Assembly: GCA_963790515.1 (NCBI GenBank)
Contig: CAWBPF010000005.1
Span: 119,916-183,915, forward strand
Length of the DNA: 64,000 nt
From: an uncultured Alphaproteobacteria bacterium
GTDB taxonomy: Bacteria; Pseudomonadota; Alphaproteobacteria; Acetobacterales; Acetobacteraceae
Direction: 5' to 3'
Under the pieces are notes generated by a model, which saw only the letters and a program-made list of their open reading frames with translations, was not told the DNA's origin and ran no database searches. Numbering within the stretch: the stretch's first letter is position 1; each line of letters starts with the position of its first letter. Positions 1 through 64,000 of the stretch are shown one piece after another. A program made the translations under genes and the position numbers.

Positions 1-1160
1 ATGCGCGACCCGGAACGAAGCTGCAATGACAGGCTGGGTTGCACGGTGTGGCAGCCCGGCATGTCGGCGATATAGGCAACGAAACCTTGCTTCGCGTCCG
101 CGCCTCGATGTGCCGCCAACGCAAACCGCTTTTCGATATCGGGTCGGCGCAGGCGCGCGACGCTGTCGGCGGTCAAGGTGATGCGGCCGGCGTCGGTCGT
201 CAGACCAAGCTCGTCGATCATGCCTAGCGGGTCACGCAACCACCCGGCAATGAACATGCCGCCGTCGCTGTCCGGGATCGCAAGCTCGACCTCGCCACCA
301 ATGGGCTGCGACGGATCGTCCAGTTTCCGAGCGGGGGATGGGAAGAGCAGGTCCATTTCGCGCAGCAACTGCGTCACTGCGGCCGACCGGTTGCCGCGTC
401 CCAAGGCCTGGCGGCATGCCGCACGTGCCTGCGCGCCGGGAACCCGACCCTTCTCCGGCAGCGAAAGGACATGCGGCGCGTATCCCGCGTCATCCACCGC
501 CCAGACCGCAGGATCCGGACCGGAGGCCACGATCAGGTCACCCGACCTGACCCGGGGAACGATTTGCAACATCCCGGCTTCCAGCACTGGCGTCGTGCTG
601 TGTGTGATCCCCCCGCTCCCGATCACCGACAGCATCGACCCGCGCGGGACGTCCATTCCGTTCAGTAGCACGCGCCCGGGAAGCACCTGCGCCTCAACCG
701 TCGCCACACCCGCATTGCGCGCGCAGTCAAGCGCCAGCCGCATGCATATCTGGGCGAACGCCGGGGATTGCCGGAGACGAAACGCCGCGCAACAGAAATT
801 CAGCAGAAACTCAAGCAGGCGCCACCGCGCCGCTGCATCGAGGTCCGCGGCTATGGCAAGCGGGTCGGTGCCCAGTTCGGCCAGATACAGCGGCAGGTGC
901 TCGCCTTGGCCACTTTCGATAAGTAATGGGATGTCGTTGCCCTGGTCGGCCGGCAGCCGCACCGCCCCGATCTGCAGCAACTGAGGTTCCGTTTTAATCG
1001 TTACTATACCGTGGGGCGCGGGCAACGCCCGTCCACGGAAGGAAATGCCGATGCCGGCCCCACTTCGGTTTGGACCGGACATGGCGATCAGCGCAACCCC
1101 GGGGGCAAGTATGACACCTCGGGGCGGGGCGGCACCGGTCGCGATCACTCGGAGCATCAT
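1..1160 (-). CDS. N-terminal part of a probable glycosyltransferase family 2-associated protein (runs off the window edge)
   Basis: Not in the ORF track. Manual minus-strand translation from ATG at 1160 (MMLRVIATGAAPPRGVILAPG...) stays open to base 1 and includes GGMFIAGWLRDPLG...GFVAYI, which resembles N-terminal regions of alphaproteobacterial GT2 proteins. The catalytic domain is not visible. Confidence 0.55.
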   Translation of the reverse strand, partial: MMLRVIATGAAPPRGVILAPGVALIAMSGPNRSGAGIGISFRGRALPAPHGIVTIKTEPQLLQIGAVRLPADQGNDIPLLIESGQGEHLPLYLAELGTDPLAIAADLDAAARWRLLEFLLNFCCAAFRLRQSPAFAQICMRLALDCARNAGVATVEAQVLPGRVLLNGMDVPRGSMLSVIGSGGITHSTTPVLEAGMLQIVPRVRSGDLIVASGPDPAVWAVDDAGYAPHVLSLPEKGRVPGAQARAACRQALGRGNRSAAVTQLLREMDLLFPSPARKLDDPSQPIGGEVELAIPDSDGGMFIAGWLRDPLGMIDELGLTTDAGRITLTADSVARLRRPDIEKRFALAAHRGADAKQGFVAYIADMPGCHTVQPSLSLQLRSGSR

Positions 1161-1235
1161 GTTGCGGAATATCCTGAACCCGGCCGATGTAAAACCGCCG
1201 CCCGTCCTGTCAGGGATGGGCGGCGGATGCTTAAA

Positions 1236-1934
1236 TCAATGGACGTGGAAGTAGCCTGATGGATTATTCTGGATATCTTCAGCCCTAATATTCAACAGTG
1301 TAATAGTCTCATGTCCAAGCGTAATAACTGCGTTCCCGTTGTCATCGGAAACATGGGCAACCAGATCCTGCGGCGTCGCGATGTGCAGGCCGTTGATGTT
1401 CTTCGCGATCGAGAGACTGTCACCGTCGTGGAAATCAACCACCACGTTCTTGCCGCCGCCGTTGCCAAATACAAACGTGTTGTCACCAACCCCGCCGATC
1501 ATCGTGTCGTCGCCATGACCTGCGTAAAGTGTGTTGTTGCCGTCACCGCCCGACAGAAACTCGGTGCCCGATCCGGCATGGATCGCATCGTTGCCGGAGC
1601 CGCCCAGCAGCAGGTCGCCACCTTGGCCGCCGTAAATGACGTTGTCGCCCGACCCGCCATGCACGATGTTGTCCTGGCCGCCGACACTGATGATGTCGGA
1701 GCCGGATCCGCCTTCGATGAAATTGTGACCATTGTAAGCGAAGATGACATCCTGCCCCGAACCGGCATGGACTTCAGTATTACCGCCCATCGAGTAGATC
1801 AGGTCATTGCCCTGGTCCGAATAAACCGTGTCATGGGCAAAATGCAGAAACATGTCGTCGCCAAATCCAGAGCTGTGGATCACCTCAGCGGCGTGAGTGT
1901 CTACAGTATAGGCGCTACCTGGGATTGTTGCCAT
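1236..1934 (-). CDS. Small RTX/hemolysin-type calcium-binding secreted protein
   Basis: Many GGxGxDxUx nonapeptides (GGSGSDII, GGSGDNVI, GGQGGDLL, GGSGNDAI, GGDGNNTL); C-terminal DTMIGGVGDNTFVF...VVDF typical of T1SS substrates. Confidence 0.9.
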   Translation of the reverse strand: MATIPGSAYTVDTHAAEVIHSSGFGDDMFLHFAHDTVYSDQGNDLIYSMGGNTEVHAGSGQDVIFAYNGHNFIEGGSGSDIISVGGQDNIVHGGSGDNVIYGGQGGDLLLGGSGNDAIHAGSGTEFLSGGDGNNTLYAGHGDDTMIGGVGDNTFVFGNGGGKNVVVDFHDGDSLSIAKNINGLHIATPQDLVAHVSDDNGNAVITLGHETITLLNIRAEDIQNNPSGYFHVH

Positions 1935-2806
1935 AACGAACTCTCCATAAATAAAATTATATCTGACGAGGTCTTGCGTTAACCGATAATATCGCTTCTG
2001 ATCTGCTGGAATTCGACCGCGTACCGCGGTATCTACAATACTCGATATTTCGTCCGGTAAGTCTCTCTGCTGTTCAACGCACGCACCTTGCTTCTGTCAG
2101 GACTGGCAACGTTCTTTATTTATTTATACATTTATTGGTCTTGTATCGGCCAGTACATCTGTCCAGCCGGGACAATAATGGTATTTGCCAGCATGGAACT
2201 GGAAGTCCGAAACAGTCGATCATCCAGTATCCTTCTCTTCGACACGAAGCTCTTGTGAGCACGTGATTGTGAGTACCGTCTGCGGCTCGCCAGAGCAAGC
2301 AATCTAACATATTTTTTAATTTCGATGTGTTTCCGCAATCATCGTGACAGTTCAACGTCCGAGTTCGGTGATGATGTCGATCTGATATCTATCTCGATAT
2401 GAACAAAAAGTCGTCCTTTTGCTGCGGTTTGCCTAAAAAAAGAACCAAGACCAGATATTGCATCCAAGCACCTTTGCCGGGTGACACAGAGTGAAACGTG
2501 CCCCCACCGTGCACCCCGTCGCGACCAAATGAGGCGCTGGGCATGGGCGGCCGGGCGCGCGACCAACGGTCCGCGGTGCCGGGCGCGGCGACGGCCCAAT
2601 GCGCCGCCCGAAGCACCCGGCAGGCTCCCCAATCCCCATCCATGGTCGGACCCATCCGGCAGGATCGTATCCCGCAGAATGGGCCGTCGTCGGTCAAGCA
2701 ACTCCGCATAGCCCGAGTGGCCCGATGCCGACACAGGGTTCCCAAGCGACAGGTGAATCCGCCCACCAAATCAATGGCTAGCAACAATCCTTCGCAATAC
2801 GGTCCG

Positions 2807-3709
2807 TCAAATCGCGTCCACCAGCGCCGTCCTCAGACGCGCCCCCGCGAAATCGAGAAAGGCCCGCAGTTTGACCGGCAGCAACGGTTGCCCGGAATAA
2901 AGGAAGCTCACCGGCAGCGGAGCAGGCTCGAACGAACGCAAAAGCAGGGTCAGCGCACCAGACCGCACCGCGTTCGCAACCTGATAAGATAGGACCCGTG
3001 TTACACCGGCCGAGGCCAACGCCGCATCAATCGCCGCCTCGGCGGTGTTGACGACAAATCGCGCCGAAATTGATACCGCCATCGCCTGCTGGCCGACAGC
3101 AAAGGTCCAGGCTTGCGGCGAATAGAACCCGTCGAACCTGATACAGTCATGTGCCTCCAGATCCTCAGGTTGCAACGGAAGGCCACGCGAGGCCAGGTAG
3201 TCCGGACTGGCACAGGTCACCCAGCGGACCGACCCCAATCGCATGGCGATCAGGCTGCTGTCGGGCAAATCACCGATCCGGACCGCCAGATCGATATGGT
3301 CATCAATCAGATTGACAAAGCGATCGGCAAGCACCAGCCGCACGTCAACACCCGGGTAGGCTTTGAGGAAATCCAGCACAACCGGTTGGACATGCAACCG
3401 GCCGAACACGATCGGTGCGGTGATCGTCAGACCGCCCTGTGGGGCGCGATATTCACCCGCAGCGGTTCGTTCGGCTTCGCGGAGGTCTTCCAGGATGCGT
3501 CGGCACGCCGCCACATAGGCACGCCCCGCCTCGGTAAGCGACAGGCGCCGGCTCGTACGCAACACAAGCCGCGTCCCCAAATGCTCCTCAAGCTCGGACA
3601 CCTTCCGGCTAACTGTGGCAAGCGGCATGCCAAGTGCCCGTGATGCAGCCGACAGACTGCCCCCGTCCACCGCCGCAAGCAGTGTCTCCATTGACTCCAG
3701 ACGATCCAT
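2807..3709 (-). CDS. LysR-family transcriptional regulator (CrgA-like)
   Basis: GSLSAASRALGMPLATVSRKVSELEEHLGTRL HTH; NLIDDHIDLAVRIG substrate domain; KLRAFLDF C-terminus. Confidence 0.95.
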   Translation of the reverse strand: MDRLESMETLLAAVDGGSLSAASRALGMPLATVSRKVSELEEHLGTRLVLRTSRRLSLTEAGRAYVAACRRILEDLREAERTAAGEYRAPQGGLTITAPIVFGRLHVQPVVLDFLKAYPGVDVRLVLADRFVNLIDDHIDLAVRIGDLPDSSLIAMRLGSVRWVTCASPDYLASRGLPLQPEDLEAHDCIRFDGFYSPQAWTFAVGQQAMAVSISARFVVNTAEAAIDAALASAGVTRVLSYQVANAVRSGALTLLLRSFEPAPLPVSFLYSGQPLLPVKLRAFLDFAGARLRTALVDAI

Positions 3710-4243
3710 CTAAAATTCCGAAAAATGGTAGGATCACACCGAAACTACTGAATATCGTGTCAAAATGGAAGTCGTCCGCCCGTTTCTGACCCCCGCCCCT
3801 CGTCCTCCCTCGCATGGAAAGCATGGCTGAAAGCGCGACAGACCAGCCGCCAACACCTCCTGCCCCAGCCCGGAAGGCTCCACGATACTCAAGGGCTGCC
3901 TACGCTTACCCACTCGTCCACAACGAAAAGCCGCTGACATCATCCCTGTCGCCCGATCCCGCCGCTTGTTTCCCAAGCGTCGGGTCAATCAGTCCACCAA
4001 AACAACGGCTGGTAACAGAACCTTACGGCACCGTCAGCCAGATCATATTCACCAGGGGATTCAAGACAGAATTTGGCCGGGCTATCGCCACCAAGCCGAT
4101 CATCGTCGCAGCGGATACCAATCGCGCGCGCGCCGTGAACCTGGGATGACCCACATGTCCGCTAGCCTGAGGCGTCCGCTGCAGGAACAGTGCAATCTCG
4201 AACCACACTTGAACCGTCGCCAGGCACTTAGCCCTTGGCGTGC

Positions 4244-4894
4244 CTATACCTGATCGCCCGACAGGCTGAAGCCCAGTTCGATGGCCGTGCCGCCGCGATA
4301 AGGCCGTGCATGGTCGCACAGCGCTTCCAGGATCAGAAGACCGCGGCCGCTGCCGAGATTGACCACTGCCGTCGTTTCGCCAGAACCAGCCCCGGTGCTT
4401 CGCTTGTATCCCCGACCGCTGTCCCTGACGACAACCCGAAGCATCGTCTTCGTCCAGCGCGCCTCAACCACAATCAGCCTGTGGGACGCCTCGGACGACG
4501 CAAGCCGCGCTTCGATCATCTCGTGCCACGCCACCAACCCCTGCACACTGTCCCGGAGCCCTGAACCAAGCTCCAGATTCCCATGCAGCGTGGCGTTCAT
4601 CAGCGCCTCCTGCAGCGCAGTAACGACACGCTCGCGAAGCTCTTGCGAAAAATCCAGTCGCGCCTCAACGGCGGCCGTGAACGCCCTCGCAACTGGATAT
4701 CGATAGGCTGAACACGTCGTGATCGTCAGCCTGATACGCCGGTCGGAGTGTCGACGCGGTGCGCGCCAAACGTCACGCGCCGCCGGGTGCTCTTCAACGC
4801 AGTCAGTGACCGGCCGAATCAGTGCGTGCGCCAAAGATTGTCTCCGAGGCACCATCCCAGAAGGCAAGCGTCGGGTTGGGGCCGGGGCGGGCAT
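4244..4894 (-). CDS. Anti-sigma factor-type Ser/Thr kinase (HATPase_c_2, RsbW-like)
   Basis: N-box LQEALMNATLHGNL, G1 VRDSGRG, G2 SGRGLLIL; no HisKA domain; adjacent to a STAS protein. Confidence 0.8.
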   Translation of the reverse strand: MPAPAPTRRLPSGMVPRRQSLAHALIRPVTDCVEEHPAARDVWRAPRRHSDRRIRLTITTCSAYRYPVARAFTAAVEARLDFSQELRERVVTALQEALMNATLHGNLELGSGLRDSVQGLVAWHEMIEARLASSEASHRLIVVEARWTKTMLRVVVRDSGRGYKRSTGAGSGETTAVVNLGSGRGLLILEALCDHARPYRGGTAIELGFSLSGDQV

Positions 4895-4923
4895 CTTGCA
4901 TGTGCACGGCCGCTGCGATGTCG

Positions 4924-5223
4924 TTACGACTGGACGGTGAACAGCGTGTCGAATTTGGTGACCGCGAACATCCGCTTCACCTGCCCTTGCGGCTTCCGCA
5001 ACAGCAGGTTCCGGCTCACCTTTCCAGCCTCATCCTTCGCGATCAGCAACATCCCAAGACCCGCCGAGTCAATAAACTCCAATTGTGACGAGTCAATCAC
5101 GATTTGCGGACCCTTCGATCCCACCAAACGGTTAACCAGGTCCAGAAAGGCCGTGTGATCGGTGAACGTGAACTCGCCGCTGATGGAAACAGTCGCGCCA
5201 TCGCCGTTGAATTCAAACCGCAT
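4924..5223 (-). CDS. STAS-domain anti-sigma factor antagonist
   Basis: From ATG 5223 (MRFEFNGDG) after AGGAG; IDSSQLEFIDSAGLGMLL contains the phosphorylatable Ser motif. Confidence 0.9.
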   Translation of the reverse strand: MRFEFNGDGATVSISGEFTFTDHTAFLDLVNRLVGSKGPQIVIDSSQLEFIDSAGLGMLLIAKDEAGKVSRNLLLRKPQGQVKRMFAVTKFDTLFTVQS

Positions 5224-5233
5224 CGTTGTTCTC

Positions 5234-6377
5234 CTAAAAAAGCTCGATTGACCCGGTCGACGACGGCCCACCTTGATCCGGCGCGACATCAATCCCGTCC
5301 AACGGAGTGCCATCGAGTATTTGTGCGACAAAGCGCTCCCGCATCTCGCTCATGGTATACCGCGCAAGCAGGTTCTTCACCCAACCCGTATCCGGATCGG
5401 CGACATCCAAAAGTTCGGGCACTGCGGCCGTCGTGCTTTGCTTGATCTGCTCAAGCGCCTGGTCGATCACCTGCAGTGTATCCACGACATGTTCCAGCCG
5501 CTGTCGCGCTCTGTCCTGAAACTGCAGCCCGGTAACCATCGCATCCACGTCGGCCGAAATTTCCGCCGCCTCCGTCACCGCGTCACCAACAATGACCTCC
5601 AAATGGCCGTTGCGCTTGACCAATGCCCTCAGAAGGACTTCAAGTCGGTCCTTGACCAGCAGATTGTCAGTCATATCAACAGTCGCAATCCGCTGGAGGG
5701 TGGAATGGCCGTTCCTGATCCCGTCCGTGATCGCCCTGATTTCCCGATTCATCGTGGCCGCGAGTTCTTGCGTAACTTTGGAAAGATCACGGACCTCGTT
5801 GGCGACAATCCGAAACGCCGCACCTGCGCTTCCGGCGCGCTCCGCTTCGATACGCGCGTTCAGCGCAAGCATCTTTGTGGTGCCATTGACGCTGTCGATC
5901 TGGTCAATACACCGCTCGATGCTCTGCACATTCGCATCGAGTACGCTCAGCGCGTACACCATCGACATGAGAATCTTTCGCCAGAAGAAGAATCTTCCCG
6001 ACAACTTCCCCAAGCGTGCCCTCGAATAGTGCGGTGACTTCGTCGATCCGAACGTTCTTCCCCTCGACTTCGATACCCATCGCCAGACTGGTCAGGCTTT
6101 CAACCCGAGCCGACTGCCGCTGCGCACTCAAAGCCAGGCGCTGAAACCGCTGGCTAAGCGCATCGGCTTCAGTCTCGACGAAGCCCGAGGTGCGCCCGAT
6201 CTCTCCCGCCAGAGCCTGGATAACCCGTTGTTGCATGACAGCGAGCGACATCCAACCCTGTAACAGTTCCGTATGTGACGTCTGCGGAACAGCATCCGCT
6301 GTCGGCCGCTCCGGCGCCGTCAACACGCTGACCGGCGGCGCTGCCGTTTTGGCGGGCTTTCTGCTCAGTCCAAACAT
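5234..6377 (-). CDS. Cytoplasmic McpA-like chemoreceptor with one apparent frameshift near 5970
   Basis: MFGLSRKP...GEVVGKILLLAKDS joins MSMVYAL...TKMLALNARIEAERAGSAGAAFRIVANEVRDLS...LQFQDRARQRLEHV...GSIELF in another frame. Confidence 0.8.
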
Positions 6378-6378
6378 G

Positions 6379-7440
6379 TCACACCCGGATGCCGCGTTTT
6401 TCTGTTGTCTTGCAATGATGCAGGACCTGCTCGGGGATTTTTCCGATCGGCAACTCCATTTCGGTGGCGCCGCAGTCATGCGCGGCTTTCGGCATCCCGT
6501 AGATCACGCAGGACGCCTCATCCTGACCGAACGTCGAAGCGCCCGCTCGACGCATCTCCAGCAACCCAGCCGCGCCATCCTTGCCCATGCCGGTGAGGAT
6601 AACGCCCACCGCATTGGCGCCCGCCGCACGCGCGACCGAACGGAACAAGACATCGACCGACGGCCGGTGTCCCGACACCGAGGGCTCGTCATGCAACCGG
6701 CAGATATAGTTCGCCCCGGAACGAGCCAGTTCCAGGTGATGCGCACCGGGCGCAATGTAGACGTGGCCGGGCAGTACACGCTCGCCATCCACCGCCTGCG
6801 TCACCGAGACCGCACACCGCTGGTCGAGCCGGCTGGCAAACCCCATCGTGAACATCGGTGGCATGTGCTGGGTCACAAGGATCGCCGGCGCATTTGCCGG
6901 AAACGCCGTCAGCAGCGTATGCAGCGCCTCGACCCCACCGGTCGATGCGCCGACCGCGATTATCTTTTCGGACGAGCTGTACCCGGTTGGCGCCGTCACC
7001 CGGGCCACCGTCCCCTGATCCCCGGGCAACGCCCGAACCCGCGCGCGCGCCGCCGCCTTGACCTTCAGGATGATCTCATCCCGCAGAGCCATGAAGCCTT
7101 GTGTCAGCCCGATCATCGGCTTGGCTACATAATCGACCGCGCCAAGCTCCAGCGCCCGTAGTGCCGTGTCGGCGCCCTTCTGGGTCAGTGACGAGATCAT
7201 CACGACCGGCATCGGGCGCAAGCTCATGATCTTTTCGAGAAATGCCAGGCCGTCCATGCGCGGCATCTCGATATCCAGCGTCAGGACATCGGGATTCAGG
7301 GACTTGATCATATCCCTGGCAACAATAGGATCGGGCGCCGCACCGACAACCGTAATCGCGGGATCCGACGCCAGAAGCTGACCCAGCATTTGCCGGACCA
7401 GTGCGGAATCGTCAACGATGAGCACACGGATTTGAGGCAT
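6379..7440 (-). CDS. cheB: Chemotaxis methylesterase CheB
   Basis: REC domain (VDDS, LDIEMP) plus GASTGG, QHMP and LTGMGKDGA catalytic motifs. Confidence 0.97.
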   Translation of the reverse strand: MPQIRVLIVDDSALVRQMLGQLLASDPAITVVGAAPDPIVARDMIKSLNPDVLTLDIEMPRMDGLAFLEKIMSLRPMPVVMISSLTQKGADTALRALELGAVDYVAKPMIGLTQGFMALRDEIILKVKAAARARVRALPGDQGTVARVTAPTGYSSSEKIIAVGASTGGVEALHTLLTAFPANAPAILVTQHMPPMFTMGFASRLDQRCAVSVTQAVDGERVLPGHVYIAPGAHHLELARSGANYICRLHDEPSVSGHRPSVDVLFRSVARAAGANAVGVILTGMGKDGAAGLLEMRRAGASTFGQDEASCVIYGMPKAAHDCGATEMELPIGKIPEQVLHHCKTTEKRGIRV

Positions 7441-7449
7441 GTAACGCTT

Positions 7450-8097
7450 TCAGAACAGCTCGGCTGAGCCGGCGACGGGTTCGGATTGAAGTTTCGTCTT
7501 GTAAAGGATCTCGCCTTCGATCACCACTTTATCTTCCGCTCCCAGAAGCTCCAGCATCAAGACCTTGCCCGTAGCTGGAAAGAAATGGATCCGGCGAGGA
7601 CGGTGACCGCGTAAATGTGCGGCGGTGACCGGCAGGTTTTCATCTGAAAGATATTTCTCGACGAAATCAGCGTTGCGATGACCGATGTTGCTGTTGCCCC
7701 GCATCACGTTCCCGCCGCCGAACACCTTGATCTCCAGACGGTTGCGGGAGCCGCCGCGTGCCAGGATGTCGTTGATCAGCCGCTCCATCGCCACATTGCC
7801 GTAACGCATGCTCGATGACGTGGTGTCCCACTCGGTGCCGCCTGACTCCGGCAGCATGAAGTGGTTCATCCCCCCGACACCGGTCATTACGTCGCGAATG
7901 CAAGCGGACACGCAGGAACCAAGAACGGTCACCAGCATTTCGTCGGGGTCGGCAGTGACGTAATGTTCACCGGGGAACACCTTGACCGCCATGGCGTCAA
8001 AGCGCGGATCACGGTATCGATGCGCCGCCGTGCCGGAGTTAGCCGGATCAGGACTTGTCCTTACCCGTCCCTCGCGAACCGAGCCAACCAAGGTCAT
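7450..8097 (-). CDS. cheD: Chemoreceptor glutamine deamidase CheD
   Basis: TVLGSCVSAC, GGMNHFMLP, KVFGGG motifs. Confidence 0.95.
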   Translation of the reverse strand: MTLVGSVREGRVRTSPDPANSGTAAHRYRDPRFDAMAVKVFPGEHYVTADPDEMLVTVLGSCVSACIRDVMTGVGGMNHFMLPESGGTEWDTTSSSMRYGNVAMERLINDILARGGSRNRLEIKVFGGGNVMRGNSNIGHRNADFVEKYLSDENLPVTAAHLRGHRPRRIHFFPATGKVLMLELLGAEDKVVIEGEILYKTKLQSEPVAGSAELF

Positions 8098-8921
8098 TTC
8101 GTCCTCCGGTATACCGTGCGGCCGACAAGGTCAAAGCGATCACTGACGTTCTGCAAGGTCTCAGAGTGACCGACGATCAACCAGCCATCGGGCCGCAGCA
8201 TCTCTGCGTACCGATTGAACAGATTGCGTTGCGTCGGTTTGTCGAAATAAATAACGACGTTACGGCAAAAGATCACGTCGAACGGACCGCCCATCGGCCA
8301 ATCTTCCAGCAGGTTGAGCGGCTTGAACGTAATCAGTGAGCGTGGCCCGGTGTTGATTGCGCCCGATCCGTCAGGCTGCACCGTTACATGCCGTTGCCGA
8401 TAGCTCTGCGGTATCGATTGGATTCGTTCGGCGTCATAAAGACCCGCCGCGGCATGGGCGACCACATTGGTATCGAGGTCGGTTGCAAGGATTTTCATGT
8501 CCCAGTCGGACAGTGGAAGCTTGCAATCGCACAATGTCATTGCCAGCGTGTACGGCTCCTCCCCGGTCGAGCACCCGGCGGACCAGAACCTCAGACGGCC
8601 GTTGCGCTCTCGCTTCCCCTTGATGATCTCCGGCAGCACCGTCTTCACCAGGTATTCGAAATGATGTGGTTCGCGAAAGAAGCTCGTATGATTGGTCGTG
8701 ATCGCGTTGATCAACATGCCCCGCTCGGAACTGCCTTCCGGACCGTCGAGCATGCGGCAATATTCGCCGAAATCCGCCAGACCAAGCACACGCAACCGCC
8801 GACCAAGCCGGCCATGAATGAACGCGCGCTTCTTCTCGTCAATGACAATACCGCTTGTCGCCCTGACCAAAGCGGAGATCTTCTGGAAGTCACCGTCGTG
8901 AAGCGCGAACTCGTTTTGCAC
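8094..8921 (-). CDS. cheR: Chemotaxis methyltransferase CheR
   Basis: TTNHTSFFREPHHF, WSAGCSTGEEPY, FDVIFCRNVVIYF, GHSE. Confidence 0.97.
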   Translation of the reverse strand: MQNEFALHDGDFQKISALVRATSGIVIDEKKRAFIHGRLGRRLRVLGLADFGEYCRMLDGPEGSSERGMLINAITTNHTSFFREPHHFEYLVKTVLPEIIKGKRERNGRLRFWSAGCSTGEEPYTLAMTLCDCKLPLSDWDMKILATDLDTNVVAHAAAGLYDAERIQSIPQSYRQRHVTVQPDGSGAINTGPRSLITFKPLNLLEDWPMGGPFDVIFCRNVVIYFDKPTQRNLFNRYAEMLRPDGWLIVGHSETLQNVSDRFDLVGRTVYRRTK

Positions 8922-9134
8922 CGCTGTCTCCCTGCATTGCCTGTCGCCAAGGCCGCCCTGTTGGCCCGAACCGATTGGCAGGCCGGATCACCACCAGCCA
9001 AGGTCCCCACTAGTGTCCTGGTTCCGACATTTGCCCGCTTCAGCAAACGTCGGGACCAGAGCGCCACCTGTTTGTTCAGTCCCTGCCTGTCCCCCTTGTT
9101 CACCGCACGAGGCGATGAACCCGGGAGCAAGAAG

Positions 9135-11804
9135 TTAGAACTGCTTCCATTCCGCATCGCCGCTGGCCGCCGCTCGCCGCCGCACCGCCGTCGTGGCGTC
9201 AGCCTTGGGTCCGCTCGACGTCAGCGGCCGCGTCGGACGCACCACCGCCGGTGGCTCCTTGGCGCCTCTGAACGCACGATCCGGTCCAGCCGTGCCGGTT
9301 GCCTTCAGCCTGTTGGCCGCGGGCTTCATGGACGCCGCGATAAAGTCATCCGGCAACCTGAACTGAGCCACCATCTCGGCCATTGAACTCGTCTGGTCCT
9401 CCATGGATTTCGCAGCCGCCGCCGCTTCCTCAACCAGCGCCGCGTTCTGCTGCGTCACCTGATCCATCTGCACGATGGCGTTGTTGACCTGCTCGATGCC
9501 GCCGCGCTGCTCCTGCGATGCCGCCGAAATCTCGGCCATGATGTCGGTGACGCGCCTGACCGACTGCACGATCTCCTCCATGGTCTTGCCCGCCGTGTCG
9601 ACCAGTCTGGAGCCCGATTCCACCTTCGACACCGAATCCGAGATCAGTCCCTTGATCTCCTTCGCCGCGTTGGCGCTGCGCTGAGCCAGATTGCGAACTT
9701 CCGCCGCGACAACAGCAAAGCCGCGTCCCTGATCGCCGGCGCGCGCCGCTTCGACCGCCGCGTTAAGCGCCAGGATATTGGTCTGGAAAGCGATTTCGTC
9801 GATCACACCGATGATGTCGGCGATCTTGCGGCTGGACTGGGTAATGCCGTCCATGGTGTGCACCACTTCGGCCACCACCGATCCACCCTTGATCGCGACC
9901 TCAGAGGCAGAGGACGTCAGTTTGTTCGCCTGCTGGGCATTTTCCGCGTTCTGGCGAACCGTGTTGGTCAGTTCCTCCATGCTGGCAGCGGTTTCTTCCA
10001 GGCTGGCCGCCTGCTGTTCGGTCCGCTGCGACAGGTCGGTATTGCCGGTCGCGATCTCCCGCGCCGCGATCGTCAATGTCTGCGAGGTCTCGGATATCTC
10101 CGCGATGATCGTCGACATCGTATCGATCAGCCCGTTCACCCCTTCGCACAGCTGGGCAATCTCGCCGGTCTTGCCCTCAATCGGAATGCGCTGGCGCAGA
10201 TCGTTCTCTTTGGCTGCCGTAACGACATCCTGAGTCTGCCGGACAGCAGCCTGCAGCGCTTCGGATGCGGCAACCTGGGCCGTGATGTCGGTGGCATATT
10301 TCACGACTTTGAACGGCTTGCGGTCCGGACCCAGGATCGGATTGTAGCTGGCCTGGATCCAAATCTCCTTGCCGCCGCGGCCAAAACGCTTGTACTGGCC
10401 GGCATCGTATTCGCCGCGGGCCAGTTTCTCCCAGAACATCCGGTAGTCCGGGCTCTGCCGGTAATTCGCCTCGACGAACATCGAATGATGCTGGCCGACG
10501 ATCTCATTTTCCGAATAACCAAGCGTGCTCAGGAAGTTGTCGTTGGCGCGAAGGATCTTGCCGTCAAGCGTGAACTCGATGACCGCCTGGGCCTTGTTGA
10601 CCGCCTCGATCTGGCCGCTGAAATCTGCGTTCCTGATCACCTGCTCGGTGATGTCGGTGGCATACTTGACGACCTTGAACGGCTTGCGGTCCGGACCAAG
10701 AATCGGGTTGTAGCTGGCCTGAATCCAGATCTCCCGGCCGCCCCGGGCGATACGCTTGTATTGACCCGCATCGTAGTCACCACGTCCAAGCTTGTCCCAG
10801 AACATCCGGTATTCGTTGCTCTGACGGTACGCCAACTCCACAAACATCGAATGATGCTGGCCGACCACTTCCTGCTCACTGTAACCAAGCGTGTTCAGGA
10901 AGTTCTCGTTGGCGCGAATGATCTTGCCGTCAAGCGTGAACTCGATGACCGCCTGGGCCTTGTTGACCGCATCGATCTGCCCGCTGAAATCCGCGTTCCT
11001 GATGATCTGCTCGGTGATGTCGGTGGCATATTTCACCACCCTGAACGGCTTGCCGCTCTGATCGAGGATCGGATTGTAGCTGGCCTGGATCCAGACCTCC
11101 CGGCCGCCTTTGCCGATGCGCAGATACTGGCCGGCATCATACTCGCCTCGACCCAGCTTGTCCCAGAACAAACGATAATCCGGGCTGCTCCGGAATGCCG
11201 GAGTAACGAACATCGAATGGTGCTGGCCTTTGATCTCATTCAGCGAATAACCAATCGTGGCCAGAAAATTCTCGTTCGCGGTCAGGATCGTGCCGTCCAG
11301 CGCGAACTCGATGATCGCCTGCGATCGGTCGATCGCGGCAAGCTGTGATGTCTGAGTCCGCACATCAGTCACATCAGCCCATTCAAGAATAAACCCGTCA
11401 GAGCTGCCATCGGCATTGCGGGCCGCGTTGACGTTCAACGAAATCTTCAGCGACCCCACCGAAATGTCGGTGTTGAAAGGCAGGTTGGCCGGGTTGGACA
11501 GCAGTTTGCGCTGATGCGCCGGGTTGGCGTGAAACAGGTCAATGCAGGTGCCAACGATCGAGTCGGGATCAAAGTTCGGCCAAACCTTGCGGAACGCCGC
11601 GAGGTGCGTGCTGAACAGCTCTTTCGAGCTCTCATTGAGGTAGATGACATTCAGGTCAGCATCAACCAGCATCACCGCACTGGATACCCGATCCACCACA
11701 CCGCGCAGTTTGGACGCGAACTTGGCTTCCTTGTTATTGGACGGGCTCGCCTGCTTGATTTGCGTGGCCGGCTTGGTCTTGGCTTTGATTGGGGCGCGAG
11801 GCAT
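9135..11804 (-). CDS. Soluble chemoreceptor: Aer2-like PAS, three PAS-PAC repeats, HAMP, MCP signalling domain, C-terminal pentapeptide
   Basis: [11 protein letters not shown]...EW first PAS; three 122-aa PAS repeats ([10 protein letters not shown]); [30 protein letters not shown]; ends EWKQF; no TM segment. Confidence 0.93.
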
Positions 11805-11848
11805 AGCTAACTCCTGGAATTTTGCGTGCGAGAGAATGCGGTATTTGG

Positions 11849-12409
11849 TCAGGCGGCCCTGGCGGTCTCAGCGTCGGCTGATCCAAGGCGAACATCAGGT
11901 ATCGGCGCAGCCTGAGCTTGGCTGCCGAACAGTCCGGCAAGCGACACCAGCGTGACCATCCGGTCTTCCAGGGCGACAAGGCCGTCCAGAAACTGGTCGT
12001 CGGTCAGCAAACCCATTTCAGGCACCGGGCGGATCGCTTTCGGATCGACGGAGATGATGTCGGACACTGTATCAACCAGTAGTCCGATGGTTCGTTTCCC
12101 CGCCGCCACGATGATCACCACGTGCATCTTGGTGGGCGTCGTCAGACCCATGTCGAAGCGTGCCCGCAGGTCAAAAATCGGGACGATTACCCCACGCAGG
12201 TTGATGACACCGCGCACGTGGGCGGGTGCGTTCGGAATCATCGTGGTGTCCGTCCAGCCCTTGATCTCACGGACGACCATGATATCGATGCCGTATTCCT
12301 CCTTGCCCAGCGTGAAAGTAATGAACTGTTTTGTATTCTCACCGACGGCGGGTCGATCAAGATCGTCCTGACCTGCGGTTGTGATCATCGATGGGCTGGC
12401 TGGATGCAT
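11849..12409 (-). CDS. cheW: Chemotaxis coupling protein CheW
   Basis: [39 protein letters not shown]. Confidence 0.96.
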
Positions 12410-12433
12410 CTCTCAAGTCCTCTCGAAGGTCAC

Positions 12434-14500
12434 TTAATGAATTTGGGCAGAAGCGCCGCTGTCGATCCATGCGCCGCCACGGTCGGGTCGTTTCGCGCTG
12501 GTCTGGCCATCGCGCTCACGCAGGCGCGCGATATCAAGGATCAGTGCAACCCGGCCATTTCCAAGGATCGTTGCGCCACTCACACCATCGACCGGGTCGT
12601 AGTTCGCTTCCAGGCTCTTCACGACCACCTGTTGTTGTCCCAGCAGTTCGTCGACGATCACACCTAACCGTCCCGCGCTCTCGCTTTGAACGATGATCAC
12701 GATGCCATGGCACGGATCAGTAATCGCATCGGCAATCACGAACCGTTCGTGCAGCGGGATGAGTGGTACGTACTGGCCACGAAGCGCCAGCACGTCCCCG
12801 CGTCCGACCACCGCATGAATATCGGCCGGCCGCGGCCGCAGGCTTTCAATGATTGCGGTCAGCGGGATGATGTACGTCTCCTTGCCGACCGAGACGACCA
12901 TGCCGTCAAGCACCGCCAGTGTCAGCGGCAACGAAAGGATGAAGCGGGACCCGAAACCGAATCGAGACTGGACGCTGATCCGGCCGCCTAGCGATTGCAC
13001 ATTCCGCTTCACCACATCCATGCCGACGCCCCGCCCGGAAATGTTCGACACCTTGTCCGCGGTGGAAAACGCCGGCAGGAAGATCAGATTGTCGATGTCC
13101 TCTTCACTCAGGACAGCGCCGGCCGGCACCAGGCCTCGCGCCTGCGCCTTGCTCAGCACTTTTTCCCGGTCGATGCCGCGACCGTCGTCGGCAACCTCGA
13201 TGATGATGCGCCCGCTGCGTTGCGCCGCCGCCAGATGGATCGTGCCCTGCCGCGGTTTACCGGCCGCCGCCCGCTGCTCCGGCGTTTCGATCCCATGATC
13301 AAGCGCATTGCGGATCATATGGGTCAGTGGATCGTTAAGCTGCTCGATAACGGTCTTGTCGATCTCGGTGGTTTCGCCAATCGTTACGATCCGCGCTTCC
13401 TTGCCAAGCGTTGCCGCCAGGTCACGCACGATCCGCGGCATGCGGGCAAACACCGATTTGACCGGCTGGGCGCGGATCGCCATGACGCTTTCCTGCAATT
13501 CCCGCGCGCTCTGGGCCAACGCCTCGATACCATGGATCAGCGCCGGATACTGGTCCGCCGGCAGCATACTGCTTTGCTCAGTCAGCATCGCTTGAGTAAT
13601 GACCATCTCACCGACCAGATTGACCAGACGATCGACCTTGTCGACATCAACCCGAATCGATTGGGTGGCCGCGGCCGCCGGCACAATGATATCACCCGGC
13701 TTGACCCCAACACTGGCGACATGCAACGCGGCATCGGGAACCGCCGCGGTTTCGACGCCGCCAACCGGCACGACCCGTATCGTCAGATCGCAGTCGTCTT
13801 CAACGAATTCGAACACTTCATGAATGGCACTCTCCGGAGCGCCGGTATCCAAAATGAAGGTCCAACTGAAATACGCCGCTTCCGGCTCCATCAGCGCCAG
13901 CTTTGGAACCCGTGAGCTGTCGACCGTCACGACCAGGCCACCCAGACGCCGCAACTGACGGATCAGCAGCAGCGGCTCGTTGGCCTTGCGCAGCATCTCG
14001 CTGTGCGGCGTGAATACGATTTCGTACCGATTCTCACCCGTCGCCCGCATGGCATCGCTATCCGCGACGGCCGGCCGAGACTTCGCCGGCGCCGCGTCTG
14101 ACGCCCCGACCAACATCTCTTCAAGCACCACCACGATGTCGGCACCGAAACCGTCGGGCAGCGATTGCTCGTCGCGCGCCGCAGCCACGATATCGGTCAA
14201 GGCATCGCTCGCACGCAACAGGACCTGCACAACATCCGGCGTCGTCGCGATCTTATGCTCCCGCATCGCATCCAGCAGGCTTTCGAAGACATGCGAGAAC
14301 GAAACGAGTGCGGCGAAGCCGAACGCCCCGGCACCGCCCTTTATGGAATGTACGCAGCGAAAGATCGCATGCAGGGTTTCGTCATCACCGCCGCCATTCG
14401 ACAGCAGGTCAAGATGCGACTGCAGGGCATCGAGCAGTTCGGCGCATTCCTCGAAATACGTCTTGCGGAACTGCGCGAGCGGGTTGGCCGCCGGCTCCAT
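12434..14500 (-). CDS. cheA: Chemotaxis histidine kinase CheA
   Basis: HPt IFRCVHSIKGGAG; SIRVDVDKVDRLVNLVGE; HMIRNALDHGIE; SGRGVGMDVV; C-terminal CheW-like domain. Confidence 0.97.
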   Translation of the reverse strand: MEPAANPLAQFRKTYFEECAELLDALQSHLDLLSNGGGDDETLHAIFRCVHSIKGGAGAFGFAALVSFSHVFESLLDAMREHKIATTPDVVQVLLRASDALTDIVAAARDEQSLPDGFGADIVVVLEEMLVGASDAAPAKSRPAVADSDAMRATGENRYEIVFTPHSEMLRKANEPLLLIRQLRRLGGLVVTVDSSRVPKLALMEPEAAYFSWTFILDTGAPESAIHEVFEFVEDDCDLTIRVVPVGGVETAAVPDAALHVASVGVKPGDIIVPAAAATQSIRVDVDKVDRLVNLVGEMVITQAMLTEQSSMLPADQYPALIHGIEALAQSARELQESVMAIRAQPVKSVFARMPRIVRDLAATLGKEARIVTIGETTEIDKTVIEQLNDPLTHMIRNALDHGIETPEQRAAAGKPRQGTIHLAAAQRSGRIIIEVADDGRGIDREKVLSKAQARGLVPAGAVLSEEDIDNLIFLPAFSTADKVSNISGRGVGMDVVKRNVQSLGGRISVQSRFGFGSRFILSLPLTLAVLDGMVVSVGKETYIIPLTAIIESLRPRPADIHAVVGRGDVLALRGQYVPLIPLHERFVIADAITDPCHGIVIIVQSESAGRLGVIVDELLGQQQVVVKSLEANYDPVDGVSGATILGNGRVALILDIARLRERDGQTSAKRPDRGGAWIDSGASAQIH

Positions 14501-14502
14501 GT

Positions 14503-14868
14503 TCAAGGACACACCCGCTGAACCAGCTCGATCAGCTTCTCCGGGCTGAACGGCTTGACCAGCCAGCCGGTCGCGCCCGCTGCCTTGCCTTCGGCCTTCT
14601 TCGTGCCGTCGCTTTCAGTCGTCAGGATCAAAATCGGCACACCACGATGCTGCGACCCGGTGCGCACGTTCTTGATAAGCGTGATGCCATCCATGACGGG
14701 CATGTTAAGATCGGTTATAATCAGATCGAATTTGTCGCCACCGAGCACCGCAAGTGCCTTCTTGCCGTCCTCGGCCTCCTTCACGTCGAAGCCGGCCTTG
14801 CGCAGGGTGAACGAAACCATGTCGCGCATGGTCTTTGAATTGTCCACCGTCAGAATCCGCTTGCCCAT
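14503..14868 (-). CDS. cheY: Response regulator CheY
   Basis: Single REC domain (ITDLNMP, LTTES, GATGWLVKPF) directly upstream of cheA. Confidence 0.93.
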   Translation of the reverse strand: MGKRILTVDNSKTMRDMVSFTLRKAGFDVKEAEDGKKALAVLGGDKFDLIITDLNMPVMDGITLIKNVRTGSQHRGVPILILTTESDGTKKAEGKAAGATGWLVKPFSPEKLIELVQRVCP

Positions 14869-14871
14869 CTC

Positions 14872-15210
14872 TCAGACCATCCACTTGCTGAATTCCGGCT
14901 GCAGACCGAGGTCGGCTAGCGCCGTCCGGAACACATCCGATGCATTGATAATTTTGAAAGCGCCGCCAGGCGTACGCCCGGCTGCCAAAAGCACCTGCGC
15001 GCAGGGCGTCGACATCCGGTCGACCGCACTCGCATCCAAAATGACGGCGCCCTCGCCTTGTAGCGCCGCCACCAGGTCCCGAAGGGACTTCGCCTCAGTC
15101 AGATCGAGAATCTGGGGCAATACGCGAACAGCGTCACCCGCTTCCCTCACGGATCGGGCGTCCTCATGATGGCCGGGCGTACCGCCACCTACATACGTGT
15201 CAACTTCCAT
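14872..15210 (-). CDS. STAS-domain protein heading the che operon
   Basis: LPQILDLTEAKSL...LDASAVDRMSTPCAQVLLAA; start codon uncertain (15210 or 15246). Confidence 0.8.
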   Translation of the reverse strand: MEVDTYVGGGTPGHHEDARSVREAGDAVRVLPQILDLTEAKSLRDLVAALQGEGAVILDASAVDRMSTPCAQVLLAAGRTPGGAFKIINASDVFRTALADLGLQPEFSKWMV

Positions 15211-15276
15211 ACGCGACGCACTCGCTTCCCGGAATGAGGCGGCCAAGATTTCGCCTCAAACACTAGGTGCTCTCCC

Positions 15277-15291
15277 TAAAGAAAAGGTTAA
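15277..15291. promoter_or_regulatory. Putative CtrA box upstream of the che operon
   Basis: TAAA-N7-TTAA (consensus TTAA-N7-TTAA, one mismatch) in a GC-rich genome; CtrA controls chemotaxis genes in Alphaproteobacteria. Confidence 0.45.
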
Positions 15292-15489
15292 CGAGCGCAC
15301 TGAACTTGCGGGATCTTGAAATGACATACAAAGACAAACCGCGTTTCGTCATGCATCTTGTCTGCGCGCCCGCTTACGACAAAACACGCTGACCCGGGCA
15401 CGCCGACCCGATTGACTCCCATCCCCTGGGACGGCACGCTTTCTTCACGCAGACACAACATAACGTCTGGAAAAACGGGGAAAGCGACC

Positions 15490-16506
15490 ATGCAACGTCA
15501 TAGAGTCTCGCGCCGGAAATTATTGACCGGCGCGGCGGGTGTCAGCGCGGCGGCGATCATGCACTGGCCGGCCGGCGCCGCCGAGTATTCATGGAAGTAT
15601 GGCAGCGTCCTGCCGATCACCCACCCGATGAACGCCCGCATCGCCGAGGCCGCTCCAAAAATCAAGGAAGCCACCGGTGGCCGCTTCGAATATGCGGTCT
15701 ATCCCAGCAGCGCTTTGGGTGGCGATACCGCGATGATCGCCCAGACCATCTCGGGTGCATTACAAATGTATTCTCTGGCGGGCGACATCCTCGCGCCCCG
15801 CAACCCGGCCGCCGGCATCATGGGTGTCGGTTTCGCCTTCCCCGGATACGGTCAGAACTGGGCGGCAATGGACGGGGAGCTTGGTCTTTGGTACCGCAAC
15901 ATGGCGCAGAAACAAGGCCTCTACCCGCTGGAAAAAGCCTTCGACCACGGCTTCAGAAATATCACCTCCCGCAGCAAGCCGATCAACACGCCCGACGATC
16001 TGCATGGCATGAAAATCCGCTTGCCGGTGGCGCCGACCCTGATCTCCCTGTTCAAGAGCCTGGGCGCTTCTCCCACCGCCCTCAACTTCGGCGAAGTCTA
16101 CAGCGCCCTGCAAACCGGCGTCGTGGATGGCCAGGAAAACCCGCTGCAGTTGATCGACGAAGCCAAATTCTACGAGGTGCAGAAATACGTCAGCATGACC
16201 GGCCATGTCTGGACCGGAATCCACTGCGCCTTCAACCTGGCGGCCTGGAAAAAGCTGCCGCCCGATATCCAGGACACCATCGGCCACATCATGACCGAAG
16301 CCGCGACCCTGCAGCGCGCCGACTGGATCCGCAACGATGACACCGTGACCAAGTCCCTGCAGGATCACGGTATGATCTTCAATACGCCCGACGTCACCCC
16401 GTTCCGCGCCCTGGCCGCCAAAAATGGTTTCTATGCAGAAGCGAAAAAGCGCATGGGCGACGAATCTTGGGGGTTGCTGGAAAAATACACCGGCCCGCTG
16501 GTCTAG
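15490..16506 (+). CDS. dctP: TRAP transporter substrate-binding protein (Tat signal)
   Basis: SRRKLL Tat motif; GFRNIT, GMKIRLP, EVYSALQTGVVDGQENP, YEVQKY. Confidence 0.93.
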   Translation: MQRHRVSRRKLLTGAAGVSAAAIMHWPAGAAEYSWKYGSVLPITHPMNARIAEAAPKIKEATGGRFEYAVYPSSALGGDTAMIAQTISGALQMYSLAGDILAPRNPAAGIMGVGFAFPGYGQNWAAMDGELGLWYRNMAQKQGLYPLEKAFDHGFRNITSRSKPINTPDDLHGMKIRLPVAPTLISLFKSLGASPTALNFGEVYSALQTGVVDGQENPLQLIDEAKFYEVQKYVSMTGHVWTGIHCAFNLAAWKKLPPDIQDTIGHIMTEAATLQRADWIRNDDTVTKSLQDHGMIFNTPDVTPFRALAAKNGFYAEAKKRMGDESWGLLEKYTGPLV

Positions 16507-16518
16507 GAGCCCTTCGGC

Positions 16519-18396
16519 ATGACCATCGGAGTCTCCAATCTGCCCCTGACAACCGCCGACCGCTCCGGCCTGCGTCATGCCGCCTTCCTGCTGGACCGAG
16601 GCATCGGTCTGATCACCGAAAGCATCGGCGCTGTCATCGTCGTCCTGGAAACCTTCATCCTGTTCGCCGGTGTGGTATCCCGCTACGTCTTCGACAACCC
16701 GATCATCTGGACCGACGAGCTGGCGAACTTCCTTTTCCTATGGCTCTCCATGCTCGGAACCGTCGTCGCCCTGCGCGCCGACGGCCATATGCGCCTGACC
16801 ACCCTGGTCAGTTGGGTCCGCCCAAGCGTCGGACGCTGGTGCAACGCCGTCGGCGCGCTCGTCGTCATCGCCTTCGTGCTGCAGATCCTGATGCCAGCCC
16901 TGATATACCTCGATGAACAGCAATACACCGAGCTAACGACCCTGGGCATATCCGAAGGCTACCGGGCCGTCTCCATCCTGTTCGGCATGAGCCTCGCCGC
17001 GATCATCGCCATCCTGCGCCTGATCGAAACCACAACCTGGCGCGACTTCATCCTCGCGGTCGCGGTCGTCGCCGGCATCAGCGCCCTGTTATGGTTCTTC
17101 CAGCCGCAACTGACGCAGATGGTCTTTGGCAGCCTCTTCGTCTTCTTCGTCATACTGGTCGCAGCCTGCGTCGCCATCGGCGTGCCGATCGCCTTCGCCT
17201 TCGGCATCGCCACCATGTCCTATCTGTCCACCACCACCGACATGCCGCTGTCGGTCGTCGTCAACCGGATGGACGACGGCATGTCAAACATGCTGTTGCT
17301 CTCGGTGCCGATGTTCGTCTTCCTCGGCCTGTTGATGGAGATGACCGGCATCGCCCGGGTCATGGTCAACTTCCTGGTCGCCCTCGTCGGCCACGTCCGC
17401 GGCGGCCTCTCCTATGTATTGCTCGGCGCCATGTACCTTGTCTCCGGCATCTCCGGCTCGAAAGCCGCCGACATGGCTGCCGTCGCTCCGGTGTTGTTTC
17501 CCGAAATGCGCCGCCGAGGCCAACATCCCGGCGAACTGGCATCCCTGCTGGCAACCTCCAGCGCGATGTCCGAAACCATCCCGCCATCGCTGGTGCTGAT
17601 CACCATCGGATCGGTCACCAACGTGTCGATCTCCGCCCTGTTCACCGGCGGCCTGCTGCCCGCCCTGGTCGCCGCGATCGCCCTGGTGATCGTGGCCTGG
17701 TGGCGCTCCCGCAAGGAGGACACCGGAAACCGCACCCGCGCGCCTCGCAGCGTGGTCCTGCGAACCTTTCTGATCGCCCTGCCTGGCCTGACGCTGCCTT
17801 TCGTGATCCGCGCCGCCGTGGTCCGCGGCGTCGCCACCGCGACCGAGGTCTCCACCGTCGGCGTGGTCTACACCGCCCTGCTCGGCCTGCTGATCTACCG
17901 CCAGTTCGATTGGCGTCGCATCTACCCGCTGCTGGTCGAAACAGTCGCACTGACCGGTGCCGTCATGCTGATCGTCGGCACTGCGACGGCCATGGCCTGG
18001 GCCCTGACCCAGTCAGGATTTTCCAACTGGCTCGTTGCCGGCATGGCCAACGTGCCCGGCGGACGGGCCGGCTTCATGGCCATCACCGTCATAACGTTCA
18101 TCTTCCTTGGCAGCGTGCTGGAGGGTATCCCCGCCATCCTGCTGTTCGGCCCGCTGCTGCTGCCGGTCGCCCGCGCCATGGGCGTGCACGAGGTGCACTA
18201 TTCGATTGTCGTGATCCTCGCGATGGGCATCGGCCTGTTCGCACCACCCCTGGGGGTCGGCTTCTACGGCGCCTGCGCCATCGGCAAGATCTCACCTGAC
18301 GACGCGCTTTGGCGGATCTGGCCCTATATATTCGCGCTGGTGGTCGCGCTGGTCATCGTCGCGGCGGTGCCCTGGTTATCCGTGGGATTCCTTTAG
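16519..18396 (+). CDS. Fused TRAP permease DctQ-DctM
   Basis: SRYVFDNPIIWTDEL (DctQ); ISGSKAAD, IPPS, ATEVS, PPLGVG (DctM). Confidence 0.93.
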   Translation: MTIGVSNLPLTTADRSGLRHAAFLLDRGIGLITESIGAVIVVLETFILFAGVVSRYVFDNPIIWTDELANFLFLWLSMLGTVVALRADGHMRLTTLVSWVRPSVGRWCNAVGALVVIAFVLQILMPALIYLDEQQYTELTTLGISEGYRAVSILFGMSLAAIIAILRLIETTTWRDFILAVAVVAGISALLWFFQPQLTQMVFGSLFVFFVILVAACVAIGVPIAFAFGIATMSYLSTTTDMPLSVVVNRMDDGMSNMLLLSVPMFVFLGLLMEMTGIARVMVNFLVALVGHVRGGLSYVLLGAMYLVSGISGSKAADMAAVAPVLFPEMRRRGQHPGELASLLATSSAMSETIPPSLVLITIGSVTNVSISALFTGGLLPALVAAIALVIVAWWRSRKEDTGNRTRAPRSVVLRTFLIALPGLTLPFVIRAAVVRGVATATEVSTVGVVYTALLGLLIYRQFDWRRIYPLLVETVALTGAVMLIVGTATAMAWALTQSGFSNWLVAGMANVPGGRAGFMAITVITFIFLGSVLEGIPAILLFGPLLLPVARAMGVHEVHYSIVVILAMGIGLFAPPLGVGFYGACAIGKISPDDALWRIWPYIFALVVALVIVAAVPWLSVGFL

Positions 18397-18702
18397 CACC
18401 TCTGCACAGGGGTTTTGATGGGTTGGCAGATTGGCCTTCCAGGCCATGGAACTGGCACTCGCCACTTACCTCCGGAGGGTAGTTCTCGCTCCCAGACAAG
18501 CCGCTTCGGCGGCCGCAGAGGATCTATCCGCTGAGGTCTGCTTCGCGCCCGAGCCCGTCGTTTATGCGTTCGGCGCGGTTTGCGGAATCAGCCGTTCGGC
18601 CGAGCGGTCGCTTTGGCGGCAGTGGGCGGACCTGAGACTGTCTGCCTCCTCAATGGCCATCTCTCGATTGACCATCGCCGCACCGATTGGGTGGCTTGGC
18701 CG

Positions 18703-20286
18703 TCATTCAGGAAGTCCTGCGCGTCGCAGACCGTCCGCGAACACAGACAGGTCTTCCGGACGTTGTATCGGAAGCCAGTCCCTCAGATTGGAAATCCGCA
18801 GCGCGGGATCGAGTTGTCGCAAGTGCTGCATCGCCTGTCGCGCCGCATATGTTCGGCCGGCGAGCGCGTGGCTCGCGGCGACCACGCTGGCCACCATCAG
18901 GAAGCTCGGGAGATTCCACAACGATTTCTCGGCCCATGACGAGGCATCATCGAAGCGCCCTGCAAACAGATGGGCGATCGCCATGCCAGCCTGCATTCGA
19001 TACAGTTCGGGGTCGAGCGGGCTCAAACGCATGGCCTGGGCAAAGAGGCCTATCGCCGCCTCCGACTCACCGCGCCATACGCGCAAGTATCCCCCGAGGA
19101 ACCAGGCTGACGCGAGGTTGGGATTAAGGATCCGCGCCCGGTCGAGCAAAGCAATGCCGCTGTCAAGATCGCCGGCAAGATGACCGAACACATGGCCGCT
19201 TCTGGCCAGTGCGACCGCATCGTCCCTGCCCAGTTCGACAGCGCAGCGAGCCAATCTGGCGCCCTCGGCTGCGTCAGTTGAACCATCACTCGTCCAACCG
19301 TTCACCTTGCGCCAGAAATGGCACCACGCTGCCATGGCGTGCGCCGTGGCGAAGTCCGGGTCGAGCCGGATCGCCTCACCGAACTGCGTCAGCGCTTCGT
19401 CCACGCTGTCCCGCGTTCCGCGATGGAGTTTCGCCATTCCACGCAGGTGGAAATCATAGGCACTGAGACTTGGTGTTGGCTTGCGCAATGCGCGTTCGAT
19501 CTCAGCCCGCTCCAGTTGCGGGACCATGGCTCCCACCACGCCCCTCGCCACCTGATCCTGCAGCTCGAAAATGTCATCGAGCGTTCCTTCAAAGCGCTCT
19601 GCCCAGAGATGTGTCCCAGCGGTAGCGTCGATCAGCTGTCCGGTGATGCGCACACGGTTGGCAGCCTTGCGCACGCTGCCTTCCAGCACATAGCGCACGC
19701 CAAGCTCACGGCCGACCTGTTGCACGCTGACTGCACGGTCCTTGTATGTGAAGCTGGAGTTGCGCGCCGTGACGAACAGCCAGCGGATCCGCGATAATGC
19801 CGTGATGATATCTTCGACCATACCGTCGCTGAAGTAATCCTGCTCGGGATCGCTGCTCATATTCTGAAACGGAAGCACGGCAACGGACGGCTTATCGGGA
19901 AGCGCCAGCACCGATACAGATGGTGTAACCGGATCGGTGGGACCGGCTTGGGGGGAATCAGGGTCATCCCTTGCTCGTGCTTCCCTGACGTCGCCGATGA
20001 ACCGGAATCCCCTGCGGGACACGGTCCTGATCAGGCGCTGGTCCTCGCCTCTGTCGCCGATCGCCTTGCGGACTGCATTTACGTGGCTGGTCAAGGTAGA
20101 TTCGGAAACGATACGCCCACCCCACACCGAATCCAGAAGCTCGTCCTTGCTAACGACCCTTTCGCGGTTCTTCACCAAATAGACCAGCAGGTCGAAGACT
20201 TGCGGCCCGACCGAAATGACTTGCGAACCGCGGGTAAGCTCTCGCCGGTCAGGATCGAGTGTGCAGTCTCCGAACAGAAATTGCAC
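18703..20286 (-). CDS. OmpR-type winged-helix / TolB-like / TPR transcriptional regulator
   Basis: RVVSKDELLDSVWGGRIVSESTL...IRTVSRRGFRF; PDKPSVAVLPFQNMSSDPEQDYFSDG; TPR-rich C-terminus. Confidence 0.92.
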   Translation of the reverse strand: MQFLFGDCTLDPDRRELTRGSQVISVGPQVFDLLVYLVKNRERVVSKDELLDSVWGGRIVSESTLTSHVNAVRKAIGDRGEDQRLIRTVSRRGFRFIGDVREARARDDPDSPQAGPTDPVTPSVSVLALPDKPSVAVLPFQNMSSDPEQDYFSDGMVEDIITALSRIRWLFVTARNSSFTYKDRAVSVQQVGRELGVRYVLEGSVRKAANRVRITGQLIDATAGTHLWAERFEGTLDDIFELQDQVARGVVGAMVPQLERAEIERALRKPTPSLSAYDFHLRGMAKLHRGTRDSVDEALTQFGEAIRLDPDFATAHAMAAWCHFWRKVNGWTSDGSTDAAEGARLARCAVELGRDDAVALARSGHVFGHLAGDLDSGIALLDRARILNPNLASAWFLGGYLRVWRGESEAAIGLFAQAMRLSPLDPELYRMQAGMAIAHLFAGRFDDASSWAEKSLWNLPSFLMVASVVAASHALAGRTYAARQAMQHLRQLDPALRISNLRDWLPIQRPEDLSVFADGLRRAGLPE

Positions 20287-20586
20287 GCTGGCCCTCCTTC
20301 TTCGCTTGGATCTGCACGGCGGGTCGGTAACGAGACCCGGCTGACGCGGCCAGCCCAGGCAGCCTGCTCATGACTGCGCTGCGCAATCCCCGGTCAACGG
20401 TCCTTGCCGGAATTGCCAACGCTTTTTGCACGAATAACCAAGCTGGCTTGGAAGGTAAATCAAGATCGCGGCAAGGATTTCCTGCCGCCCTGCATGCATG
20501 GTGTCGCCGTCGCCCGCGATGGCTTTGGTCGCCAATTACCAAGGAACGCGGCCGCCAAACTTCCCAATGCTCAGCAGGAGACCAAC

Positions 20587-21504
20587 ATGAGATTAGAAAA
20601 CGCATCACAACGTCGTAGGCCAGCAGTCGAGGAGCCGGTTCCCTCGCGCTATGCGCTGCGGATCGGCGAGATTGACGTGCTGGTGGTCAGCGATGGGGTG
20701 CTCCCCCTCCCGACCACGATGTTGGCGCACAACGCGGACCCGGTCGTCCGGGCCGCTTGGCTGAACGACATGTTTCTGCCGCGGGACGCGTTCGACTGGC
20801 CGCTAAACGCGGTGCTGGTGCGCTGCGACGGGCAAACCATACTCATCGACGCAGGGCTCGGGGCGGACCCGAACTTGGCATTGCCGCGGGCCGGACAACT
20901 GGGCCAGCGACTTGAGGCGGCCGGCATCGATCTAACCTCCGTGACCGACGTGGTGCTGACCCATATGCACATGGACCACGTCGGTGGGCTGCTCGTGGAC
21001 GGGGTGAAGGACCGGCTGCGTCCGGACCTGCGGATTCACCTGGCGGCCGCCGAAGTCAAATTCTGGGAATCACCCGATTTCTCCCACACCGCCATGCCGC
21101 AGGGGTTCCCGGACGCACTGCGGGCCACCGCCAAACGGTTCATGGCAGAGTATCGCACCCATCTGCGGCCATTCGACGATGAGCACGAGGTAGCGCCTGG
21201 GGTCGTCGTCTGTCGCACCGGCGGCCATACGCCCGGGCACAGCGTCGTCCGCATGACGTCCGGCCGAGATCGGCTGATGTTCGCCGGGGACGCCCTGTTC
21301 CCGGTTGGGTTCGAGCATCCCGACTGGCACAACGGCTTCGAACATGACCCGGAAGAGGCGGCCCGCGTCCGGCTCCGTCTATTGCAAGAGCTGGCCACGA
21401 CCAGCGGCTTGCTGGTGGCAACGCACATGCCGTTCCCATCCCTGGGCCGGGTGGCGCCTGTCGGCGACGTCTTTCGCTGGGTACCGACCTTCTGGGACTA
21501 CTGA
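20587..21504 (+). CDS. MBL-fold metallo-hydrolase (lactonase/MPH-like)
   Basis: THMHMDHVGG, GHTPGH, GDA, THMPFP; ATG 20587 after CAGGAG. Confidence 0.92.
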   Translation: MRLENASQRRRPAVEEPVPSRYALRIGEIDVLVVSDGVLPLPTTMLAHNADPVVRAAWLNDMFLPRDAFDWPLNAVLVRCDGQTILIDAGLGADPNLALPRAGQLGQRLEAAGIDLTSVTDVVLTHMHMDHVGGLLVDGVKDRLRPDLRIHLAAAEVKFWESPDFSHTAMPQGFPDALRATAKRFMAEYRTHLRPFDDEHEVAPGVVVCRTGGHTPGHSVVRMTSGRDRLMFAGDALFPVGFEHPDWHNGFEHDPEEAARVRLRLLQELATTSGLLVATHMPFPSLGRVAPVGDVFRWVPTFWDY

Positions 21505-21731
21505 CCGCGCGTTGGTTCAGGACCGGCGACCGGCACGCGGCACGTGGCGTTGTGCCCGGCTTCATGCGCGTGACGTATGAAGCCCCCATCAATGCCGGGC
21601 TGCTCACGTCCATGAGCACCTAGCCCTTCTCGCGTCCCGCATCGCCGCCGATCGCAAATCTTCGGCCAAGCCGGAGGGCGACGACGGCGCTGCGTGGGCG
21701 TCCAGGAATTCAGATAATTGGAGTAGATCAC

Positions 21732-22937
21732 ATGCGTCTCGTCATCGTAGGCGCCGGCTTCGCCGGCATGTATGCTGCACTATCCTCTGCGCGATTGCGC
21801 GAAATCAGTAGCGTCTCCCCGGAACGGCTGGAGATCGCGCTAGTCGCACCGGAGCCGATGCTGGTCGTTCGGCCGCGGCTGTACCAGCCAAGGCCCGAGA
21901 CGCTGACGGCACCGCTCTTGGATGTGCTCAAGGCTATCGACGTCGTCTATGTCCAGGGCCGCGCCGACACGATCGACGTCAGGTCGCGCGTTGTGACGTT
22001 GGCCGCCTCCAGTGCTGACTGCAAAGACCTGGCCTACGATCGCTTGGTCGTGACCACCGGAAGCCGGCTATTCCGTCCGGACATTCCCGGACTGGCCGAG
22101 TATGCGTTCAGCGTCGACAAACTGGACGATGCGATCGCCCTGGACCGTCACCTGCACAGTTTACCGGATCTCCCGGCATCCGTCGCGCGCGACACCGTTG
22201 TCGTTGTGGGTGGCGGTTTCACCGGCATCGAAGTCGCGACGGAGATGCCGGCGCGCTTGCGCGCGATCCTCAGCGCGAATGCCAATCCACGCATAATCAT
22301 CGTCGAGCGCAACGATGCGATCGCGCCCGACATGGGTGCAGGCCCTCGGCCGATCATTGAGGAAGCATTTCGCAAGCTGGGATTGGAGGCCCTAGTGGGC
22401 GTTGGCGTGCAGGCGCTGGACAAGACGGGTGTCACGCTGAGCAACGGTGAACGGATCGAGGCTGCCACCGTGATCTGGACGGCCGGCATGCGCGCGGCAC
22501 CCCTGACAGCACAGATCCCTGGCGAACGGGACAGCTTTGGCCGGTTGCTGGTCGACCGCGACTTGCGCGTTCCGTCCGTCGCCGGGGTCTTCGCCGCAGG
22601 CGACGCTGCGAAAGCGATGATCGACGATCTCGGCAACTACGCGCTGATGTCGTGCCAACACGCCACGCGCATGGGTGCCTTTGCCGGCAACAACGCCGCC
22701 GCTGATCTGCTCGGACAACCGACCAGGCCGTACCACCAGCAGGCGTACGTTACTTGCCTCGATCTTGGCGACGCCGGTGCATTGTTCACACGCGGCTGGG
22801 ATCGGACCGTGGAGATGGTCGGTGCCCAGGCAAAGAAGACCAAAGAGGAAATCAACACGGGCTGGATCTATCCGCCGAAGGCCGACCGCGCAACGGCGCT
22901 AGCCTCGGCTGATCCGGAGCATGTCACCGACTTGTAG
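21732..22937 (+). CDS. NAD(P)/FAD-dependent oxidoreductase (NDH-2-like)
   Basis: GAGFAG and GGGFTGIEVATE Rossmann motifs; VFAAGDAA. Confidence 0.9.
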   Translation: MRLVIVGAGFAGMYAALSSARLREISSVSPERLEIALVAPEPMLVVRPRLYQPRPETLTAPLLDVLKAIDVVYVQGRADTIDVRSRVVTLAASSADCKDLAYDRLVVTTGSRLFRPDIPGLAEYAFSVDKLDDAIALDRHLHSLPDLPASVARDTVVVVGGGFTGIEVATEMPARLRAILSANANPRIIIVERNDAIAPDMGAGPRPIIEEAFRKLGLEALVGVGVQALDKTGVTLSNGERIEAATVIWTAGMRAAPLTAQIPGERDSFGRLLVDRDLRVPSVAGVFAAGDAAKAMIDDLGNYALMSCQHATRMGAFAGNNAAADLLGQPTRPYHQQAYVTCLDLGDAGALFTRGWDRTVEMVGAQAKKTKEEINTGWIYPPKADRATALASADPEHVTDL

Positions 22938-23112
22938 GGCTGATGTCCCACTGCAGGGCGATGAACGTCTGTGCCGTGGCTTATGCGTCGGCCGCGCGAC
23001 CGCACCGGGCACAGCCCGTGCGGCGGCGTGTGCGCGGCCGTATCGCTTTCGCTCGATTGTTCTGATGGTCGGGCGGACCGGCCGAACGCCTAACGACAAC
23101 AAGCGGTGACAC

Positions 23113-23553
23113 ATGGATTCTGGCTATATATCAGGCCTTGCGGCGCTTGCCGGCTCCGCTATCGGAGCGCTCGCCTCGTTGGTTACCGCATGGCTGACAC
23201 AGCATTCGCAGACGCGTGTGACACAGCGCTTGCAGGACCAAGCGCGCCGCGAAGCCCTCTATGGCGAATTCATCCGTGAAGCGTCCAAGTTGTTTGCCGA
23301 TGCGTTTGAGCATGAGCTCGATGACCCGGCCAAGCTTGTTCAGCTCTATGCAACTGTCAGCATCATACGTCTCTTCGGCCAGCAGCGGACTCTCGCGGAG
23401 GCTGAAGGCGTTATGCACCGCATCGGCGCCACCTACTTCGCGCCTAACAAGGATGTTCGCCTGTTCGCTGACATAGCCCGCAACGGTGAACTCGATCCGC
23501 TCTATGCATTCAGCACTGCATGCCGGGAGGAGCTTGAGCTTGCACGAAGGTAG
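23113..23553 (+). CDS. Hypothetical protein with N-terminal TM helix
   Basis: ISGLAALAGSAIGALASLVTAWLT hydrophobic segment followed by a helical domain; natural-looking composition. Confidence 0.7.
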   Translation: MDSGYISGLAALAGSAIGALASLVTAWLTQHSQTRVTQRLQDQARREALYGEFIREASKLFADAFEHELDDPAKLVQLYATVSIIRLFGQQRTLAEAEGVMHRIGATYFAPNKDVRLFADIARNGELDPLYAFSTACREELELARR

Positions 23554-24120
23554 CGTCACTTGGGTTGTCTTCGCGCAGTCCCCAGGACGGCAGCGTGACA
23601 CAAATCCAAGATTTGGGCGAACGAGACCCTTCACACGATTGGGATGCAGCGCACGACCGGTTTCGGGACCGAGTACTCGGCGGCGCCATGTCCATCATGG
23701 GTCGATACCCGCCTCTGCCGGCAGGTAGTAGGCCGGCCCGATCATCATACTTCGGTATGCTCGGCAAGGCTAAGCTGTAAAAGTCTGGTCTCGACCATAC
23801 GGACATTGTCGAATTGGGGACGCCCCCTTCTACATATGCAGGTCGAGTTTTCAGACGAACCCCGACTGGACGCCCAACAACCCGATTTCCCGGGCACAAG
23901 CCGCGCTCGTGGATGGCTAATCGATCCTTGACGGCCCGGATACCGATCGTGATGTCTCGGCTCTCGATCGCTAGTACGGGGGCCATTTCGCAGCAAACAG
24001 TCAGTAAAATTTGACCGATGCCTAGCTGCACTTATTACAAATAAGCACCAAAATCAGCAACTTCACCAAGAGAAACATGGTTCCCCCAGAGTGCGATCGC
24101 ACTCTCAAACAAGGAAATTT

Positions 24121-24157
24121 AGAGCCTGATAGGTTCAACCTGGATCGATCAGGCTCT
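24121..24157. repeat. 37-bp palindromic interspersed element, copy 1
   Basis: AGAGCCTGAT...ATCAGGCTCT outer stem with inner AGGTT-C-AACCT; 32/37 identical to 52846-52882. Confidence 0.75.
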
Positions 24158-25444
24158 TTAAGGTGCGGGCCGGAACCCATCCGTCAATGTTCCCAGGAAT
24201 GCGGTTAAATCGTCCACATCGACTTCGGACAACACACGCTTGGGGCCGAACGGCGGCTCACTGCCGACATTGCCGGCATAGGCCTGCGGCAGGTCGTCGA
24301 ACTTGTGCACCACCCCATCCGGGCCCGTCGGATACAATTTCCCCGGTTCGGTGTCCCGCTCCGCGTAAAACGCCACCGCATCCCGCAATGAGTGAAAAAT
24401 CCCATTATGGTAGAAGCTCTGTTTCAGCGCGATATTCCGCAGTGTCGGCGCCTTGAACATGCCACAATACTTCGTCTGTTCGGCCAGGTCGTGCCGCGCC
24501 GGCCCACACAGCCCAAGATCGAAGTAGCTGGGGTCCTGATTGGCAGGGATAGCCGGATTTCGCGGAACCCCCAGCGCCACATAGCCAAAATCGGTAAACA
24601 GCGGCGGCCGGCCGTCAGCCGTCACCGCACTCTTGTGGCACTGGGCGCAATTGCCCTTCGCCGCATCGTTGAACAGTGCCAGCCCCCGGGCCTCCGGCTC
24701 CGTCAAGGACACCCGCCCACGCAGGAATGCGTCGTATTTACTGCTGAACGGGCTGAACGTCGCAGGCAACTCCTGGTAAAACTCCAGGGCCTCGGTCACG
24801 GCGGCGAACGCGCGAGTCGGATCGGCGAAGACATCCCGTCCATACAGCCGCCGGACATCGGCCGCATACGCCGCTCGGGATACCGCCATTGCCACCGCCC
24901 TTGGACTGACGTTCGCCATCTCATTGGGGTCCAGCAGCGGCGCGGCCGCCTGGTCCCGTGCCCGGTCAACCCGCCCGTCCCAGTCACGCCCGCCAGTCGG
25001 TCCCTGATCGACGCTTTCGTCGCCCTCATCCTCGGACTCGAAATAGTGCTCGCTGAACGCCGGCACCGTCTGCCCATACATCAGGCTGGGCACCGCCCTG
25101 GTCCCGGCATGCTGCATGTCCGGCCCACCAAGTTGCACGGACCGCGCGTTTGGCGCCGAAAATCCATGCGCCGGATCGTGGCAGCTGGCACAGGCCATCT
25201 GCCCGGAGGCCGATAACCGCGGATCGAAAAACAGCTTCCGCCCCAGTTCGGTAACCGCCGCGACCCTGGCATAGGCCGCCGCCGCCGAGGGCGTCGGATC
25301 CCACGGCAACCCAGCTCGGCCCGCCACCGCCGGCCATCCGCTCACAACGCCATAAATACAGACAGCCAGACCGGACCGGCGAAGCCAACCGCCCCTGCGA
25401 TCGGCAGCCGCAACAATGTCATCCGATTGCAATCGCCAGACCAT
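24158..25444 (-). CDS. Di-heme cytochrome c peroxidase/MauG-superfamily enzyme
   Basis: LGRKLFFDPRLS, CASCH, WDGR, CAQCH, FKAPTLRNIA, HNG; start uncertain. Confidence 0.92.
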   Translation of the reverse strand: MVWRLQSDDIVAAADRRGGWLRRSGLAVCIYGVVSGWPAVAGRAGLPWDPTPSAAAAYARVAAVTELGRKLFFDPRLSASGQMACASCHDPAHGFSAPNARSVQLGGPDMQHAGTRAVPSLMYGQTVPAFSEHYFESEDEGDESVDQGPTGGRDWDGRVDRARDQAAAPLLDPNEMANVSPRAVAMAVSRAAYAADVRRLYGRDVFADPTRAFAAVTEALEFYQELPATFSPFSSKYDAFLRGRVSLTEPEARGLALFNDAAKGNCAQCHKSAVTADGRPPLFTDFGYVALGVPRNPAIPANQDPSYFDLGLCGPARHDLAEQTKYCGMFKAPTLRNIALKQSFYHNGIFHSLRDAVAFYAERDTEPGKLYPTGPDGVVHKFDDLPQAYAGNVGSEPPFGPKRVLSEVDVDDLTAFLGTLTDGFRPAP

Positions 25445-25498
25445 TCGGCCACCGTATACTTGTCGATAGCCCGACCCGGCAACGCCCAAGGACCCCTG

Positions 25499-27145
25499 AT
25501 GCTGAAACCGACCACGCTGGCCACGATGACCCTGGCCACGACCACCCTGGCGAGCCTGGGGACGACGACCCTGGCCATGGCAGCGAAGCCGAACTACGCC
25601 GACATCCAGACCGTGGTCGTGATATACGCGGAAAATCGCAGTTTCGACAATTTATACGGCATCTTCCCCGGTGCGAACGGCCTCGCCAAGGCAAGCCGGA
25701 CCGCCATCACCCAACTCGACCGCGACGGCAAGCCGATGCGCGGACTGCCGGCAGTCTGGGGCGGCATCGCCAGCAAAGTCACGGACGGCGCACCGGTCGC
25801 ACCGGTTACCCTGACGCAGGGTCAGACCGCTACCTACCTGAACCGCTTCAACCACCCCTACCAAGTCTCCGCGCTCTATCGGAACGGCAGCCTCGCCGAT
25901 AACGATTCGCTAAGCTACACCAACCGCGACCTGTATCACCGGTTCTACGAGAACCAGATGCAGATCAACCACGGCGCCAACAACATGTTCGCGGCCTGGG
26001 CCGACTCGGGCGGCATGACGATGGGCTATTTCACCCCCAACCCGCAGGAAATGCCGCTTTGGCAATGGGCCCATCAATACGTCCTGGCGGATAATTTTTT
26101 CCAGGGCGCGTTCGGCGGTTCCTTCCTCAACCATTTCTTCCTGATCTGCGCCTGCGCCCCGCGCTACGGCCACGACGGCATCAATCCTGCCGGCGGTGCC
26201 AATCCGACCGTCTCTGCCGTCGAGCCGGATGGCGTCACCCTGACCCTCGCCCCGAACGCGCCGGCCTCGGCCCTCGATGGCCCGCCGGTGTTCAAGCTCA
26301 GCGGCAACCTGACCCCGGATTTTTACGCCATCAACACCATGATGCCGCCCTACCCCCCCAGCGGCAACGCCGAACCCACGACCCCGCCGCAACAGACGGT
26401 CGACCTGAAATCAGCCACCACCCTGACCCCGCAAACCGAGGCGACAATCGGCGACCTGCTCACCCAGGCCAAGGTGGACTGGGCCTACTACAGCGGCGCC
26501 TGGGATTTCGCGGCGTCCCATCCCCCCTTCGCCGCCGGCCGTTCCAAGGCCAGCCCGAACTTCCAGTATCACCACCAGCCGTTCAATTATTTCGCCGCGT
26601 TCGACCCCGCGACCCCAGAGGGCAAGGCGAACCGCGAGGCCCATCTGTTGGACGCCGGCGTCGTCACCGACCCAACCACGCTGCCCGACTCCCGCTTCCT
26701 GTCGGATATCCGCGCCGGCAAACTGCCGCCGGTGACGTTCTACAAGCCGCAGGGATCGGTGAACGAACACGCCGCCTACGCCAACATCAGCGATGGCGAT
26801 CGCCATATCGCCGCCGTGCTGACCGCACTGAAGACCAGCCCGCAATGGAAACACATGCTCGTCGTCGTGACATACGACGAGTTCGGCGGCTGGTGGGATC
26901 ATGTCGCGCCGCCCAAGGCCGACCGCTTCGGTCCGGGGACCCGAATACCGGCGATCATCATCTCGCCCTATGCCAAGAAGGGCACGGTCGATCATACCCA
27001 ATACGACACGACCTCGATCCTGCGTTTCATCACCAACAAGTGGAAACTGCCGGCGCTGCCGGGGATCACCCAGCGGGACCAGGCTCTGGCAGCCGCTCAT
27101 AAACCGAAGATGGGCGACCTGACACAGGCCCTGGTCCTGGAATAA
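25499..27145 (+). CDS. acpA: Acid phosphatase AcpA / phospholipase C-like phosphoesterase
   Basis: VVIYAENRSFDNLYG, LADNFF, GGSFLNH, YHHQPF, TYDEFGGWWDHV, GTRIPAIIISP; signal peptide. Confidence 0.9.
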   Translation: MLKPTTLATMTLATTTLASLGTTTLAMAAKPNYADIQTVVVIYAENRSFDNLYGIFPGANGLAKASRTAITQLDRDGKPMRGLPAVWGGIASKVTDGAPVAPVTLTQGQTATYLNRFNHPYQVSALYRNGSLADNDSLSYTNRDLYHRFYENQMQINHGANNMFAAWADSGGMTMGYFTPNPQEMPLWQWAHQYVLADNFFQGAFGGSFLNHFFLICACAPRYGHDGINPAGGANPTVSAVEPDGVTLTLAPNAPASALDGPPVFKLSGNLTPDFYAINTMMPPYPPSGNAEPTTPPQQTVDLKSATTLTPQTEATIGDLLTQAKVDWAYYSGAWDFAASHPPFAAGRSKASPNFQYHHQPFNYFAAFDPATPEGKANREAHLLDAGVVTDPTTLPDSRFLSDIRAGKLPPVTFYKPQGSVNEHAAYANISDGDRHIAAVLTALKTSPQWKHMLVVVTYDEFGGWWDHVAPPKADRFGPGTRIPAIIISPYAKKGTVDHTQYDTTSILRFITNKWKLPALPGITQRDQALAAAHKPKMGDLTQALVLE

Positions 27146-27214
27146 CAAAACCATCGCGTCCTGCGAAAACAAAGCCATCGCACCCCGCGATAACAAAGCC
27201 AACGCGCCCCGACC
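27143..27214 (+). repeat. Degenerate 24-bp tandem repeat x3
   Basis: TAACAAAACCATCGCGTCCTGCGA / AAACAAAGCCATCGCACCCCGCGA / TAACAAAGCCAACGCGCCCCGACC. Confidence 0.75.
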
Positions 27215-27430
27215 GCGCGCCGTCCGGAATGCAACGGCACACGCAACGAGAAACCCACCTGCCACCGCGGGCGCACCGCACGCCGATGCCAACCCGGCGA
27301 TTGAAGCCTTGCATTAACCCCCAGCTTCATGCGTTTCGTCATGCCTGCCGGTGCTGACCGACTCGGCGCGTCACGATACTCTCGCTTCGACACACCCCCG
27401 TCCGTCACCGCTCGAGGTCGACCCAGCCAT

Positions 27431-30400
27431 ATGCCGACGCCGTTCTCCTCTCAGGATCTAAGCCGTGTCTTCGATGCCCGCATCCTTACCCGAGGCCGCG
27501 GTCTGGGTCTCGCCGGCGGCGTGGACGTGCAGCTCGACGGCGACACCATCACCGCCACCGTCAAGGACCACGCCTTCACCTACGACGTCCGCATCACCCC
27601 CTCCCTGCTCGGACGCCGCGTCGTCTTCGACCATCGTTGCACCTGCCGCGTCCCCGGTTGCGCCCATCTCGCCGCCACCGCCTTCGCCGCGCTCGACCGG
27701 TTCCCAACGCTACGCAAACCCGAACAGCAGACCTTCCTCGACTCGCTGACCACAGCGCCGACGGAAAAAGAGCGGCAACGCATCGTCTTCGAACTCGCGC
27801 CGGCCGAACCGCCACACGCCTGCGTCGTCACCACCCTGCTGATCGGCGAGCGCACCGGCATCGCCACCCCGACCACCCCACGCCAGATCGCCGGCAACGA
27901 ACAGGCCGACCCGGCGATCCGCGACCTCGCCTACCTGCTGGGGGACGGGACCGAAACCCGCACCGGCGTTTCCGCCACCCTGGTGGTCGATCTCTTGGAC
28001 GCTCTCGTGGAAAGCGGCCATGCACGCTGGCACGCCGGCGGCCGCCGCCTGATCAAGGGCGAAACCCGTATCTTCGCCTCCGCCTCCGCCGCCACACTCC
28101 CACCCCGCTCCGGCGTGATCGTCGCCGATTCCGGTCCTTGGTATGTCGACGCCACAACCGGCGCCGTCGCCCGCGTCCGCATCCAACCCCCCGCTTCGCC
28201 CCCCAGGCCCGCCTTTGTGGCCCCCACGGCAGCCCCCGCCGCGCCACCAAAGCGCCGCCCCGATCCGGCGACGATCAGCGATCAAGTCATCGTCGACCGC
28301 CCGATGACGCCCGTCCTGCGCCTCACCCGCTTCCCCTGCCCTGACGAATTCGGCCGTCTGCAGCAACTGGACGCCCTGCTGCTGGAATTCGACTACGAGG
28401 GCGCCGCCATCCCATTCGACGACGATCGCCAGTTCGTCCGCGCCAACGGTCCCGACGGCCCGGTCTTCATCCGCCGCGACCGGGCAGCCGAGGCCGCCGC
28501 GCAGGACACCCTCCGCCAGGAAGGCCTGGTGCAAATGCGCATGGCCACCGGAAAATCCGAAAAAGGCCGCCTCGTCTTCGTCTTCCGCGGCCGCGAAGCC
28601 GCCGAAGCCTGGCAGGGCTTCGTCGCCGAACGCCTCCCATCCCTCCATGCGCTGGGTTGGCAGCAACCAGATCGACACCGATTTCGGCCCCCGCCTCGCC
28701 GAGAACATCGGCCTCTGCGACCTCAAGGTTGCCGATGCGCCAAAGGGCGCCTTTTCCCTCGATTTCGGCATCGAGATCGACGGCGTCCGCCATCCCCTGC
28801 TGCCCATCCTGATGCGCCTGCGGGAACGCGGCGGCATCGGCAGCCGCGCGGATCATCGACGGCGAAGTCGTCACCAGCCTGGAGGACGGCCGCATCCTGA
28901 AGCTGCCGGCCGATCGCATCGCCCGCCTGCTCGCGGTGATCGACGACCTGATCGAAGCCGCCGCGCGCACCACCGACGACACCCTGGTGCTGGACGCCGA
29001 CGCCGCACCCAGCGTGCTGGACCTGGAGGACATCGTCACCACCCGCTGGCAGGACGGCGCCGTCATCGCCGACGCACGTCGCCCGCTTCCGTCCCGTCGC
29101 CGACATCCCGCAGGCCGCCGGTCCCCGCCACCTTCACCGCCAGCCTGCGCCCCTATCAGCAGCAAGGCGTGAACTGGCTGCAGCATCTGCGCGCCAGAAC
29201 AACCTGGGCGGATTGCTCGCCGACGACATGGGCCTCGGCAAGACCGCCCAGACCATCGCCCACATCGCCATCGAGGAAGACGCCGGCCGCCTCGATCGAC
29301 CAGCCCTGGTCGTCGTGCCGACCAGCCTGGTGCCGAACTGGACCGCCGAACTCACCCGCTTCGCCCCCCACCTGCGCGTCGCCGTGCTGCACGGTCTCGA
29401 CCGCCACGAACGCGGCGCGACCTGACCGGCGTGCACGTCGTCATCACCACCTACACCGTGCTGGCGCGCGACATCGAGGACATGGCCGCGCTGCCCTGGC
29501 ACATGGTGGTGCTGGACGAGGCCCAGGCGATCAAAAGCCCGACCGCCAAGGCGACCCATGCGGTCTGCCGGCTGGACACCCGCCACCGCCTCTGCCTGTC
29601 CGGCACGCCGATCGAGAACAACCTCGGCGAGCTCTGGTCGCAGTTCGCCTTCCTGATGCCGGGCCTGCTCGGCCAGCGCAAAAGCTTCAACCGCCGCTTC
29701 CGCGCGCCGATCGAGAAAGACGGCGATCCCGGTCCGGCGCGGCCAGCTGGCCTCGCGCATCCGCCCGTTCATCCTGCGCCGCACCAAATCCGCCGTGGCC
29801 ACCGAACTGCCGCCGAAGCACACCATCCTGCGCCGCATCACCCTGGCCCCCGATCAGCGCGAACTCTACGAAACCATCCGGGCCACGATGCATGAGAAGG
29901 TGACGCCAGGGCATCGCCGCCCGCGGCGTCGGCGCAGAGCCATATGCTGGTGCTCGAGGCGCTGCTTGAAACTGCGCCAGGTCTGCTGCGATCCGCGCCT
30001 GGTCAAGCTTCCCTCCGCAAGGCTCGCCGACAGCTCAAGCAAGCTGGACGACCTGATGGAGATGGTGTCGGAGATGATCGCCGAAGGCCGCCGCGATCCT
30101 GTTGTTCTCCCAGTTCACCTCGATGCTCGACCTGATGAAGCCGGCGCTGACCGCCGCCGGCATCCGCTTCGTCGAACTGCGCGGCGACACCGTCGACCGC
30201 GCCGCACCGGTGCGCCGGTTCGAGGCCGGCGAGGTCCCGCTCTTCCTGATCAGCCTCAAGGCCGGCGGCCGCGGCCTGAACCTGACCTCCGCCGATACCG
30301 TCATCCATTACGATCCCTGGTGGAACCCCGCCGTCGAGGACCAGGCGTCCGACCGCGCCCACCGCATCGGCCAGACCAAATCGGTGTTCGTTTACAAGCT

Positions 30401-30563
30401 GATCGCGGCCGACACCGTGGAAGAACGCATCGTCGAATTGCAGGAACGCAAAGCCGCCTTGGCCACCCTTGCCCTGAGCGACGAAGGGATGGCGCTGCCG
30501 GAGATGGATGCGTCCGACATCGACTACCTGTTCGGCGTAACGCCGGATCTCCTGGCGGCGTAG
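27431..30563 (+). CDS. SWIM zinc-finger SNF2/DEAD-box helicase (several frameshifts)
   Basis: CTC...CAH SWIM; [71 protein letters not shown] spread across frames. Confidence 0.88.
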
Positions 30564-30732
30564 GCAGCAACGCAATGCGGCGCCGGGCAAGTGCGGCATG
30601 GCCGACAAGTGCGTCGGAACGCCAACAAAGCCGCCTGCACGAACAAAGACTGAGCGCATGTTCATCACTGCAAACCGTAGCGACGATTGGTGAACTGGCA
30701 CCAAGCCAGGCCGCGCCCTACGCCGACCCCCA

Positions 30733-30786
30733 GGCTTGGTCGGATAAAACGGCTCAACCAGATACAAAGGCTTGATCGGATACAAA
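30733..30786 (+). repeat. Degenerate 18-bp tandem repeat x3
   Basis: GGCTTGGTCGGATAAAAC / GGCTCAACCAGATACAAA / GGCTTGATCGGATACAAA. Confidence 0.6.
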
Positions 30787-31205
30787 AATGACTTCGGCGC
30801 TTGACACCCCAAACGCCTATCCAATCGGAATATCAGACCGCTGCCGCGATGAAAAGCCCCAGCCCGTGCCGGCTTTCGCCCTGATCCGCAATCGCGACAT
30901 CGTGAACTTCATGTTGCCCCCTTGCGCGTCCATGCGCTAAGATCGGATGTTTTCTCGCCCATACCTGCGCTTCAGGGGTTTGCCTCTCATCGCCTCACAT
31001 TACATTCTGGAACAACACGTTCCCTAGCGCCACGGCGCTCGATGCACGATATGTCTCCAGGACTTCCGGCAGCCTCTGCCCTGTCGCCTGCTGACGACAG
31101 CAAAAGGCCCGCTGAACTCGCCTACGGTGCAACACGCGGCATCAGGTCTTCCGCGCGAAAATACGGGAATCAGGGTCATCCTGTTTTTTACGGAGTGGAT
31201 CGCAG

Positions 31206-31961
31206 GTGCGTGTAGCGACTTTTAATGTGCATAAATGTGTCGGTCCGGATGGCGCCTACCGACCGGACCGCGTAGCGGCCGTTATCGCCGAACTGAACGC
31301 CGATCTGGTGGCGGTTCAGGAAGCCGACCAGCGGTTTGGCAAACGCAACGGCCTGCTCAATCCTGACCATCTGCTGCAAACCACCGGCATGCACCTGCTG
31401 TCGCAGTCGGATCTGCCAGGCGGTCACGGCTGGCACGGCAACACCCTGCTGGTCCGCCACAAGCCGGTTTCCTATTCCAGGCGCCGGCTCGCGCTGCCCG
31501 GCAAGGAAGCCCGCGGCGCCGTCGTCGCGGACATCGATTTCGGCTTCGGCCCGATCCGCTTCATCGCCACCCATATGGGTTTGCTCCGGAACTGCCGGTA
31601 TCAACAAGCCGGCGCCATCCTCTCCGCCCTGGCACGGCTTCCACCGCTGCCAACCGTCCTGCTCGGTGATCTCAACGAGTGGCGCTCCTGGCGCGGCCCC
31701 CTCAAGGTGTTCGAGCCATTCTTTGGCCGCGTCCAGGGCAGCCCAAGCTTTCCCTCCCGCATGCCTGTGCTGTCACTCGACCGTATCATGGGATGGCCGC
31801 GCGACCTCGTATCGAACGTGGAAACACACAAGACGCCGCTGGCCCGGGAGGCGTCGGATCACCTGCCGGTCAAAGCCATTTTGCGGCTGGAGGCAATGTC
31901 CACCGCAAACGACGATGCACTCGAAGCCCTCGTCGGAATAACGTCGGACCTGCAGATCTAG
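31206..31961 (+). CDS. Endonuclease/exonuclease/phosphatase family protein
   Basis: ATFNVH, DLVAVQEAD, GDLNEW, LDRI, ASDHLPV. Confidence 0.92.
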   Translation: MRVATFNVHKCVGPDGAYRPDRVAAVIAELNADLVAVQEADQRFGKRNGLLNPDHLLQTTGMHLLSQSDLPGGHGWHGNTLLVRHKPVSYSRRRLALPGKEARGAVVADIDFGFGPIRFIATHMGLLRNCRYQQAGAILSALARLPPLPTVLLGDLNEWRSWRGPLKVFEPFFGRVQGSPSFPSRMPVLSLDRIMGWPRDLVSNVETHKTPLAREASDHLPVKAILRLEAMSTANDDALEALVGITSDLQI

Positions 31962-32065
31962 GGCGCCCAGATCCAAGGCGCCCAAATCCAAGGCGCCCAG
32001 ACCCAACGCGCCCAGACCCAACGCGCCCAGACCCAACGCGCCCAGACCCAAGGCGCCCAGCTAGG
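31953..32065 (+). repeat. 15-bp tandem repeat, about 7.5 copies
   Basis: Units of CAGAYCCAASGCGCC; the first unit CAGATCTAGGGCGCC contains the EEP stop codon. Confidence 0.9.
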
Positions 32066-32505
32066 AAGCGCTGGGCCCGGCCAGCCGCCGCGGCCGGATC
32101 CGCACTCAGCGCGCCAGCAAATATCCGGATCAAACCCGCCGGGAAACGTTGGTAAAACTCGACAGCGGCAACCGGTCCCCGGCATGAGACAAAACGCCCG
32201 GCGGAACCTACACCGGATATCCCGACAGAACAGCCAAACCCTGCTCGGTCGCTTCCACACCAAAGTCGTCCACCAGGAAAACCTCGGATCTCTAGTTCGA
32301 CCGGACCACCAGTCAGTGCCCGATACCGTGCCGCTACTTGGAACTCTACAGTAACCGACAAACGGCACTGCAGCGATTGTTACAACGCAATTCCCAACCA
32401 CCGAACTCGCTTCGTCGCAAAAGTCCAGCCCCACCCTTGGTTTTCCATCGCCGCGAAACTGGTCTAGCGTCGCCCCCGACCGAAAGAGTCGATTGGAGGA
32501 TACGA

Positions 32506-33819
32506 ATGACGCCGGATTTTGAGAGTACCGTCATGCGCAAAGTGGCATGGCGCCTGATCCCCTTTCTTAGCATTGGCTACATGATCAATGCTCTCGACCG
32601 GTTCAACGTGTCGATGGCCGCGCTCACCATGAACAAGGACCTCGGCCTGAGCGCCAGCGCCTATGGTTTCGGGGCCGGAGCCTTCTTCTGGAGCTATATT
32701 CTATTCCAGTTCCCAGCCAATCTGATGCTCGCGCGAATTGGGGCACGCGTGTGGATCAGCCTCATTATGGCAACATGGGGCATATGTTCGGCCGGCACCT
32801 CCTTGATTACAGGAGAAACGAGTTTCGTTGCGGTCCGCGTTCTTCTCGGCGTCGCCGAGGCCGGATTTTTTCCCGGTGTCGCCTACTTCATGACATGCTG
32901 GTTCCCTGCGCTGCACCGAGGCCGCATGATGGGCATCTTCTATGCGGCCGGCGCATTCGCCGGTGTCCTCGGCGGCCCGCTCGGTGCCAACCTGCTGAAG
33001 CTGAACGGCACGTTTGGGCTGGCAGGCTGGCAATGGATCTTCGTGGTCGAGGGGATCCCCGCCATCCTGCTCGCGTTCTACGGCCTAGCAACCTTGTGTA
33101 ACCGGCCTGCCGAAGCCGGATGGCTCACCGCCGAACAACGCACATGGCTGCAGAACCGCCTCGACAGTGAAGCCGAAGCCAAATCCGGACACGGCAAAGG
33201 GCTACTGCAATCAATCGCCAATCCTCAGGTCGTGGCCCTGACTCTCGCCTATGTTCTTATCGCCTACGGTGTCTACGCCCTCGCATTCTTCCTCCCCCTC
33301 ATCGTCAAATCGCTCGGCCTGTCGAATACGGCGATCGGATATGTGCTGGTGCTGCCCAATATTTGCGGCACAGTCGGAATGATTCTGTGCTCCCGCAGTT
33401 CTGACCGCACAGGGGAGCGGATCTGGCACGTCGTCCTGCCGATTGTCTTGGCCGGGATCGGGGCAACCGTCGCCGCCCTGTCGCTCGGAAATATATACAT
33501 CGCAATGGCCGCCTTCTGCGTCGCCTTCTTCGGCATAGCGTCGTGCCTGCCGGTATTCTGGAACCTGCCAACCGCATATCTCGGCGCCGGTGCCGCGGCC
33601 GGCGGCATCGCCTTCATCAATTCGGTCGGCAACATCTCAGGCTACGCCGCACCACAGGTCACCGGATGGCTGCACGACGCGACCGGAGGCTACATGGTGG
33701 CCATGTTGGTGGCAGGCGTTGTCATGTGGACGGGCGGGGCGTTGATCCTGTTCTCCGGCATCGGCAAACACATTCCTCGGGAATCGCCGGTCCGGGGCAA
33801 CGCCCCCATCCTGCATTAG
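32506..33819 (+). CDS. MFS transporter, ACS/tartrate-phthalate permease family
   Basis: KVAWRLIPF...DRFNVSMA, LGVAEAGFFPG, GWQWIFVVEGIP, SDRTGER. Confidence 0.93.
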   Translation: MTPDFESTVMRKVAWRLIPFLSIGYMINALDRFNVSMAALTMNKDLGLSASAYGFGAGAFFWSYILFQFPANLMLARIGARVWISLIMATWGICSAGTSLITGETSFVAVRVLLGVAEAGFFPGVAYFMTCWFPALHRGRMMGIFYAAGAFAGVLGGPLGANLLKLNGTFGLAGWQWIFVVEGIPAILLAFYGLATLCNRPAEAGWLTAEQRTWLQNRLDSEAEAKSGHGKGLLQSIANPQVVALTLAYVLIAYGVYALAFFLPLIVKSLGLSNTAIGYVLVLPNICGTVGMILCSRSSDRTGERIWHVVLPIVLAGIGATVAALSLGNIYIAMAAFCVAFFGIASCLPVFWNLPTAYLGAGAAAGGIAFINSVGNISGYAAPQVTGWLHDATGGYMVAMLVAGVVMWTGGALILFSGIGKHIPRESPVRGNAPILH

Positions 33820-34317
33820 CGGCAACAGCGACAAAAGTGGTTCATCCGGGGCAGAGGAACAAAGCTATGACTGCGGCACGCACAACCGAAAGCCCTGGCC
33901 GAACTTCCAACCAGAATCCCGCCTGACGCCGCAAGATTGAACATCGCTGGCGCGGCGCGTCCGCACAGAGGATAACACACACCCGCCACCCTCGATCTTT
34001 CTCACCGACAAACGTCGCGCTGACCGGCGTGGTATCAGGCGTGCGCCGAACTGCGATCCTGAAGGGCAAGCTCGCCGCCCGCCCGAAGCTGGCGCCGCAC
34101 CCACGCCAACCCCCCAGCAACAGCGACGACCACACAGCCATCGGGCGCCTTCGTCGCCAGCGGCGCATCGAACACCAATCGCCCGCGATCTCCGCCTGCC
34201 ACGATCCACAGTCGGCGCGGCCCTGCGACCGACTGCCCGAGCAAAACATCCGCCAAAAACGAACCCGTCCCCGTGCATAAACGGCAAGGCCGAGCACCTC
34301 GCCACCTGCTCCCCAGC

Positions 34318-35454
34318 CTACCGCAGCGCGATTGCCTCGCCCACCACCGACGCCACCCGCCCCGTCGGCTCGAACGGCGCCAGATCCATCAACCCCGCCT
34401 GCCCCGTCACCAGATCCGCCAGCAGCCGCCCGGCGAACGGACCGATGGTCAGCCCAGCCGCCCCAAGCCCGTTGCCAACCGCCAGGCCGGCAACCCCCTC
34501 CATCCACCCCAGCAACGGTCGCACCGCCGCACCCACAGGACGAAATCCAACCCGCGTCTCCAGCATCGTCGCCACATCGAGACCCGGAGCAATCCGCAGC
34601 GCCTCGGACAACACCTCCGCCTGTCCCGCCGCCGTCACCCGATAATCAAACCCGGACCCGGTTTCCCGTGTCGCACCCGCGACGATCCGGCCGCCGTCGA
34701 ACGGCACGATGTAATGGCTGCCCGGCGGCAGGATCACCGGCCAGTCCCGGGTCTCCACGCCCTCCAGTCGCAGATGCACGATCTGACCGCGCTGCGGTTC
34801 GATCGCCATCCCAAGCCCCAAAGGCCGCAGCACCGCGTTGACCCAGGCGCCAGCCGTGACGATCACCCGATCGGCGGCCAGCCGCTCGCCGTCCGCATCC
34901 ACGCCCACCACGCGCCCCGCCTCCACCACCGGCGCCGCATGGGCCTGCAGGATCGAAGCCCCATGCCACGCAGCCGCCCGCAGCAGCGCAGCCGCCAGAC
35001 GCCGCCCGTCAACCCGCGCACCCCCGGCCACATGCACCCCGCCAAACCCGGGACGCAGCGGAGGAAACAGCGCCCGCGCCTCCGCCGGCGACATCCTCCC
35101 GACCGCTCCCATCGCCGGCACAGAACACTGCCTGGCCAGCCGCTCCAGCCACGCCAGTTCCTCGGCATCGTCGGACACCAGCATCGCCCCCGCCCGCCGG
35201 TAACCCAGATCAGTCTCGCCCGCCGCCGCCAGAGCCGCGATCAGCTCCGGGTAATACTCGCCGCCAGCCGCATACAGCCGGTAGAAAACCGCATCCTTCA
35301 CCCCGGACACCCAGGGGCATATGATGCCGGCGCCGGCCGCCGTGGCCCGCCCGTCCAAGGCTGCATCGACAACGGTGACCGTTGCCCCCGTCGCGGCAAG
35401 ATGGAAGGCCGCACTGGCCCCAAGCACGCCGGCCCCGATAATGACAATCCGCAT
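34318..35454 (-). CDS. FAD-dependent oxidoreductase, DAAO/DadA superfamily, YurR-like
   Basis: IIGAGVLGASAAFHLA, GRATAAGAGIICPW, VTAGAW, VAGATRE, RVGFRP, NGLGAAGLTIGP. Confidence 0.9.
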   Translation of the reverse strand: MRIVIIGAGVLGASAAFHLAATGATVTVVDAALDGRATAAGAGIICPWVSGVKDAVFYRLYAAGGEYYPELIAALAAAGETDLGYRRAGAMLVSDDAEELAWLERLARQCSVPAMGAVGRMSPAEARALFPPLRPGFGGVHVAGGARVDGRRLAAALLRAAAWHGASILQAHAAPVVEAGRVVGVDADGERLAADRVIVTAGAWVNAVLRPLGLGMAIEPQRGQIVHLRLEGVETRDWPVILPPGSHYIVPFDGGRIVAGATRETGSGFDYRVTAAGQAEVLSEALRIAPGLDVATMLETRVGFRPVGAAVRPLLGWMEGVAGLAVGNGLGAAGLTIGPFAGRLLADLVTGQAGLMDLAPFEPTGRVASVVGEAIALR

Positions 35455-35456
35455 GA

Positions 35457-35535
35457 CATCTCCCTTCGCTGGCATGACCCAGAGCAGGTTCACGGGTGTG
35501 ATCTCAGCCCTCACTGCGAAGGCACCCCGGTGCAG
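35457..35535 (-). promoter_or_regulatory. TPP riboswitch (THI element)
   Basis: Minus strand GGGGTGCC-ttcgcagtgag-GGCTGAGATCACACCCGTGAACCTGCTCTGGGTCATGCCAGCGAAGGGA matches the conserved CTGAGA...ACCC...ACCTG...ATGCCAGCGNAGGGA core; its 3' end overlaps the SD just before ATG 35454. Confidence 0.92.
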
Positions 35536-35864
35536 CCTTCACTTTCGCCCTGACGGCCCCGATGTCAAGCCGACCGCCCCACGCTTCCAAGCCGCCCACC
35601 GGCCCCCGGTGACCGAGAACACCCGCCACGGACTATCCGCGGCAGCGGTCCCGCTCCCCGGCGACGAAACCGCAGAGGTCCGCACGCAAATCACACACGA
35701 TCGCCACCACCAACCGCCTCCACCGAACCGCTCGGTCATTCGAACGATTGAAACGACCCATCCGCCGCACACCGCCCCACCCAGCCTCATGTCCCGGAAT
35801 ATGGCGGACAACCGCACGCCCTGATAAGGATTTCCCCATCCCGAGCATTTGGAGTGTCCAACAG

Positions 35865-36758
35865 ATGTCAGGCAGCACCGAGCCCCACCGGCGCCGACGC
35901 TTACGCTACGTTGCCGCACAGTTCGGCGGCACCGAGATCGTCGCCACCGACGCCCCTCGTTACGACTGGCGCGATCCCTACCACGCCCTTCTCGCCATCG
36001 GCTGGGGACCGTTTCTGCTCGGCGTGCTCGCTTATTATCTGGCCCTGAACGCGCTGTTCGGCACCCTTTACGCCGTGCGGCCCGGCAGTGTTGCCAACCT
36101 CACGCCCGGACACTGGGGCGATGCGTTCTTCTTCAGCGTCGAGACCTTCGGCTCCGTCGGCTATGGCGTCATGGCGCCACAGACACCCTATGGCCACCTC
36201 GTGGCAACGGCGGAGATCTTCCTCGGGCTGCTGTCCAGCGCGGTCCTCACCGGCCTGATCTTCGTCCGCTTCGCCCGCCCCCGCGCCAACATGGAATTCA
36301 GCCGCCAGATCACCATCGCCCCGCATGACGGCGTGCCAACCTTGTCGCTACAGGTCTGCAACCGCCGCACCGGGACCATTTACAACGCGGAAGCCTGCCT
36401 AACCCTGGTGCGGCGCTATCGAACCCTGGAAGGCCGCGACATGTGGCGCGCCTACGACATGCCGTTGATGCGCAGCCGTGTACAGGCCCTGTCGCTCGCC
36501 TTGGTACTCCGCCATGTGATCGAACCCAGCAGTCCGGTATACGGCCTCACGACCGATCAACTCATCGAAATGGACGCCCAGTTTGTCGTTTCAATCAGCG
36601 GCACCGATGCGACGCTTTCCGCGCCGGTGCATGCCGTCCACGCCTATGAAACCCCCGACCTGCTCTGGGGATATCGCTTCGCCGATGTCATGACGGTGGA
36701 CGGACGCGGTCGCACCCGCATCGAACTGGCCCGCCTGCACGAAGTCCTTCCCGTCTGA
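35865..36758 (+). CDS. KirBac-type inward rectifier potassium channel
   Basis: DPYHALL, FFFSVETFGSVGYG, GLIFVRFARPRA, GVPTL, cytoplasmic Kir domain (RFADV). Confidence 0.9.
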   Translation: MSGSTEPHRRRRLRYVAAQFGGTEIVATDAPRYDWRDPYHALLAIGWGPFLLGVLAYYLALNALFGTLYAVRPGSVANLTPGHWGDAFFFSVETFGSVGYGVMAPQTPYGHLVATAEIFLGLLSSAVLTGLIFVRFARPRANMEFSRQITIAPHDGVPTLSLQVCNRRTGTIYNAEACLTLVRRYRTLEGRDMWRAYDMPLMRSRVQALSLALVLRHVIEPSSPVYGLTTDQLIEMDAQFVVSISGTDATLSAPVHAVHAYETPDLLWGYRFADVMTVDGRGRTRIELARLHEVLPV

Positions 36759-36978
36759 ACCAACATCGCCCTGACGGGAACATTCGGGGTGATAAGTTGC
36801 TCTCAAATAAAGCGATAGAACGCGCTGACTATTTACAGTCAGCCAGAAAGCGCTGTAGCGACCGGTGCAAGCTGACCGTAAACGCTCAGAACGCACGATC
36901 CGCGTTACCACAGCCCGCCCCCCAGCGCCGACACCCCGCGGCAACCCGCCGCCACCAGCACACCGCCACCGTCCCAGC

Positions 36979-37629
36979 CTAACCCCCGGTGCGAGGCCAT
37001 CCCGCCAGCGCCGTGGCGTAATACTGCGCCGAGGCCCGTAAATCATCCGCCAGTGCCGGGTCATCCACAGCCCGCGCCAACACCATGCCGCCCACGCACA
37101 TCGAAACAATCCCGAGCGCCCGGCGACGGTCAGCCTCGGCATCGGCCGTGCCGTCATCCTCGGCAAACGGATCGGGTCCGAAATTCTCCGCCAGAAGATC
37201 GATCATCATCGACAGCACCTGGCGATACGCAGTCTTGGCCGCCGTGCCGACACGCGCCACATCCGTCGCCAGACCGATCATCGGGCAGGAATAATCGACA
37301 TCCTCAAGATGATCGCGCGACAGATAGGCATCGATCACCGCCCGCGCCCGCTCCTGCCCGTTCGCCGGATCAGCGCCCGCCAGCGCCTGCATGGCGCTGT
37401 GCTGCCAGGACGACGGCGGCACCTGGCAATGCAGGAAGTGGGTGATCGCCTCCGCGTACAGATCTTCCTTGCTCGGAAAGTAGCTGTAGAACCCGCCGCG
37501 GGTCAGACCGGCACCAGCCATGATCTCGTCGATCGAGATCTCAGTCAGTCCATTTCGATTAAATAACTTTCTCGCGCTGTCAAGGATCTTGGTCCGCATC
37601 TCACGCTTATGGTCGGCTGGATAAGGCAT
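36979..37629 (-). CDS. TetR-family transcriptional regulator
   Basis: ILDSARKLF...IDEIMAGAGLTRGGFYSYFPSKEDL. Confidence 0.93.
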   Translation of the reverse strand: MPYPADHKREMRTKILDSARKLFNRNGLTEISIDEIMAGAGLTRGGFYSYFPSKEDLYAEAITHFLHCQVPPSSWQHSAMQALAGADPANGQERARAVIDAYLSRDHLEDVDYSCPMIGLATDVARVGTAAKTAYRQVLSMMIDLLAENFGPDPFAEDDGTADAEADRRRALGIVSMCVGGMVLARAVDDPALADDLRASAQYYATALAGWPRTGG

Positions 37630-37748
37630 CCTGGTCGCTCCCGTTCAGTCGTCCCGTCCTTAAAGCAACTCAAAATATGTTCTTGAACATATATTATCCC
37701 CCGCACACTGTCGCGGCCAACGCAAATCATCCGGGAAGGACTGCCGCA

Positions 37749-38117
37749 ATGGCCAATCCATTTGTCCATGTCGAGCTGAATACCACCGACCTCGCCAACG
37801 CAAAGCAGTTCTACAGCGCACTGTTTGACTGGAAACTGGACGACGTGCCGATGGGACCCGGCATGGCCTACACCATGATCGGCGTCGGCGAGGGCACCGC
37901 TGGCGGCATGCAGAAACATCCGATGCCCGAGCATGGCTCAGGGTGGCTCGCCTATGTGGCTGTCGATGACATCAACGCCGCCACCGAAAAAGCCCGCACC
38001 CTCGGCGCCCACATCGTGCGCGAGCCGACGGAGGTGATGGGCGCCGGCCACCTGTCGATCATCGCCGACCCGACCGGTGCGACCCTCGGCCTCTGGCAGG
38101 CGGCCGCAAAGCCATGA
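37749..38117 (+). CDS. VOC/glyoxalase family protein
   Basis: FVHVELNTTDLANAKQFYSALFDW...WLAYVAVDDI...DPTGATLGLWQ. Confidence 0.92.
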   Translation: MANPFVHVELNTTDLANAKQFYSALFDWKLDDVPMGPGMAYTMIGVGEGTAGGMQKHPMPEHGSGWLAYVAVDDINAATEKARTLGAHIVREPTEVMGAGHLSIIADPTGATLGLWQAAAKP

Positions 38118-38518
38118 CGGGCATACCCTATGTCACCGCATTCTACGCAGCCCTGATCGGGCTGCTGGCGGTGCTGCTGTCGGCCAACGTCATCCGCGGC
38201 CGCACCCGGTTCGGCATCACCGCCGGCGATGGCGGCAATGCCGTACTGGCACAGGCAATCCGCGCCCACGCCAACCTCGCCGAGCACGCACCGCTGGCTC
38301 TGTTGCTCATCGGTTTCGCAGAGGCCTCGGGCATCCCAAGGATACTGGTCCACCTGCTTGGCGCCGCGCTGGTGCTCGCCCGACTGTTCAGCGCGTTCGG
38401 CCTCACCGCCTCGCTCGCTGACGGCCTGCCGCGGCGCATCGGCGCCGGTCTGACAATGGTGACGATGGTCGTATCGTCCGTACTCATTCTGTTACGGATC
38501 GCCAACGTCTCGATGTGA
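38114..38518 (+). CDS. MAPEG family membrane protein
   Basis: GDGG...IRAHANLAEHAP; three to four TM helices; ATGA coupling to the VOC gene. Confidence 0.88.
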   Translation: MTGIPYVTAFYAALIGLLAVLLSANVIRGRTRFGITAGDGGNAVLAQAIRAHANLAEHAPLALLLIGFAEASGIPRILVHLLGAALVLARLFSAFGLTASLADGLPRRIGAGLTMVTMVVSSVLILLRIANVSM

Positions 38519-38805
38519 CGCCGGCAGCCCGCAAAGTCGACAGCCACACGCGCCAGGCTGGCCAGACCGCCGCAAGCAACTCAACAGAGCCGACCCAAAT
38601 CGACCGAAACCGAGCGATCGCCTGGGCGCGACCCAACCCAGGCGCGACCGGCGCGCCGCTACAAGTCCAACCCAGTCATGAACCGCGCGCCGCTACAACT
38701 ACGATCCGGTTACCCGAGCCAATTTCACTCCGAATGGTTCAACAGCCGCCACCGTTAACCTTCCATCAACACATGGTCCCTAATATCGCCGTCGGAGGAT
38801 AAGCG

Positions 38806-39573
38806 ATGCAGACCATGCACGTCCCAGCCGGAGCAACGATCTTCCACGCAGGTGACCCCAGCCTCGCTGTCTTTGTCATTGAGGACGGCGAGGTTGCCAT
38901 CACCGTCCACGACGACGTCGAGGTCGCTCGCCTGCACCCTGGCGAGTTGTTCGGCGAATCCGGCGTGCTCGAACGCCGCCCCCGCGCCGCCACCGCGACC
39001 GCGGTTACCGACACCAATCTGCTGGTGACCTCCGCCGAGACCTTCATGCACGCCTTCGGCATGGACAACGACCGCGCGCTGGCATTGGTGAAGCTCGTAT
39101 GCCGCCGCTTGCGCAGCACCAGCCTGCGCGTCGCCCAGGGCAACCAACTGACCCACGGCGACGGCCACGGCGACACCCCGGGCGATACCACTCGCGTCGC
39201 CATCCACCTGTCGCCCGACCATCCCAAACTGGTCGACGAATACCACATGATCCCGGTCGACGTGACCCATCTGCCGTTTCAGGTCGGCAACCGCTACGGC
39301 GGGGAAACCCTCGCCATCGCCTCCAACCGCACCTGCTGCATCGCCGCCCGCGGGGACACAACCCTGGCCGCCCCGCATTTCGAGATCCTGCGCCGCGACG
39401 GCAAGGTCGGCGTCCGCGACCTCGGCACCAAGACCGGCACCATCGTCAACGGCGTCGCCATCAGCCGAGCCTCCATGACGGCCTTCGTCCAGCTACGCTC
39501 CGGCGACAACACGGTGATCGCCGGGCAGCCGGAAGCCCCGTTCCATTTCCGGATCCACTACGCGCCAGGGTAG
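38806..39573 (+). CDS. cNMP-binding domain + FHA domain protein
   Basis: IFHAGD...GELFGESGVLERRPRAATATA; C-terminal PHFEI...VRDLGTKTGTIVNG. Confidence 0.85.
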   Translation: MQTMHVPAGATIFHAGDPSLAVFVIEDGEVAITVHDDVEVARLHPGELFGESGVLERRPRAATATAVTDTNLLVTSAETFMHAFGMDNDRALALVKLVCRRLRSTSLRVAQGNQLTHGDGHGDTPGDTTRVAIHLSPDHPKLVDEYHMIPVDVTHLPFQVGNRYGGETLAIASNRTCCIAARGDTTLAAPHFEILRRDGKVGVRDLGTKTGTIVNGVAISRASMTAFVQLRSGDNTVIAGQPEAPFHFRIHYAPG

Positions 39574-39667
39574 CGCCACATCCAGGCTAACACCTCCCGA
39601 TTGGACTCCCTCCCGCGGCCGCCCCTAGACTTCGCGCAGCAGCCCCAAGAGCCGCGCGGAGGCATCC

Positions 39668-40960
39668 ATGGCGATCGATTTCGAAGCCGCAGTCATGCGC
39701 AAGGTCGCCTGGCGGCTCGTGCCCTTTCTCAGCGTCGGCTACCTGATCAACGCGCTCGACCGGTTCAACATATCGATCGCCGCGCTGACCATGAACAAGG
39801 CCCTCGGCCTCACCGCCACCGATTATGGCCTGGCCGCCGGTGCGTTCTTCTGGAGCTACGTCCTCTGCCAGGTCCCCGCCAACCTGATCCTGGGCAAACT
39901 CGGCGCCCGGACCTGGCTCACCGTCATCATGGCGGTCTGGGGCCTGGCCTCCGCCGGCACCGCCCTCGTCACCGGCGAAGTCACCTTCGTCGCCGCCCGC
40001 TTCCTGCTCGGTATGGCCGAGGCCGGCTACTTCCCCGGCGTCGCCTTCTTCATGACCTGCTGGTTCCCCGCCCTGTACCGAGGCCGGATGATGGGCATCT
40101 TCTTCGCCTTCAGCGCCGTCTCCAGCGTGATCGGCGCCCCCTTGTCGGCAAACCTGCTGCGGCTCGACGGCTGGTTCGGCGTGGCCGGCTGGCAGTGGAT
40201 CTTCCTGGTGGAAGGCGCCCCGGCGGTGCTGCTGGCCATGTTCGGCTACGCCCTGCTGCGCAACCGCCCGGCCGAGGCCCCCTGGCTCAACCCCGATGAA
40301 CGCCAGTGGCTGCAGAACCGCCTGGACCAGGAGACCGTGGCAAAACCAACCCACGGCAAGGGCGTGCTGCGGGCGATCCTGAACCCGCGGATCATCGTGC
40401 TCACCATCGCCTTCACCTTCACCCTGTACGGCGTCTATTCAACGATCTTCTTCCTGCCGCTGATCATCAAAAGCCTGGGCCTGTCTAATCTCGCGGTCGG
40501 ATACGTCAGCGCGCTGCCCAACCTGTTCGGCGCCGTCGGCATGATCCTCGTCTCGCGCAGTTCCGACCGCACCGGCGAACGCCTGTGGCACGTCGTCTGT
40601 CCGGTCACGATCGCCGGCCTCGGCCTGCTGGCCGCCGCGTTTTCTTTGGGCAACGTCTACATCGCCATGGTGGCATTCTGCATCGCCGGCTTTGGCCTGT
40701 CCTCGACCCTGCCGGTATTCTGGAACCTGCCCACGGCCTATTTCGGTTCAGCGACCGCCGCCGCCGGCCTCGCCGCCATCAACACCATGGGCAACCTGTC
40801 CGGCTACGTCGCACCCCAGGTCATGGGGATCGTGCACGACGCCACCGGAGGATACCTCATACCGGTGTTGATGGCTGGCGCAATCACCCTGGCAGCGCCC
40901 GTGCTGATCCTCGCCTCCGGCATCCGCCGCCACGTCCAGCGCCCGGCGGCAAGGTCGTAA
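39668..40960 (+). CDS. MFS transporter, paralog of 32506..33819
   Basis: Colinear and highly similar (GYLINALDRFN, MTCWFPA.YRGRMMGIF, SDRTGER, PVFWNLPTAY). Confidence 0.93.
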   Translation: MAIDFEAAVMRKVAWRLVPFLSVGYLINALDRFNISIAALTMNKALGLTATDYGLAAGAFFWSYVLCQVPANLILGKLGARTWLTVIMAVWGLASAGTALVTGEVTFVAARFLLGMAEAGYFPGVAFFMTCWFPALYRGRMMGIFFAFSAVSSVIGAPLSANLLRLDGWFGVAGWQWIFLVEGAPAVLLAMFGYALLRNRPAEAPWLNPDERQWLQNRLDQETVAKPTHGKGVLRAILNPRIIVLTIAFTFTLYGVYSTIFFLPLIIKSLGLSNLAVGYVSALPNLFGAVGMILVSRSSDRTGERLWHVVCPVTIAGLGLLAAAFSLGNVYIAMVAFCIAGFGLSSTLPVFWNLPTAYFGSATAAAGLAAINTMGNLSGYVAPQVMGIVHDATGGYLIPVLMAGAITLAAPVLILASGIRRHVQRPAARS

Positions 40961-41099
40961 CGACGGCACCCACGGCCCTCGATGCCCCCGCTCCCGACAG
41001 GCGGTCCTGCTCACCGCCATATCGGTCGAACTATGGACATTGCGGCTGGTGGAGGCCAACAGCACGCCCAACAGCACGCAGCAAATACAGGGTTCGTTA

Positions 41100-41530
41100 C
41101 AGCAAAGCGAAGCCACCGAAATCGGCCATCGCGCCAGCGAGGTGCGAGAGATCAGCACCGGACTGAACCAGGCGCCCGAGGATTTGCGCCGTTCGGTGAT
41201 CCGCGCGGTACGCACGTCCGCAACCGAGGTCGACCGGCGCCTGTCGCAGCGTCACGCCGTTGACATGCCGTTCCACCTGACCGCGAACGGCCAAGGCGAG
41301 CAAACCGGCCGCACGATCGATCTGACCGAAAGCGGCGCATGCGTGTCCGGCGTCGGACCCATGCCGGTGGGATCGCGTGACACACTGAGACTACCGGGTC
41401 TCAAAACCCAACTGCGCTTCACCGTCAGCGCCATCGACGATCGGGGGGCACATCTGGCCTTCGATCCGACCGACGCCAGCACCGGCCAGATCAGGCCTTT
41501 GCTCAAAACCCTTGCCGCCCGACGTGACCG
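41100..41530 (+). pseudogene. Relic of an MCP-PilZ fusion C-terminus
   Basis: ...DLRRSVIRAVRTSATEVDRRLSQRHAVD...GRTIDLTESGACV: RxxxR and DxS/TxxG PilZ motifs after an MCP helix end; no N-terminus and no proper stop. Confidence 0.6.
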
Positions 41531-41561
41531 ACCCCCCAGGGCAACCCATCCCTCCCAACCC

Positions 41562-43363
41562 CTACTGCAACCGATCCCGCAAGCGCCGGCGGCCCAACGT
41601 CCGCACCTCCGCATCCGGCGCCATCGCCTTGATCGCCGCCTGCATCTCCGCCCGCTTCTCGTGGATGGACGCAATCACCGGCCCCATCGCCACGCCCACG
41701 TCCACCAGCACCGCCTCGGACAGCTGCAAGCTCGCCTCGATCGTCTCCGGCACGGCATCGGACGCGCCGATCCGATACAGGTGCGCCGCATGCGCTGCAT
41801 CGCGGGCCCGCGCGACAATCAGCAGGTCCGCACGTTCCGCCCGAGCCCCGGCCACCAGCGCGTCAACCGCCTCGGAATCGTCCATGCGTCACCACCAGGG
41901 CACGCGCGGTGTCCAGGTGAACCCGCCGCAACAACTCGATCCGCGTCATGTCGCCGAAATAGACCGGCTTGCCCAGCCGCCGCTGGCCGGCAACCCGGTG
42001 CGGCATCGCTGTCAATCGCGACAAAAGCGACGTTGTGGGTGTCCAGCATTGCCGCCACCGTCTGCCCAACCCGGCCAAACCCCGCGACGATCACCCGCGG
42101 CAGCCCATCGGAAATCTCCGGCACCCGCAGCTCCGCATCGACCGCCGCCTGTGGCGTCAGATACGGTGCCAGCCAGGTCCCCAGCTTCGACAGCAGCGGA
42201 ATCGTCGCCATCGTCACCGCCGTGATGAACCGCACCGCGCTGGCGGTGGCCGGCGTCAGCAGGCGCTCGCCCGCAGCCAGCGAAACGATCACGAAGCCGA
42301 ACTCCCCACCCGGTCCCAGTAGCAGCCCGGTCCGCAAACCGGCCGCCCAGTTCAAACCGAAACTGCGCATGGCCGGCGCCACGACCAGAAGTTTCATCAG
42401 CACAACGCACACAGCCCCGCCGGCGATCAGCCCCGGCTGGGCAGCCAGGATACGAATATCCAGGCTCATGCCGATCGAGATCAGGAACACTCCGACGAAC
42501 AGGCCCTTGAACGGTTCGATCGTCACCTCGATCTGGCGGCGATATTCCGTGCCCGCCAGCAGCAGCCCGCCGATCAGCGCCCCCAGAGGCATCGACAGGC
42601 CCGCGGCGGCGGACGCAAGGCCGGTGGAAATCACCACCAGCAGGCACGCCGCCATGAACAGCTCCGCGCTGCGGGTGTGGGCGACGCTGCGAAACAACGG
42701 CCGCAGCACGAGCCGGCCAAGCGCCACGATCGCCGCCACCGCCAGCACCGCCTGGCCAACGGCGAGACCAACGTCGGCGGCGCTGCCCGCATGGTTGCCC
42801 GGGTCCAGCGCAGCCACCGCGAACAGCACCGGCACCACGGCAAGATCCTGGAACAGCAGAATGGCGAAGGCCGCCCGGCCGGTCGGCGTGTTAAGCCGCT
42901 TCTCCTCCGCCAGAACCTGGATCACCACCGCCGTCGAGGACATCGCCAGCGCCAGTCCGATCACCAGGCCGGCGTGCCACTCAAACCCGAACCAGATCGC
43001 GCCCGCGGCCAGCACGGTGGAGCACAGCACGACCTGCGCGCAGCCCAGCCCGAACACCAGCCGCCGCATCACCCATAATCGCTCGAACGACAGTTCCAGC
43101 CCGATCATGAACAGCAGCAGCGCCACCCCAAGCTCCGCGATCGGTTCGATCGCATCCGGCTCGGTCAACGTCACCGCACGCAGCCACGGCTGCTGCGGCG
43201 CCAGCGAGACCACGCCGAACGGGCCAACAACGATGCCGACCAGCATGAAACCAAGCACCGGACTGACCCGCAGCCGATGAAACAGCGGGATCACGACACC
43301 CGCGGCACCCAGGACAACCAGCGCTTCCTTGTAGACCGACGTGTCGAGCGTATGGGCTTCCAT
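41562..43363 (-). CDS. CPA2 cation:proton antiporter, KefB/KefC-like (frameshifts near 41880-42010)
   Basis: AELGVALLLFMIGLELS, SSTA, ILLFQDLAVVP, GGEFGFV, VAGFGRVGQ TrkA-N; C-terminal ARARD...PETIEASLQL in another frame. Confidence 0.9.
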
Positions 43364-43684
43364 GCCGGCAGTCTAAAGCAGCCCCCGCCCCACTGGAACC
43401 GTCCGGCTGGCAAAGCAGGGCACCAAAACAACAAGCTAACTGCACCCGGGCCAGACGTTCGTCGCCGTCCATCGGCGAACATCCGACCAGCCGGCAGGCC
43501 ATAGGCGAATCGCCTCGCGTCACCACCCCGGCGGCACGCACGTTGTCGACCATCAGGTTCGGCCGCCCGGATCGCCCGCACCCCGCCCCGTAGGATCGAA
43601 TGCACCGGCCGCCACCGGATGGATCGCCTTGCGCCGCCGCGACAGGCGAATAATCTGCCCGTTCAACCGACGGATAGGCGGCCC

Positions 43685-44089
43685 ATGCAGACCGGCTCGA
43701 CAATGGCGCTACCCGCCGCCCACGACGTCATCGCCCCGGACGGATCACAGGTCCGGATTCTCCTGTCCCTCACCGGCGGCAGCATGGCGCATTTCCTGCT
43801 CCCCGCCGGCCAGGTTTCCCGCGCCGTGCGGCACCGGACCGTGGAGGAAATCTGGTATGTCGTCTCAGGATCCGGCGAGATGTGGCGATCGGCCGGCACC
43901 ACGCAGCACATCCACCGCATGACCCCCGGCACGTGCCTGACGATCCCGGTCGGCGTCGCATTTCAGTTCCGCGCGTCGGACCACGAACCATTGGCGGCCG
44001 TCGCCGTCACCATGCCGCCATGGCCCGGGGAAAACGAGGCGGAAATGGTCGAAGGAACATGGCAACCAACGGCATCGGACGACCGCTGA
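43685..44089 (+). CDS. Cupin-domain protein
   Basis: APDGSQVRIL, AVRHRTVEEIWYVVSGSGEMWR, IPVGVAFQFR, TMPPWPG. Confidence 0.85.
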   Translation: MQTGSTMALPAAHDVIAPDGSQVRILLSLTGGSMAHFLLPAGQVSRAVRHRTVEEIWYVVSGSGEMWRSAGTTQHIHRMTPGTCLTIPVGVAFQFRASDHEPLAAVAVTMPPWPGENEAEMVEGTWQPTASDDR

Positions 44090-44370
44090 TCCGTCCCCAA
44101 ACACCCCAACCCCATGCGCCAAATAAACACCGGTGCATCGGCGATACAGGGGTCAGCACGCCGATAAAGCCAACCGTTCAAACCAAAGATCCGGGCTTGT
44201 TCAACCGTGAACTGTCGCTGAACAAGCCTCAATACCGGCGTCTTTTGACCCATGAAGGTGCCAACAGACGCCGGTATCTTATCGACTTTACGCGCGGCCG
44301 CCCCGCCAGGCCCGCCCCCGCCAAGCCCGCGCCTGCCGGTCAGCCCTTCGGGCCGCCGGTATAAGGCCGC

Positions 44371-47300
44371 TCAGGCCGATGCGCCTGCATACAGGATATG
44401 ACCGTTCAGTGCAGAAACGTTTTGCAGGTTGCTGAACGTGATCGTTGTCTTATCCGACAACGTCAGCGTCACACCCGCGCTGCTGACCGTGGCCGCGGCC
44501 TGCAGGCTGATTGCCGACTTCGTGGGATCGTAGCCGATCACATACAGCGAATCACCCTGGCCAAAGTCCGTGATGGTGTCCTTGCCACCCTGCGTCGCGG
44601 TGGCAAGGAACGCGAACACGTCCGCCCCCGCGCCACCTGTCATCGTGGCGCTGCCCGCCCCAGCCAGCAACGTATCAGCGCCAGAGCCACCGACAAGGAC
44701 AGCTTTGCTGTCCGCGCTGCTGCCGCCGGAGAAGAAATTGGCTGTCGAGGACTGTGCGGCATTCAAGGTCTCGTTGCCGCCGCCCGCCACGAACAGACCA
44801 CCCGCCAGGCTGCCGACATAGGTGACGGTACTGCCCGAACCCCCGATCAGGGTCGACGCTCCGCTCCCGCCGGTGATCGTGGATTGGTTGTCGGCCTCGG
44901 CCGCGAACACCAGCCCGCCGGAACCACCCGTCGCCTGCTCCGTCCCACCGGTATTGCCGACGACGGTTGCATTGCCCTCGCCACCGGCGAAGTTCAACGT
45001 CCCGGTGCCGCCGAAGACCACGACGTCGCTGGACGCACTGATCGTCTGGGCGCCGGTTCCGCCAATCACTGTCGACGCGCCACCGGACACCGTGATGCTG
45101 CTCGTTCCCGACCCGCCAAAGATTTCAGCATGGTCGCCGGACGCATTGATGCTAGCATTGGATGCGTAGGTCGCGATGGTGGCGTTGCCGCCGATGGCCA
45201 TGACGTTCAGCGAGCCGGCATTCGTCGCCGTCCCCCCGAAAATCACCGCGCTGTCACCGGTGACCGCGACCGAGACCTGTGCCTGCCCACCCGACAGGGT
45301 CGCCCCGTTGCCGCCAAGCGAAGCCGAGATCGTGCCCGACCCGCCGAGAATGCCTGCATTGGCGCCGGTCACGGTGATCGTCGTGGAAGCACCGCTGGCG
45401 ACGATCAGCGCGTTCGACCCGGACGCATTCACCGACGACATGCCGTTGGCGATGATCACATTGCCCGCACCACTCGACACCAGCATGTTGCTGCCGGATC
45501 CGCCCAGCAGCGTGTCGTTGCCGGCACCCGATATCAGCGTGTCGTTGCCGCTGTTGCCGACAAGCAAGGCATTGCCGCCGGTCGGGTCGGTCAGTGTCAC
45601 GTCCGCCGTGCCGCCGACGAATTCCGCCTGGTAGCCCGCCGGCAACGTGTAAGTAAGACCCGAGGTCGGATCAGTAACGACCGCCTGATTGGTCTTGCCG
45701 AGTGTCGGCGCCAGGAAATTGGTGCCATCCGGACTCGGCGATACCACGTCATCGCCGCTCGGCGTCGAACCCAGACCCAGCACCTGTTGCGCCGAGGTGA
45801 CCTTGACCGAGCTGTCAGTTGTCGTCCCGCCCGGACCGGTGACCGTGACGACAAAGCCCGTGGTGCGGATATAACCGCTGCTCGGCGGCGCGGGGGTGAA
45901 CACCAGGCCCTGCAGCGCGGTGGTAACGACCCCGGGCGCGCCGGATACGGTGTAGATGCCGGTGACCGGATCGTAGCTGCCGCCGCCCAGGTTGGACAGA
46001 ACGCCCCCGGTTGGATCCGACAAGGTCACGCTGACGGTGTCGGTATGCCCTAGCGCGGGATCGGAGATGCTCAGGCCGGTGAAGGGCGTGTTGCCGGTCT
46101 GGTTCGGAACGCCCACATGGGCCCCGCCGTTGACGATCACCGGCGGATCGTTCACCGCCGTCGCGATCACGCTCGTCGTGTTGTCGCTGTTGCTGGCCCC
46201 GGCGGTGTCGGTGACATCGATCGTCAAGCCGGTGGTGACCGTGTCGCCCGGTAGGACCGCATGCGCCGTCGGCGTGAAGATCAGTCCGTTCAGCGCGCTC
46301 GTCACGTCCGCGTCTGAACCGGTCACGGTGTAGATGCCCGCACCGGCGTCATAGCTGCCGTCCGCAAGGTTCGACAGTGAACCATCGGTCGCTGTGGACA
46401 GCGTGACCGTAACCGTCTCGGTCTGGCCAAAATCCGCATCGGCGATGCTGACACCGGCAAACGGAGTATTGGCGGCCTCGTCGGTGGTCGCCTGGCCGCT
46501 CACTGTGCCACTGATCACCGGCATGTCATTCACCGCCGTCGCATCGACGCTGGTCGTGCCGTCGCTATTGCTGGCCCCGGCGGTGTCGGTGACATCGATC
46601 GTAAAGCCGGTCGTGACCGTGTCACCGGGCACGACCTGATGCGCCGTCGGCGTGAAGATCAGTCCGTTCAGCGCAGCCGTCACGTCGGCGTCTGACCCGG
46701 TCACGGTGTAGATGCCTGCACCGGCGTCGTAGCTGCCGTCCGCAAGGTTCGACAGCGACCCATTGCCCGCCGAGGACAGCGTGACCGTAACCGTCTCGGT
46801 CTGGCCAAAATCGGGATCAGCGATGCTGACACCGGCGAACGGCGTCGCGTCGGTTGCGTCATCCGTCGCCTGACTGGGCATGGTGCCGCTGATCACCGGC
46901 AGATCGTTCACCGCCGTCGCGATCACGCTGGTCGCGATGTCGGTGCTGGTGGCCCCGGCGGTGTCGATGACATCGATCGTAAAGCCGGTGGTGACCGTGT
47001 CACCGGGCACGACCTGATGCGCCGTCGGGGTGAAGATCAGTCCGTTCAGCGCACTGCTCACAGCGGCATCCGAACCTGTCACGGTATAGATGCCCGTGCC
47101 GGCATCGTAACTGCCGCCACCAAGGTACGACAGGATACCGTCCGCCGCCGAGGACAGCGTGACCGTCACCGTCTCCGTCTGACCGAAATCCGCATCGGCG
47201 ATGCTGACACCGGCAAACGGGGTCGCGTCGGTTTCGTCGTTCGTCGCTTGGCCACCCACGGTCCCGCTGATCACCGGCGGATCGTTCACCGCCGTTGCAA

Positions 47301-50300
47301 CCACGCTGGTCGTGCTGTTGCTTGTGCTGGCCCCGGCCGTATCGGTGACACCGATCGTAAAGTGGGTGGTGACCATGGCACCGGGCACGACTTGATGCGC
47401 CGTTGGCGTGAAGATCAGTCCTTCCAGCGCACTGGTCACGTCGGCGTCGGAACCCGTCACGGTATAGATGCCCGTGCCGGCGTCATAACTCCCGTCCGCA
47501 AGGTACGACAGCGAACCATTGGCCGCCGAGGACAGCGTAACCGTAACCGTCTCGGTCTGGCCAAGATCCGCATCGGCGATGCTGACACCGGCAAACGGCG
47601 TCGTGTCGGTTGCGTCATCCGTCGTCTGGCCGGCCACGGTGCCGCTGATCACCGGCGGATCGTTCACCGCCGTCGCGACCACGCTGGTCGTGCTGTTGCT
47701 GGCGCTGGCCCCGGCGGTGTCGGTGACACCGATCGTAAAGCCGGTGGTGACCGTGGCGCCCGGAACAACCTGATGCGCCGCCGGGGTGAAGATCAACCCA
47801 TGCAGCGCACCGGTTACCGCGGCATCCGAACCGGTCACGCTATAGATGCCTGACCCGGCGTCGTAACTGCCGCCACCGAGATTCGACAGGATACCGTTCG
47901 TCGCCGAGGAAAGCGTGACCGTAACCGTCTCGGTCTGGCCGAAATCCGGATCAGCGATGCCGACACCGGCGAACGGCGTCACATTGGCCTCGTCAGTCGT
48001 CGCTTGACCGCCCGCGGTGCCGCTGATCACCGGCGGATCGTTCACCGCCGTCGCGATCACGCTGGTCGTACCGTCGCTGCTGCTGGCCCCGGCCGTATCC
48101 GAGACATGAACGGCGAAGCCGGTCGTGACCGTACCGCCTGGCGCCACCTGGTGCGCCGTCGGCGTGAACACCAGCCCATCCAGCGCAGTGGTCACCACGG
48201 CCGCCGAACCGGTCACGGTATAAACGCCCGTGAGCGCGTTATAGCTGCCCCCGCCAAGGTGCGACAGCGACCCATTGCCCGCCGAGGACAGCGTGACGGT
48301 AACCGTCTCGGTCTGGCCGAAATCCGGCTCGGTGATCGTAACGCCACCAAACGGGAGGTTCGCGGTTTCGTCGTCCGTCGCTTGGCCGCCCGCCGTGCCG
48401 CTGATCACCGGTGGATTGTTCACCGCCGTCGCGACCACGCTGGTCGTGCTGTCACTGGTGCTGGCCATGTATGTATCGGTGACCTGCACCGTAAACCCGG
48501 TCGTGACCGTAACGCCCGGTGCAACCTGATGCGCCGTCGGCGTGAACACCAGCCCATCCAAAGCAGTACTCACCGCAGCCGCCGAACCCGACACGGTATA
48601 GACTCCCGTCCCGGCGTTGTAGCTCCCGCCCCCAAGGTTCCCCAACGAACCGTTAGCCGCGGCGGACAGCGTGACCGTAACCGTCTCGGTCTGACCTGCA
48701 TTCGGGTCGGTGATCGTCACCCCTGCGAACGGCTGATTTGTCGCCTCGTCGGTGGTGGCCTGACCAGCCACCAGGCCGGTAACAACCGGCGGCGGCACTG
48801 ACACCGCCACCGTCGTGGTCTGGGCAGTGGAAGAAGCGACGCCATCGCTGGCCGACCAGGAAATCGTGCGCGATGTATTGCCGCCGCTGTTGGTCGGGTC
48901 GGCGTTGCTGCTGCTGAACAGGACGCTGCGCAAAACCGTTTGATAGTCCGCCAGCGTGTCACTGCCGCTCAGTGTCAGCACCTCGGTGCCGGCATTGTAG
49001 CTGGCGGTAATGCTGGTTCCACCCACCGTTGCGGTCAGCAAATCGCCATCACCGCCAAACTTGCCGCCGCTGACCGAAACCGTCGCACTGGTCAGCAGGC
49101 CGCCACTGTCCGCGTCGGCATCGGTAGCCAGCGGACCCAGCGCCACCGCACTGCCGCCGGCCGTATACGCCACCGTCCCCGACACCGTGACCGTCGGCGG
49201 CGCATGCGTGACCGTCAGCGTGCTGCTGTCGGCAGAACTGCTCGCAACCCCATCATTGACCACCCAGGAGACCGTACGGCTGGTATCGCCGCCGCCCGCG
49301 GTGGGATCGCCATTGGCGGGGCTGAACCCGTAGGTGACCGAGGCCAAGGCGGATTGATAGTGGGCCACGGTCGCACTACCGGACAGCGTCAACACCCCCG
49401 TGCCCGCGTTGTAACTGCCGGAGATGCCGTTCTGCGCGGTGAAGTTCAGCAAGTCGCCGGCGGTGAAGCCCGCGCCGATCGAAACCGTTGCACCGCCAAG
49501 GTTGCCGCCGCTGTCGGCATCGCTGACCGTCAGCGCACCATCCAGCGCCACAGCCGATCCACCGCCCACGAATGTAGCGGAGGCGCCAGCCACCACCACC
49601 GGCGCCGTGTGCGTCACATTCAGCGTGCTGGTGGCCGCGATGCTGTCGTTGGCGCCATCGTTGACGACCCAGGATATCGTACGGCTGGTATGGCTGCCGC
49701 CACCGGTCGGATCGCCATTGCTCGGACTGAAGCTGTAGGTGATCGAATTGAGTGCGATCTGATAATTCGCCAGCGTGGCAGAGCCCGACAACGTCAGGAC
49801 GCCCAGGCTCTCGCTGCCCGAGATGCCGTTCTGGCTTGTAAAATTCAACGTGTCGCCGGTGACATAACCGCCGATGGTGACGGTCGCGCTGGCCAGTGTG
49901 GTGCTTGACACGTCACTGACCGTCAGCCCGGCATCGAGCGTCGCCGCCGAGCCGCCACCCGCGAAGCTGACCGTAGCCCCGGCGGTGACCGCCGGCGGCG
50001 CAGCATTGACCAGCCCCCAGGAAGTTGTCGCAAACGGCACGACCACCAGGGGTTGCCCACCCACAGCGCCGGGAACGCTCGATGACCCAAGCGTCGTGCC
50101 GTTGATCGTACCCAGGGTCGTGCCGCTGTTGTTGGTATAGTACAGCGTGCTGCCCATGACCTGGAAGTCGCTGCCGCTGAAGTTCGGGCTGACATCGGTG
50201 GCCGAAGTGCCGGTGCTGGTATAAAGATTTGCCACCAGGTTCCCGCCGGACAGATCATAGGCAACGAAATAGAGCTCGTTGTTGTATACTACCGGCGTAA

Positions 50301-51177
50301 GACTCTGCGCCCCGATCGAGCCAACGAGATTCGTCGCGCTGTTGGCCGTGTCCAAGCTGTAAACGCCATTATTCGTCGAAACGAAGAACAAATGGTTGTT
50401 GGAAACAATCAGATTCGTATCGGGGTTGGAGTTAAAGGCATATTCTGACGAAACGGTCACGTTGGTCGCGCTGTTGCTCAGCGAACCCGTCGATGTCAGT
50501 TCATCGATCGTCTGCTGGCTGGAACCGAAATACAGATTGTTGTTGAAGGCGATCAGCGGTCCGCTGACCGTGCCCGTCGTGGGAGAACCGCCCCCGTCAG
50601 TCGGATGCGCGTTGTATATTTCGGTAACCGAAGTGCCGTCGAAAGAATATATCGCTTCCGCGTTGGTGGTGCTGTCCCGCGCCTCGAAATACAGCGTTCC
50701 GTTCAGCGTCACGAAATCTTGCGGATCATAGCCGCCATGCGGCGCCACCGGCTGGGTGATTTGGCTGTTGGTCGGGTCATACACGGCCAGCGTTGCCGTA
50801 TCGTAGCCATTGTCACCGCTGGTGTTGCTCGCCAGGCTGGCCTGCGAAAAGATCAGGTCGCCGTTGTAGGACGCCATCGGCTGAGGCGCGACCGAGTTGT
50901 TCGAATCCGGCTGGTTATAGACATAATTCGCCGACGACGTGATCTGCGCCAGGGCCGAACCATTATAACTCCAGATCGCGGAGGTGGCATCGGTCGAATC
51001 GGCCATGGTGAAATACACTGTCGAACCAACGACCATGGTTGACGTGTCGCTATAGATCGGATCGGGCAGAAACGCTGGCGATGACACGCTCGTGGCCAAC
51101 TGTGTCGTCGTGGTGCCGTCCGTTGTGAACAGCTTGGTTCCGTCACTGCTGGTAAAAAGCAATCGCTGAATTGTCAT
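44371..51177 (-). CDS. Giant repetitive surface protein/adhesin (propeller-like head, two Ig-like repeat types, RTX tail)
   Basis: 2268 aa, rich in T/G/S/V; LFTTDGT/LYF blade repeats; three ~135-aa repeats; eight 126-aa repeats; GGSGADTL...GGAGADVF...ITDF tail. Confidence 0.88.
45790..48790 (-). repeat. 378-bp intragenic tandem repeat, 7 copies plus 1 divergent
   Basis: The [11 protein letters not shown] codons recur near 46410, 46788, 47166, 47544, 47922, 48300 and 48678. Confidence 0.9.
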
Positions 51178-51752
51178 ATCGCCCCTCTCTAATAAGCCGC
51201 CGATGAATTTGTCGGCCTGAGCCGAGCAACGTTTGTTCGCCGCTCAATTAGATCATTGTCGATATAAAAACAATCAGAAATGTTATCGTTATGAACAATC
51301 AGACCGAAACCGAACCAGAACACCCGACACCATCAAGGCAAAAAATGCCAATCTTTCAATTGTGTCTGTATCTTCTTACATCTTTATGACCAGGCCGTTA
51401 CGGGATCAGCAAATATGTCAATCGATATTTCTGACTTACTGCAACGATAGTCGTCGCGTCCCGCTACGCTATTTTGCGAAATGGTATAAATGGATATCAA
51501 ATAACATCGCATCGCCAGGATTGATTGACACCCGCGAAATCTGCGACACACAACACTTGAATTTGCTGTAAATCAAAAAACCTTGGCCGGTCCAACCAAA
51601 TCCACACGTTGAACGATCAGCATGATTGCCCAGCCAATTCACCCGGACCCAGCCACGGTTCACGGCTGATGGTCTGCCGCCGACCCATCGGACACCCCGG
51701 CTAGAGTGCGATCGTTTGCGGCTGACCCAACTTCAGACGTGAATTGCTCTCC

Positions 51753-52832
51753 TAGAGCGGTTTCAGGCTGACTGGAAATATCCGTCATGGCGGAAGTAGT
51801 TGGCGCATTCTGTGGGACTGAAGTTGTCGCATAGGTCTCCCAGCGCGTTCCATAAGGCATCGACGGTGCGGATTGCTTTGGCTCGTAGCAGCGCCTTGAG
51901 CTTGGAGAATGCCAACTCGATCGGGTTCAAGTCGGGACTGTAGGGCGGAATGAACAGCAGCTTCGCGCCCGCGGCCTCGATGGCCTCTCGTACGCCGGCC
52001 GCTTTATGGACCCTGAGGTTGTCCATGATAACGACATCGCCTGGCTTCAGTGTCGGCACCAGGACCTGCTCGACGTAGGCCACGAACAGCTCTCCATTGA
52101 TCGCGCCATCAATGGCCAGAGGTGCGGTCAGGCCGTCGCAGCGAAGCGCGCCGACAAAGGTTGTCGTCTTCCAGTGCCCATGCGGCACGGCGTCGACCAG
52201 ACGATGGCCACGTCTGGCCCGGCCATAGCGCCGCGTCATGTTGGTCTTCACCCAGGTTTCATCAATGAAAACAAGCCTTGACGGGATCAGCTTGGGCTGC
52301 TGCTGGCGCCATTCGACACGGGCCGAGGCAACGTCCTCACGCGCTTGCTCGGCGGCATGGAGGGACTTTTTTTAAACGTCAGATCAAGCTCAGCCAGCGT
52401 TTTGTTCATCAGGCCGATGCTTGCTGAGACCTGGTGCGTCTCGAGCAGCCAGGCACGCAATTCGGCGATTGTTGCATCGGGACGGCTGGTCACCTGTGCC
52501 AGGATCGCCGAATGCAGCCCGCTCAGCTTGGGGACCACATGGCAGCGTTGCGCCCGCGCCGTCGTTTCACCCGTCAGCTTATGGCGCGACAGCACCTTGG
52601 AAACATAGGAGACGCTGACACGCAGAAGGAGCGCGATCCGGCCGACCGGCTCACCATCGTCCGCAGTCGCGAAGACACGTTCCCGAAGATCCTGCGAATA
52701 GGATTGGCCGCGCCGCCAAAGCATCTGTTCCTCCAGTGATCGAAAACCGGAGACCTACGAATTGTACTTGGGGGTGTTTCGGAACCTCTATTTTTGCATG
52801 GCTGCGATTCCGGTCAGCCTGAAACCGCTCTA
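51753..52832 (-). mobile_element. IS630-family insertion sequence, apparently complete
   Basis: TA-GAGCGGTTTCAGGCTGACTGGAAT...ATTCCGGTCAGCCTGAAACCGCTC-TA: 23/24 terminal inverted repeat with TA at both ends. Confidence 0.93.
51763..52724 (-). CDS. IS630 transposase in two ORFs joined by a probable -1 programmed frameshift
   Basis: [16 protein letters not shown]; [25 protein letters not shown]; slippery TTT-AAAAAAA-G at about 52366-52376. Confidence 0.9.
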
Positions 52833-52845
52833 AACAGAGAGTTTT

Positions 52846-52882
52846 AGAGCCTGACAGGTTCAACCTGGACCTATTAGGCTCC
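52846..52882. repeat. 37-bp palindromic interspersed element, copy 2 (decayed)
   Basis: AGAGCCTGACAGGTTCAACCTGGACCTATTAGGCTCC. Confidence 0.7.
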
Positions 52883-52941
52883 AAGCAAGGCCGGTCTGCC
52901 CGCGCAGGCCCGAAGTCTCCCCCAACAAGACCGCAGCCCCG

Positions 52942-53690
52942 CTACTCCGCCCCCCAGCCGCCATCGATCACCAGGCTCTGCCCGGTCATGAACGCCGAGG
53001 CATCGCTGGCCAGGAACACCACCCCGCCCGCCATGTCCCGCGGCGTCGCGAACCGGCCCAACGGCGTGCGGTCCAGCAGCCGCTTGCCATGCACGTCGTG
53101 CTCCAGCAGCCCATGCGTCAGGTCGGTATCGACCCAGCCCGGCGCCAGCGTGTTCACCCGCACCCTGCGCTCGGCCCAGTCCAGCGCCAGCGCCTTGGTC
53201 AGCATCTCCACCCCGCCCTTCGACGCGCAATACGGCACCGACCGCGGCAGCCCGCCATGGCCCGCGACCGAACTGACATTGATGACCGAACCGCCCTGCC
53301 CCGATCGCGCCGCCGATATGCTTGCAGCACAGGAACACGCCGGTCAGGTTGACGTCGATGATGTCCTGCCATTCCTCCAGGCTGGTGCGCTCGATCCCCT
53401 TGAAGATCGCGTTCACGCCGGCGTTGTTGACCAGCACGTCGATCCGTCCGCAGCGTTCCAGCACCGCGTCGCGCAGCGCCAGCACGTCCGCCTCCTTCGA
53501 CACGTCGGCCGTCACCACGATCGCCTGCTCGCCGATCGCCGCCGCCGCTTCCTCCAGCGTCGCGCGGGTGCGCCCGCTCAGCACCACCGTCGCGCCATGC
53601 CGCGCCAGACCCTCCGCCATGCCGCGGCCGATGCCGCGCCCGGCGCCGGTGACGATGCAGACCTTGCCGGTCAGGTCGAAATCCGTCCAT
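52942..53690 (-). CDS. SDR-family oxidoreductase (frameshifted)
   Basis: VTGAGRGIG, NNAG, YCASK, LAPG, TGQSLVIDGG across frames. Confidence 0.88.
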
Positions 53691-53693
53691 GGC

Positions 53694-54872
<1,179 letters not shown>

Positions 54873-54873
<1 letters not shown>

Positions 54874-55944
54874 CAGAATGCGCGTCCTTGGGCGATTTCG
54901 TGGGTGAATTCCAGAATGCCGGTGCCGATCGCCGGTCAGCGGCGCGTAGCGCGGCTCCTGCGTGGCACCGGATGCGATAGCGCAGGCCAAGCTGCAGGAA
55001 GATGACCGACAGCTTGTACATCGCCAGCACCCGGTGGAACAGAAAGTCCGACATGTCGCCGCCCGGACAACCGGGCATAGGCCGCGACCGCCTCCTGGCG
55101 CGAGCACAGGCAGGCCTCGACCGCCGGCATCTGCTCCATGTCGTGCATCGCCCAGCGGATCGTCGGCGTGGATCCAGTAGCTGCAGCAGCGTGGCGAAAT
55201 CGAACAGCGGATCGCCCCGCGTGCCCTGGTCCCAGTCCACCACCGCGCGCGGCGAGAAATCATCCGGGTCCAGGATGATGTTGTTCAGCTTGAAGTCGTT
55301 GTGCAGCAGGCCCGGCGGCCCGTCCGGCACGATGTTCTGCTCCAGCCAGGTCGCCGACATCGTGGTGCAGCGTCTCGGTGCCGTCCTCCATCGCCGCCAG
55401 CCCGCGCTTGCGCCAGCCCGACGACGCCGCGCGCCAGGAACCCCTCCGGCCGGCCCAGGTCGTCGAGCCCGATCGCCTTGGTATCCACCGCATGGATCGC
55501 CGCGATCGTCTCCAGCAGCACCTGCGACAGCCGCGCCCCGATCTCCGGCCGGTGCGCCAGTTCGGGCGGCATGTGCTCGCGGATCACCAGCCCCGGCCGG
55601 TATTCGATGATCTGGAACCGCTGCCCGATCACCGCCGGGTCGTCGCACAGATGCAGCCCCCGCGCGATGAACGGCAGCGCGTCCGGCAGCCGCGACAGGA
55701 TGCGGAACTCGCGCGCCATGTCGTAGGCGCCGGCCGGCAACTCGCCCATCGGCGGCCGGCGCAGCACCGCCGGCTTGCCGTCCAGATGGATCAGATAATT
55801 CAGGTTGGCCAGCCCGCCGGCGAACTGGCGCGGCGGCGGTTCGGCATCCAGCCGATGGCCATGGGCGGCCAGATAGGCGCGCACCGCCTCCCAGTCCAGC
55901 GGGACACTCTCGGCGGCGGACCGCAGGCCGGTTTCGGTTGTCAC
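54873..55944 (-). CDS. APH-family phosphotransferase, ACAD10/11 kinase-like (frameshifted)
   Basis: GTG start after GGAGG; QFAGGLANLNY, VLRRPP, DMAREF, HNDFKLNN, DWD, GDPLFD; TGATG coupling to the ACAD gene. Confidence 0.85.
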
Positions 55945-56140
55945 GCTTCCTCCTGCGCGCTGTTGATGGCGACTCAATACAGCAGACAGCGAATGACGCA
56001 ACCGAGGCCAGTCACCCGGCCCCCGGAAGTTCGCCCGCGCCCGTCACGGCGCCTGACCGTCCCAACACCCCCGCTCGCGATCGAGTGACAGCAACCCCGG
56101 AACCTGCGTAAGGTGCGATCCCCTCGCGGAGGCGACGCTG

Positions 56141-57656
<1,516 letters not shown>

Positions 57657-57870
57657 CTGGTCCACGATCGCAGAGGAATCGGGCACTTCAACGATATCAC
57701 GACATGTCGCACTTTATCGAGGGCCCATACTAGTCCCGGCCGTGCAATCCGCCAGCAGCCAATACATCTGTAGATAGCTCACAATGTGGGCCAGACCTTG
57801 TTGTTTGGTATCATTTCGGTCAGCCCAGGCCTATATGTCACCCCATCTGAACGACAAGAGCCAGTCCCCA

Positions 57871-58920
57871 ATGAGCATCCCCGCCCACGGCAGCAACAAA
57901 ATCCCCGCCACCCTGATCCCCGGCGACGGCATCGGGCCGGAGATCGTGGACGCCGTGATCCAGGTGCTCGACGCCCTCGGCGCACCCTTCGAATGGGACC
58001 GCCAGCAAGGCGGCCTCGCTGGCATCGCGTCCGGCGGCGATCCGCTGCCGCAGGCCACGCTGGACAGCATCCGCCGTAACAAGCTGGCCTTGAAAGGCCC
58101 CCTGACCACCCCGATCGGCGGCGGCTTTCGGTCCGTCAATGTCCGCCTGCGCGAGGAATTCCAGCTCTACGCCAACCTCCGCCCTGCCCACTCCCTGACG
58201 CCCGGCGGCCGCTACGAAAACATCGACCTTATCCTGGTGCGCGAGAATCTCGAAGGTCTCTACGTTGCTTTCGAGCACTACATCCCCATTGGCGACGACC
58301 CGCACGCCGTGGCGATTTCCTCCGGCGTCAACACCCGCGAAGGCTCCCGCCGCATCGTCCGCTACGCCTTCGAGCACGCCCTCAAGCTCGGGCGCAAGAA
58401 AGTCACGTTGGTACACAAGGCCAACGTTCTCAAGGCGCTCACCGGCGTGTTCCTCGAAGCCGGCCAGCAGATCGCCAAGGAGTACGCGGGCCGCATCGAA
58501 TGCGATGAACGGATCGTCGATGCCTGCGCCATGCAGCTTGTGCTGAACCCGTGGCAGTTCGACGTGATCGTAACGACCAACCTGTTCGGCGACATCCTCT
58601 CCGACCTGATCGCCGGTCTCGTCGGCGGCCTCGGCGCCGCCCCCGGCGCCAATATCGGCGAGAAAGCTGCGATCTTCGAAGCCGTTCACGGCTCCGCCCC
58701 CGATATCGCCGGCAAGGGCATCGCCAACCCCACCGCCCTGCTGCTCGCCGCCGGACTGATGCTCGACCATGTCGGCCTGACCGACCACGCCACGCAACTG
58801 AGGAAAGCCATCGACCAGGTGCTGAACCTGGACAACATCCGCACCGGCGACCTCGGCGGCAAAGCCACCACTAGTGACTTCGCCAAGGCTTTGGTCCAGC
58901 GGATCAGTTCTGTACCGTAG
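57871..58920 (+). CDS. Isocitrate/isopropylmalate dehydrogenase family (probable NAD-dependent IDH)
   Basis: IPGDGIGPEI, SVNVRLR, RENLEG, HKAN, NLFGDILSD, FEAVHGSAPDIAGKGIANP. Confidence 0.9.
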   Translation: MSIPAHGSNKIPATLIPGDGIGPEIVDAVIQVLDALGAPFEWDRQQGGLAGIASGGDPLPQATLDSIRRNKLALKGPLTTPIGGGFRSVNVRLREEFQLYANLRPAHSLTPGGRYENIDLILVRENLEGLYVAFEHYIPIGDDPHAVAISSGVNTREGSRRIVRYAFEHALKLGRKKVTLVHKANVLKALTGVFLEAGQQIAKEYAGRIECDERIVDACAMQLVLNPWQFDVIVTTNLFGDILSDLIAGLVGGLGAAPGANIGEKAAIFEAVHGSAPDIAGKGIANPTALLLAAGLMLDHVGLTDHATQLRKAIDQVLNLDNIRTGDLGGKATTSDFAKALVQRISSVP

Positions 58921-58928
58921 CAAACGGA

Positions 58929-59564
58929 CTACCGCGCCACCCCCAGCCATTGCAATATCCGCACGAACTGGGCCTTGACGACCGCCCAGATCAAGGTGTG
59001 CGCCGCCAGCGGAACCGTTTGCGGCCTGTCCTCGCGCGGCGGGGTCGCGTCGGTTCGCCGATCCCCGGCCTGGCTCTCCGCTACCGGCATCACTACCTCG
59101 TCCTGGGCAAACTCCTCCGCCGCCCGGCGGGCAAAATCCGTCATGATGACGTTGGCCACCGCCACGCCGCCGGTACGGGCAAAGTCCGCCAGCACGCCAC
59201 CGAGTTCCGCGTCAGAAACGATCTCCACCACCGTCGTCGGCCGCACCGCAGCCGGGTCGTTGCGCAACGTGAATCCGACCTTCACCCCGATCCGCGCCGC
59301 CCGCATATCCGCCGCACCACGTCCGTGCAGACTGCCGGTCAGCGCATCGAAATCGAACGCCGTGGTCACCCGTCCCTTGAAGTTCACCTTCTTCGGCCCG
59401 AACGACACGACCATCGCGCCCGGCCAGGACCCATCCTCGGCCTGAGGCTCCAGCACCGCCCCCGGCATGCACCGAGCCATCCGGGGCACGTCGGCGAAGC
59501 GGCGAATGACATCCTCCGGCTTGCCCGGAACGCTGAACATCCCTCGAAATGCATCAGCTAGCAT
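58929..59564 (-). CDS. CoxG/SRPBCC-family protein
   Basis: DVPRMARCMPGA...GPKKVNFKG...LGGVLADFAR; C-terminal anchor. Confidence 0.8.
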   Translation of the reverse strand: MLADAFRGMFSVPGKPEDVIRRFADVPRMARCMPGAVLEPQAEDGSWPGAMVVSFGPKKVNFKGRVTTAFDFDALTGSLHGRGAADMRAARIGVKVGFTLRNDPAAVRPTTVVEIVSDAELGGVLADFARTGGVAVANVIMTDFARRAAEEFAQDEVVMPVAESQAGDRRTDATPPREDRPQTVPLAAHTLIWAVVKAQFVRILQWLGVAR

Positions 59565-59584
59565 CCATTTCAGCCAAGCCCATC

Positions 59585-61255
59585 TCAGGCAACCGGCCGC
59601 AGCAACGGCGCCTTGCTTTCCGTGCCGAAATAGACCTTCGCATAGGGATCTGTTGGCGTGGTCGGCGAAACCCGCGCGTCAATCAAGTAAAGCCCCCCTT
59701 TGCGCAGCCCCTCGGATATCGCGCCACCGATTTCCGACGCAGCACCCAACTTGACCCCGTCACCACCGAACGCTTTCGCCAGTGCGACGAAATCCGGTGA
59801 TTCCCACTGCGCGAGTTTCTCGTCAAACCCTTTCGCCACCAGCTTGTGCACCTCGGCGCCATAGCCCGCGTCGTTCCACACCACCAGCACCATCTGCATC
59901 TTGTGCCGCACGATCGTTTCAAGTTCCTGCAGGTTGAACATCAGGCTGCCGTCGCCTTCCACCGCCACGTGCTGCCGTCCCGGATTGCCCGCCCCGGTGC
60001 CGATCGCCACCCCGATCCCCTGCCCCACCGCGCCAAAGTTGTAGGAGTATTGGATTTCGGCGCCTTCCGGCAGCGGCGTGTACATGCCGATCCAGGAAAA
60101 GAAATGCCCGGCCCCGCACGTCAGCAACACGCCTTTCGGCAGTCCCGCACCAAGGCTTCCAGCCAGCGCCCGCGGATCGAGCCCATCGGCCGGCGTGTCG
60201 AACCGATGCGCTGGAGCATCAAGCACCGCTCGTGTCGCCGCTGTTCGCAGGCCCTCCTTACGCACCTGCCGGGCGGCCAGCGCTTCGTTGATCGCAACGA
60301 CCGACTTGCGCCCATCGCCCTGCACATACAGGCCCGGAATGACCCCGATCTCCTCCGGCATCGGCTTGATGTCGATACGCGCCACCTCCGCCGATGGAAA
60401 CAGCAACCCGCCTTCGGTCGTGTAGTAGCCAAGCTCCGCGCCCACACCCAAAACGAAGTCGGCGTCCGCCAGCAGATGCTCCGAGGGTGCCGAGGCGAAC
60501 GCACCGGCAATCCCGACATCCCACGGATGCCCGGCAAAATATCCTTTCCCCTGCAACGAAGTCGCCAGCAAAGCGCCCACCCGGTCCGCCAGCTCGACAA
60601 TGGCGTCCTTGGCTTTCGCCGCGATTGCGCCCCGCCCGGCAATGATCACCGGACGTTCCGCCGCGATCAGCTTCTCGATCACCGGCGCCAGCAGATCCGG
60701 GCTCGGTGTCTCCACCCGCGGCGGCAGGAAATCGGTGGACGGCCGATATTCGTAGTCCCAGTCAAGCTCATCCTCCTGCAGATCCATCGGCAGGTTCAGC
60801 ACCACCGGCACGCGGTGGATCCGGGCGGCGTAAAACGCCTCGGCGATCTCCTCCGCCATGTTATCCAGACTTGTTACGGTATAAAACCGGGCATAGCTGG
60901 CTTCGGTGAAGCGGCGCTGGTCCATCGACTGGGTCTTGTTCTTCGCCCCTTGCATGATCTCCCCGGCGATCAGCACGACCGGCGTGCGGCCCCTATAGGC
61001 CGCGATCAACGACGTGCCGCACTGCGTCAAGCCGGGTCCGCACGTGACCATCGCCAGGCCGATCTTGCCGGTGGTCCTGGCATACCCATCGGCCATCGAC
61101 ACGGCCATCAACTCATGCCGGGCGCTATAGGCCTTGATCGCCGGATCGCGGCACAATGCCCCCCACAACCACATGTTGCCGTCGCCCATAAGCCCAAAGA
61201 AATCAGTCACGCCCTCGGCTCTGAGGGACTGGGCAATCGCTTCATATGCTTTCAT
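59585..61255 (-). CDS. Thiamine pyrophosphate-dependent enzyme (acetolactate synthase-like superfamily)
   Basis: FGLMGDGN, ARHE, TCGPG, GDGS...WNDAGYG TPP motif. Confidence 0.92.
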   Translation of the reverse strand: MKAYEAIAQSLRAEGVTDFFGLMGDGNMWLWGALCRDPAIKAYSARHELMAVSMADGYARTTGKIGLAMVTCGPGLTQCGTSLIAAYRGRTPVVLIAGEIMQGAKNKTQSMDQRRFTEASYARFYTVTSLDNMAEEIAEAFYAARIHRVPVVLNLPMDLQEDELDWDYEYRPSTDFLPPRVETPSPDLLAPVIEKLIAAERPVIIAGRGAIAAKAKDAIVELADRVGALLATSLQGKGYFAGHPWDVGIAGAFASAPSEHLLADADFVLGVGAELGYYTTEGGLLFPSAEVARIDIKPMPEEIGVIPGLYVQGDGRKSVVAINEALAARQVRKEGLRTAATRAVLDAPAHRFDTPADGLDPRALAGSLGAGLPKGVLLTCGAGHFFSWIGMYTPLPEGAEIQYSYNFGAVGQGIGVAIGTGAGNPGRQHVAVEGDGSLMFNLQELETIVRHKMQMVLVVWNDAGYGAEVHKLVAKGFDEKLAQWESPDFVALAKAFGGDGVKLGAASEIGGAISEGLRKGGLYLIDARVSPTTPTDPYAKVYFGTESKAPLLRPVA

Positions 61256-61400
61256 GGCGGTGCTTCCCGTGTATTTCTTGCGCGTTCACGTCAGCCCCCA
61301 TCATGGCGTCACCGGCCGCGATACACAATCGCCGCCGCCCCCGTCCATTTGACCACCGCCACCCGCCACGACATGCTGGATCAAAGTGCGGAGGAACATA

Positions 61401-62699
61401 ATGTCGGACAGCAGTCGAGCGCGGCCGGGCCGCAAACGTTACATTGTCTATGGCCTGCTGTTCACAATGACATTGATCAATTACTTCGACCGCACGGTGC
61501 TTTCCATCGCCATGCCGGTGATGATCCAGCAGTTCGCATTGACCCCGGTCGCCGTCGGCTACCTGCTGTCCGCCTTCATCTGGTCCTACGCACCCTGCCA
61601 ACTGCCCGCCGGCATGACGCTGGATCGCTGGGGCACCCGCAAGACTGCCGCCCGCTGCATCACCTTCTGGTCCGCCGCCACCGCCCTCACCGGCGCCGCC
61701 ACCAGTTTCCCGTTCGTGTTCTTCACCCGGCTGCTGCTGGGCATCGGCGAATCGCCAACCTTTCCGCTCGCCGCAAGGGCAATCCGCGAATGGGCGCCGA
61801 TCAAGGAACGTGCCCTGGCCTTCTCGATCTCCGGCTCCGGCCCGGCGTTCGGCACCGCGGTTTCCGCGATCACCATCGCCTGGCTCGTCAGCACGATCGG
61901 CTGGCGCCTCGCCTTCGTCTTCTCCGGCGCGCTCGGTTTTGTCTGGGTTGTGGTCTGGCTTTTGGTCTACCGCGACCCCGAGGAGGCTACCTGGCTGTCG
62001 ACCGCCGAACGCCGCATGATCCTGACCGAACGTTCGCCAGGCGGCACGAGTTCGGCTGGCGGCATGAAGCTCAGGGAACTGCTCAGCTACCAGACCATGT
62101 GGGGCCTGTTTCTGGTGCAAGGCTGCGTGAACTACACGCAATACTTGTTCCTGACCTGGCTGCCGACCTATCTGGTGCAAAGCCGAGGCCTCAACATCCT
62201 CCATTCCGGTCTGCAAACCGGACTCTGCTACTTCGGCGCCATGGTGCTGACCATCGGCATGGGCCGCCTGTGCGACCATCTGCTGACGCCCGAAGCGGTG
62301 CAGTCCGGGAAAAGACGTTACGCTGTCGTCATTCTGGCGTTTGGCGCCTCGGTCATGGTGCTGGCCCCCTACACGCCCTCGGAAACCCTGCTGCTGATCG
62401 AGATCACAGTCTCCCTCGCCTGCGTGCAGAGCGTGTTCGTGAACACCTATTCGCTGACCAACGACCTGTTGCACGCCGGCAAGAGCATCGGCACCGCCAT
62501 CGGCTGGATTCAGTTGGGCGGCAACATCTTCGGCCTCGCCGCCCCGATCGCCACCGGCTACATCGTTGCGGCAACCGGTAGTTTCACCAGTGCCTTCCTG
62601 CTGGCGGGCGCGTTGCTGATCATCGGCGCGATCGTTACGCTGACCATGACCCGCCGCCCGGTCGGCGCACCGCTGCCCGCCGGCGCTTTCGCCGACTAG
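61401..62699 (+). CDS. MFS transporter (ACS family, DgoT-like)
   Basis: INYFDRTVLS, DRWGTRK, RLLLGIGESPTFP, YRDPE. Confidence 0.92.
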   Translation: MSDSSRARPGRKRYIVYGLLFTMTLINYFDRTVLSIAMPVMIQQFALTPVAVGYLLSAFIWSYAPCQLPAGMTLDRWGTRKTAARCITFWSAATALTGAATSFPFVFFTRLLLGIGESPTFPLAARAIREWAPIKERALAFSISGSGPAFGTAVSAITIAWLVSTIGWRLAFVFSGALGFVWVVVWLLVYRDPEEATWLSTAERRMILTERSPGGTSSAGGMKLRELLSYQTMWGLFLVQGCVNYTQYLFLTWLPTYLVQSRGLNILHSGLQTGLCYFGAMVLTIGMGRLCDHLLTPEAVQSGKRRYAVVILAFGASVMVLAPYTPSETLLLIEITVSLACVQSVFVNTYSLTNDLLHAGKSIGTAIGWIQLGGNIFGLAAPIATGYIVAATGSFTSAFLLAGALLIIGAIVTLTMTRRPVGAPLPAGAFAD

Positions 62700-62747
62700 A
62701 CCGACCACGGCCAAGTATCTTCCGAAGTAACAACGAGGAACGCCGCG

Positions 62748-63743
62748 ATGAAAATCGGCCTGTTCGTGACCCTGGAGTGGGAGACCGCCCAGGATGACGG
62801 CCGCCACATCCCGAATATGCTGGAGCAGGTGAAAGCCGCGAAAGATGCCGGCTTTTCCTCGCTTTGGCTGCCGCAGCACTTCGTCAGCGGCCCAAACATG
62901 CGCCAACTCGCCACCGCCCCCATCCTGGGCCTGCTCGCCGGCTTGGCCGAAGGCATGGCGCTTGGCACCGGTGTTCTGCTGCTGCCCATGCTCAACCCGG
63001 TCCTGCTGGCCGAGGAAGCTGCCACGATCGACCACCTGACCGGGGGCAATTTCACCCTGGGCGTCGGCCTGGGATACCGAGCGGCGGAGTTCCAGGCCTT
63101 CGGCGTCGAGCGCCGCTCCCGCGTGCCACGCTTTCGCGAGTATATCGAGGTCATGCGCCGGCTCTGGACCGAGGACCGTGTCACGTTCCATGGCAAATAC
63201 TTGCACTTCGACAATATTGGGCTGAGCCTGCGGCCGAAGAACCAATCCGGCATCCCGGTCTGGGTCGGCAGCGCCGTCGATGACGGCGTCAAGCGGGCAG
63301 CCGAAATCGGCGATGCCTGGATCAGCGCCGGCGCCATGAGCCGCGATGAGTTGCAACGCTGGTGGGCGATGTTCCACCAAGCGCGGATCGCACATGGCAA
63401 ACCGCTCGATTATCCCCGGCAGGTCGCCCGCGAATGTTTTTGCGGTCCCGATATGAGGACTGCCATGGCGGTGGCTTCGGGCCCGATATCGGCAAAATAC
63501 GCTCGTTACGCCGGCAACGGATGGGGTTCATTCGATCCGTCCGGCGGCGAAATGGCTTTCGCGGCGTTCGCCAAAGATCGTTTTGTTGTCGGTGACGAAC
63601 CGTTTGTCCGCGACGAACTGCAGCGCTACCGCGACGAGCAAGGCGCCACCGAGTTTCGCTTCCGCATGGCCTGGCCCGGAGTGTCGCAGCAAGACGTTCT
63701 CGCCAGTATCCGCCGGGTCGGCCGCCTTGCCGCAAATCTGTAG
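62748..63743 (+). CDS. LLM-class flavin-dependent oxidoreductase
   Basis: GFSSLWLPQH, GTGVLLLP...NPVLLAEEAATID...LGVGLGYR, PVWVG, RAA. Confidence 0.92.
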   Translation: MKIGLFVTLEWETAQDDGRHIPNMLEQVKAAKDAGFSSLWLPQHFVSGPNMRQLATAPILGLLAGLAEGMALGTGVLLLPMLNPVLLAEEAATIDHLTGGNFTLGVGLGYRAAEFQAFGVERRSRVPRFREYIEVMRRLWTEDRVTFHGKYLHFDNIGLSLRPKNQSGIPVWVGSAVDDGVKRAAEIGDAWISAGAMSRDELQRWWAMFHQARIAHGKPLDYPRQVARECFCGPDMRTAMAVASGPISAKYARYAGNGWGSFDPSGGEMAFAAFAKDRFVVGDEPFVRDELQRYRDEQGATEFRFRMAWPGVSQQDVLASIRRVGRLAANL

Positions 63744-63790
63744 ATACAGATGACTATGCCACCCCCGCCGGTCGGTCAGAACGTAGCGTG

Positions 63791-63858
63791 CGCTCCTGTT
63801 CAGCACCCGCTCCTGTTCAGTACCCGCTCCTGTTCAGCACCCGCTCCTGTTAAGCGCC
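63791..63858 (+). repeat. 17-bp tandem repeat x4
   Basis: CGCTCCTGTTCAGCACC / ...CAGTACC / ...CAGCACC / ...TAAGCGCC. Confidence 0.9.
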
Positions 63859-64000
63859 ATGGACGACACGCCGTGCCGGCACGCGGCGAACCGATCCGCC
63901 GGTTGCAATGACTGGGACGGTCGGACAGTGGCGGTGATCCGCAATCGCGGCTATGGCGTTCCGGGTTCACCCAAATCCCACCAGATGCCGGTGAAGGCGG

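Follow-up and report, generated by a model that had tools for sequence, protein, structure and literature searches.

The window, that is, the whole 64,000-nt stretch of DNA analysed here, carries on its reverse strand a gene for an FAD-dependent oxidoreductase preceded by a thiamine diphosphate (TPP) riboswitch (Table 1). The family tree and protein names place the genome near Rhodopila and Acidisphaera, within the Acetobacteraceae. The oxidase gene is flanked by one for an MFS transporter in convergent orientation and one for a Kir-type channel in divergent orientation, so that neither a thi gene nor a co-oriented transporter follows it, and the gene stands alone, as a first reading made from the letters without database searches (the sequence-only reading) had described it. 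The terminator-like hairpin itself (34284-34265) is a weak call on its own, since the consensus scan returned 4 such sites in 2.2 kb vs 1.8 expected. In the genome of the window (G000), the oxidase gene is an intact ORF despite suspected indel errors in the assembly; such errors are suggested by genes that are read in pieces, namely those for an SNF2-type helicase and a Kef-like antiporter (window 27329-30563, 41819-43703), thiD (G000:C41:145494-146256) and tenA (G000:C23:34667-35155).

Table 1. Features of the riboswitch-led oxidase gene, with positions in the window
Feature	Position	Strand	Basis and remarks
IdaA/YurR-family FAD-dependent oxidoreductase, 378 aa	34318..35454	(-)	ORF, Pfam, AlphaFold/Foldseek
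TPP riboswitch aptamer, short type without P3a	35443..35539	(-)	RF00059 match; stems span ~35533-35455
Shine-Dalgarno-like AGGGAG	35460..35465	(-)	aptamer P4 3' strand and junction; sequence and Rfam structure line
Predicted sigma-70 -35 box TTGACA	35563..35568	(-)	TTGAC conserved in relatives
Predicted -10 box GAAAGT, 16-nt spacer	35541..35546	(-)	read from sequence; similar hexamers there in relatives
Terminator-like hairpin and U-rich tail	34255..34284	(-)	consensus scan; 34 nt past stop codon

The aptamer matched the Rfam family RF00059 with 54.5 bits (E 6.6e-8), a thin margin above the gathering score of 54.3 bits that served as threshold for the covariance-model score, and was the sole gathering-level RNA match in the Rfam scan of the window; its orthologous copies scored between 50.2 and 72 bits. 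The AGGGAG motif lies within the 3' end of the aptamer, 5 nt upstream of the ATG at 35454, and in relatives the start codon comes 6-9 nt downstream of the conserved GA, so that both the aptamer and its overlap with a Shine-Dalgarno-like site, as initially proposed, were recovered. Upstream, 34 of 35 distinct copies have TTGAC at a distance of 38-40 nt from the aptamer core, with a variable spacer, and a generic promoter scan made no call for the TTGACA box; from the predicted promoter, the transcript would begin at about P1 of the aptamer. Across the 35 distinct aptamers, the UGAGA junction, the P2-P5 stems and AGGGA were conserved, P3 was maintained with a variable loop, and P1 was weak, with mostly 3-5 of 5 pairs. 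P4 and P5 were invariant and therefore provided no covariation evidence, and comparison of folding energies with those of shuffled sequences gave no signal (z 0.4-1.6).

The 378-aa product matched the Pfam DAO family (E 2.4e-55), in line with the DAAO-superfamily assignment made initially, and the motifs AGAGIICPW, WPVILPP and NGLGAAGLTIGP on which that assignment was refined are all present in its translation. It remained under every NCBIfam cut-off, the best model being ThiO (TIGR02352) with 175.6 bits where the cut-off stands at 250.8, a model with which true ThiO proteins of the same bacterial family (long type) reach 343-371 bits. Among solved structures, its closest relative in sequence was IdaA of Chelativorans sp. 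BNC1 (PDB 6PXS, E 1.4e-113), the next entry reaching at best 4.6e-33 and the glycine oxidases 1e-16 to 1e-33. IdaA was also the top Foldseek match of the AlphaFold model (pLDDT 89.6), with a TM of 0.93, 52% identity and an rmsd of 1.5 A, and the two proteins have the motifs AGAG..CPW, GATRE, GFRP and NGLG..GLT.GP in common; the clade of the oxidase deviates from IdaA at F57, P244, G245 and A333. The next structural neighbours were glycine oxidases (TM 0.82-0.86), including ThiO (1NG3, 4YSH; TM 0.84-0.86), which displays the same fold but, as for other solved glycine oxidases, only 20-28% identity (1NG3: TM 0.84, 21%).

At the active site, W48, Y248, R263, E264 and R305 were invariant among 123 family rows. 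Y248 and R305 are kept as in ThiO, whereas R263 is lacking in the latter, and the GH.RNG motif of ThiO is replaced, its second arginine aligning with A332. Work on Orf1/ThiO assigned a role to two active-site arginines (PMC10156733); mapped by alignment onto R305 and A332, this pair (GFRP-type and GH.RNG) would be represented by its first member only. In a quick tree of 43 rows, IdaA/YurR (28 rows) and ThiO (11 rows) formed separate branches with an SH-aLRT of 100, and the oxidase is monocistronic, outside the thiS-thiG operon, which lies at G000:C7:337538-338605. By its best sequence and structure matches and its shared invariant residues, the oxidase thus falls in the YurR-like family that includes IdaA and not in ThiO, as the sequence-only reading had anticipated. 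Bacillus homologs grouped in this same family, and the B. subtilis homolog, 48% identical across 97% of the length, sits between sspG and an excision endonuclease gene, a gene order from which we take it to be yurR. The description of the family as an orphan was mistaken, because IdaA is a characterised member: it converts iminodiacetate to glycine and EDDA to ethylenediamine, with glyoxylate released at each step, in the course of EDTA/NTA breakdown (PMC7312458), and IdaA is the only member for which, in that source, iminodiacetate/EDDA oxidation is established. Two other identities were set aside: D-amino acid dehydrogenase DadA, a label that many orthologs carry in JGI (NF001933, 73.9 bits vs a cut-off of 383), and a hidden thiO on G000:C18, which scored 148 bits and had neither thi neighbours nor the GH.RNG motif.

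The association of switch and gene was restricted to a single clade. An oxidase-family gene was present in 63 of the 401 Acetobacteraceae genomes, and an RF00059 search, which left three of these 63 genomes without any TPP match, found the switch beside it in 10. In a separate set of 80 loci of family members, including 50 from Bacillota, the switch was found on 2. None was detected on these 50 Bacillota loci, on 12 further Bacillus loci, on the 8 Actinomycetota loci (8 of 391 sampled genomes carry the gene) or on the 3 other carrier loci in a 400-genome sample of Alphaproteobacteria, nor on the Chelativorans J32 relative of IdaA; three TPP matches in Bhargavaea lay ~6 kb from the gene, on the opposite strand. 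We therefore found no independent recruitment in the class, Actinomycetota or Bacillota loci searched. In a quick tree of 104 rows, from which duplicates and the frameshifted L023 were excluded, the 11 switch-bearing rows all fell inside one 17-row clade (SH-aLRT 93), the remainder consisting of two decayed leaders and four rows without leader; with L023, whose oxidase gene is frameshifted (L023:6001-7135), 12 of the 18 members retain an intact switch. This distribution points to one gain followed by several losses. The clade covers at least three genera with different neighbour genes; flanking genes vary by genus, and none was a thi gene in the loci read.

Metagenomes extended this clade: 31 loci combined the aptamer end with the gene start, a count without denominator from a pattern that demanded only the last 10 letters of the aptamer and the gene start and could catch only closely spaced, clade-like starts. 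The full-length products of these loci were all nearest to the clade, two short fragments having other best matches, and the 5' half of the aptamer, which lies outside the pattern, was complete in 29 of the 31, the other two being cut by contig ends. Prediction of a switch upstream of homologs was hence borne out inside the clade and on none of the loci searched outside it, which leaves the proposed assignment of a function to the whole family unsupported and does not allow the thiamine link to be extended to YurR.

Within the clade, conservation was marked. The ligand-binding core was invariant in the 35 distinct aptamer copies while the coding sequences had reached a dS of 0.25-1.3 (dN/dS 0.12-0.39, 12 pairs), which argues that the aptamer is not a chance match despite its thin score margin. 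In three genomes of one genus (L088-L090), ~100-135 nt were inserted between aptamer and gene; the insertions in L088, L089 and L090 are ORFs of 34, 44 and 34 codons, each ending in TGATG on the gene start, and would keep control through translational coupling. Among the top 120 homologs, 16 of the 17 with an N-terminal extension translate the 3' end of the aptamer. Decayed remnants, from which UGAGA and the -35 box are gone, were found in Rhodopila globiformis (L005:5915-6000) and at L004:5960-6000, where only an aptamer trace persists. The R. globiformis leader was considered as a variant riboswitch on account of a weak sequence likeness (nhmmer E 2.9e-4) but obtained 2 bits with the covariance model, and is therefore read as decayed. 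Pairs involving switch-less clade members had a dN/dS of 0.18-0.29, indicating similar purifying selection. Judged on this sequence conservation, the oxidase gene would be a new member of the TPP regulon, confined to one clade.

Published regulon descriptions are in line with this novelty. In a survey based on RegPrecise, 20 biosynthesis genes are recorded as TPP-controlled, none of them of the IdaA/YurR family; a search of its supplement for yurR and COG0665 gave none among the matches listed, and the TPP regulon tabulated there for B. subtilis does not include yurR (PMC3766115). B. subtilis also possesses its own ThiO, recovered as a search control. A literature search, to which most subscription papers were closed, returned no report of TPP control of an IdaA/YurR gene.

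The origin of the leader was sought among other TPP leaders. The thiO-thiS-thiG leaders of three alphaproteobacterial genomes (G011, G151 and G212), in which thiO is the first gene, proved near-identical in sequence to the oxidase aptamer and displayed the same AGGGAG overlap. With a profile built from 34 clade aptamers, these three ranked top among 35 other TPP leaders (56.9, 48.8 and 48.4 bits), the next scoring 31.9 bits and thiC leaders at most 28.8. When P3a was omitted, thiO leaders still came first (26-27 vs at most 24 bits; within-clade mean 32; 32 of 35 scored). A 4-nt junction, UCAU or UCAC, was shared by 31 of 35 clade copies and 6 of 7 long-type thiO leaders and by 0 of 28 other leaders, and the top match among 72,556 plasmid records was again a thiO-thiS-thiG leader, from Azospirillum, with the same overlap on the start. 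In G011, the switch precedes a true thiO; the IdaA-like gene of this genome has none. Leaders of the short aptamer type are not restricted to thiO, since in other phyla weaker matches precede tenA, thiD-tenA and a permease gene, and the promoter boxes of the oxidase leader differ from those of thiO leaders. This likeness suggests, and does not prove, that the oxidase gene took over a thiO leader.

Two features of the thiO loci themselves deserve mention. In the thiO genes of G011, G151 and G212 (L206, L229 and L231), an in-frame ATC lies 7 nt past AGGGAG in 3/3 and two of them have no ATG ahead of the FAD motif, so that translation may start at ATC. Four other thiO TPP leaders (L225:2658-2754, L227:2583-2679, L228:1375-1471 and L226:2608-2733) have an altered or expanded P5 region and reach only 18-34 bits with model R1, as variant or decaying switches.

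The C2-N3 unit of the thiazole of thiamine is dehydroglycine, supplied by ThiO or ThiH (PMC3020362; PMC11223231). All 12 switch-bearing genomes encode ThiG, with thiG adjoining thiS and, in the loci read, without a neighbouring thiO (in one, G267:C21:221750-222485, thiG is in two frames). ThiO was not found above its cut-off in any of 22 genomes, including these 12, with 58 candidates scored per genome, nor was ThiH in the 5 switch-bearing genomes checked; ThiD and ThiE were present in 5/5 and a ThiF-family gene in 2/2. With true ThiO as query, the oxidase gene was itself the best match in G000 and G357 (30-33% identity). The single further TPP switch in G000, which is 68.85% complete, precedes a ThiC-like ORF. 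The combination of thiS-thiG without ThiO and an aptamer most like thiO leaders is newly seen here. The role in thiamine metabolism proposed from the sequence thus holds better in one of its forms, a source of dehydroglycine, because the switch-bearing genomes are without ThiO, than as salvage of thiazole or thiamine, which is weakened by the absence of ThiM and ThiN (4/4 genomes checked).

This gap is wider than the distribution of the oxidase. ThiO-like matches occurred in 94 of the 401 family genomes (5 candidates scored per genome) and coincided with an oxidase-family gene in 2, vs 14.8 expected, a contrast inflated by kinship; the predicted anti-correlation with thiO is thereby found, in a confounded form. 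A counter-sample was formed by the first 60 of the 246 family genomes having neither a ThiO-like match nor an oxidase-family gene. ThiG was present in 54 of these, a divergent thiO lay beside thiG in 2 when 20-28 candidates were scored, and 52 of the 60 accordingly combine ThiG with the absence of both a ThiO match and an IdaA/YurR gene (ThiH having been checked only in 5 other genomes), which contradicts a simple one-for-one replacement of thiO. Likewise, five genomes of the carrier genera that are 93-100% complete (G140, G229, G298, G017 and G071) have ThiG and no match to the oxidase gene. In such relatives, either another source must exist or ThiG must be idle without supply. The oxidase thus cannot account for the gap in general; at most, it would be a supplier that serves one clade and is not essential there.

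Taking these observations together, we give about even chances to the oxidase having been recruited to provide ThiG with dehydroglycine, in place of the absent ThiO and without being essential. Direct sequestration of the ribosome-binding site is a known mode of TPP riboswitches. A sigma-70 promoter would start the transcript at the aptamer and, when thiamine diphosphate is plentiful, P4 and P1 would form over the ribosome-binding site and turn translation off. At low TPP, the enzyme would be made and would oxidise glycine to dehydroglycine (iminoglycine) for the thiazole synthase ThiG. Historically, an ancestral catabolic amine oxidase would have gained a thiO-type leader once, and would have been retained as a regulated booster atop a background source also available to relatives. 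IdaA attacks N-substituted glycines at the C-N bond, with release of glyoxylate, and ThiO carries out this oxidation on unsubstituted glycine, so that only a shift of substrate would be required. Glycine as substrate is nevertheless the weakest link, since an alignment comparison revealed no residue that distinguishes switch-bearing from switch-less clade members.

In favour of this dehydroglycine role are the invariance of the core at such coding divergence across a clade of at least three genera, which points to conservation under selection; the pathway gap; the likeness of the leader to thiO leaders and the putative coupling ORFs after insertions; the placement of the switch in G011; the low overlap with ThiO-like genes, confounded as it is by kinship; and, by analogy, the chemistry of IdaA (PMC7312458) together with the glycine oxidases as next structural neighbours. 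Against it are the family-wide gap, the 6 of 18 clade members that have no intact switch and yet keep the gene under purifying selection, the IdaA-like appearance of the active site (A332, R263), the absence of adjoining thi genes in the loci read, the occurrence of the short aptamer type ahead of other genes, and the single gain, with no independent recruitment found.

Several of these objections would be met if the leader had been captured by an enzyme with an unrelated job, i.e. if this enzyme broke down N-carboxymethyl or other imino acids in the manner of IdaA, with TPP control being incidental or a general metabolic signal. We regard this explanation as unlikely, but it accounts for the active site being the same as that of IdaA at the invariant positions, for the repeated loss of the switch with retention of the gene, for the many thiG genomes that manage without an oxidase gene, and for the neighbourhoods of switch-less family members, which follow peptide/opine ABC operons or acyl-CoA catabolic genes. 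One would however expect an incidental switch to be lost by decay, as happened in L004 and L005, whereas all 35 copies have retained an unaltered core despite near-saturated dS, and coupling ORFs are present after insertions; moreover, the genes of known TPP regulons serve the synthesis and transport of thiamine (PMC3766115). As an observation on the switch-less IdaA/YurR genes themselves, those at L014, L028, L038 and L239 often follow peptide/opine ABC operons, one of these loci also carrying RidA and hydroxy-acid oxidases, which hints at catabolism of modified amino acids.

Somewhat less probable still is a salvage of the pyrimidine side, in which thiamine breakdown would yield an N-substituted aminomethylpyrimidine for the enzyme to cleave, the product being recycled by TenA and ThiD. 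Oxidation of secondary amines suits the family, many thiamine damage products are without known fate (PMC11223231), and ThiD (5/5) and TenA-like genes (9/12) occur in switch-bearing genomes; TenA is nonetheless equally frequent among genomes that do not carry the switch (17 of 22), hence not discriminating, and is neither TPP-led nor adjacent in switch-bearing genomes. In addition, no TPP-led transporter accompanies the oxidase gene in these genomes, ThiM and ThiN are missing as noted above, and the leader is closer to thiO leaders than to the salvage and transport leaders tested.

Finally, ThiG is able to use glyoxylate and ammonia, and IdaA-like action on iminodiacetate-type substrates could supply the thiazole indirectly, through released glyoxylate (with ammonia) or glycine. 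This route would fit the retained IdaA residue set and the release of glyoxylate and glycine by IdaA (PMC7312458), and the pathway gap and thiO-type leader apply to it equally, but we consider it the most improbable of all, as it needs an environmental substrate while no transporter is linked to the gene in the clade, and as free glyoxylate has other cellular sources, which makes dedicated TPP control harder to explain.

A comparable case is OarX, a TPP-regulated reductase outside the canonical pathway that was placed in thiamine metabolism by genomics alone (PMC11223231). The oarX gene is found in clusters with thi genes across diverse bacteria, in contrast to the oxidase gene, which stands alone in one clade, and the experimental exclusion of five proposed salvage roles for OarX calls for caution here (PMC11223231). 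If the oxidase does make dehydroglycine, it would be a new thiamine enzyme and would clearly exemplify recruitment through the capture of a leader; a relative of the EDTA-degrading IdaA would thereby gain a natural role, and YurR in Bacillus would still be left unexplained. In broader terms, we put slightly below even the claim that an IdaA/YurR oxidase with a captured thiO leader is a third kind of dehydroglycine-forming enzyme beside ThiO and ThiH, and that it marks a family-wide gap, ThiG operating without a known C2-N3 source in most non-acetic Acetobacteraceae. With 52 of the 60 selected Acetobacteraceae having ThiG and no ThiO match, this dehydroglycine gap reaches beyond the oxidase finding.

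Other TPP switches and other parts of the window also yielded observations. In other Acetobacteraceae, TPP switches lead peptide-type ABC substrate-binding proteins at L208, L212, L214, L217 and L218, with the same leader type at L210, and an EamA-like membrane protein at L216; these proteins, named by inspection of their sequences, are candidate transporters of thiamine or its precursors. Within the window, two similar MFS transporter genes occur within 8 kb (32506-33819 and 39668-40960), and the gap after an endonuclease/phosphatase gene (31960-32130) contains short tandem repeats that give LGALG or RPDPT runs when translated.
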